The notes under the pieces: model-generated
The model's input: the letters and a program-made list of their open reading frames with translations, nothing else
What the model was told of the DNA's origin: nothing
Databases searched by the model: none
Shown here: positions 1 through 39,031 of the stretch, in pieces
Position numbering within the stretch: position 1 is the first letter of the stretch
Layout of the letters: the number at the start of each line of letters is the position of its first letter
Position numbers and translations under genes: made by a program
IMG/VR virus record: IMGVR_UViG_3300030095_001135
Coordinates: 1 to 39,031 of that record
Source of the DNA: a virus
Lineage: Duplodnaviria > Caudoviricetes
Reading direction: 5' to 3' (one strand)
Length of the DNA: 39,031 bases

Positions 1-313
1 CTATATCGATTGTTTCTACTACCCCTGCTGCTCTGGTTGTTATCTCCAGTGTGAAGGGATCTCCAGCGGTGTGGAGAGTAAAGATTGAATCTGTATCTAC
101 TATTCCTCCAGAACTTGAAGAAGTGTGATTTATATTCTCTCCAGTCCATTTAGAATATACCCCTCCAAAAACCTCTGTCTCTATCGTTTCTTCGATATCG
201 ACTTGAGTCACTGTAGTCGATTGCATCGATCCTTGAGTGAACTGAGGCGTAATTGGATTTGCCTTTGCAGCAACTGGAGTTAACAGGAGCAAAAGTAATA
301 ACCATTTTTTCAT
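1..313 (-). CDS. Secreted/periplasmic cyanophage hypothetical protein, 3'-truncated by window edge
   Basis: Hand-translated, not in ORF track: MKKWLLLLLLLTPVAAKANPITPQFTQGSMQSTTVTQ..., open to base 1. It has a Sec signal peptide (AKA cleavage site), and its ATG overlaps the TGA of 310..654. The PxFTQGSM motif is recalled from cyanophage hypotheticals. Confidence 0.8.
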   Translation of the reverse strand, partial: MKKWLLLLLLLTPVAAKANPITPQFTQGSMQSTTVTQVDIEETIETEVFGGVYSKWTGENINHTSSSSGGIVDTDSIFTLHTAGDPFTLEITTRAAGVVETIDI

Positions 314-654
314 ACTTTTGTTACCTTCTTAGTATCCACTCCTTCAATCTTAATAGGAGTTTCTATTATTATAGTTTGTGTAGCACCACTAGATTTATCT
401 TTATGTTCCTTCTTCTTGGCTGTATCAATCCCAAAGGTAGCTAGGGCTGAAGTAAAAACGAAAGTTATGAAAGTTATATCATTATTCTTTTCCTCAGTCA
501 TACCAGGCAAAGGTAAATAATTTAGACTAATGATAAATCCAGACCAAACAACTACGCCAAGGCGTACAAATGTACCAAGGATCTGAATCTGTTGTTCCTG
601 ATCCTCTATTCCACTTTTAATCTTTTCTATAAGATTTTTCTTATCCTCAGTCAT
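310..654 (-). CDS. Two-TM membrane protein (conserved cyanophage hypothetical, possibly holin-like)
   Basis: 114 aa with two hydrophobic segments (ILGTFVRLGVVVWSGFIISL; ITFITFVFTSALATFGI) and charged termini. Confidence 0.75.
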   Translation of the reverse strand: MTEDKKNLIEKIKSGIEDQEQQIQILGTFVRLGVVVWSGFIISLNYLPLPGMTEEKNNDITFITFVFTSALATFGIDTAKKKEHKDKSSGATQTIIIETPIKIEGVDTKKVTKV

Positions 655-772
655 GCCTTTTAAATCAAAAAAACAACAAGGTTATCTCTATGCTAACAAA
701 CCTAATGTTGCACAAAAGTTTGCAAAGCACTCAAAAAGTGCAAAAATGAACAAAGGTTATAAAACTAAGTAA
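653..772 (+). CDS. Small basic phage protein (MPFKS-type)
   Basis: Hand-translated 39 aa: MPFKSKKQQGYLYANKPNVAQKFAKHSKSAKMNKGYKTK. The MPFKSxxQ...AN.P..A pattern is common in small phage ORFs. Its stop abuts the next ATG at 773. Confidence 0.7.
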   Translation: MPFKSKKQQGYLYANKPNVAQKFAKHSKSAKMNKGYKTK

Positions 773-967
773 ATGTCTGAAAAACTCTATGACCCTTCAG
801 GTAATGATATTACCGAGAAGGTTAAAAAAGCTCATAAGGAACAGGATACAGGCGTAACAAAGGTTAAAGTAAAAAACCCAAATCCAGTTATAAAGATTCC
901 TGTGCAGAAGTATAAGAAGCCAAAGGGCCGTGACTGGGGCGAAGCCTCTCAAAGAACTGGCCCATAA
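773..967 (+). CDS. Hypothetical lysine-rich protein
   Basis: 64-aa ORF directly abutting the upstream ORF. Confidence 0.6.
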   Translation: MSEKLYDPSGNDITEKVKKAHKEQDTGVTKVKVKNPNPVIKIPVQKYKKPKGRDWGEASQRTGP

Positions 968-1001
968 TTAAGCTATAATTCTTACGCATACTATTACCGC
1001 T

Positions 1002-1163
1002 ATGGTCCTTCTAATCAAGCCTGTTCTGCTTGCGTTTGTTAAATCAGACTCAGTTAAAAAGCTCATCATTGATCTGCTTAAAAAACTTGTGTCTACCACT
1101 GACAACACCATAGATGACCAAGCGGTTAATTTAATCGAAAAGAACCTATTCCCAAAAAAGTAA
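1002..1163 (+). CDS. Conserved small cyanopodovirus protein upstream of terS (TDNxIDD motif)
   Basis: Hand-translated 53 aa: MVLLIKPVLLAFVKSDSVKKLIIDLLKKLVSTTDNTIDDQAVNLIEKNLFPKK. TATAAT at 974-979 lies upstream. Confidence 0.8.
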   Translation: MVLLIKPVLLAFVKSDSVKKLIIDLLKKLVSTTDNTIDDQAVNLIEKNLFPKK

Positions 1164-1165
1164 CT

Positions 1166-1196
1166 GAGCTTTACGTTTCTCCTTGGAGTAAAGCTC
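1166..1196. other. Intergenic hairpin
   Basis: GAGCTTTAC (1166-1174) / GTAAAGCTC (1188-1196), a perfect 9-bp inverted repeat with no clear U-tract. Confidence 0.5.
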
Positions 1197-1229
1197 TAAT
1201 AAAATACAACAAGAAATTAGAACAAGAAC

Positions 1230-1484
1230 ATGGCTAGACGCAAAGCACAAGGAATGGCCACTGAGAATGAGCTTCAGGCTCTTCATAGGTTGGTAGCAAA
1301 CAAATTAGTTGATCAGCTTAATTCTGATAACGTTAAAGCTTCCGACCTAGCCAACGCTATAAAATTCCTTAAAGACCAAGGCATTACCCTTGATAAGAAT
1401 GGTGACATGTCTGCTATTGGTGAAATGATTGAATCTCTTCCAGAGATCGATATGTCCAAGGTTAAATCTTATATAAGTGCCTAA
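1230..1484 (+). CDS. terS: Terminase small subunit (T7 gp18-like)
   Basis: 84 aa; ATE.EL..LH and ASDL.NAIKFLKDQGIT pattern; overlaps the terL start. Confidence 0.85.
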   Translation: MARRKAQGMATENELQALHRLVANKLVDQLNSDNVKASDLANAIKFLKDQGITLDKNGDMSAIGEMIESLPEIDMSKVKSYISA

Positions 1485-3225
1485 TGCTAATCAAAAACAA
1501 ATTATTAAGGAAGCGATCAGTAGCTTTCCAGTTTTTGCTACTCATCTCTGGCACTTTCTAAGATTACCTAATCCAACTCCTGTCCAGTACCAATTAGCTG
1601 ACTACCTACAGAATGGTCCTAACCGTAGAATTATCATGGCCTATAGAGGCTGTGGTAAATCATTCCTAACAGCAGGTTATGTCCTCTGGAGGCTAAGAAA
1701 AAACCCTGACACGAAGGTTTTAGTTATATCGGCAGCTCAGGACCGTGCAGACGCTTTTAGCGTGTTCTGCCATGACCTACTTAGAAACTGGTTTATGGTT
1801 CAGGATCTCTTCCCTAGTGACACTCAGAGGTTCTCTAAGGTTGCTTTTGATGTATTTGGCTCTAAGCCCGATCAAAGCCCCTCAGTGCGCTCTAGTGGCA
1901 TCTTTGGACAGATCACAGGGTCTAGGGCAGATCTGATCGTTGCAGACGACGTAGAGACTCCCCAGAGCTGTGAAACGCAACTCATAAGAGATAAGCTTCG
2001 AGAAAGTATTAAAGAGTTTGATTCAGTTATAAAACCTGGTGGCCAAATAGTTTTCCTTGGTACTCCTCATACACAAGACAGTATTTACGCAAAATTAGAA
2101 CTAGCTGGCTATACACCAAGAATTTGGCCAGCGTTATACCCTACTGCAGCTAAACGTAAGAACTACTACGGAAATCGTTTAGCTCCTAAAATTACTTCCC
2201 AACTTGATGATGATAAATCTTTAGCTGGACACCCTACAGATCCACAAAGATTTGATTGGGATGAGCTGGAGGCTCGAAAGGAATCCATAGGTAGATCCAC
2301 GTTTAACCTCCAGTTCTTACTCGATATTAGCCTATCTGATGAAGAGAAATACCCTCTAAAACTCCAAGATCTATGCGTATTTAGACTCAATCGTGAACAA
2401 GGACCAGATAAAGTAATCTGGAGTGCTAATGGTGATAAAGCTTTAGACCTTCCTTCTGTTGGTCTTCACGGTGATCTCTTTTACAAACCTGGACAGATCG
2501 GGTCTGAATTTATTGAGTACACGGGGGTTGTACTCGCTATTGACCCTTCTGGAAAAGGAAGTGATGAACTTGGCTATGCGATAGTTTCCTACTTGAATGG
2601 TAATCTCTTCCTCCTTGCTTCTGGTGGTCTTAGGGGTGGTTACAGCGAAGTTAATCTTAAAAAACTCACCCTCCTTGCGAAGGAATATAAGGTCAAACAA
2701 ATATTGGTCGAAAGTAACCTTGGACTCGGTATGTTCAGTGAGCTTCTTAAAAGATACCTTGGAACCATCTACCCATGCTCTATCGAAGAGGTCAGACATA
2801 CAAAACAAAAAGAACTCAGGATTATTGAGACTCTTGAACCAGTCATGAACCAACACAGGCTCATGGTTGACACTGACATAATCGCTAAAGATATTGCCTC
2901 CACTGAGTGCTATCCAGGAGAAACTAGATCTCAATACCAACTCTTTTGGCAGATGACCAGAATTTCCAAAGAGAAAAATGCAATCAGACATGATGACCGA
3001 CTAGATTCTTTAGCTATGGCTGTTGCGTACTTTACAGAAAATATGGCTCAAACTGAACAAAAAGCAATAAAAGCTAGACAAGTTGAACAGTGGGAACTAG
3101 AACGTAAATTTATTCAAGGTGAAGGTGGTTTAAATGTAGGTGTACTTGGTTACGCAAAGACTCTAGAAGACCTTCAGAAGGCTTCCAGTGCGTCTTTAGG
3201 TACTGCTAACTGGTTAGATATGTAA
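1477..3225 (+). CDS. terL: Terminase large subunit (T7 gp19-like)
   Basis: Walker A AYRGCGKS, GQITGSRADLIVADDVE, LGTP, nuclease IDPSGKGSDE and HDDRLD. Confidence 0.97.
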   Translation: MPNANQKQIIKEAISSFPVFATHLWHFLRLPNPTPVQYQLADYLQNGPNRRIIMAYRGCGKSFLTAGYVLWRLRKNPDTKVLVISAAQDRADAFSVFCHDLLRNWFMVQDLFPSDTQRFSKVAFDVFGSKPDQSPSVRSSGIFGQITGSRADLIVADDVETPQSCETQLIRDKLRESIKEFDSVIKPGGQIVFLGTPHTQDSIYAKLELAGYTPRIWPALYPTAAKRKNYYGNRLAPKITSQLDDDKSLAGHPTDPQRFDWDELEARKESIGRSTFNLQFLLDISLSDEEKYPLKLQDLCVFRLNREQGPDKVIWSANGDKALDLPSVGLHGDLFYKPGQIGSEFIEYTGVVLAIDPSGKGSDELGYAIVSYLNGNLFLLASGGLRGGYSEVNLKKLTLLAKEYKVKQILVESNLGLGMFSELLKRYLGTIYPCSIEEVRHTKQKELRIIETLEPVMNQHRLMVDTDIIAKDIASTECYPGETRSQYQLFWQMTRISKEKNAIRHDDRLDSLAMAVAYFTENMAQTEQKAIKARQVEQWELERKFIQGEGGLNVGVLGYAKTLEDLQKASSASLGTANWLDM

Positions 3226-3405
3226 AACGTAGTTTCAAGCCCCTTCTAGAGGCTTGTGGTACAAAGTCGTAGAAGGTGGGACTCTCTGGTTTCTGTACCA
3301 AAAGAACGGCATAAAAGTACTTCTTATTATATAATATATATATAATTACTCTAGAGTTAACTCTAAAAATAACTCTCTACTGTTGTTCTTTAAGTAACTA
3401 TAATA

Positions 3406-3651
3406 ATGACTAGAAATTACAGGAAAGAATACGATAATTATCAAGGTAACCCTGATCAAATTGCTAATAGGAGTAGTCGGAACTCGGCTAGACGTAGAAA
3501 ACAGAAGGAGTTAGGTTATAAACTTAGCTCTAAACAGCATGTTGATCATAAAAATGGTAATCCAAAGGACAATAGCTCCAGTAATCTTGTTATTAGATCT
3601 CAAAGTGCTAATACTTCAGACAATAAACAAAGTAAAAGACGTAGAAAATGA
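3406..3651 (+). CDS. HNH endonuclease-like protein next to terminase
   Basis: RNYRKEY N-terminus and VDHKNGNPKDNSSSNL HNH motif. Confidence 0.8.
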   Translation: MTRNYRKEYDNYQGNPDQIANRSSRNSARRRKQKELGYKLSSKQHVDHKNGNPKDNSSSNLVIRSQSANTSDNKQSKRRRK

Positions 3652-3737
3652 CCTTAGCTGACTTCTTTGCTTGGTTATTATTGGCTGGTGAGGTTGTTTT
3701 AATCGTAAAACTCTGGTCAAAACTAGGTATTTACTAG
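3648..3737 (+). CDS. 29-aa single-TM peptide
   Basis: MTLADFFAWLLLAGEVVLIVKLWSKLGIY; ATGA overlap with the HNH stop. Confidence 0.5.
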   Translation: MTLADFFAWLLLAGEVVLIVKLWSKLGIY

Positions 3738-3837
3738 CTCAAAATTATTTTGTTGCTAATTTTTGAGCACAAGTCGTTATGGACGGGAGGCGATTGTCCC
3801 CCTGCCTACCATAAAACGCCATTATATACCGGCTTTT

Positions 3838-3861
3838 GTGGACAGTTTGCCGACTGTCATA
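3838..3861. promoter_or_regulatory. GACA-N10-TGTC palindrome, copy 1
   Basis: GTGGACAGTTTGCCGACTGTCATA; its reverse complement shares CAAACTGTCCAC with copy 2. Confidence 0.6.
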
Positions 3862-3904
3862 GGGTATGTCCATAGTGATACAAAGAAAATGGGAGGGTAG
3901 CTAT

Positions 3905-3919
3905 TGAGAATCGCTCTCA
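3905..3919. promoter_or_regulatory. Fur-box-like 7-1-7 palindrome, copy 1
   Basis: TGAGAAT-C-GCTCTCA, preceded by TAT as in the other copies. Confidence 0.5.
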
Positions 3920-3996
3920 TTTATTTTTTTTTATATACACGACCAAGTCCAAGACTTAGAGGGTTGATGTATAAGTAGAACTTATCTATTAGTGGT

Positions 3997-4025
3997 CTTG
4001 CCTTATCAGTAGTATGCGATACCTT
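3997..4025 (+). promoter_or_regulatory. Putative sigma70-type early promoter
   Basis: CTTGCCT-N11-TGCGA-TACCTT; same architecture as 8167-8195. Confidence 0.55.
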
Positions 4026-4082
4026 AGAGGTTGAGCACTAACACTACCAGTAGTGCTTCCCGTATCCTTTACTCTATTCACT

Positions 4083-4550
4083 ATGACTTTTGACACTGAA
4101 GAACAAATCAACCGACGTCGGATACCTTCTGACGCTTGGCTAACTAATGCTTGGATGCTTCAACTTGCTGGTCAAGATCCTAAAGACTCTTATATGACTT
4201 TGTTTGTTTCAACTGATTTGAACAAGGTCCAGGAGCTTTACCACAAATGGCCAGAAATGGCAGGCTGTAGGCTTAGGATTATTAACCACAATAAGAGAGT
4301 ATATAAGAACTTTATGAAGTGGTTTAAATGGGATCATTGCAATTCATTTGTAGACAGTAGAACCACTTATCATTTTGAACAGAATTATCAAAATGTTTAT
4401 GAAACTGTCATGAATAAGAAAGTAAATACCATTGATGCTTCATTCGTTACGATATCTAATGAAGCCAAGAGAACATTCTTTAATAAATTTATTGAAAGAA
4501 TGGCTGATGCTGTTAAACCTAAATTAAAACTAATTAAGGGAGGCTTATAA
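4083..4550 (+). CDS. Early hypothetical protein
   Basis: ORF track gives 4053..4550; ATG 4083 (MTFDTEE) is preferred over the GTG inside the leader hairpin. Confidence 0.7.
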   Translation: MTFDTEEQINRRRIPSDAWLTNAWMLQLAGQDPKDSYMTLFVSTDLNKVQELYHKWPEMAGCRLRIINHNKRVYKNFMKWFKWDHCNSFVDSRTTYHFEQNYQNVYETVMNKKVNTIDASFVTISNEAKRTFFNKFIERMADAVKPKLKLIKGGL

Positions 4551-4551
4551 A

Positions 4552-4665
4552 ATGCACAAGATGAATCCTTACTATTTTATTTACAACTCTGATGGTATTT
4601 GCGTAGGCTTTAATCCTTATGAAGAGCCATTCATTGAAATAGAAGAGCCTGAAGAAGATGACTAG
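4552..4665 (+). CDS. 37-aa early protein with acidic C-terminus
   Basis: MHKMNPYYFIYNSDGICVGFNPYEEPFIEIEEPEEDD; GGGAGG Shine-Dalgarno just upstream. Confidence 0.6.
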   Translation: MHKMNPYYFIYNSDGICVGFNPYEEPFIEIEEPEEDD

Positions 4666-4732
4666 TTTTATTCTCTTATTCTGTTTAGTTATTCTTTTAT
4701 ATATCTTCTTAAAGAATATAAAAGCATACTAA
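4658..4732 (+). CDS. 24-aa membrane peptide
   Basis: MTSFILLFCLVILLYIFLKNIKAY; overlaps the previous stop; one TM helix followed by basic residues. Confidence 0.55.
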   Translation: MTSFILLFCLVILLYIFLKNIKAY

Positions 4733-4748
4733 CTAACCAGTAGTAACA

Positions 4749-4789
4749 AGCTTAGAACTAACTTAATCAATGAGTTAGTTCTAGCTTTT
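4749..4789 (+). terminator. Long hairpin (terminator or RNase III-type site)
   Basis: TAGAACTAACTTA-ATCAA-TGAGTTAGTTCTA, a 13-bp stem with one G:U, followed by GCTTTT. Confidence 0.55.
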
Positions 4790-4818
4790 AATGTCAACTT
4801 TTATTTAATCCTTTACCA

Positions 4819-5445
4819 ATGTTTTTAATTAATCATGATAGTCCTGGAGTGTCTAACATTCTTGGGACTTATGCACTAGCTACAACTAGTGAATGCAATC
4901 AGGGCTCAAGCTGGTATAAATTAGCCTATACAATAGCTTTGGATATTGCAGTTAAATATACTGTATCTGTTGAGAATGTAGCCTTTGTTATTGCTGCTCT
5001 ATCGCCTTCTAATAGGTGGGAAAGAAACTTAATAGATGCTGAGAACTTTATAAGATTATATGCAGTTGGTGAGCCTGAAGACTGTCTTAGTTTAAATGTC
5101 TGTACTTATCCAAACAATAAGAAGAAAGCTTTAAACATATTACAAGCTAGAACAAATAAGGATAAGTTAACCATTCTAAAAGGTCCTAAGATTACAGAAT
5201 TTTATAAATGTATTATTGGAGATAAGAAAGAATGCTGTATAGATGGTCATGCTTATTCTATCTGGTTAGGTGAAAGAATAAAGTTAAAAGATGTACCTTC
5301 TATTAGTAAGAAACTAAGAGGAATAATAAAAGATGATTATCAACAGGCTACACATATAATAAATACAGATTTAGAACTTAAGTATTTAGTAAGTGATATT
5401 CAAGCCATTACTTGGGTAACTCATAGGAGAATGTATGAGATATAA
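4819..5445 (+). CDS. Conserved phage early protein, possibly HhH-glycosylase-like fold
   Basis: 208 aa; WY...IAALSP...W..N, GPK..F, IDGHA and QAITWV motifs of a widespread phage family. Confidence 0.75.
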   Translation: MFLINHDSPGVSNILGTYALATTSECNQGSSWYKLAYTIALDIAVKYTVSVENVAFVIAALSPSNRWERNLIDAENFIRLYAVGEPEDCLSLNVCTYPNNKKKALNILQARTNKDKLTILKGPKITEFYKCIIGDKKECCIDGHAYSIWLGERIKLKDVPSISKKLRGIIKDDYQQATHIINTDLELKYLVSDIQAITWVTHRRMYEI

Positions 5446-5524
5446 TTACAGAAGATTGTATTACTTATCATATATAATCTTTCCTCTATTGTTATTTATT
5501 ATATGTGAAATACTTACAGATTAA
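5435..5524 (+). CDS. 29-aa membrane peptide
   Basis: MRYNYRRLYYLSYIIFPLLLFIICEILTD; AGGAGA SD upstream; ends just before a terminator. Confidence 0.5.
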   Translation: MRYNYRRLYYLSYIIFPLLLFIICEILTD

Positions 5525-5531
5525 TAACACT

Positions 5532-5558
5532 TAGGGCTGCTAACTGCGGCCCTATTTT
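5532..5558 (+). terminator. Rho-independent terminator
   Basis: TAGGGCTGC-TAACT-GCGGCCCTA-TTTT. Confidence 0.75.
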
Positions 5559-5570
5559 ATATATAGTTAT

Positions 5571-5590
5571 TGAGAATGAATCTCATTATC
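5571..5590. promoter_or_regulatory. Fur-box-like palindrome, copy 2
   Basis: TGAGAAT-G-AATCTCA-TTATC; 5572-5590 matches the E. coli Fur consensus GATAATGATAATCATTATC at 15/19. Confidence 0.6.
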
Positions 5591-5593
5591 AGG

Positions 5594-5617
5594 TGTGACA
5601 CTTACCAAACTGTCCAC
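5594..5617. promoter_or_regulatory. GACA-N10-TGTC palindrome, copy 2
   Basis: TGTGACACTTACCAAACTGTCCAC, sandwiched between two Fur-like boxes. Confidence 0.6.
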
Positions 5618-5629
5618 TCTTATTGTTAT

Positions 5630-5644
5630 TGAGAATCATTCTCA
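5630..5644. promoter_or_regulatory. Fur-box-like palindrome, copy 3
   Basis: Perfect 7-1-7 TGAGAAT-C-ATTCTCA. Confidence 0.6.
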
Positions 5645-5743
5645 TCTGTCTCAAGATTTCCAAAGCTTTCGGAAATCGTGATAGTAGTCCAAGCGCCCAA
5701 CAGATTTAGTATGCTTTAAACTATAAGAGACATTAAAGGTCAA

Positions 5744-6172
5744 ATGACACAGCCTACCTTAACAACAAGAGACAGATTCTACGCACCACTCAGGAAGATG
5801 GCTAGTGACTACCTACCACTGCTCCTAGGTCGTATGAGAATACTAGAGGATAGGGCAGAGATAGCTATGGAGTTCCTGGACCATGAGGGGGATGAAGAAC
5901 ACGAAGTGCTTTGGGGTCTTGAGGGTGCTGAGAGGGTAGCGGCAGTAGCAGAAGCTCAGAGAGACTTACATAAATCAGTACTGGAAGCAGGAACATGCCA
6001 ACAATTAGTCCACGCATTTGGAGATCTATTACAAGAAGATTACAGAAAGATCCGTGATAATGGATGTTATTATGTAGGACCAGACGGTAAACGACATTCA
6101 TTATACGATGTCCAGCAGCAACCTCCAGACAGTGATAAGAGAGGCGGTAACGAAGGAGTCAGAAGTGGATAG
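5744..6172 (+). CDS. Early hypothetical protein
   Basis: 142-aa helical-looking ORF with AAAGGT upstream. Confidence 0.7.
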   Translation: MTQPTLTTRDRFYAPLRKMASDYLPLLLGRMRILEDRAEIAMEFLDHEGDEEHEVLWGLEGAERVAAVAEAQRDLHKSVLEAGTCQQLVHAFGDLLQEDYRKIRDNGCYYVGPDGKRHSLYDVQQQPPDSDKRGGNEGVRSG

Positions 6173-6326
6173 CTTACTTAGTGAACTTAGACAGATAGAC
6201 CGCATAGCAAAGAAGAATAACTGGACAAAAGAGGAAGAAGAAAATGCCAAATCTAGGCTCATTAACGACTGGAAAGATAGTGAGCATGAACGTCATCATC
6301 ATATGCATTTAAAAAAGCCCTCATAA
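6108..6326 (+). CDS. Early hypothetical protein
   Basis: 72-aa charged ORF with a His-rich end; stops inside the terminator. Confidence 0.6.
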   Translation: MSSSNLQTVIREAVTKESEVDSLLSELRQIDRIAKKNNWTKEEEENAKSRLINDWKDSEHERHHHMHLKKPS

Positions 6327-6340
6327 AGAGAGCTTTTTGT
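6311..6340. terminator. Bidirectional terminator between convergent units
   Basis: AAAAAAGCCCTC-ATAAA-GAGAGCTTTTT, with A/T tracts on both sides; the stem is cleaner (G:U) on the minus strand. Confidence 0.75.
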
Positions 6341-6349
6341 TTGGGTTAG

Positions 6350-6394
6350 TTAGCGTCTGTAGTATGCGACGCCACGGTAAGTTAGTTTTACCAT
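6350..6394 (-). CDS. 14-aa DUF4278-like downstream peptide
   Basis: MVKLTYRGVAYYRR; the LTYRGV.Y motif lies directly downstream of the riboswitch. Confidence 0.8.
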   Translation of the reverse strand: MVKLTYRGVAYYRR

Positions 6395-6407
6395 GAGTAG
6401 GTTCCTG

Positions 6408-6466
6408 TTACCACAGCCCCGTTTCATGCTGTGACTACCTGCGCCTCAGTTAAGAGGTAAACGGAC
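6408..6466 (-). ncRNA. Downstream-peptide RNA (glutamine-II riboswitch)
   Basis: Minus-strand RNA CCGUUUA-CCUC-UUAACU-GAGG-CGCAG-GUAGU-CACAGC-AUG-AAACGG-G-GCUGUG. It gives P1 CCGUUU/AAACGG, P2 CCUC/GAGG, conserved CGCA and pseudoknot CACAGC/GCUGUG, followed by the YRG peptide. Confidence 0.85.
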
Positions 6467-6475
6467 GTAGGAATA

Positions 6476-6643
6476 CTACCAAATGTTAGGGATCAATTGA
6501 CCAGTGACTATGTAGCTTCCTAAAGCGGCCACTACACCAATCATAGCAAGTCTGCCATTTAATAGTTCAGCATCTTCATTAAGAGAATTAGCTTCTATGG
6601 CTCTTACTTGTGGTTCCTTTTGGATAACTTGAGTGTCATTCAT
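6476..6643 (-). CDS. hli: High-light inducible protein
   Basis: Hand-translated 55 aa: MNDTQVIQKEPQVRAIEANSLNEDAELLNGRLAMIGVVAALGSYIVTGQLIPNIW; AExxNGRxAMIG and TGQxIPxxW motifs. Confidence 0.95.
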   Translation of the reverse strand: MNDTQVIQKEPQVRAIEANSLNEDAELLNGRLAMIGVVAALGSYIVTGQLIPNIW

Positions 6644-6645
6644 GG

Positions 6646-7005
6646 TTAGAACTTGTACTTGGCTCCAATTTTGGTTCCATATGCAGTGTCAGCAGTATCA
6701 TCAGTTACGAATGAAACTTCTCCGTATACATCTAACTTCTCAGTAGCTGCGATTTTAACACCACTTTTACCTGAGAAATCAGTTGTACCATCTACTCCAT
6801 CAGCAGCTTGAAGTGCTGGACCACCTTGAATGTAGTATCCAAGTTGACCTGCTTTACCTTCATATCCGATATGTAGATCAGTTCTTGTAGACGTATAATC
6901 ACTACCTGTATACTTTGCTTTTGACTCAGCATTTACATAGACACCAGCAAGGGCAGGAGCTGTACCTATACCTAGCAGGGCAGCTAGAGCGATTGCGAAC
7001 TTCAT
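6646..7005 (-). CDS. Small outer-membrane beta-barrel-like protein (picocyanobacterial type)
   Basis: Start MKFAIALAALL at 7005 is preferred to 7029. It has a signal peptide ending ALA, amphipathic beta strands and a C-terminal GAKYKF beta-signal. Confidence 0.8.
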   Translation of the reverse strand: MKFAIALAALLGIGTAPALAGVYVNAESKAKYTGSDYTSTRTDLHIGYEGKAGQLGYYIQGGPALQAADGVDGTTDFSGKSGVKIAATEKLDVYGEVSFVTDDTADTAYGTKIGAKYKF

Positions 7006-7029
7006 AAATAGTAATAAAAGTATAGGCAT

Positions 7030-7059
7030 AGTATAAGTGATAGTACTTAGCTAGTACTA
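7030..7059 (-). promoter_or_regulatory. Putative promoter of the minus-strand cassette with palindromic operator
   Basis: -10 TATACT (7035-7030) with a perfect TAGTACT-N5-AGTACTA (7041-7059) just upstream. Confidence 0.45.
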
Positions 7060-7136
7060 CGGTTGTTACTTAAAGAACAAATCAACAAACTTAGTTTTAA
7101 GTTTAATTAAGAGTAATCATAATAAGTAGTTTAAAT

Positions 7137-7159
7137 ATGACACATTACTAAGTGTCACA
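7137..7159. promoter_or_regulatory. GACA-N10-TGTC palindrome, copy 3
   Basis: TGACAC-ATTACTAA-GTGTCA (7138-7157) upstream of the SSB gene. Confidence 0.6.
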
Positions 7160-7223
7160 TTAAGGGTTGTCTAGAGGACGTTCTTGTTTGTACGTTCTGT
7201 ATGTCCTTTACAAATCAATTCAA

Positions 7224-7790
7224 ATGATTCCAGTTTGCGGTACTTTTACAGGTTTTATACCTCATCATGTAAAACCACCAACATATCAAAATGCTCCTAC
7301 TGACTTTAGGTTAAAGATTAAGGTGGACTCTGATGTAGACAGCTTATTAGAAGCTTTAACTGAAGCTTATGAGAAGGCATGTGACTGGTATAGAAACCAA
7401 GGAGGTGGTAATGCTTTCTTTGATGCTCCATTTACTACTGAGGAAGATGGTTCATTAATTGTTAAAGTATGCGCCAAGCCAGATTATAAGGAGTTTCCAT
7501 TCCCTGTGGTAGACAGTGATTTAGTACCTATCTCAGAAGATATTTATCTTAGAGAAGGGACTAGCGTTATATGTCAAGTAAAGCCTAAGTTCATTTCTCC
7601 TAAAGCATCTAAGGGTGGTATGAGGTTAGTACCACAAGGTATGCAGGTTGTTGAAGCTGTAACTACAGAGGGTAGAGACGATGGTGTTTTCGATGTAAGC
7701 ACTGCGTTTAAGAAGGGTAAAGGTTTTAAGCAAAGTAAACCTGCTGTTAAAGAACCTGCTACTGTAGCTGACGAAGACGAAGACTTCTAA
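7224..7790 (+). CDS. Single-stranded DNA-binding protein (T7 gp2.5-like)
   Basis: Acidic tail ending in Phe (ADEDEDF); position before endonuclease I; ATG 7224 preferred. Confidence 0.85.
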   Translation: MIPVCGTFTGFIPHHVKPPTYQNAPTDFRLKIKVDSDVDSLLEALTEAYEKACDWYRNQGGGNAFFDAPFTTEEDGSLIVKVCAKPDYKEFPFPVVDSDLVPISEDIYLREGTSVICQVKPKFISPKASKGGMRLVPQGMQVVEAVTTEGRDDGVFDVSTAFKKGKGFKQSKPAVKEPATVADEDEDF

Positions 7791-7795
7791 CGCTT

Positions 7796-8194
7796 ATGAC
7801 CTCCCGAAGATTCCACAAGTACGGTAGACGTACAAGAGATGGTTTTCGTTCGGGGTTTGAGTCAGAGGTAGCTAAGAGTCTCACTGCTGATGGGATTGCT
7901 TACGAATACGAACAACACAAGTATGACGTAGTAATCCCAAGACGCTACACACCAGATATAGTGTTAGCTAACGGTATAGTCGTAGAGATTAAGGGCTACT
8001 TTGACGCAGACGACAGAAGACTTATCAAAGTCTTTAAGGAGCAACATCCAGATATAGATCTAAGGATGTGTTTCCAGAATCCACATCAACGATTGTCTAA
8101 GACAGCAAAAATGTCGTATGCAACGTGGTGTGATAAGTACAACATTCCTTGGTGCAAAGGACCACACTTGCCTAGACGCTGGACTGCGCTATAG
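7796..8194 (+). CDS. Endonuclease I (T7 gp3-like resolvase)
   Basis: FRSGFE, YTPDI, VEIKG, DRR, and Y..WC.K motifs. Confidence 0.95.
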   Translation: MTSRRFHKYGRRTRDGFRSGFESEVAKSLTADGIAYEYEQHKYDVVIPRRYTPDIVLANGIVVEIKGYFDADDRRLIKVFKEQHPDIDLRMCFQNPHQRLSKTAKMSYATWCDKYNIPWCKGPHLPRRWTAL

Positions 8195-8195
8195 T
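8167..8195 (+). promoter_or_regulatory. Putative sigma70-type promoter
   Basis: CTTGCCT-N11-TGCGC-TATAGT; predicted TSS about 8201-8202. Confidence 0.6.
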
Positions 8196-8201
8196 TCAGT
8201 T

Positions 8202-8255
8202 GGTAAAGGATACCTGAAAGCCTCCAAGGATTGATCCCCATCTTGGAGGTTTTTT
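8202..8255 (+). ncRNA. Candidate small RNA or attenuated primase leader
   Basis: Bounded by the promoter and a terminator-like hairpin with U6; its 5' GGUAAAGGAUAC is complementary to five start-proximal sites. Confidence 0.55.
8220..8255 (+). terminator. Terminator-like hairpin sequestering the primase SD
   Basis: GCCTCCAAG (8220-8228) / CTTGGAGGT (8242-8250) followed by a T tract; GGAGG 8245-8249 is 7 nt before ATG 8257. Confidence 0.7.
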
Positions 8256-8256
8256 A

Positions 8257-9870
8257 ATGTCAGTAATTCATTCTCCATGTCCCAAGTGTGGATCAAAGAA
8301 TAACTTAGCTATTTGGGAAGATGGTAGTCAGAAGTGTTTCACTCCTGGCTGTAACTACCAAGTTTATTCCAACAGTTCTAATCCTTTACCTCAAATGAAA
8401 TCAACTACCCAAGAAATTGAACCAATTATTGGTGAAGCAGTAGCAATAAAAGGAAGGAAGATACCGCAAGACAGTGCCAAGTTTTTTGACTATTTAAAAG
8501 GTACTCATGGTGGTGAGTCTGCTTACTTCTGGCCTATTTATGACAATCAGAGACGCTTAACTGGTTACAAGATAAGGAAGAAGAATAAACAATTCATCAT
8601 GCATGGATCAAATGATGATAGTACTTTCTTAGGCCAAGAGAAGTGGGGTAATGGTGGTAAGTTGTTGGTGATATTTGAGGGTGAGTATGACTGTCTTTCA
8701 TACCATGCTGTAAGGAAGTCATGGGCTTGTGTCTCATTGCCTAATGGAGCTGAGTCTGGGCATAAGATAATTAAAGCTCAGTTACCTTGGTTACTTAAAT
8801 GGGAGGAGGTCATACTGTGTTATGACAATGATGAGGCTGGAAAGAAAGCAGCTCAAAGAGATATACAATTACTCCCACCACGTAAGGGGAAGATAGGTTC
8901 TATTGAGGGTTATAAGGATGCTAATGAAGCTTTAATGGCTGATAACTTTCAAGCTATTACAAGAATGGTTTGGGATGCTAAAGAATATGAGCCTGACGGT
9001 ATAATCAACGCCTCTAAGTTACTAGAGGAAGTACTAGAAGATCCAAACGTAGACAGTGCTGAGTATCCATATGAGTTCCTTAATGACAAACTCCAGGGGC
9101 TACGAAAATCAGAACTCCTGACAGTCACTGCAGGAACAGGGGTTGGCAAGTCAACTTTTGTAAATGAAATTGCCTATGACTTATTAGTGCGACAGAATCA
9201 AACTATTGGGGTTATCTCATTAGAAGAGAATCTACGCAGAACTGCAAGAAGGTTTATAGGAATCAATCTCAATCATCCAATTCACATTAATAAAGGAGAC
9301 ATTACCGATGAACAAATCGAACAAGCATTCAAGGAAACCTTGGGTACGGGGAGGCTTTGGCTCTACGATCATTTTGGCTCCCTTGACTGTGATGTACTTC
9401 TTAATAGGGTCAGGTACTGTATTGTCAGCTTGGGTTGTGATTGGGTTATTTTCGATCATCTATCGATCTTGGTATCAGGTTCAGATGAAAGTAATGAAGT
9501 CAAGGCAATCGATAGGACGATGACAAAACTCAGATCTCTCGTAGAAGAGACTGGAGCTGGGCTAATATTGGTCAGTCACCTAAGAAGGCCACAAGGAAAT
9601 AAAGGTTATGAAGATGGGCAGCAAACATCTCTCTCTAGTCTTAGGGGTAGTTCAAGTATCGCTTGCCTTAGCGACATTGTCATTGGCTTGGAAAGGGATC
9701 AACAAGACACAGACTCTGATGGAACAACAGTGCGAGTACTCAAAAATAGATTTTCAGGATGGGTAGGCCAAGCAGGTAAGGTAAAATATATGGATTCAGG
9801 TAGAATGATGGCGCTTGAAGATAACACCAACTTTGTAAAAGCTAATGGTTTTACTGAATCCGACTTTTGA
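8257..9870 (+). CDS. DNA primase-helicase (T7 gp4-like)
   Basis: CPKC...CFTPGC Zn finger, TOPRIM EGEYD and YDND, Walker A AGTGVGKS, DHL, VSHL, LRGS, KNR. Confidence 0.97.
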   Translation: MSVIHSPCPKCGSKNNLAIWEDGSQKCFTPGCNYQVYSNSSNPLPQMKSTTQEIEPIIGEAVAIKGRKIPQDSAKFFDYLKGTHGGESAYFWPIYDNQRRLTGYKIRKKNKQFIMHGSNDDSTFLGQEKWGNGGKLLVIFEGEYDCLSYHAVRKSWACVSLPNGAESGHKIIKAQLPWLLKWEEVILCYDNDEAGKKAAQRDIQLLPPRKGKIGSIEGYKDANEALMADNFQAITRMVWDAKEYEPDGIINASKLLEEVLEDPNVDSAEYPYEFLNDKLQGLRKSELLTVTAGTGVGKSTFVNEIAYDLLVRQNQTIGVISLEENLRRTARRFIGINLNHPIHINKGDITDEQIEQAFKETLGTGRLWLYDHFGSLDCDVLLNRVRYCIVSLGCDWVIFDHLSILVSGSDESNEVKAIDRTMTKLRSLVEETGAGLILVSHLRRPQGNKGYEDGQQTSLSSLRGSSSIACLSDIVIGLERDQQDTDSDGTTVRVLKNRFSGWVGQAGKVKYMDSGRMMALEDNTNFVKANGFTESDF

Positions 9871-10087
9871 TGTATATATAACTCGTATTAATACTACAAA
9901 GTACTCCGTTTTCGCTGCTTCTGAGAAAGCAAAACGTCCTTTACAAAGTTACTTTAAAGCAAATGATTTCGTCCACTCAGTTGGAAAGGACACACTTAAA
10001 GCCCTTACCAACTATTGCACCAGAAACAAACTCACTACCTACTTCAACGATACTGTTCGACATAGAAACGAACGGTTTGAAGATTGA
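9845..10087 (+). CDS. Hypothetical protein overlapping helicase end and polymerase start
   Basis: 80-aa ORF filling the gp4-gp5 gap; overlaps the polymerase ORF by 125 nt. Confidence 0.45.
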   Translation: MVLLNPTFDVYITRINTTKYSVFAASEKAKRPLQSYFKANDFVHSVGKDTLKALTNYCTRNKLTTYFNDTVRHRNERFED

Positions 10088-11840
10088 AGATATTACTAAG
10101 ATACATTGCTGTGCAATTAGTGATAGTAGTCAGATCAAGCTATACAAAAAGGATTGGCTAAAGATACTAGAAGAGGCTGAAATATTAATAGGACACAACA
10201 TAATTCAATATGACATCCCAGCGATCAAACATATTTACCCAGAATTTAAACCAAAGGGAAAAGTTATAGATACTTTGATATTGTCACGAATGTTTTATCC
10301 AGACATTCTTGATATCGATCATAAAAGGAAGTGGAAAGATATGCCAATTCAAATGTATGGCAGACATAAGTTAGAGGCTTATGGATACAGACTTGGGTTA
10401 CATAAGGAACACGCAGATATGACAGATTTTTCAGAGTTAACTGAAGAATTAGCAGAGAGATGCAAGTCAGATGTCAAGGTGACTGCTATGCTCTGGCGTA
10501 GGCTGCAGCCAAAGGTTAACAAGTACCCTTCTGCTGTTGACCTTGAGATGAGGTTTGCAACTCTTATCTCAAAACAGGAACATTCTGGTTTTGCGTTTGA
10601 TTGCGAAGGGGCAATGAAACTAGAAGCAGAGATTGTTTCACAACTGAAGAGCATTGACGAAAGATTGAGACAACGGTTCCCTTTCGTTGATGGAGGATTA
10701 TTCACTCCTAAGCGAAATGATTCTTCTAGAGGATATGTAGCTAAAGCCACTATGTGTCGTTTGGTTCCTTTGAACCCTAACTCTAGGGATCACATAGCTT
10801 GGGTTTTAAAGAATCATCTGAAGTGGAAAGCAGAAACCTTCACTAATACAGGGAAACCAAAGATTGATGAAGGGGTTCTTAAGAATATTCCTGGAGCGGA
10901 GGATTTTGTGATTTCGCTTACTCTTCAAAAAAGACTCGGACAACTAAGCACTGGTAGCAATGCTTGGTTGAGATTGGTCGGGTCAGACAATCGTATTCAT
11001 GGAAGTGTTATTACGGTTGGTTGTGCTACCCAGAGAGCTAGTCACGTCCACCCCAATATGAGCCAGTGTCCTGCTGTTAGGTCAGTACTGGGATCGGAGT
11101 GCCGAGCTTTGTTTGGACCTAACGTTCTACCTTATCCACCCCTAAAGGGACGTTTATGTAAGAAGAATCCGATGGTAGAAGAGGATTTCCCCAAGCAGGT
11201 TGGCGTTGACTTATCTGGAATCGAAGCAAGGGCATTAAGCTCCTACTTATGGCCATTCGACAATGGGAAGTTTGCTAAGGAGGTACTTGAGGGCGACCTT
11301 CATAAAGCGAACCAACTTGCCGCTGGCTTGGAAACTAGGGATCTTGCAAAGACGTTTTTTTACGGCCTTATTTATGGGGCAGGTTCAGAACGCCTAAGCA
11401 AGATCACTGGCCAAAATGGTAAAAAACTAAAGCAAAGGTATTACAAAAATATGCCGGCTTTAGCGGAGCTTACTAAAAGAGTAACAGCAAAAGCAGGTGA
11501 AGATGGCTTTATTAAAGCTATAGATGGTAGACCTATTAAGATTAGATCACCTCATAGCGCACTAAACTTTTTACTCCAGAGCTGTGGTGCAATTGTAAGC
11601 AAGCTTTGGTACAACATTTGTTATGACGATATAACTAAAGCTGGTATGGTCTATGGAGAAGATTGGACCTTCTTAGCTCACATTCATGATGAGATTCAAT
11701 TCTCAGTAAGAGGCTCTCTTTCTCAACAACTAGCAGAAATAGCTACAGAGGCTTCAAAAAAAGCTGGTAAAGAGCTTAAGATAAGAATACCCATAGAAAG
11801 TGAGTATAAAATTGGACTCAATTGGGCAGAATGTCACTAA
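9963..11840 (+). CDS. DNA polymerase family A (T7 gp5-like)
   Basis: Exo I FDIETNG, GHNIIQYD; motif A DLSGIEAR; motif B AKTFFYGLIYG (Tyr at the 762-equivalent position, as in T7); motif C HDE. Confidence 0.97.
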   Translation: MISSTQLERTHLKPLPTIAPETNSLPTSTILFDIETNGLKIEDITKIHCCAISDSSQIKLYKKDWLKILEEAEILIGHNIIQYDIPAIKHIYPEFKPKGKVIDTLILSRMFYPDILDIDHKRKWKDMPIQMYGRHKLEAYGYRLGLHKEHADMTDFSELTEELAERCKSDVKVTAMLWRRLQPKVNKYPSAVDLEMRFATLISKQEHSGFAFDCEGAMKLEAEIVSQLKSIDERLRQRFPFVDGGLFTPKRNDSSRGYVAKATMCRLVPLNPNSRDHIAWVLKNHLKWKAETFTNTGKPKIDEGVLKNIPGAEDFVISLTLQKRLGQLSTGSNAWLRLVGSDNRIHGSVITVGCATQRASHVHPNMSQCPAVRSVLGSECRALFGPNVLPYPPLKGRLCKKNPMVEEDFPKQVGVDLSGIEARALSSYLWPFDNGKFAKEVLEGDLHKANQLAAGLETRDLAKTFFYGLIYGAGSERLSKITGQNGKKLKQRYYKNMPALAELTKRVTAKAGEDGFIKAIDGRPIKIRSPHSALNFLLQSCGAIVSKLWYNICYDDITKAGMVYGEDWTFLAHIHDEIQFSVRGSLSQQLAEIATEASKKAGKELKIRIPIESEYKIGLNWAECH

Positions 11841-12189
11841 AATTTGTAAAATCTGTGGCCAAGAAAAATATTCAGATGATTTCCATGCTAATGGGACTTG
11901 GACTAGACCTGAATGTAAAGACTGTTTTAATTACAAACAAAGTTTATATATGAAACTACGCAAAGGTCAGACTACACCTGAAGCAGGTACTCCTTGTGAA
12001 TGTTGTGGTGATAGTACTTCTACTCCTCTTCATTGGGATCATGACCATGAAACTAGTAAACATAGAGGTTGGTTATGTTCCAACTGCAACACTGGTATAG
12101 GAAAATTAGGTGACACTTTAAAAGGTGTCCAACAAGCTGTTGATTATTTAGAAAATTCGATTAATTTTAATAGCGATCAGGAAGGTTAA
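11800..12189 (+). CDS. Endonuclease VII-like (His-Me finger) nuclease, possible homing endonuclease
   Basis: CKIC..CKDC N-terminal Zn motif; CECC...WDHDH...RGWLCSNCNTGIG. Exact start uncertain. Confidence 0.85.
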   Translation: MSIKLDSIGQNVTKICKICGQEKYSDDFHANGTWTRPECKDCFNYKQSLYMKLRKGQTTPEAGTPCECCGDSTSTPLHWDHDHETSKHRGWLCSNCNTGIGKLGDTLKGVQQAVDYLENSINFNSDQEG

Positions 12190-12291
12190 AACCTTTTAGT
12201 AATTTGGATTTGAGCACTATCCAAATTATTGGGTGAGGAGGGGGAGGACTGTAGTTGGTAGCAGTCTTTCTACCTTTCTGATCACCTTTTT
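12182..12291 (+). other. Structured intergenic RNA (tandem hairpins ending in a U-tract)
   Basis: AAGGT/ACCTT; TAGTAATTTGGAT/ATCCAAATTATTG (12197-12231); interrupted stem GGTGA..GGAGGG GGAGGACTG / CAGTCTTTC..CCTTTC..TCACC (12232-12286) followed by TTTTT. Confidence 0.55.
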
Positions 12292-12303
12292 CTAATAATC
12301 AAA

Positions 12304-12498
12304 ATGAAGAACAGACCTGAACCTAATCTCAGTCTTCAAAATTACAAAGAAGATATTTTAATTCGTTGGGATATTCATCTCTATGAATGGTCTTCTTTAG
12401 TGGAAGATTGTAAAGGATATTACGAATATCTAAAACCTAAAGTTAAGGCAGTGATTACCTACTGTAAGGATTCATATAGGAGAGCTTTTGGGTCATGA
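12304..12498 (+). CDS. Hypothetical protein
   Basis: 64-aa ORF with ATGA overlap to the next gene. Confidence 0.6.
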   Translation: MKNRPEPNLSLQNYKEDILIRWDIHLYEWSSLVEDCKGYYEYLKPKVKAVITYCKDSYRRAFGS

Positions 12499-12776
12499 AA
12501 TGCATTCTCTGTAAATCACGTACAACAGTATTAGAGTCACGGTCTTATACCCATGAGGGTCTTGTTACTAGAAGGCGTAGGGAATGTATTAATAAGAAGT
12601 GTAAACATAAGTTCACTACTTATGAGAGTTGTAAGGAAAAACCTCTAAGACAAGGAGAAGCTAAATTAGTTAGTTTTTCTGTACGAGATGTAGATGAAGC
12701 TATGGATGATTTACTAAGTTCTATCCATCAGTGTCAACAAATCAGTAGGAGTATTACTGAAAAATGCACTTACTAA
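12495..12776 (+). CDS. NrdR-like N-terminal Zn-ribbon protein without ATP cone
   Basis: MKCxxC...VLESR...RRRREC....C.HKFTTYE matches the NrdR Zn ribbon; only 93 aa. Confidence 0.8.
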   Translation: MKCILCKSRTTVLESRSYTHEGLVTRRRRECINKKCKHKFTTYESCKEKPLRQGEAKLVSFSVRDVDEAMDDLLSSIHQCQQISRSITEKCTY

Positions 12777-13534
12777 TCGATGCAGACATGCTTCTGTTCC
12801 AAGCTGTCAAGGTTTGTGAAGCAGAAATCGAATGGATGCCTGATGTTATTACTACACATCTAAATATTAAGGAGGTTGAGTTTCTATTTGATTCCTTCCT
12901 TCAGCAAAAGAAAGACCAAGTAAGAGCTACTCAGGTTAGTCTTTGTTGGACTGCTGAAGATAACTTCCGTTATAAGATAGATCCAACTTATAAAGGTAAT
13001 AGAAGAGGTACGTGGCACAGGATTAAGCCTGTAGGTTTTAAAGAAGCTAGACGTAGGATTGAAAATTCTTATCCATCGGAGTGCTGGTATAGACTAGAAG
13101 CAGACGATATTCTTGGCATTTTAGGGACCAGATTGGTTAACCATTCGCCTGTTATATGGTCTGGTGATAAGGATTTACAACAAATCCCTGGTTTTCATCT
13201 TAATGATGATGGAGACATCTATTTAATTTCAGAGAACGAAGCTGATGCCTATTTCTACCGTCAGTGTCTCATTGGGGACGCTGTTGACGGCTATAGTGGC
13301 TGCCCCACTATTGGTAAAAAAACTGCGGAAAAACTCATACCCCTTGAAGAATTCGACGCTACCTCCGCATGGAGAACTGTAGTTGAGACTTATAAAAAGA
13401 AGGGTTTAAGTGAAGAACATGCCCTAAATCAGGCAAGGTTGGCCCGTATTCTTAGGGCTACCGAGTACACCTATGACGACATTGTTTTATGGACCCCACC
13501 AACCCTTCCTACTACGGCCACGACCAAGCCGTAG
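12764..13534 (+). CDS. 5'-3' exonuclease (T7 gp6-like)
   Basis: LIDAD, NFR...YKGNR, LEADD, DKDL.QIPG, GD.VDGY.G motifs. Confidence 0.95.
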   Translation: MHLLIDADMLLFQAVKVCEAEIEWMPDVITTHLNIKEVEFLFDSFLQQKKDQVRATQVSLCWTAEDNFRYKIDPTYKGNRRGTWHRIKPVGFKEARRRIENSYPSECWYRLEADDILGILGTRLVNHSPVIWSGDKDLQQIPGFHLNDDGDIYLISENEADAYFYRQCLIGDAVDGYSGCPTIGKKTAEKLIPLEEFDATSAWRTVVETYKKKGLSEEHALNQARLARILRATEYTYDDIVLWTPPTLPTTATTKP

Positions 13535-13812
13535 TTGAATGTATTGACTACATTGAGAGTCATGCATTTGATTTTCTTGAAGGTAACGTAATTAAATACG
13601 TCACCAGATATGAATCAAAAAATGGTCTTGAGGATCTCAGAAAAGCTGCTTGGTATCTTCAGCGTTTAATCAAACGTGAAGAGAACAAAATGCGACCCCA
13701 TGACGTATCCTTATACAAGTCCCTATTAGAAGCTGAATCTAATGACCCTGAGTTCCAATGCCGAGTTGGTAAAGACATGGATGCTTTCTGCGGGCCAATT
13801 AACCAGTCTTGA
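13489..13812 (+). CDS. DUF3310 / T7 gp1.7-like protein
   Basis: NPSYY...ECIDYI...GNVIKY..R...KNG.EDL.KA.WYL. Confidence 0.85.
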   Translation: MDPTNPSYYGHDQAVVECIDYIESHAFDFLEGNVIKYVTRYESKNGLEDLRKAAWYLQRLIKREENKMRPHDVSLYKSLLEAESNDPEFQCRVGKDMDAFCGPINQS

Positions 13813-14104
13813 TTCCCATAAGAATGGTGGGACCATTTACCAAGAACAGCAGTTAGGTTTTGTTGAGGAAGAGTTTTATGAACTCCTCCATGCTTTTAAA
13901 AATGAAAGCCGTGAACAAACCATTAAAGAAGCAGTCGATGTACTTTGGACTACTTACGGATTGTTACATCTAATTGGTGTAGATCCTGATGAAGTATTTG
14001 ACAGAGTGTATGCTTCCAATCAAACTAAGATCCCTTTTGAATTTAAAGACGGCAAAGTTCAAAAAGGTAAAAATTATGTACCGCCAGTTTTAACAGACCT
14101 ATGA
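13742..14104 (+). CDS. MazG-like NTP pyrophosphohydrolase
   Basis: EEEFYE, KEAVD, V..SN..K, DGKVQKG.NY.PP motifs. Confidence 0.85.
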   Translation: MTLSSNAELVKTWMLSAGQLTSLDSHKNGGTIYQEQQLGFVEEEFYELLHAFKNESREQTIKEAVDVLWTTYGLLHLIGVDPDEVFDRVYASNQTKIPFEFKDGKVQKGKNYVPPVLTDL

Positions 14105-15528
14105 AACTCAAGGAACCACTTCTTCAAGATAAATTCACACCTGCTTTAGCTATTACAGGCAGAGTAGATAGCTGGTTAAAAGAGCCTACAAGACGTTATC
14201 CGATGTCCTGTACTGTATTCGTTGTGGAAGACACAATGGACGAGCATGAGGACGGCCTGGAGGGGTCGTGGGAGTTTTGTTCTAAAGCCTTGCGCTATGG
14301 AGCTGGTGTTGCTATCCATTTGAGTAAGTTACGTCCGAAAGGGTCTGAAAATGGGAAGGGACTTACAGCTTCAGGACCATGTAGTTTCATGGAGATCTAT
14401 AGTAAGTTCAACGAAACCCTTCGGAGAGGGGGAGAATTTAAAAATGGTGCGGTTTGCTGTCATATTGACTGGGACCATGCTGATATTCTTGAGTTTATTT
14501 CTTATGATCGTGCTCGAATACCTTGGGTTAAACGTTGCGTCAATGTTGATGAAAATGTAATTAACAAACCAACAGTTTTAAAGGCCATCATGGATGGTGC
14601 TAGTAAAGGAGATATATGGATTGTTAAGAAGCAGTATGACAAAGAAGGTGAAAGGATTTATCACAATGTATGTCAAGAGATTTTAATTAAGTCAAGGGAT
14701 ACCTGCCTCTTGAGTCACATAAATTTGGGTGGAGTTACTTCAATTAGTGAGATACCTAGTGCAATGGCTCATGGTATGGAATTTCTATGCCTTCTTTTCC
14801 AACAAACTGGTGCTGATCAGTCTGGTATTTATAAAAGAAGAGATAACCAAGTAGGTTTAGGGGTATTAGGTTTATCCAATCTATTAGCTATTGAAGGTGT
14901 ATCTTATAAAGCTTTTGTCTCAGCTCTTAGGTTTAGAAACTTACATCCATCATCTGAACCTCCTGCAGGTATAACTATGGCTCATTCAATAGCTGTAGCT
15001 TTAGATGTTGGATATAAAGAAGCAGCTAAAGTAGCTGAAAGATATGGTATGACTAGGGCTTTTACTATAGCTCCTACTGCATCCTGTGCTTATCGTTATA
15101 AAGATAGAGAAGGTTATACAGCTTCGCCCGAAATATCACCTCCCATAAGCAGAGATGTGGACCGTGATAGTAGTACTCTTGGCGTTCAAAGTTATCAATT
15201 TAATCCTAAGTGTGAGATTGCTGAAGAAGTTGGTTGGGATACTTTCTTTGAGTTGAATTGTGAATGGCAAGTCATGATGGATAAAACCAAGAAGGCTCAT
15301 GCTATCTCAATGAATTGGTGGTCAGATATGGTAAAAATGGACAGAAGTTTTATGGATAGATGGTTAAATTCACCGCTAAAAAGTCTATACTATTCTTTAC
15401 AGGTACAACCAGATACTCAAGACAAAACAGATATATATTCCGCACTAGGGGATACAGCTATTGTTGATGAGTATTTGAGTGAAATCCTGAATGCAGATAA
15501 CGCTCCAACTTGTGATTGTGCAGAATGA
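14101..15528 (+). CDS. nrdA: Ribonucleotide reductase alpha, short cyanophage class I type
   Basis: SCTV, NVCQE, TCLL, APTAS, class I SLYY dyad and C-terminal CDC; no ATP cone. Confidence 0.9.
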   Translation: MKLKEPLLQDKFTPALAITGRVDSWLKEPTRRYPMSCTVFVVEDTMDEHEDGLEGSWEFCSKALRYGAGVAIHLSKLRPKGSENGKGLTASGPCSFMEIYSKFNETLRRGGEFKNGAVCCHIDWDHADILEFISYDRARIPWVKRCVNVDENVINKPTVLKAIMDGASKGDIWIVKKQYDKEGERIYHNVCQEILIKSRDTCLLSHINLGGVTSISEIPSAMAHGMEFLCLLFQQTGADQSGIYKRRDNQVGLGVLGLSNLLAIEGVSYKAFVSALRFRNLHPSSEPPAGITMAHSIAVALDVGYKEAAKVAERYGMTRAFTIAPTASCAYRYKDREGYTASPEISPPISRDVDRDSSTLGVQSYQFNPKCEIAEEVGWDTFFELNCEWQVMMDKTKKAHAISMNWWSDMVKMDRSFMDRWLNSPLKSLYYSLQVQPDTQDKTDIYSALGDTAIVDEYLSEILNADNAPTCDCAE

Positions 15529-16235
15529 ACCCATACGATAAGCTACTTGCTAGAAAGAGGACATGGACTCCTGTAAAAACTAGCAAAGGATTCATAAAGG
15601 ATGAAGCAGTCGATGTTATTAAACGTGCTCTGGCAGTACGGCATATGGAGCTTCCAGTCGGGGATTATATCTCTGAAGCTATTGATGAAGTTCCAGAGGC
15701 ATCTAGAAAACTACTCCTGTCAAACGTTCAGGATGAAATAAAACATGACATTGCTCTTAACTTTGCTGTCGATGCTCATGGTGAAGATCCGCAGTCGGAG
15801 GCAGAAGCTTTCAAACTCAGAGACGCTTGGAACGCACACCCTGACCACACCATCCTCAAAGCCTTAGTAGCTGAACGTGCAATCTTCTTTGTTCTTCTCC
15901 CTATGTTTAGGTTCCTTGGCGATTCTGGTCTACGCACAATTTCGGCAGACATTTCGAGAGACGAAACCGTTCACGTCGGATCTAATAGCCTTGTATGTCA
16001 TGAGTTGGGGCTATCTCCTTCTCCTTCTTTGGATAAACTTAGGAAGGCCACCATTAACTGGGTTCTTCAACCTCTAGGAAAATCAGAGGATAGGTATTTG
16101 AATAAACAATTCTGGCTAGATCAGAGTGATAATCTGATGTATGCTGGAAAGGCAGAAGGTCTTTCTGATACTCGAAGAGCCAGAATGCCAGCGTTCTTTG
16201 AGACAAGCAATCAGGATTTACCAAGTTATGCTTAA
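15525..16235 (+). CDS. nrdB: Ribonucleotide reductase beta (ferritin-like, short)
   Basis: ATGA overlap with alpha; HMELP, DEIKH, AERAIFF, DETVH and a C-terminal Tyr. Confidence 0.85.
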   Translation: MNPYDKLLARKRTWTPVKTSKGFIKDEAVDVIKRALAVRHMELPVGDYISEAIDEVPEASRKLLLSNVQDEIKHDIALNFAVDAHGEDPQSEAEAFKLRDAWNAHPDHTILKALVAERAIFFVLLPMFRFLGDSGLRTISADISRDETVHVGSNSLVCHELGLSPSPSLDKLRKATINWVLQPLGKSEDRYLNKQFWLDQSDNLMYAGKAEGLSDTRRARMPAFFETSNQDLPSYA

Positions 16236-16845
16236 CAATGATAATGATTTAAGGCCAGCATATGCTTTTGCTTATGTAACTGAGCCTCAAGATATTAAAG
16301 AAGAAGAAGAGGTTAATTTATCTCCTACTGTTTTTAAATGGTTTTGGGTTGTAGCAACTATTGTTAGCCAAGTTGCAGCAAATAGAGCTAAAAGAAGAGC
16401 AGAACAGAAAGCAAAAAGAGATATAGATGCTGCAAATAAGGAGGTTCAAGCTTCACAACAGAAATACCAAGATGCAAAAGCATTAGGAGATCAACAAGTA
16501 AAGGCTCAAGAAGCAGCAACTGCACGACAAGCTGAAGCTCAAAGAATTGCTCAAGAAGAATCAGATGCCGTATTAGCTCAAACTAAAAAGGACACCTTTG
16601 CTGCAGAACAAGCAGCAAAACAAGAGATAGGTTATGCTAAAAAGCAATCACAACTTTCATTAGCTTCTGCAGAGGCACAAGCAGAGCAACAACTAGCTCT
16701 ACAACAAGGCTCTGAAGAGACTGGTTCAGCAGTAGGACAGCCTGGAGTTTCTTACACACCAGTTAAACAGACATCTTCTTTAGGTATTGGTGGTACTCAG
16801 GAACCAGATGAAGGTGTAGAAGCTCCTAGTGGTTTAACTATATGA
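16228..16845 (+). CDS. Ala/Gln-rich coiled-coil virion protein (gp6.7/gp7.3-like)
   Basis: ORF track gives 16141; ATG 16228 overlapping the nrdB stop is preferred. C-terminus SGLTI. Confidence 0.6.
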   Translation: MLNNDNDLRPAYAFAYVTEPQDIKEEEEVNLSPTVFKWFWVVATIVSQVAANRAKRRAEQKAKRDIDAANKEVQASQQKYQDAKALGDQQVKAQEAATARQAEAQRIAQEESDAVLAQTKKDTFAAEQAAKQEIGYAKKQSQLSLASAEAQAEQQLALQQGSEETGSAVGQPGVSYTPVKQTSSLGIGGTQEPDEGVEAPSGLTI

Positions 16846-17021
16846 TTCCTGTGCCTAATTTAACTAAAGAACTTATTGATTATTTGGAATCACTCTATCC
16901 AGATAAGGCTCCAGATATTAGTATGGAAGAAAGGCGTATATGGTACGTCACTGGTCAGGTGTCAGTTGTACGCCATCTAAAAGACCAGTATAATTTACAA
17001 GAGGAATCTAAGTACAACTAA
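16842..17021 (+). CDS. Conserved small podovirus protein
   Basis: Hand-translated 59 aa: MIPVPNLTKELIDYLESLYPDKAPDISMEERRIWYVTGQVSVVRHLKDQYNLQEESKYN; ATGA overlap. Confidence 0.75.
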   Translation: MIPVPNLTKELIDYLESLYPDKAPDISMEERRIWYVTGQVSVVRHLKDQYNLQEESKYN

Positions 17022-17027
17022 AATATT

Positions 17028-17513
17028 ATGTCTTGGTTAACAGCAGCCACTTTTTTAAGCGCAGGAGCTACCCTTTATTCAGGGTATAAATCTGCACAAG
17101 CAGCTAGGAGACAAGCAGCACAATTTGAAAGTCAAGCTGCTGAAACTAAGAAGCAAGCTGAAGCTAGGTTAGCTCAAATGAAACTCGATTCTAAACAGAG
17201 TCGGTTACAATTTGAATCTAATCTAAAACAATCCAAACAACAATCTGATCAATTAAAAGCACAAGCATTACAGGCAAAAGCAACAGCTCAACAATCAATA
17301 GCACAGCAGAAAACTTCATCTGCTTTAGCTATACAACAAAACAAATTAGCATCTGCTATTGCTCTTCAAAAGAATAAAACTAAAGTAGCTAGCCGTACTC
17401 GTAAAAAGCATGGCACTCCTACATCATTAAGAACTGGTTTATCTATGAAATCTGGTTTAGGTGGTTCTAGTTATTCTCAAGGATCTGGTACTGCTGGAGG
17501 ATTAAATGTCTAA
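17028..17513 (+). CDS. T7 gp7.3-like virion protein
   Basis: Directly before the portal; basic, with C-terminal GGLNV resembling the gp7.3 ending. Confidence 0.65.
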   Translation: MSWLTAATFLSAGATLYSGYKSAQAARRQAAQFESQAAETKKQAEARLAQMKLDSKQSRLQFESNLKQSKQQSDQLKAQALQAKATAQQSIAQQKTSSALAIQQNKLASAIALQKNKTKVASRTRKKHGTPTSLRTGLSMKSGLGGSSYSQGSGTAGGLNV

Positions 17514-19116
17514 AAAATTTACCGCAGAAGGTAGATATAGTTCTTTAGAGCCTGAAAAAAGTCTTTATCTAGATAGAGCAATTGAGTGTAGTAAATATAC
17601 ACTACCTACTCTTATTACTGATAACGATAGGAGTTCAGGTAGGAATGCATATACAAAAATCAATACTACATACCAAGGCTTAGGAGCTAGAGGTGTTAAT
17701 AATTTAGCAGCTAAACTTTTAGTTGCTTTGTTACCTCCAAACCAAGCATTCTTTCGTCTTTCAGTAGACGATATGAAACTCCAGCAGGAGTTAGAAAATT
17801 ATAAAGATTTACAATCTAATTTTGATCAGCAGTTATCTTTAATGGAACGTGCTGTAATGCGTGACATTGAAGAATCAGGAGATAGAACAGCATTATTTGA
17901 AGCACTCAAGCATTTAATTATTGGTGGTAATGCTTTACTTTATGTAGCTGATAATGGTACTAGAGTTTATCCACTTAAATCTTTTTGTTTAAATAGAGAT
18001 CCAGAAGGAAATATTCTTGAAGTAGTTGTTAGAGAAGAGATAAGTCCAGATGTGTTACCAGATGGTGTAGCTAAGAAAACACATGATGGTAAATATGTAG
18101 ATCAAACTTGTTTCTTATATACCTACATTGAGTGGGATCATAAGAAGGATAAGTGTTATTGGTATCAAGAGGCTTACGGAAAGCGTATAGGTCAACAAGG
18201 ATCAACACCTATAGAGAAATCTCCTTGGATTCCTCTCAGGCTTTATAGAGTTGCACATGAAGCTTACGGACGTAGTTTCTGTGAAGAGCTACTAGGTGAT
18301 CTTAAATCTCTTGAGTTTCTTTCAAAAGCTATCGTTGAAGGTAGCGCAGCGTCAGCACGAATTTTATTTCTCTGTAACCCGAATGGTACTACAAGGCCAG
18401 ATAGTCTTGCCAGAGCCGCAAATGGGGCCATTGTAGCGGGAAATCCAGACGATGTAGCACCACTGCAAATGCAGAAACAAGCTGACCTTACAGTAGCGTT
18501 AAATACTATTGCAAGGATTGAGCAAAGATTGAGCTTTTCGTTCTTACTTAATAGTGCTATTCAAGCTGGAGCAGCAGGACGGGACCGAGTCACTGCGGAA
18601 GAAATCAGAATGGTTGCAAATGAGTTGGAGACTGGGTTAGGAGGCGTATATTCTATACTTTCTGTAGAAATGCAGCTACCTCTAGTACATCGAAAGATGG
18701 CAATGATGGAGAGACAGAAACGTTTACCTAGATTACCAAAAAATATAGTTAAACCTCGTATTACTACAGGTCTTGATGCTTTAGGTAGAGGTAATGATAA
18801 AGCTAAGTTAATTGAATTTATACAAACATTAGCTCAAACTATGGGTCCAGAGACGATGGCTCAGTTTGTTAATACTAGGGAGCTTATCACTAGACTTGCA
18901 GCCTCAGATGGTTTAGAAACCTATAAGCTAATCAAGTCTGAAGACGATCTTGCACAAGAGCAACAACAACAGGCTATGATGATGCAACAGCAACAAGCAG
19001 CGCAAGATCCTCAAAATGATCCTGCAAAGCAAGCCGCACTTATTAAAGCTGAAAATGACTCAATCAGGACAGACCAAGAAACAGCCCCTCCAGCAGGAGA
19101 AGAAGGTGGAATCTAA
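17506..19116 (+). CDS. Portal / head-tail connector (T7 gp8-like)
   Basis: YTLP, GARGVNNLAAKL..ALLP, YGRS, RVTAEEIR, GLDALGRG.D. Confidence 0.97.
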   Translation: MSKKFTAEGRYSSLEPEKSLYLDRAIECSKYTLPTLITDNDRSSGRNAYTKINTTYQGLGARGVNNLAAKLLVALLPPNQAFFRLSVDDMKLQQELENYKDLQSNFDQQLSLMERAVMRDIEESGDRTALFEALKHLIIGGNALLYVADNGTRVYPLKSFCLNRDPEGNILEVVVREEISPDVLPDGVAKKTHDGKYVDQTCFLYTYIEWDHKKDKCYWYQEAYGKRIGQQGSTPIEKSPWIPLRLYRVAHEAYGRSFCEELLGDLKSLEFLSKAIVEGSAASARILFLCNPNGTTRPDSLARAANGAIVAGNPDDVAPLQMQKQADLTVALNTIARIEQRLSFSFLLNSAIQAGAAGRDRVTAEEIRMVANELETGLGGVYSILSVEMQLPLVHRKMAMMERQKRLPRLPKNIVKPRITTGLDALGRGNDKAKLIEFIQTLAQTMGPETMAQFVNTRELITRLAASDGLETYKLIKSEDDLAQEQQQQAMMMQQQQAAQDPQNDPAKQAALIKAENDSIRTDQETAPPAGEEGGI

Positions 19117-19285
19117 GCCAGCAGTTCTAGAAGAACCACCAAAGGGTAAGTCTAAATCTCCATATGAAATTCTTATTGAAGAGTTAAAAGCTAAGAAACC
19201 AGAAGTTTATGCACAATATAAAAGGGCGCTTCAAGCAAAAAAACCTGCTTGGGTGTATCCTGATCTAACTGTCCGTATTGGTTAA
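19055..19285 (+). CDS. Small hypothetical protein between portal and scaffold
   Basis: ORF track gives 19016..19285; start could be 19016 or 19055; stops 2 nt before the scaffold ATG. Confidence 0.6.
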   Translation: MTQSGQTKKQPLQQEKKVESKPAVLEEPPKGKSKSPYEILIEELKAKKPEVYAQYKRALQAKKPAWVYPDLTVRIG

Positions 19286-19287
19286 AC

Positions 19288-19920
19288 ATGGAAGTTAATG
19301 TTCAAGAGCAGGAAACCAGTTCTTTTAATGAACAGGACCAACAGGTCATTGATGGTAAGGAGCCTCAACAAGAAGGTCAGCAGGAGGAACTCATTGGTGG
19401 AAAGTTTAAGACTGCCGATGAACTTCTCAATGCTTATCAAGAGCTTGAAAAGAAACTTGGAGGTAATTCCAATACTGGGTACGAAACTAAAACAGAAGAG
19501 AATGAGGAAAGTGAGGAGGTTCAGACTGAGGAACCTCAATCAGTACAACTAAGTGATGAACAAGAAACCACCATTGTTGACAGTATTGGTGGTCAGGATA
19601 ATTTTAAATCTGCTCAGGATTGGGCACAAAAAAATCTAGATCAAGAAGAGTTAAACGCCTATAACAGAGAAGTTAATAGTGGAGATTATTTTCGTGCTAG
19701 GAATGCACTTCAATCTGTTTACTTTGCTTTTAGAGAAAATTCTGGTGTAGAACCTGAACTTGTTAGCGGTAGGTTATCTAATAACAGTACAGATGTTTAC
19801 CGTTCTACTGCGGAGGTAGAGAGTGCTATGAATGATCCACGTTATTTACATGACGCTGCTTATACAAAAGACGTAGAGGATAAAATGTCAAGGAGCGATA
19901 TACTTAGCCCTAGATTTTAA
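19288..19920 (+). CDS. Capsid scaffolding protein (T7 gp9-like)
   Basis: Acidic; GKFK...L..AY.ELEKKLG, GG...WA..NL, AMNDPRY..D..Y...V. Confidence 0.92.
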   Translation: MEVNVQEQETSSFNEQDQQVIDGKEPQQEGQQEELIGGKFKTADELLNAYQELEKKLGGNSNTGYETKTEENEESEEVQTEEPQSVQLSDEQETTIVDSIGGQDNFKSAQDWAQKNLDQEELNAYNREVNSGDYFRARNALQSVYFAFRENSGVEPELVSGRLSNNSTDVYRSTAEVESAMNDPRYLHDAAYTKDVEDKMSRSDILSPRF

Positions 19921-19935
19921 GGTATCATAAGTATA

Positions 19936-19987
19936 GCTTATGTAAAATTGTTGCCTCTGAGGAGATAACAGCAGTGGTGACGTAAGT
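19936..19987 (+). promoter_or_regulatory. Structured leader upstream of the capsid gene
   Basis: GCTTATGT/ACGTAAGT, ATTGTTG/CAGCAGT, CTC-TGAG-GAG; -10-like TATCAT at 19923-19928. Confidence 0.55.
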
Positions 19988-20024
19988 CTTATCACACTAA
20001 TCTATTTTTTTCTAGGTAATTTCG

Positions 20025-21437
20025 ATGCCTGATTTTTCATCGATTTCTAGATTAGGTAGTGTTAATGGCGTACAATATAACGCCAACGCTGCCGCTGGAA
20101 ATTATGAAAGGGAGAATGCGAACTTCCTGAAAATCTTCTCAGGGGAGGTACTAACTACCTTCAATAGGGAAACGATTTTCAAAGATCTAACCATGAAGAG
20201 GACGATCTCTTCAGGAAAATCCGCAGAATTTCCAATTACGGGTCGTTTTTCGAGTCGATATCACCGCCCAGGTGACTGGATAACAGGCCAAGGCAACAAA
20301 GGTGAGATTGGATCAAAAATTATTACAATTGATGATCTACTTGTCGCAGATGTCAGTTTGTATGATTTAGATGAAGCCAAACTTCATTGGGATGTTCGTA
20401 GCATCTACAGTAAGGAATTAGGAAGAGCTTTAGCAAGGAGCTATGATAAGCGTCTAGCTCGTACACTTCTTTCTGCTTCTGAGTCTGATGGTCGTGTTGA
20501 TGATTGGGATTCAAAGAGATTCCAGTTGAACGCTGCTACTTACGCTTCTGTAAGTACAAACACCATTACACTGTCAGCTAACTTCCAGACTGCTGAACTA
20601 AGCTACTGGGCTGTTGGTACAACTGTTTATGGTGAAGACTCTGGTGCTTATGCTGTTATAACAACAGCTCCAACTAACGGTGCTGCAACATTCGTTGTTA
20701 ACCCAATCAGTGCTATTGGTACTGGTGCTAACGCAGGGTTCACTGTTGGAGAGCGTCTATTCGTACTTAACAAGCTTCCTGGAGGAACATCATACTCAGG
20801 TATTAACCTGAATGGTGCTGCTGACAGAAACGCTAGAGGCGATCTTATTGTTGAGAACCTTTACAAAGCTTGTCAAGCACTTGACGAGAAGGATGCTCCA
20901 TCTGAAGGCCGTGTGGTTGTTCTAACCCCTGGCTCCTATTATGATGTCATCAACTCTGACAGAGCGATCAATACTGATTGGAACGGTGGTAGTGGACAGA
21001 ACGGAACCTTCAAGGGTAACAACGTTGCCCGTGTTGCTGGTTTCGAGGTTCGCCTATCTAACCATCTAGGAATTAACAGCTACACATCTGGTCAAACATA
21101 CGTTGGACTTGATAACCAAGCTGCTACAACTAGAGGTGAGCGTCCTAACTATACAAATAGTAGAGACGGTTCTGATGGACAAGCTGCTGCAGGATACAAC
21201 GATTATTGGCAGGATGAGCAAGGTAACACTTCAAGCGTTGCTAACTTGTTCGGTCTTTGCTTCACAAAAGAAGCCGTTGGTACTGTTGCACTTAAAGACC
21301 TTTCCATGCAGATGACTGGTTCTGAGTACAAAGCTATGACTCAGTCCACCATGATGGTTGCTTCCTATGCAGTTGGACACGGAATACTCCGTCCTGATTG
21401 CTGCGTAAGCTTACTTCATGATGGTAATCCATACTAA
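20025..21437 (+). CDS. Major capsid protein (T7 gp10-like) with insertions
   Basis: FLKIFSGEVLT.F, RTISSGKSA.FP, ITIDDLL, LDEKD.P, YAVGHG.LRP; 470 aa. Confidence 0.97.
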   Translation: MPDFSSISRLGSVNGVQYNANAAAGNYERENANFLKIFSGEVLTTFNRETIFKDLTMKRTISSGKSAEFPITGRFSSRYHRPGDWITGQGNKGEIGSKIITIDDLLVADVSLYDLDEAKLHWDVRSIYSKELGRALARSYDKRLARTLLSASESDGRVDDWDSKRFQLNAATYASVSTNTITLSANFQTAELSYWAVGTTVYGEDSGAYAVITTAPTNGAATFVVNPISAIGTGANAGFTVGERLFVLNKLPGGTSYSGINLNGAADRNARGDLIVENLYKACQALDEKDAPSEGRVVVLTPGSYYDVINSDRAINTDWNGGSGQNGTFKGNNVARVAGFEVRLSNHLGINSYTSGQTYVGLDNQAATTRGERPNYTNSRDGSDGQAAAGYNDYWQDEQGNTSSVANLFGLCFTKEAVGTVALKDLSMQMTGSEYKAMTQSTMMVASYAVGHGILRPDCCVSLLHDGNPY

Positions 21438-21470
21438 ACTGTAAGTTTCAGTTAAAACCTAATACAATAA

Positions 21471-21496
21471 GGGGAGGCGTAAAGTTTCCCCTTTTT
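21471..21496 (+). terminator. Terminator after the capsid gene (T-phi position)
   Basis: GGGGAGGC-GTAAA-GTTTCCCC-TTTTT. Confidence 0.85.
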
Positions 21497-21556
21497 GTTT
21501 AATATGAGAGGCTCAGGACGTAATAACAAATTTCCACTTGATCACATTTCAACATA

Positions 21557-22192
21557 ATGGCTACTACAAAACTCAAGGCAGTAAATACTCTTTTGTCGGT
21601 TATAGGTGAATCTCCTGTTAACTCTTTAACTCCACCTTTAACTGGGGATGTAAGTCTAGCAGAAACTATTATTGATGAAATTAGTACAGAAGTACAGACT
21701 GAAGGATGGTCATGGAATACTAGACTATATGATGCAATACCTTTAGATGCCAGTGGACATTCAAGTTTGGCAAGCAGCACCCTTGCTGTACGTTTTAATC
21801 CCCTCTCTTATCCTTCACAACGTTTTGTTCTTCGTGGTACTAAGTTATATGATCGAGTAAAAAGTACATATGATTTAAGAACAAGTTTATCTGTAGCAAT
21901 GACTGGTAGCACCAGTGATTTAATAGCTCAGGTTGTAGAAGAACTAGATTGGGATTCAATACCTGAGTCAGGAAGACGTTATATTATGATTAGAGCAGCA
22001 CGTATCTATGCAAATAGAATCGTAACTTCAAGTAGTATAGAAGCTTACACAGCAGAAGATGAAGAAAGAGCACTTCAGAATCTAAAACGAACTGAAGATA
22101 TGGCACAAAATCATAACTTTATTAGTGGTCCTAATGATATGTATGGTGGTCGTGTAACTACAACTTTTGGTCCTGATATACTAAACCGCTAA
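21557..22192 (+). CDS. Tail tubular protein A (T7 gp11-like)
   Basis: L.AVN.LL..IGESPV..L, VQ.EGW.WN, YI..RAAR. Confidence 0.95.
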   Translation: MATTKLKAVNTLLSVIGESPVNSLTPPLTGDVSLAETIIDEISTEVQTEGWSWNTRLYDAIPLDASGHSSLASSTLAVRFNPLSYPSQRFVLRGTKLYDRVKSTYDLRTSLSVAMTGSTSDLIAQVVEELDWDSIPESGRRYIMIRAARIYANRIVTSSSIEAYTAEDEERALQNLKRTEDMAQNHNFISGPNDMYGGRVTTTFGPDILNR

Positions 22193-25092
22193 TGTCTAGA
22201 GAACTTTTTAGTCAAGTTATTGGTCCTCTTAATAAAGGTGTTAATCAACAAGCCTCTAGTTTCGTTTTACCTGGATTTGCAAAGGTTCTTGAGAATGGTG
22301 ATTGTGATCTTGTAGAAGGGCTTAAAAAGAGATTAGGTTCTGTACCTGTAAAACGTATAGATAATCTTACTAAATACGATGGTCATGGTACTCCAGGAAA
22401 TAATCTAACGGGAACTATTAAATGGGATGAAGCTTGGTACTTTGTTTATAACAGAAGTGATACAGAAAGATTTCTAGTTGTTGTAGGAGATGATAGTAGG
22501 ACTGTTACTAAGACTGGTAATGTAGCAAGTGGTAACTACACACTTACTAGTGTTAATAGCGTAACTGATATATTTGTAGGATCTGGTATTTCTGGAACAG
22601 GTATCCCAGCAGGAACAAAAATTGTAGATATAGGTACTACTACTATAACTTTAGATAAAGCACCTACAGCCTCAAATAATACAGTAACTTTTACAATTGA
22701 ATCTCCTAAAACATTTGTAACAGGTGTTTCAGATGTTGAACCTATTAGTGGAGCCTTACCTACAGTAGTTCCTGTTCAACAGATTTTTAGTAATATTACT
22801 ACTACAAACCTTGAATATTTAAGAGGATCAGGTAGAGCAAGAGATAGATTCAGAGCTACTTCGTTTCAGGATTATGTTTTTATAACAAACATTCAAAAAA
22901 CTACAACATATGATTCTACAGAAACTTTAACTAGATATAATATTGCAGTTGTAAATAGTAATTATGAGCCTACTAAAGCTCAGGTTTGGGTTAAATTAGT
23001 TGATTACAATTCAGAATATAAAGTTGACGTTATTGTTTCAGATGGAAGTAGTGATACAACAATTAGTGGAAGTTATACTACTCCATCTCTAACAGACTCA
23101 AGTGGAAACCCAAATGTCGTTAGTTCTAAAGCTATTGCTACATCATTAAAAAGTGCTATAGATACAGCAGATTCAAGTAACAAACTAACATTCTCTGTTG
23201 TAGATTCTCAAATACTTATAGGTTTAGCTTCTGGTAGTAACTATATAAAAAGTGTTGTAGCTTCTGATGCTAGAGGTAATACGTTGATGTCTGGTTTTGC
23301 AAATCGTGTATCAACTATTGCTGAATTACCTTCAACAGCTTGGGAAGGTTACACAATACTGGTAGCTCCAGATGGTACAGCAGATAAGAGTTCTTATTAT
23401 TTAAAATTTAATGCAGAAGGAACTTCTACTAATGGTGATTTTGCTAGAGGTTCTTGGGAAGAATCAGCAGCATGGGGATCAAGAGGTAAGTTAGATGATA
23501 ATACAATGCCTCATGCTTTTGCATATTATAGAAATGATTCAGGTGTTGTACGCTTTACTTTCCAACCTTTTAGTGGCTCCACCTATACAGATGGAAGTAC
23601 CAGTATAGAGTTACCTGGATGGGTAGATAGACTTTCTGGTGATGAAGATAAAATGCCAGGACCATCTTATGTTGGTTATTCTATTAACGATATAGTTTTC
23701 TTTAAAAATAGGCTTGGCTTTGTAAGCGGAGAGAATGTAATACTTAGTGAAGCTGGAGATTATTATAATTTCTGGCAGACGTCAGCTTTAGCAGTAGTAG
23801 ATACTGATCCTATAGATTTAACTGCAGTTAGTAATGATGTAGCTGTATTGAACTATGCTTTACAGCAACAGGATGAATTAGTACTATTCTCTAATGAGAA
23901 TCAGTTCAGACTTTATTCAGGTGATAACGTAACCTTTGCTCCAGAGACAGCGTCAGTAGGACGTATTAGTTCCATTAGTATGGAATCTAAAGTTAAGCCT
24001 CAACAGTTTGGTGCTCAAGTTATCTTCCCTGTTAAAGAAGGTGACTACACTGGACTACATACTTTTATAACAACTGATCGTACTGTTGGTATTAACCTAG
24101 GTCAGACTGCTGTTATTACTGAAACAGTTCCTAAATATATACCTAAGAATTTAGATTCACTTACTATTAGTAGTACTGACCAATATATGGTAGCTCTTAG
24201 TAATGATGATCAAGACTCTTTCTATATTTATCAGTTCTTCTGGGAAGCTTCTAGTGGATCTTTAACTAACAGACAAAATGCTTGGCATAAATGGACCTTC
24301 CCTAATAAGACAATTCATTGGTGTAGTTTTGTTGAAGGTACTCTATTATCAGTAGCTAAATACACAGAGAACGGTAGTGTTAAATACTACTTAGAAGGTC
24401 TTAATGTTTCTAGACCACCACAGGAAGATCAAGATATATTCTTATTGGATAGGCAGTTATCTAGTACGATTACTACAGATATAGGTACTGCTTCTTTTGC
24501 TTATAGTGGTGCAACTAATAAAACGACAGTTACATTACCTTATTACACAGTAAATCCTAGTCAGTTTGTTGTTATTAAAAAAGACAGTACAGATGCTAAT
24601 GAAGCTGAAAAACGTTGGATCGTGGCTGCGTCTATCCCTGCTGGGGTTAATAGTTTTGTGTTGGATAGTTTGGGTGATTTTAGTGGATCTTCTTGGGCTT
24701 TTGGTGAAACCTTTACATTCAAGTTCCGTCCACCTCAACTCATGCCTTATAGCAAAACCGCTACGGACAGCACTTATATCGGTAATCGGACAGGTAGACT
24801 CCAGCTACGTTATGTGGATGTTTACTATAATGATGCAAGGTACTTTACAGTGGAAGTCACTCCTGAATTGAGATCTACAATTACTTATGAATTTGATAGG
24901 AGAGATCCATTAAATGCAAATATTATTGTTGGTCAAAAGTCCAGCTTTGATGAGGCTAAGTTCCGTGCCTATATTCAAAGTAAGAATGATCAGGTTACAG
25001 TGGAAGTAGTAAACAACAGTGTAGACCAGTCTAAGTTCATAGCTTTAGAATGGACTGGTCTGTATTTTAATGTAGCAAGGAAGTACGGTTAA
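22192..25092 (+). CDS. Tail tubular protein B (T7 gp12-like)
   Basis: GV.QQ, GLKKR.G, FFKNRLGF.SGENVILSEAG.YYNF, DPID, QNAWHKW. Confidence 0.95.
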   Translation: MSRELFSQVIGPLNKGVNQQASSFVLPGFAKVLENGDCDLVEGLKKRLGSVPVKRIDNLTKYDGHGTPGNNLTGTIKWDEAWYFVYNRSDTERFLVVVGDDSRTVTKTGNVASGNYTLTSVNSVTDIFVGSGISGTGIPAGTKIVDIGTTTITLDKAPTASNNTVTFTIESPKTFVTGVSDVEPISGALPTVVPVQQIFSNITTTNLEYLRGSGRARDRFRATSFQDYVFITNIQKTTTYDSTETLTRYNIAVVNSNYEPTKAQVWVKLVDYNSEYKVDVIVSDGSSDTTISGSYTTPSLTDSSGNPNVVSSKAIATSLKSAIDTADSSNKLTFSVVDSQILIGLASGSNYIKSVVASDARGNTLMSGFANRVSTIAELPSTAWEGYTILVAPDGTADKSSYYLKFNAEGTSTNGDFARGSWEESAAWGSRGKLDDNTMPHAFAYYRNDSGVVRFTFQPFSGSTYTDGSTSIELPGWVDRLSGDEDKMPGPSYVGYSINDIVFFKNRLGFVSGENVILSEAGDYYNFWQTSALAVVDTDPIDLTAVSNDVAVLNYALQQQDELVLFSNENQFRLYSGDNVTFAPETASVGRISSISMESKVKPQQFGAQVIFPVKEGDYTGLHTFITTDRTVGINLGQTAVITETVPKYIPKNLDSLTISSTDQYMVALSNDDQDSFYIYQFFWEASSGSLTNRQNAWHKWTFPNKTIHWCSFVEGTLLSVAKYTENGSVKYYLEGLNVSRPPQEDQDIFLLDRQLSSTITTDIGTASFAYSGATNKTTVTLPYYTVNPSQFVVIKKDSTDANEAEKRWIVAASIPAGVNSFVLDSLGDFSGSSWAFGETFTFKFRPPQLMPYSKTATDSTYIGNRTGRLQLRYVDVYYNDARYFTVEVTPELRSTITYEFDRRDPLNANIIVGQKSSFDEAKFRAYIQSKNDQVTVEVVNNSVDQSKFIALEWTGLYFNVARKYG

Positions 25093-25899
25093 ATGGCAGC
25101 AGCACCTAAGCCAAAACCCACGAAATTACAAGCATCTCTGATGATTGCTGATGCTGCAGTAGGTGTAGGCTCTTTAGTCTTCGGACATCAAGTAGAAGCA
25201 GCAAATCAAAGGATTGAAAATGCTGGAGCTAAAATTAAATACTGGACTGAATGGAATAATACTAACCAAATAAATTATAGAAACTATTCACATCAAATGG
25301 CTCAGTGGCATGGAGCACAATTTTACGCTAACCAGTTAAAGGGTTATGAACAGGAATTAGCAAAAATACAAGCTGATTATAAAGGTGATGTAAGTACAGC
25401 AGAAACTAAGAAATTAGAAGATAAGATGGCTGATGTAGAAGGTCAGTGGTATGAAAAGGAAGCTACTGATGATATAGCTATAGATAAAATCAGAGTTGCA
25501 AATATAGTTGAATCAGCTCAAAAGAAAGTGAGAAACAGAGGTAAGGGTGTAGCAGTAGGCAGAACGATGGTTGGACTTGATGCTGTTCAAAAGAATAAAT
25601 GGTTAGAGAATGTAGGAAATAGACAGTTAACTACTCAATGGCGTGTAGCTGACAAGATAAGACAGCATGAAGCTAATGCAGCCGCAGCAGAAAGTACTGT
25701 TAATCAGGTTAGATTTTATAACCCAAAACCTATTAATGATCCTGTACAACCTCAAGAACCATTAGCATTAGATGGTTATGAACCTATTGATAAACCAGGG
25801 CCAGGTGGATTAGGGTTTAAAGTTGCAGATTCTTTATTAGGCAATTTAGCTGATGCAGCTTCCAAGTATGACTTATCCTTTGGTAAAAAATCTAGTTAA
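25093..25899 (+). CDS. Internal virion protein (gp14-like by position)
   Basis: Synteny after gp12; Ala/Gln-rich helical protein. Confidence 0.65.
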   Translation: MAAAPKPKPTKLQASLMIADAAVGVGSLVFGHQVEAANQRIENAGAKIKYWTEWNNTNQINYRNYSHQMAQWHGAQFYANQLKGYEQELAKIQADYKGDVSTAETKKLEDKMADVEGQWYEKEATDDIAIDKIRVANIVESAQKKVRNRGKGVAVGRTMVGLDAVQKNKWLENVGNRQLTTQWRVADKIRQHEANAAAAESTVNQVRFYNPKPINDPVQPQEPLALDGYEPIDKPGPGGLGFKVADSLLGNLADAASKYDLSFGKKSS

Positions 25900-28800
25900 A
25901 TGACTGCTTCTTATACACCTAAACCTCAAAGACAGGTTAGAAACTTAGTAGCTGATCCAGCAAAAAAGTCTGATCCTGCAGGAGTAGATAAGCCAGCTCA
26001 ATTATGGCAACAGCTTGGTGGACAGCTTATAGATAATAGAACCTATGACGGTTTAGTAAAACCTCAAAGGGATAATATGAAAGCCATTGAGGATTTCGTA
26101 GGAGCAGAAGGAGGTTATACAAAAACTTCTGAGTGGGCAGTGAGAGATTATGAAGAAAAGATTGCAGCAGACGTTGAAAGAGTATATAAGAAGACAGCAG
26201 AAGCTGAAGTAGCAAATTCTCTTATTAATAATGAAATTAAAAGACTTGCAAAATCAAAAGCTACAGCAGAGGCTGAACAGTTATTAAGAAGGAATAATTT
26301 AGCTGATCATTATTGGAATTTAAAAGATGCTGAATTAGCTGCTCAAGAAGTAACAGTAGGCTTAGAAGTTTTTGGAACACAAAACGCAGCAGCTTTAGCT
26401 TCTCTAGATGTTCAACAACGTTCAGCGATTTTACAAAAGAAAAGGGCTGAATTATTAGCTCCTTATAGTTCCTTACCTGAAGGCTATATAGGTGCTTATG
26501 TAGACCCAAAAGTATTAGTAGCAGATAAGAGTATAAAGGAAGCTGTTCTTAAAGAAGAATACAAGCTTAAAGATTTACAAAATAAAGAATTAGGTTCTAA
26601 AGAGGTAGTAAATAACTTTAGATCTGCAGCTATTTACGTACCAATAGCTAATAGCGAAGGACTTGAATCATTAGCTGGTTTTTCGGATAAGAAACTACAA
26701 TCAGCTTATACTGATGGTTTAGCTACTTTTGCTAAACATAATCCTTTATATAGTAAAAATGGTGATGGGACAGGTGGTTTAAATAAATCAGGTGAAAGAG
26801 AATATAATTCAATGTGGTTTAATCTTGTACCAAGACTTTTCTTAAATAAAGATGGTGATAATTATAACGATGTAGCTACTAATCTACATTTTGGTTATTA
26901 CTGGAAAGCTTTAGAGAAAGTACAAACATCTGATGGTATATCTCTATTGGACATCAAGCAAGATGTAGATGGTAAGAGTACAAGCTTAAGACAAACTCTG
27001 TTCTTCCAGATGAATAATGCTATTCGTATGAGAACGATGCTTGAAAATATGGCAAATCAAGAAGAGAGTAATGCAGCTAAGGAAGCTGTTAAGAGAGTTG
27101 AAAAAGATTACGCAGAAATATTTCCTACATTAAATGGTAAAGCAGAGCATGATGCTTATAGAGACAAAGTTAAAGCTCAATTTCTAGATGAGGATGATAA
27201 TCCTATAAATATCCCTCCAGGATATACATATAAAACTTGGATGGAGAAAATAGATGAGAAGATACCTGAGTTCTTTAGATATGAATCAGCAGAGACTACT
27301 AGAGATAATTCACAGATAATAGATGAGTTATTAACTACAACACCTTATGCAGATATAGATGATATATCAAAAGATCTTGATATGACTCCTTATGGTTTTG
27401 ATGGAACCTATGGAGACTTTTTTGAAGCTATTAAAAATGGTGCTTCTCATAAGTATTTATTAACAAAAACTGCTGCTAATAGTACTAATGCTGCTAAACA
27501 AATGGAAGTTCAAGTTGATTCCTTATCAACTCAACTTGTAGCTGGTTTAGAAGAGAACTTTAAACAGAGTTCTGTATATCAAGAGGCACTAGCTAATAAC
27601 ACAAAATTTCTACCACAAATAAACGAACTAATAGAGGATGCTTCTGGAGCTGCTGGTTTACTTTTAGAAGGTCAAGCTAAAAAATATATTAGAAAGGAAC
27701 TTTTAAAATTAGATCCTCATGACAGGTTAAAGCCTGAAAATCAAGCAAAGATTTTAGCAGATGCTCAGAGAATATTTTATGAGCAGCCTAATTACAAAGA
27801 CCCAACTTTATGGAGAGGAGTAGACCCAACAAATAAGGCGACTTTTGGTAGAACTATGCCTATCCCTATAGGTGGTGTTGACACATGGGATGAAACTTCT
27901 GGATGGGTAAATGGAGTTAATAATGATACTGATCTTAAAAATTGGTCAGTTTTCGCTAGACCTTTCTTTGTTCGTGGAGCTTCAGGTAGTGATGAAGGTA
28001 AAGCTAATGCTAATGAGTATTTAAGTAATAATTTTGTACTTAGTGATGATTCTTTAAATTCAATTAATGAATTTCTACTTACAGGCGATGTTACAAAACT
28101 TACTGAAAAAGCACAGAAGGATTTAAACCATATTAAATATGCCTTAGATGGAAATTTATCTTTAGGTGAAATAGCTAAAGCTCAGATGAATAGGTTGTAT
28201 TCACAAGGTAAAGGTAAACCTCCAATTCTTATGGAGTCAGGTTACGATCTTCTCAATGAAAATTTAGAACAACCTATAGTTCAAACAGGTAATTCAGCTA
28301 GAGATGAAAGTCTATTTATTTATCCAGAGTTTTCAGATTCACAGGGAGGAATTGAATTTAAAATCCAACGAAATAACGGCTTACAAACAAGTAATAATAT
28401 AGTTACTCCTTTCTCAGGTACAGTTGTTTCAGTAGCTGAGTACGAAGATTCAGGATTAACTGTTGTTTTAGAAACTGACGGTGTTTATGCTGGTGTTCCT
28501 AGAGGTACAAGAGTAGTTATAAGACATTGTGGCTCAACAGAAGTTAAAGAAGGTCAAACTTTATCTAAAGGTAACGCTATATGTATAGGAGGGGATCATG
28601 CAGTTTTACCTAATAGTACAGATGGTTCTACAACAGGAACTAATATAGAAGCTGGTCATGCAGTTATTCAATTCTTAGCTCCAGGAACTGAGTTAACAGA
28701 TGAAGGTGAAGTAGGTAATATCCCTCTTACACCAGCTACAAATCAAGAACCATTAGGTGATGAATTTTATACTTATCCTTTAGGTACTGAATATTCTGGC

Positions 28801-28935
28801 TTACTTGATCCTGACATTCAAATGATGTTATTCCATCTACATTTCCAACCACATTATCAAGAAGGTACTCCTATATATGAATCAGATAATATAGACTTAA
28901 GTGGTGCAGACTACTATGACTTTCCTATAGATTAA
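25900..28935 (+). CDS. Internal virion protein (gp15-like) with C-terminal M23-like domain
   Basis: Synteny; C-terminal TPFSGTVV...GLTVVL...H...VKEGQ.L.KG..I...GH pattern. Confidence 0.7.
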   Translation: MTASYTPKPQRQVRNLVADPAKKSDPAGVDKPAQLWQQLGGQLIDNRTYDGLVKPQRDNMKAIEDFVGAEGGYTKTSEWAVRDYEEKIAADVERVYKKTAEAEVANSLINNEIKRLAKSKATAEAEQLLRRNNLADHYWNLKDAELAAQEVTVGLEVFGTQNAAALASLDVQQRSAILQKKRAELLAPYSSLPEGYIGAYVDPKVLVADKSIKEAVLKEEYKLKDLQNKELGSKEVVNNFRSAAIYVPIANSEGLESLAGFSDKKLQSAYTDGLATFAKHNPLYSKNGDGTGGLNKSGEREYNSMWFNLVPRLFLNKDGDNYNDVATNLHFGYYWKALEKVQTSDGISLLDIKQDVDGKSTSLRQTLFFQMNNAIRMRTMLENMANQEESNAAKEAVKRVEKDYAEIFPTLNGKAEHDAYRDKVKAQFLDEDDNPINIPPGYTYKTWMEKIDEKIPEFFRYESAETTRDNSQIIDELLTTTPYADIDDISKDLDMTPYGFDGTYGDFFEAIKNGASHKYLLTKTAANSTNAAKQMEVQVDSLSTQLVAGLEENFKQSSVYQEALANNTKFLPQINELIEDASGAAGLLLEGQAKKYIRKELLKLDPHDRLKPENQAKILADAQRIFYEQPNYKDPTLWRGVDPTNKATFGRTMPIPIGGVDTWDETSGWVNGVNNDTDLKNWSVFARPFFVRGASGSDEGKANANEYLSNNFVLSDDSLNSINEFLLTGDVTKLTEKAQKDLNHIKYALDGNLSLGEIAKAQMNRLYSQGKGKPPILMESGYDLLNENLEQPIVQTGNSARDESLFIYPEFSDSQGGIEFKIQRNNGLQTSNNIVTPFSGTVVSVAEYEDSGLTVVLETDGVYAGVPRGTRVVIRHCGSTEVKEGQTLSKGNAICIGGDHAVLPNSTDGSTTGTNIEAGHAVIQFLAPGTELTDEGEVGNIPLTPATNQEPLGDEFYTYPLGTEYSGLLDPDIQMMLFHLHFQPHYQEGTPIYESDNIDLSGADYYDFPID

Positions 28936-28937
28936 TA

Positions 28938-31900
28938 ATGGGTGCTTATTTACCGCTTCGTAATGGAAGCCGTGAGTTCATAACAGATATGGATACCTAT
29001 GATGAGAGGTATCAACAGGAATGGGCTGAAGAATTAAAACAGCAAGAGGAACAAAAGAAACTCCGTGAAAAGGAATCCCCTTTTGGTGATGGGATACTTA
29101 AAGATTTTAAAGATAAAGGAATTTTTAAATTAGGTACAGATGGAGAGGTGCTAAGAGGTGATGATCCTTTTACTGATGAAGTAGAAACAGATAAGCTTCA
29201 GTTTGCAGATGAAAAAGGTATAGGTGGAAATATACCAATAGGTATGCAGAAAAATATGATGGGTCAAGCGAAGATGCTTACGCATGGCTTATCTAATGTA
29301 GTTAATTTTCCTTTTGCTTTACACGATCTAGCTAAGACACAACAAGCCCTTCCATATCAAACAATACATAGTCTTTTTAAAAGTGAAGAGCAGAAAGAAC
29401 TAGATCAACAAGCTTCAATGGAAGCCTTTAATGAATTACTAAGGACTGGTAAAAAACCAGATGGTACTTCTTATGGCATACAGGCAGATTGGGGTCCATT
29501 TGGAGAAATGTTCTCTCCTGACAGTGACTTTCAGAAAGCGTTACGTCCTACAAGTTTCTGGGGAAAGTTAGGTGCTGACATAATATCTGCTTTTACATTT
29601 GAAGGTGGTGCAAGAGCTTTAAGTAAAACAGTACCTAATCTTGTTGGTGGAGCATCAACCAAACAGTTAGCACTAAATCTTCCTAAAAGCTATGGGGTTT
29701 GGCAGGGTATTACAGAAAGGAATTTAAGTAAAGTCTACAAAGGTGTTGGTGCTTGGTTCTTAAAGGAAGGTTTATATGAATTAGGTATGGACATGATGTT
29801 CATTAGACCTGATTTACCAGAGTCTTGGCATGAACGAATAAATGAAATACAACAAGAAGCTTCACCTGAAGATCGCATCAACATGATGCAGATGTTAACG
29901 GCTGATACAGATGAAGAGTTTAATTTAGCTGTTGAAACTATAAAAGAATGGCCTATGACTCTAGGCTCTATGGTTGTATTAAGAGGTTTATTTAAGACTG
30001 CTAATTGGGCGCTTAGAGACGTATCTCAAGGTGTAGATCCTAAAGTTGCTTTAGATAATGCAAGTAAAAAAGTTGCACCAGAAATTGCAAAAGAAATAGA
30101 ACCTATAGCAGCGGAGAAAACTGCTGAAGGTATTGAAGTACAGCTAGGTAAGGTTAATACCGAAATGAATCGGTTGGTTGACCAAAGTGCTCTTAATATT
30201 GCTTCTGGAACTAGAGCAGGTGCTGAAAGCTATTTAACTAAAAAATCTCAGTTAACAGAAGGTGTACCAGAACTTCAGAAACGTTTAAAGGGTACAGAAC
30301 CTTTAGTTGAGAATGTTAAAGAAATAGATTCTCAGATTGATGAGATTCAAAAGAAATATTCTGTTAACACAGAAAAGCAAATAGCTAAGAAATTAAAGGA
30401 CCAAACTGCTCGTGTAAAGGATTATGAAAGACAAATAAGAAAAGATCCTAATTGGATTAAATCTAGATCAAATAAAACTAAGTATAACAAAGCTTCTAAT
30501 GCTGCTAAAAACTTACAGATTTTACAGGAATTAAGAAAAGCTAGAGGCTCTATGGTAGTAGAGCAGACAGGACTAACAGGAGCAGGAGATGTATTTGATT
30601 TACGTCAAGGTATTTCTGAAGAATTAGAAAGTATTTTTGACCAAGTAGATGAAGGTCAGATTGGTTTCGATAACGCTATTAATGATGCAACTATTTTAGT
30701 AAGACGCTTAGAAGAATTAGATAATTATCGTAGAGAACTTCTCAAAGGTAAAGGTCTAACTAGTGAAATAGATCTTCAATTCCCTGGTGTAAATGGTTTT
30801 GTAATGAGAAAACTACGTCAAATAATTAATGACGTAGGTGTAGCAAGAGCTGCTGGTGGTTTAGATGAAAAGTATATGAATCAAGTGGTTCAAGAAATAG
30901 ATGAGCTACATCATAAACTTATAGGTAAAGGAGGAATGGCTCCTGTTGTTCCTGAGCAACCTGAAGCTCTCAATATCCCTGGTGATACTAAGAAAATAGA
31001 GAAATTAACTGGAGATTTAGATGCTGATCCTTGGATAGATGAGCTTGCAGAAGGTGTTGAAGAAGGTGCTCAGAAAGGTGCTACAGAAGCTGTTGAAGAA
31101 GGTGTTCCTGCTGCTGAAAAGACTATAGATGTAGGTGCTGTTCCTGAAGAGAAAGCTGGAGCTATAACTCTTTCACAGGCTATAGAGCAAGTAGGAGAAA
31201 TACCAGAAGCGAAAAAGAAAGGTTGGAAAAAACTTCTAAGAACATTACCAGAAGGTCAGCAAGCTGAAGTAGCTATAGATAGAATAATTGCTGCTTTTGA
31301 AGAATTTTCAAAGGGTGCTACTGCTAAGGATAGAGTATGGCCTGTTAGTTCAGTAGGTGATTTAGCTAGATTCTTAAATATAGTTAGAGTAATGATTGAA
31401 GAAGGGACTCAGAAGGGTCTTAGAGATCTTGAGAAGACTTTAGCTGCTTATGACAAGTTAACTTTAAGTGGTACTGGTAGAAGAAAGTATATTCAGGAAT
31501 GGTTCCCTGGAGTGAAGGGTTTCTTAAAATCTGGTAGAGCTGTAAGAGATATTAACGCAGGTAAGAAAGCAGATCCACGACCTAGTTTATTTGGTACTAC
31601 ACCAGATACTCAGAAAGCTTTACCTCCTATTAAAGAGAACAAAATACCAAAGCAACCTTCCCCTATTGAAGTAGAAGCTCCTATTACAACTAATAAAGAA
31701 GGAACACCAGTAGTTGATAAAACTGAACTAGCTAATAGAAGAGCAGCAGCTAAACCATTTAGAGGTGAATCTACAAAAGCTAAAACACGTAGAACTATAC
31801 AAAGAAAGAAAACACCAAAACTAGAAAAACCTACAACTGAATTTGATGCACAGCAAAAGTTAAATACCTTAGAGCAAGGTATAGCTAATCAAAGAAAAGC

Positions 31901-34900
31901 AGCAGAGGAGTATTTAAAACTACATCCTGGTGACTTTAGAGGTGCTTCTGAGATATTTAATAAAGGTACTACAGGAGAACTTTATAACTCTACTGCAGAA
32001 GCTGTTGAAGCTTTTGTTGGAAATATTCAAGCCTATAGGACACCTAATAAGAAAACTTTAGGTGCAGAGATGATAAAAGCAGCAAAGGTGATGTCAACTG
32101 TTGTTGGTGAAGAGCAGTCTGTGGTGTGGGAACGCTTCATGCTGTATGCAGAATTAGAAGATATAGCACAGAATATTTCTGAGAAATTCCATATGGTAAC
32201 TGCTGGTGTCTCAATGATTGAGGAGACAACTAACGCAGTCTTAAGAGAGGCATCTAACTTAAATAAATACTTTGGTGTAGAAAGAGGTATAGTTGAAAAC
32301 TCTTTAGCAGATGCCGCTAATCAAGCAATGATTGACGGTAAGTTAGTAACTAAGCAAGAAGCAATGGATAGGTTTGTTCTTGCTTGGCGTAATTTTGATA
32401 AAATGTTAAGTGCTACTGAGCGTACTTTCTACGCTGCAGGTAATTTATTAGGTATATTGAAGGATGAGTTTAGGATCAAAGTAGCTGGTGGTAAAACTTC
32501 ACCAATCTTTAATGAAGTTAATAAAGAATTATTTGAACGTTTTGGTACTGAAGAAGATATAACAAAAGCTTTTACAGAAAACTTAGAAAAGGCAGATAAA
32601 CAATTAGGAGAAAAACTTAACCCTACCTTTAAAAAATTACTTAATGGTGAAAAGTTAAACCAAGAAGAAATACAAGGATTTCAAATGTTTGTAGATAAGG
32701 TAAGGAGAACTAATGGAGATATAACGAAGCTTAAGGAAGTAGAGCTAGGTGGAGACGCTATTTTAGCAAGACTTCAGACTCAAAACCCATTGAGTACAAT
32801 GCATGCGCCTTTTAACCTTCCGTTACAAGGTCTTGTAGATATGAATTTCCAGCTATTTAGCAGCATGTGGATAATGGCTGGAGACAGTGCTTTTAGTAGG
32901 TGGATTCTAAAAGATATTCCTAGAGCTAAAGCTAGCTGGAAGGAATACTTATGGGCTAGGGATACAATGCTGGTTGGACGTTATTCATTCAACCAAGGAC
33001 TTCAAGACTCTTATTATAGATTCTTATTAGGTAAGAATATAGCTGATGCAGGTCAGATGTCTAACAGGGCTTATAAACTATCTCAAGGTGGAGTAGTAAG
33101 AGAGCAAGCGATACTGGATGATTTAGCCTCTACAAAAATGAATATACCACTAGTCAACTGGGTGCTTGATAAGAATAATATGAATAAGAAGACTTTTGAA
33201 TTACTTAATAACACAAGAGTAGGAATGAAAGTATTCCATGACTACGCCATTCCTGGTGAAGCTTGGGAGTTAAGAAGTGGTATTGGTAAAACTTTAGGTG
33301 CTTCTACATCAGCTATTAGAGGACTTACTGGCTTAGGTACTAAGAGTTATTATCCTGGTGGTCAAGAAGTTAACATGACTCTTTGGGGTCAGATATTTGC
33401 AGCAGGAGATGAAATGGTATCTTCTATGTATGCAAACTCTTCAGTACAAGCAAGGGTAACTCAAAATGTAAGAAATATGCTTTCTCAGAAACTAGCAAAA
33501 GGAGATCTACGCCTTGAAGATGTACCAAGGGAAGGCAGCATTTCATTTAAGAAAGAGCTGGTAAAAGAAATGAAATCTATGTATGCAAACGGCTTAATTT
33601 CAGATGTTAAAGCAGGTTATAACAATCAAACTATTGGTAAAGCAATAATAGATAAGCAAATCCATGAACTTACTCAGATAGCTAACCGTACTGAAGAATT
33701 AAAAGGAATCAGAGCAGACGCTCAGAAGATGATTCAGCTAATGACTAAGAGTGAGAATCAGTATCTCAGGTGGTTTGGTAGAGAAATAGCTCCTATTACT
33801 GTGTCACCTCTAAATGAAATGAAGAAGATCGTTATGATCTCTGCTGGTGGTGAAATGCTTCAGTTTAGTGGTGATATGGCACTAACTGCAGCCCAGAAAA
33901 TGGGGTGGGATAAAACGCTTAGTAATTTAAAACCTTTAAATATACCAGTAATAGGTAAAGAGCTTGATAAATATGCACCTCAGTGGGCTGATAAACTCAA
34001 GACTTTCAAAAGTAAATATACACATAAAGATCCTAAAATCAGAGCCGCAGCTCAAACAGCTTTAGCTTGGTCTATATCACTTAACGCTACCGTATTCGCC
34101 CTAACTCTAGATGGAGAGCAGGAGATAACAGGTAACAAGTTCCATACTTATAAATCAGATAAATTCCACAAAAAATCTTATGAGTGGACAGTTGGTGGTC
34201 GCCCTCTTCCTTATCGTTATTTAGGACTTCTAGGTTCCACTATTGCTCTCCATGCAAATATGAGAGATGCTGCTCAGTTTGGAAGTAGTAGAGCAGATGC
34301 AAACGTACTGACAATGGCAATGATAATGACGGCTAATACGCTATTAGATACACCACAGTCACAAGGTTTCCAGCAGATTAATAGAGTTTTAGAAGCTGCA
34401 GCTAATGGCGATCCTTTCCCAGCACAGAAAATGATTTCAAAGGCTATAGAAAAAGCTTCTAGCCCTCACATGACTGCTAGAAGACAGATAATACAAGGAT
34501 TCTTACCTGACATATCTTCAAGACCAGAGGCTAGATTTGGTAAAGGATGGAAAGAAAAGGGTAAATTAACTGATGCTATAGGTAGTGAGCTTAATCCTTT
34601 TACTGCTACAGCTAATTTAGCTTGGAGATCTCAAGAACACGATCTTGTAGGTTTAATAGCTAATTTAGTATTCCCTATAGCTACTGGAGCACTTGATGGT
34701 GAAGGTACGGTAAATGAAGCAGATAGTTATTACAAGAGTAGACAAGCTGTTTGGTATGGAGTACCAGGGGAACCTTTCCAATCAGAATATACAGGTGCTG
34801 CAATGCTTCCAAAAACAATATTAGGTAGAAATTGGTCTTTCCCAAATAAACTTAATGATCCTGTTAATGCAGCTATGAGTTTATATCTAATAAAAGGTGC

Positions 34901-35372
34901 TGATCATAAGTTATACTCTTCTAAATCATATGGAAACCTTCTAATAAACGACAGGGTATTAAATGACTTTAATCATTACTTACAGAATGAATACCAAGAA
35001 TATAGTTTAGATGGTAAAACCTTACTAACTGGTACACACTCTATGTTCTTAGAAACAATAAAAAGTCCTTATTTCCAAGCAGAAAGTAAAGATCCTACTT
35101 CCCCTTATAAGATGCCAACACCAGCAATGCCTTGGTTCTTAATGCCTATATTCAAAGGAGCATTAAAGCCAGATGTTGATTGGAATCGTGCAGATAATCC
35201 AAAAAGACGTTTATTACAGAATAGAAGAGATACAATATTAAAAGGTGCTAAGGAATCTTGGTTCTTACAGAGCATTAAACATTACGACGGTGATTTAACT
35301 TTGAAGTTCCCCATGCCTCAAGAAATGGTTAAAAGAATCCAACTAAATAGAACTCAACTAGATTTTGACTAA
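28938..35372 (+). CDS. Large internal virion protein (gp16-like by position)
   Basis: 2144-aa ORF directly before the tail fibre. Confidence 0.7.
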   Translation: MGAYLPLRNGSREFITDMDTYDERYQQEWAEELKQQEEQKKLREKESPFGDGILKDFKDKGIFKLGTDGEVLRGDDPFTDEVETDKLQFADEKGIGGNIPIGMQKNMMGQAKMLTHGLSNVVNFPFALHDLAKTQQALPYQTIHSLFKSEEQKELDQQASMEAFNELLRTGKKPDGTSYGIQADWGPFGEMFSPDSDFQKALRPTSFWGKLGADIISAFTFEGGARALSKTVPNLVGGASTKQLALNLPKSYGVWQGITERNLSKVYKGVGAWFLKEGLYELGMDMMFIRPDLPESWHERINEIQQEASPEDRINMMQMLTADTDEEFNLAVETIKEWPMTLGSMVVLRGLFKTANWALRDVSQGVDPKVALDNASKKVAPEIAKEIEPIAAEKTAEGIEVQLGKVNTEMNRLVDQSALNIASGTRAGAESYLTKKSQLTEGVPELQKRLKGTEPLVENVKEIDSQIDEIQKKYSVNTEKQIAKKLKDQTARVKDYERQIRKDPNWIKSRSNKTKYNKASNAAKNLQILQELRKARGSMVVEQTGLTGAGDVFDLRQGISEELESIFDQVDEGQIGFDNAINDATILVRRLEELDNYRRELLKGKGLTSEIDLQFPGVNGFVMRKLRQIINDVGVARAAGGLDEKYMNQVVQEIDELHHKLIGKGGMAPVVPEQPEALNIPGDTKKIEKLTGDLDADPWIDELAEGVEEGAQKGATEAVEEGVPAAEKTIDVGAVPEEKAGAITLSQAIEQVGEIPEAKKKGWKKLLRTLPEGQQAEVAIDRIIAAFEEFSKGATAKDRVWPVSSVGDLARFLNIVRVMIEEGTQKGLRDLEKTLAAYDKLTLSGTGRRKYIQEWFPGVKGFLKSGRAVRDINAGKKADPRPSLFGTTPDTQKALPPIKENKIPKQPSPIEVEAPITTNKEGTPVVDKTELANRRAAAKPFRGESTKAKTRRTIQRKKTPKLEKPTTEFDAQQKLNTLEQGIANQRKAAEEYLKLHPGDFRGASEIFNKGTTGELYNSTAEAVEAFVGNIQAYRTPNKKTLGAEMIKAAKVMSTVVGEEQSVVWERFMLYAELEDIAQNISEKFHMVTAGVSMIEETTNAVLREASNLNKYFGVERGIVENSLADAANQAMIDGKLVTKQEAMDRFVLAWRNFDKMLSATERTFYAAGNLLGILKDEFRIKVAGGKTSPIFNEVNKELFERFGTEEDITKAFTENLEKADKQLGEKLNPTFKKLLNGEKLNQEEIQGFQMFVDKVRRTNGDITKLKEVELGGDAILARLQTQNPLSTMHAPFNLPLQGLVDMNFQLFSSMWIMAGDSAFSRWILKDIPRAKASWKEYLWARDTMLVGRYSFNQGLQDSYYRFLLGKNIADAGQMSNRAYKLSQGGVVREQAILDDLASTKMNIPLVNWVLDKNNMNKKTFELLNNTRVGMKVFHDYAIPGEAWELRSGIGKTLGASTSAIRGLTGLGTKSYYPGGQEVNMTLWGQIFAAGDEMVSSMYANSSVQARVTQNVRNMLSQKLAKGDLRLEDVPREGSISFKKELVKEMKSMYANGLISDVKAGYNNQTIGKAIIDKQIHELTQIANRTEELKGIRADAQKMIQLMTKSENQYLRWFGREIAPITVSPLNEMKKIVMISAGGEMLQFSGDMALTAAQKMGWDKTLSNLKPLNIPVIGKELDKYAPQWADKLKTFKSKYTHKDPKIRAAAQTALAWSISLNATVFALTLDGEQEITGNKFHTYKSDKFHKKSYEWTVGGRPLPYRYLGLLGSTIALHANMRDAAQFGSSRADANVLTMAMIMTANTLLDTPQSQGFQQINRVLEAAANGDPFPAQKMISKAIEKASSPHMTARRQIIQGFLPDISSRPEARFGKGWKEKGKLTDAIGSELNPFTATANLAWRSQEHDLVGLIANLVFPIATGALDGEGTVNEADSYYKSRQAVWYGVPGEPFQSEYTGAAMLPKTILGRNWSFPNKLNDPVNAAMSLYLIKGADHKLYSSKSYGNLLINDRVLNDFNHYLQNEYQEYSLDGKTLLTGTHSMFLETIKSPYFQAESKDPTSPYKMPTPAMPWFLMPIFKGALKPDVDWNRADNPKRRLLQNRRDTILKGAKESWFLQSIKHYDGDLTLKFPMPQEMVKRIQLNRTQLDFD

Positions 35373-38041
35373 TGGCTTATTCATCTAGGACTTATACCCC
35401 AGGTTCCTCAACAACTACTTTTGCTCTTACTACTTCTGGTGGAGATCCTATTGGATATATAAGAGAATCTGATATTGCTGTAAAAGTAAACGGTAGTGTT
35501 GTAGCTGCTAATACTTATTCATTCTCAGGTACAAAGACTGTTGAGCAGCCAAGTGGAGGAAATATTGTACTTAATTCAGGTGTAACTGGAACAGTCATAT
35601 TAGAAAGAACTACAGCTTTCCAAAATGCAACTGTTGTTTATACCGCTGGTTCAACTCTTACATCTACTGACCTTAACAACGCAGATAACCAAATTAGATT
35701 TAGTCTTCAAGAATTTGCTGATGATTACTCATCTCTACTAGGTACAGGAGGAAATCTAACTAACTTAGCTTCCTTTCTTGGTGGTTCAGATACTTGGGTT
35801 AGTAACGACGCTAAAGCAGCTACTACAAGTGCTATTGACGGTCAAATAGATACTAAAACAACAGCAAAAGTAAAAGACGACATAATTGCTACAGCTCCAG
35901 TATCCATAGCAGATGACAGCCCTAGTGCTGGAAAGATTACTATTTCTGTTGATGCTGAATTAACAGAGCTAGCCACAATGAGCACAGGTACTGCTCAGGC
36001 TTTAGCAGATTTAACAGGCACAGAAGTACAAATATTAGATGGGGCTACTCTTACAACTACTGAACTGAACTATGTAGATGGTGTTACATCCGCTGTTCAG
36101 ACGCAGATAGATGGTAAGCAACCTTTAGATGGAGAGCTTACAGAGCTAGCTACAATGGCTAGTGGTACTGCAGGTGCTCTAGCAGATTTAACCCAAGCAG
36201 AAGTAGAGATACTAGATGGAGCTACGGTTTCTACAGCAGAATTAAACATTTTAGATGGAGTTACCTCTACAACAGCAGAATTAAACATCCTTGACGGTGT
36301 AACCTCTACTGCTGCTGAGTTAAATATCCTTGATGGGGTTACTGCTACTACAGCAGAGCTTAATTATGTAGATGGAGTAACTTCTAACGCTCAAACCCAG
36401 TTAGATGCTAAACAACCTCTTGATGCAGACTTAACAACTCTTGCTGGAATGCAGGGTGCTACTGCTTCAATCCTTGCAGGTAGTACAGCTCTTACCTCAA
36501 CCCTAACTGAGCTTAACCAGATTGATGGTAAGACTATTGGAGAGACTACTCTTACTACTAATAGTAATACAGCTCTACCAACTTCTAAAGCGGTAGCTGA
36601 TCACGTAGCTGGAGCTGTAACAGCAGTTGGAGGTTTAGTAGCCGTAGCCACTGAGGTTGCTTTCCCAGTAACTGCTTCTCAACCAGCCTCAGGCGTAGTT
36701 GTCAGTGTTAGTGACGCTGCAGGTGTGGTTATCAACGGTTCAGGTGTATCTACCACTGGTAGGACTACTGATGGTACACCTGCAACTGTAACTATAAACA
36801 ACTTCCCATCTACTCTTTACAGTAAAACTCTAGCGGCTGGTGTAGGTCTACAAGTAACTTCTACAGGAAGCAGTAATACCTATAATTACCACAAAATACT
36901 AGCTTCAGAAGCTGACGTTGAGCAGCTTTCAGGTGATATAGACGACTTCAATGAGAGGTATCGTCACGGAGCTAATGACCCTGGATCTAATAACGATGAG
37001 GGTGATTTATTCTTTAACACGAACTCCAACACCATGAAGGTGTATGACGGTTCAGCTTGGGGAGAAGTTACATCAACTGGAGACTTTAAGTTCCTATTCT
37101 TATGTCCTAAGAGTGGTGGATCAGGAGCACCAACCTTTGACGGATCTGAAAAAGAGTTTGACTTAAGAGAAACAAGTAACTCAGGTACAGGAGCTAGTGT
37201 TACCAATGCTGCTCAGTTGATGATCTCAGTCAACGGAGTAGTCCAAAAACCAAACGCAGGTACTAATGAATCAGGACTAGATGGTTTTGTACTAGCTGAT
37301 GCTAATACCATTAAATTCTGTGGAGCACCTGCTGCTAATGATGAGATATTCGTTATTCAAAGTGGTTCAGCCGTAACCCTTAACGCTCCAGCTAATAACA
37401 CAGTTGCTACAGATACTCTCCAATCTCAAGCTGTTACTGAAGCAAAGATGCTTATCAGTAACGCACCTGGTGATGGTAAATTCCTACAATATAAAGACTC
37501 TTCAGATAAGCTAACTTGGGCAGATGTACCAGCAGGAGTAGGAGGTGCAACAGGCGTTGATTTTAATGATGGCGTAAAGGCTAGATGGGGTACAGGAAAC
37601 GATTTAGAAGTATATCATTCAGATACTGGAAACAAATCATTCATAACTCATTCAGGAGCAGGCGCATTAGAAATTTATAGTTCTGGTGATAATACTTTGA
37701 TTAAATCAGATGAAGACGTTTATTTAATGGTGAATGGTACAGAGAATGGCGTTTATGTTCAAAAAAATGGGAAAGTTGCACTATATTTCGATAATGCACT
37801 CAAGGCAGAAACGGTAACAGGCGGCTTCACTATTTCAGGAACTTGCACTGCGACCTCATATGCAGGTGATGGATCATCTTTAACAGGTGTCGCTTCAGCT
37901 ACAGCAGATGGTTGCTTATATGAAAACAACCAGTCGATCACTAACAACTATACGATAGCGTCAGGAAAGGGAGCACATTCCGTTGGCCCTCTTGCTATTA
38001 GTGCCACACTAACTATTAACGGAACCTTAGTTATAAGCTAG
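35372..38041 (+). CDS. Tail fibre protein (T7 gp17-like N-terminus)
   Basis: N-terminal attachment domain (Y....I.VKVNG, R.T, GS.L...DLN...Q.....QE) and Thr/Ala/Gly-rich repeats. Confidence 0.9.
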   Translation: MAYSSRTYTPGSSTTTFALTTSGGDPIGYIRESDIAVKVNGSVVAANTYSFSGTKTVEQPSGGNIVLNSGVTGTVILERTTAFQNATVVYTAGSTLTSTDLNNADNQIRFSLQEFADDYSSLLGTGGNLTNLASFLGGSDTWVSNDAKAATTSAIDGQIDTKTTAKVKDDIIATAPVSIADDSPSAGKITISVDAELTELATMSTGTAQALADLTGTEVQILDGATLTTTELNYVDGVTSAVQTQIDGKQPLDGELTELATMASGTAGALADLTQAEVEILDGATVSTAELNILDGVTSTTAELNILDGVTSTAAELNILDGVTATTAELNYVDGVTSNAQTQLDAKQPLDADLTTLAGMQGATASILAGSTALTSTLTELNQIDGKTIGETTLTTNSNTALPTSKAVADHVAGAVTAVGGLVAVATEVAFPVTASQPASGVVVSVSDAAGVVINGSGVSTTGRTTDGTPATVTINNFPSTLYSKTLAAGVGLQVTSTGSSNTYNYHKILASEADVEQLSGDIDDFNERYRHGANDPGSNNDEGDLFFNTNSNTMKVYDGSAWGEVTSTGDFKFLFLCPKSGGSGAPTFDGSEKEFDLRETSNSGTGASVTNAAQLMISVNGVVQKPNAGTNESGLDGFVLADANTIKFCGAPAANDEIFVIQSGSAVTLNAPANNTVATDTLQSQAVTEAKMLISNAPGDGKFLQYKDSSDKLTWADVPAGVGGATGVDFNDGVKARWGTGNDLEVYHSDTGNKSFITHSGAGALEIYSSGDNTLIKSDEDVYLMVNGTENGVYVQKNGKVALYFDNALKAETVTGGFTISGTCTATSYAGDGSSLTGVASATADGCLYENNQSITNNYTIASGKGAHSVGPLAISATLTINGTLVIS
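35951..36445 (+). repeat. Nested coding repeats in the tail fibre
   Basis: A 59-aa unit starts at 35951, again at 36128 and partially at 36422. Four tandem 13-aa (39-nt) xxAELN(I/Y)(L/V)DGVT(S/A) units lie at 36230-36385. Confidence 0.85.
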
Positions 38042-38050
38042 AATAACTTT

Positions 38051-38596
38051 ATGGCAATCACGTTAAACGGATCGAATAATACAATCGCTGGTTTAGCTGT
38101 TGGAGGCTTGCCTGATGGAATAGTCGATACAGATATGTTGGCTGCAAATGCAGTGGCAACAGCAAAGATTCCTGATAATGCAGTTACAGGGCCAAAAAGA
38201 GGAGCAGGTGCGGTTCTTCAAGTTGTAACTGATATTGACGCGGGACAATTCGTGACAACCAGTAGTTCGTGGCAGTGGCAGGGCTTAGATGTAAGTATTA
38301 CCCCGTCTTCTGCAAGTAATAAAGTTCTTATTCTTGTTGGATTAGCAATGGATGGGCAAAGCAACCAAGCTTTTATGACTTTGTATAGAGGAACCGATAA
38401 TCTAGGAGGAACTGAAGGATTTGGAGCAGCCCAACATGAGGCTAGATGTATATCAGGTCTTGTTTATTTAGATAGCCCAACCTCGTCAGTACAATATAGA
38501 GTAGCTGTTAGAAATGGTAATAACTCTAGTACCATTGAATGTCCTCCTTGGTCTTCTGGTAAACAATCAATAGTTGCTATGGAGATTCAAGGCTAA
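38051..38596 (+). CDS. Accessory tail fibre / receptor-binding-like protein
   Basis: GGLPDG.V..D.LA, G.VLQVV, ITPSSAS.KVLI, YLDSP and MEI ending typical of marine phage accessory fibres. Confidence 0.7.
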   Translation: MAITLNGSNNTIAGLAVGGLPDGIVDTDMLAANAVATAKIPDNAVTGPKRGAGAVLQVVTDIDAGQFVTTSSSWQWQGLDVSITPSSASNKVLILVGLAMDGQSNQAFMTLYRGTDNLGGTEGFGAAQHEARCISGLVYLDSPTSSVQYRVAVRNGNNSSTIECPPWSSGKQSIVAMEIQG

Positions 38597-38877
38597 TGGC
38601 AAAGAAAAAACACGATTCAATCTACAAATTATATCCAAGTGTTGTTAATATTAGAACAACAGATGGAATAAATTATCAAGCTTTTGATAAAGATGGAAAA
38701 GAAGTATCAATTAACAAAACAGATATAGAGGCTGATTGGGTAAAAGAAGAATACCAAAGTAAAAGGGTAGCTGAATACCCTTCAATCGCCGATCAGTTGG
38801 ATGACATCTACCATAATGGTATAGATGCTTGGAAAGCCACCATTAAAACCACCAAAGATAAGTATCCTAAAAGCTAA
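38596..38877 (+). CDS. Small tail-fibre-associated protein (putative chaperone)
   Basis: Y...R..EYPSI.DQLD.IYH.G...WK..I...KDKYPK; TAATG coupling. Confidence 0.7.
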   Translation: MAKKKHDSIYKLYPSVVNIRTTDGINYQAFDKDGKEVSINKTDIEADWVKEEYQSKRVAEYPSIADQLDDIYHNGIDAWKATIKTTKDKYPKS

Positions 38878-39031
38878 TGGGCGCAATTAAACTACCACAC
38901 GCATCAGGAAATAGCATGAGCATCGCAGCTCCTGCAACGAATCCTGCTTCTGATTTAGAACTTAAACTACCTGCAACTATTGGTACTGCTGGTCAAGTAT
39001 TAACGAATAGCTCTACTGCTGGAACGCTTGA
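38877..39031 (+). CDS. Accessory tail fibre protein, 3'-truncated
   Basis: MGAIKLPHASGNSMSIAAPATNPASDLELKLPATIGTAGQVL..., open to window end; TAATG coupling. Confidence 0.7.
   Translation, partial: MGAIKLPHASGNSMSIAAPATNPASDLELKLPATIGTAGQVLTNSSTAGTL

What the first reader, a model, noticed from the sequence alone, without database searches (positions are those of the whole stretch)
4062..9965. Candidate phage sRNA regulon: one 5' seed and five start-proximal targets
Seen: TCCTTTAC occurs five times on the + strand in my manual scan, all between 4 and 10 kb and each just before an in-frame ATG. The sites are GTATCCTTTAC 4062-4072 (ATG 4083), ATCCTTTACCAA 4808-4819 (ATG 4819), TGTCCTTTAC 7202-7211 (SSB ATG 7224), ATCCTTTACC 8381-8390 (internal primase ATG 8395) and GTCCTTTAC 9936-9944 (polymerase ATG 9963). 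A rough base-composition estimate gives about one copy per window. The complement TTGGTAAAGGATAC lies at 8200-8213, at the predicted +1 of a sigma70-like promoter and ahead of a GC-rich hairpin plus U6. This is a classic seed-plus-terminator sRNA of ~54 nt able to form 9-12 bp duplexes (some G:U). The seed can fold as GGUA-AAGGA-UACC, exposing AAGGA in a loop. Inference: an RNAP-less T7-like phage uses a trans-acting RNA to shut off or tune early and replication genes. I know no description of this. Caveats: GTAAAGGA also occurs in coding DNA (e.g. 14603, near 30415, 30925 and 34540), and cyanobacterial leaders tend to be pyrimidine-rich.
Basis: partly seen in the sequence, partly recalled or inferred. 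Interest (0 to 1): 0.9.

Follow-up and report, generated by a model that had tools for sequence, protein, structure and literature searches.

The report
Co-evolving phage sRNA and its targets
A group of marine and aquatic cyanobacterial viruses that lack their own RNA polymerase carries a conserved ~54-base element whose variable 'seed' changes in step with complementary sites at the start codons of the virus's own early and DNA-replication genes, so it is likely a small RNA predicted to turn those genes down, though no transcript has yet been seen.

Summary
Confirmed and strengthened. The window is a P-RSP2-like (clade R) T7-like cyanophage without RNA polymerase. Between endonuclease and primase lies a -10 box, a purine-rich seed and a terminator-like hairpin (8190-8255). 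It was present in 130 of 130 protein-retrieved related loci with a complete endonuclease end (47 distinct seeds), and absent from five RNA-polymerase-encoding cyanopodoviruses. Complementary sites sit at the first early gene, at ssb (at its predicted +1), at a conserved internal primase Met and, more weakly, at the polymerase start. They pair better with their own lineage's seed than with others, while control starts mostly do not. Several independent seed changes are mirrored in targets. Phylogenetically independent pairs support this for the internal primase site (10 of 11 non-tied pairs) but not separately for ssb or polymerase. Best reading: a trans-acting, seed-plus-terminator sRNA that pairs within the ribosome footprint of SD-less starts and dampens early and replication proteins. 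The transcript, the sign of regulation and trans action are inferred; no RNA data were available. No Rfam match, and no description in 10 literature searches.

The parts
8168..8195 (+). sigma70-like promoter (-35 TTGCCT 8168-8173; -10 TATAGT 8190-8195, overlapping the endonuclease stop codon)
   Evidence: -10 is TATAGT/TACAGT/TGTAGT/TATGAT in 47 of 47 seed lineages, followed after 6 nt by GG in 39 of 47; a -10 box stays at this distance where the endonuclease stop has moved upstream (L166/168/173/177, L175/179/188/189, L153/154)
8202..8255 (+). predicted ~54-nt small RNA (predicted +1 G8202 to U-tract)
   Evidence: inferred from promoter and terminator positions; covariance model R1 scores it 66 bits and finds only the orthologous site in related loci; no transcript data
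8202..8214 (+). seed region GGUAAAGGAUACC, weak stem-loop exposing AAGGA
   Evidence: fold; 47 seed variants; pairs 9-12 bp with the five sites, net -7.9 to -12.5 kcal/mol with the full RNA versus 0 to -5.4 for four control starts
8221..8255 (+). terminator-like hairpin plus T6; 3' arm (8245-8249) doubles as the SD of primase ATG 8257
   Evidence: 56 distinct hairpins: pairs 1-7 paired in 56 of 56, with C-G to G-C/A-U compensations; mean -15.1 kcal/mol; GGAGG-to-start spacing 6-9 nt. Not listed by the simple terminator scan, whose loop limit is 8 nt
4062..4073 (+). target site 1, leader of the first early gene (ATG 4083), 12 bp
   Evidence: orthologous leaders follow the seed class
4808..4817 (+). 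target site 2, leader of DUF7178 gene (ATG 4819), 10 bp
   Evidence: TCCTTTA kept in 5 of 5 loci of the window's seed class that hold the gene start
7203..7211 (+). target site 3, at the predicted +1 of the ssb mRNA (-10 TACGTT 7191-7196; ATG 7224)
   Evidence: TAnnnT-N6-G directly precedes the leader in 41 of 46 lineages; in 40 of these the UTR is 16-27 nt and starts at the site
8381..8390 (+). target site 4, before the internal primase Met (ATG 8395; T7 gp4B-like start, by analogy)
   Evidence: an in-frame Met in codons 33-61 exists in 47 of 47 lineages; strongest covariation
9936..9944 (+). target site 5, before DNA polymerase ATG 9963; inside conserved overlapping ORF 9845-10087
   Evidence: cognate advantage in the full matrix but not in independent pairs; ATG kept in 37 of 37 lineages (the start was picked with an ATG-containing pattern)
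4083..4550 (+). first early gene, 155 aa, unknown function (predicted target)
   Evidence: no PHROG or Pfam family above cut-off, no usable Atlas hit
7224..7790 (+). gp2.5-like ssDNA-binding protein (predicted target)
   Evidence: phrog_112
8257..9870 (+). primase/helicase; full-length start directly behind the hairpin, internal start a predicted target
   Evidence: phrog_239; 71% identical to P-RSP2
9963..11840 (+). DNA polymerase (weak predicted target)
   Evidence: phrog_17

Best explanation
The conserved 8190-8255 element is likely a promoter plus ~54-nt small RNA whose seed, which co-varies with complementary sites at the phage's own early, ssb, internal-primase and polymerase starts, is predicted to pair there and would dampen their translation. 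Shown: anatomy, clade-wide conservation, position of the sites, seed-target covariation, no RNA polymerase or integrase hit. Inferred: host sigma70 RNA polymerase starts at G8202 and stops at the hairpin; the RNA accumulates and rises with genome copy number; its seed forms 8-12 bp duplexes over the pyrimidine-rich, SD-less initiation regions (-20..+19) and blocks 30S loading. This gives a negative-feedback brake on early and replication proteins in a phage that has no own polymerase to time its genes. Read-through past the hairpin makes the full-length primase mRNA; its SD is the hairpin's 3' arm, and its leader can also pair in cis with the internal start, which may set the long/short primase-helicase ratio.
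For: Element in 130 of 130 protein-retrieved loci with a full endonuclease end, plus the window, P-RSP2 and 46 pattern-retrieved loci (178 of 178). The -10 box is kept independently of the stop codon. Hairpin compensations. Cognate duplexes rank in the best 10% of random sense windows for internal primase 39/45, ssb 28/44, pol 21/37, first early gene 7/7, versus 0-4 of 17-44 for eight control starts. Own seed beats foreign seeds: z -8.3 (primI), -4.2 (pol), -3.9 (ssb), -3.3 (g4083); early-region ATG windows z 4.5 in 21 lineages, two controls null. Edge-disjoint pairs on the tree: pooled targets 12 of 15 (p=0.018), controls 8 of 15; primI 10 better, 1 worse, 4 tied (p=0.006). Diagnostic base: A follows CCTTT in 14 of 15 distinct sites of the UAAAGGA class, but in 3 of 98 of the GAAAGG classes. 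Case changes: L149 two-A seed with ssb GTCCTTCA; L277/303 four-A seed with ssb TCCTTTTC and early TTCCTTTTCC; L252 GAACGGA with primI TTCGTTC; L247/L152 GUUGUUG seed with (CAA)n leaders on the same gene that has TTTTCCTTTC in L156; L020 pol site with an amino-acid change. Sites overlap -20..+19 in 109 of 111 duplexes of at least 7 bp; 13 lie wholly 3' of the AUG. Targets lack an SD (2 of 137) while exo has one in 26 of 35. RNAP-encoding Syn5, P60, S-TIP28, P-SSP7 show no special complementarity at 24 starts (median percentile 0.25-0.95) and no element.
Against: No transcript evidence. Independent pairs do not support ssb (7 better, 5 worse, 3 tied; 6/5/4 by helix score) or pol (5/5/1; 4/2/5) separately, and the pooled helix-score test is not significant (9/4/2, p=0.13). 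Control starts endo (z -2.9) and g5744 (z -1.9) also lean cognate in the full matrix, which ignores relatedness. The own seed is the top-scoring seed for only 5 of 21 early regions. Some lineages have poor matches (L150, L159, L160, L153/154, L250 ssb, L252 ssb), and 4-5 of 18 leaders of the shared early gene show none. The A/C switch is one evolutionary event. The strongest site (primI) can pair in cis. The 5' stem is absent in most higher-GC lineages. In cyanobacteria, sRNA action by SD blocking is questioned (PMC6778093, passages); pairing at the ssb +1 could equally protect the mRNA. The hairpin's conservation is partly explained by the primase SD.
Confidence: 0.62

Rival explanations
1. 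Same RNA and same pairing, but positive: the duplex shields mRNA 5' ends or cleavage sites from RNase E/J, or opens initiation regions, and so boosts early and replication genes.
For: The ssb site starts at the predicted +1 in 40 of 46 lineages; antisense protection from RNase E is reported in cyanobacteria (PMC10989914 passages; Stazic 2011 seen only as a reference title); SD blocking may be less general in cyanobacteria.
Against: Sites are predicted to be at least as open as their surroundings (P unpaired 0.55-0.65 versus 0.50-0.52), so there is no inhibitory structure to open; sites fall on either side of the AUG, at variable distance, and one lies mid-gene.
Confidence: 0.17
2. A cis-acting leader/attenuator of the primase mRNA: the seed pairs long-range with the internal start (and with the ssb 5' end on the ssb-endonuclease transcript) on the same molecule; there is no free sRNA.
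For: The read-through transcript folds seed onto the internal site in its minimum-energy structure; primI is the best-supported covarying site; the hairpin holds the primase SD.
Against: First-early-gene leaders 3-4 kb upstream, beyond terminator-like hairpins at 4752 and 5532 and an opposite-strand cassette, also track the seed; the arrangement persists when another gene is inserted between element and primase (22 of 173 loci).
Confidence: 0.1
3. DNA operator sites for a fast-evolving phage regulator; the copy at 8203 is one more operator in inverted orientation at a promoter.
For: The ssb site and the element both sit at predicted +1 positions; conserved unknown genes such as 5744-6172 could encode a regulator (no family); an earlier unchecked note describes operator arrays in another phage's replication arm.
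Against: Orientation is one-sided: cognate 7-mer on the sense strand in 26 of 137 target windows, antisense in 0; sites are not palindromic; different targets use different registers of the seed; mismatches lean to G:U-compatible T-for-C (83 of 148) over C-for-T (34 of 92), against 30% and 25% in controls (rows not independent).
Confidence: 0.05
4. Coincidence: targets are ordinary pyrimidine-rich, SD-less cyanobacterial leaders, and the element is just the ssb-endonuclease terminator plus the primase SD with a purine-rich spacer; the seed might instead address host RNAs or the 16S rRNA tail.
For: Target windows are 60-83% pyrimidine; SD is at chance level in Prochlorococcus (PMC6778093 passage); the pol site is coding-constrained.
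Against: Lineage-specific matching; other SD-less starts (rnrA, rnrB, terL, endo) do not pair; RNAP-encoding cyanopodoviruses of the same host genera lack the sites; a dedicated -10 box is conserved.
Confidence: 0.06

Closest known systems
Trans-encoded, seed-pairing bacterial sRNAs (class definition in PMC12197685, parts 1-2 of 6 read)
   Same: Own promoter, short imperfect pairing, several targets encoded elsewhere, intrinsic terminator.
   Different: Encoded by an apparently lytic T7-like phage and aimed at its own genes; seed and targets turn over quickly between lineages; chaperone need unknown.
C4 antisense RNA of phages P1/P7 (PMC8198154 passages; pairing details and immunity specificity recalled)
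   Same: Phage RNA that represses phage translation by short pairing; specificity changes with paired sequence changes (recalled).
   Different: C4 controls one operon (icd-ant) from whose own leader it is made, in a temperate phage; no Rfam C4 match here; the present RNA has 4-5 unlinked targets including ssb, helicase and polymerase.
SviR of the Vibrio satellite PLE (bioRxiv 10.1101/2022.04.08.487710, abstract and outline only)
   Same: Conserved trans-acting multi-target sRNA of a mobile element; lowers translation of phage targets and affects its own element's mRNAs.
   Different: Satellite-versus-helper conflict, not self-control of a phage's replication genes; no sequence relation was tested.
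PreS (lambda), VpdS (VP882), 24B_1, DicF (as described in PMC12197685)
   Same: Phage- or prophage-encoded base-pairing RNAs that shape the infection cycle.
   Different: Temperate phages, mostly Hfq-dependent, mostly host targets or a single phage target.
Cyanobacterial Yfr1/Yfr10 (PMC6778093 passages)
   Same: Short host sRNAs with a single-stranded or loop-displayed motif and many targets in Prochlorococcus.
   Different: Their motif is pyrimidine-rich (contains UCCU) and conserved; this seed is purine-rich and variable; no Rfam match.
Plasmid copy-number antisense RNAs (ColE1 RNA I, R1 CopA; recalled)
   Same: Constitutive RNA that limits replication functions in proportion to gene dosage; loop changes define specificity.
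   Different: Those are cis-encoded and fully complementary to one target; here pairing is 8-14 bp, trans-encoded, multi-target.

Membership tests
Trans-encoded base-pairing sRNA | Own promoter and terminator in an intergenic position | tested here: met
   Sequence-level only: -10 box in 47 of 47 lineages, hairpin pairs 1-7 in 56 of 56 variants
Trans-encoded base-pairing sRNA | A discrete transcript is made | not testable with these tools
   No RNA run was listed and the one holder is contigs only
Trans-encoded base-pairing sRNA | No coding frame | tested here: met
   No ATG between the predicted +1 and the U-tract in the window (sequence); leader lengths vary by 1-2 nt indels
Trans-encoded base-pairing sRNA | Short seed complementary to several unlinked mRNAs near their starts | tested here: met
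Trans-encoded base-pairing sRNA | Pairing is under selection (covariation) | tested here: met
   Met for the internal primase site and early leaders; not shown separately for ssb or pol in independent pairs
Trans-encoded base-pairing sRNA | Changes target expression, rescued by compensatory mutation | not testable with these tools
   needs reporter or phage genetics
C4 / C4-2 antisense RNA | Match to the Rfam model; location in an icd-ant leader | tested here: not met
   No such Rfam hit at E<=1; context is endonuclease-primase
Yfr1/Yfr10 | Conserved pyrimidine-rich motif; Rfam match | tested here: not met
   No Rfam hit at the element; the seed is purine-rich
cis-encoded antisense RNA (OOP, sar, RNA I, CopA) | Transcribed from the strand opposite its target, full complementarity | tested here: not met
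   Element and targets are on the same strand, 0.18-4 kb apart, 9-12 bp pairing
tRNA or tRNA remnant | Closed D-stem and cloverleaf | tested here: not met
   The -10/+1 stretch matches tRNA D-arms (most hits, shown), but the D-stem does not close here and Rfam gave no tRNA
Clade R (P-RSP2-like) T7-like cyanophage | Closest to P-RSP2; single-ORF DNA polymerase (PMC12695635 passages) | tested here: met
   Primase 71% to P-RSP2, all others <46% among the 40 listed; pol is one 625-aa ORF; no nine-gene tree was built

The most novel reading that the evidence does not exclude
The RNA is the master repressor of clade R: an RNA-only stand-in for both the T7 polymerase/lysozyme timing circuit and a CI-type protein. 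Because it rises with genome copy number and covers ssb, helicase, polymerase and first-early-gene starts at once, it would work like plasmid copy-number control, allow a non-integrated carrier state (no integrase was found), and make seed variants into immunity groups that block superinfection by phages of the same seed class.
Probability: 0.2. Interest if true: 0.95.

Novelty: new variant of a known kind. Interest (0 to 1): 0.82.

Why it matters
Described phage sRNAs mostly come from temperate phages and hit host genes or one phage operon. Here a whole clade of T7-like cyanophages (about 3-4% of cyanopodovirus reads in ocean viromes, PMC9860041 passages) appears to regulate its own early and replication genes with one RNA. 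That offers a testable answer to how a T7-like phage that lost its RNA polymerase times its genes. It is also a rare natural series of seed-target co-evolution (47 seeds, multi-target compensations) and points to pyrimidine-rich, SD-less initiation regions as the control point in picocyanobacteria. A cultured member (P-RSP2 on Prochlorococcus MIT9302) carries the element, so the key tests are feasible.

Tried and rejected
Expression: no RNA holder listed; the one holder is contigs and uninformative; neither counts for or against. The pattern around the -10/+1 stretch mostly hit tRNA D-arms: 17 of 120 loci were this element; a tRNA remnant was rejected. Rfam: only a Glutamine-II riboswitch and a chance Histone3 hit. 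First label 'clade C' was wrong; P-RSP2-like is clade R. LUZ100 'terminator' at the endonuclease is unrelated. Host-genome scan found one clade R contig in a Cyanobium bin, 8.7 kb with no host flank held, so no evidence of integration. Pfam RNA_pol search of two records rang nowhere, controls included, so it is uninformative (3 of 5 handles not searchable); absence of RNAP rests on tblastn with Syn5 and P-SSP7 proteins over 194 loci, 39 of which hold both terL and ssb (no positive control in that database), and on PHROGs. Pfam, PHROGs and Atlas gave no function for 4083 or 5744. Trans delivery of the hairpin's GGAGG as an SD was considered and set aside: it is locked in a -15 kcal/mol stem and sites lie on both sides of the AUG. 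Seeds against a recalled short 16S-tail motif gave a median -5.6 kcal/mol, not compared like-for-like; host targets were not tested. The careful tree did not finish; the quick IQ-TREE tree was used. Rows dropped: 16 of 194 loci lacked a full endonuclease end; one search kept the best 80 of 184 relatives; per-gene n varies with contig extent; one search counted only duplexes of at least 7 bp. Two pairing scores were tried; both are reported. Literature: 10 searches showed no description. Fremin et al. (PMC10690425): 3 of 6 held supplements were searched without a hit; three held files and three over-size files were not searched, so the RNA may be listed there unnamed. Earlier scan notes: nothing by place or words.

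Full report
Setting. The window is an 89%-complete virus record with T7-like gene order: terminase, early region, ssb, endonuclease, primase/helicase, polymerase, exonuclease, reductase, structural genes. Its primase is 71% identical to Prochlorococcus phage P-RSP2 and under 46% to the other 39 listed records. P-RSP2-like phages are clade R in PMC12695635 (passages). No ORF matches an RNA polymerase, and tblastn with Syn5 and P-SSP7 RNA polymerases and integrases hit none of 194 loci, including the whole P-RSP2 record and 39 loci holding both terL and ssb.

Observation. Three are in leaders of clear gene starts (4083, 4819, 7224), one precedes an internal primase Met, one the polymerase ATG. 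The chance of 3 or more of 5 in -30..-1 windows is 2.4e-4 (post hoc motif). The complement lies at 8203-8210, six bases behind a TATAGT box and ahead of a hairpin with six T. Five other minus-strand copies are in coding DNA.

The element is clade-wide. I gathered relatives by primase and endonuclease and by DNA patterns. Of 194 loci, 16 lacked a full endonuclease end; all other 178 carry -10 box, purine-rich leader and hairpin (177 called by script, L295 by eye). Counting only protein-retrieved loci it is 130 of 130. The set is redundant and reduces to 47 distinct seeds. The -10 box overlaps the endonuclease stop, but where the stop has moved upstream a new TGnTA(T/C)(G/A)(A/G)T-type box stands at the same distance from the seed, and GG follows 6 nt later in 39 of 47 lineages. 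This is what a dedicated sigma70 promoter would look like (inference). The hairpin keeps its first seven pairs in 56 of 56 variants, with C-G to G-C and A-U swaps. Its 3' arm is also the SD of the next gene, 6-9 nt before the start. Syn5, P60, S-TIP28, P-SSP7 and P-SCSP1a, which encode RNA polymerase, have no such element. Rfam has no match.

Seed and targets change together. The window's class reads UAAAGGA; its sister lineages read GAAAGGG, and a higher-GC group mostly GAAAGGAC. The base after CCTTT in first-early-gene, ssb and internal-primase windows is A in 14 of 15 distinct sites of the window's class and in 3 of 98 of the others: one seed change, matched at three to five targets. Lineages with GGUAAAGGAAAGGG or GGUAAGGGAAAGGG hold both registers and suggest a route between classes (inference). 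Other events: two-A seed with ssb GTCCTTCA (L149); four-A seed with ssb TCCTTTTC and early TTCCTTTTCC (L277/303); GAACGGA seed with TTCGTTC at the internal start and a synonymous TCG at the pol site (L252); UUGGAAGGG with CCTTCCAA or CCTTTCCAATT (L214, L207); three early genes with 11-14 bp matches in L022; and a GUUGUUG seed whose early gene has a (CAA)n leader where the same gene in L156 has TTTTCCTTTC. Quantitatively, own-seed duplexes fall in the best tenth of random sense windows for 39/45 internal primase, 28/44 ssb, 21/37 pol and 7/7 first-early starts, against 0-4 of 17-44 for eight control starts; own seed beats foreign seeds with z -3.3 to -8.3. Early-region ATG windows in 21 lineages give z 4.5, with null terL and antisense controls.

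Limits of that evidence. The matrix tests ignore relatedness; endo and g5744 controls lean the same way (z -2.9, -1.9). On 15 edge-disjoint pairs, pooled targets favour the own seed in 12 (p=0.018; controls 8 of 15) by duplex energy, but 9 better, 4 worse, 2 tied (p=0.13) by ungapped helix score. The internal primase site holds under both (11/3/1; 10/1/4); ssb and pol do not reach significance alone. The own seed is the single best seed for only 5 of 21 early regions. Several lineages have weak or no matches. The pol site lies in a conserved overlapping ORF.

Where the sites sit. The ssb site begins at the base six behind a TAnnnT box in 40 of 46 lineages (41 have the box), so it is the predicted first nucleotides of a 16-27 nt leader. 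An in-frame Met follows the primase zinc finger in 47 of 47 lineages, as for the T7 gp4B start (recalled; one search found no paper). Of 111 duplexes of at least 7 bp, 109 overlap -20..+19 and 13 lie wholly behind the AUG; sites are predicted open; target starts have an SD-like word in 2 of 137 cases and are 60-83% pyrimidine. In the window the full RNA gains -7.9 to -12.5 kcal/mol on the five targets and 0 to -5.4 on four controls.

Mechanism. Most likely (0.62) the host polymerase makes a short RNA that pairs in trans over these initiation regions and blocks ribosome loading. Variable distance and placement on both sides of the AUG fit occlusion better than a positional activator (inference; the footprint rule is recalled). 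With host-type promoters on every replicated genome and no phage polymerase, such an RNA would act as a dosage-linked brake on early and replication proteins. Full-length primase needs read-through of the hairpin, and on that transcript the seed can fold onto the internal start in cis. Rivals: same pairing but protective (0.17), cis-only switch (0.10), coincidence or host/rRNA target (0.06), DNA operators (0.05; orientation 26 sense to 0 antisense and a modest G:U bias argue against). Taken together, functional RNA-RNA pairing has about 0.89 and a trans-acting RNA about 0.79.

Comparison and novelty. It works like a trans-encoded seed sRNA, and in spirit like P1/P7 C4 or plasmid copy-number RNAs, but fails membership of C4, Yfr1/Yfr10 and cis-antisense families. 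Papers seen: PMC12197685 (parts 1-2 of 6 and passages); passages of PMC12695635, PMC9860041, PMC4646655, PMC8198154, PMC6778093, PMC10989914, PMC8790148, PMC10690425 (plus 3 of 6 held supplements); abstract and outline of the SviR preprint; PreS only as a listing and as described in the review. Ten searches showed no description of this RNA or of any clade R regulation; subscription papers and unread supplements may hold one.

Verdict. Real, conserved and apparently undescribed; a new variant of a known kind. Interest 0.82. The missing piece is the transcript and the sign of regulation, both testable with cultured P-RSP2.

Noticed in passing
window 6410-6466 (-) and 6350-6394 (-): Glutamine-II riboswitch above the Rfam gathering score, followed by a 14-aa ORF MVKLTYRGVAYYRR (DUF4278-like, name recalled); an L[TV]YRG peptide is on the minus strand in 18 of 37 lineages with enough upstream DNA.
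   Followed up: partly
window 9845-10087 (+): Unannotated ~80-aa ORF overlapping the primase end and polymerase start, conserved in all 37 lineages examined; no Pfam family; missing from the P-RSP2 annotation.
   Followed up: partly
L004, L007, L019, L207, L209 (between element and primase): Insertion hot spot: in 22 of 173 loci another gene sits directly behind the hairpin and takes over its SD, usually a 196-aa protein that looks like a DNA cytosine methyltransferase (recalled motif, not scanned), sometimes a 67-aa ORF.
   Followed up: no
window 6476-7005 (-): Opposite-strand cassette of hli and a cyanophage outer-membrane beta-barrel (PF24653) at the position where RNAP-encoding relatives have their polymerase.
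   Followed up: no
window 5744-6172 (+): 142-aa gene of no known family, present in nearly every clade R locus that covers this region; candidate for the clade's transcription regulator.
   Followed up: partly
window 12495-12776 (+): NrdR-like zinc-ribbon protein (PF22811, E 3e-11) before the exonuclease.
   Followed up: no
window 7167-7175 and 8168-8176: The predicted ssb and sRNA promoters share TTGYCTAGA at -35; not clearly conserved for ssb in distant lineages.
   Followed up: partly
L307: A P-RSP2-like 8.7-kb contig with the element is binned in a Cyanobium MAG; no host flank is held, so probably a mis-binned or infecting phage.
   Followed up: partly
L253/L267/L268: This lineage has an extra 25-nt stem-loop inserted between -10 box and seed.
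   Followed up: no
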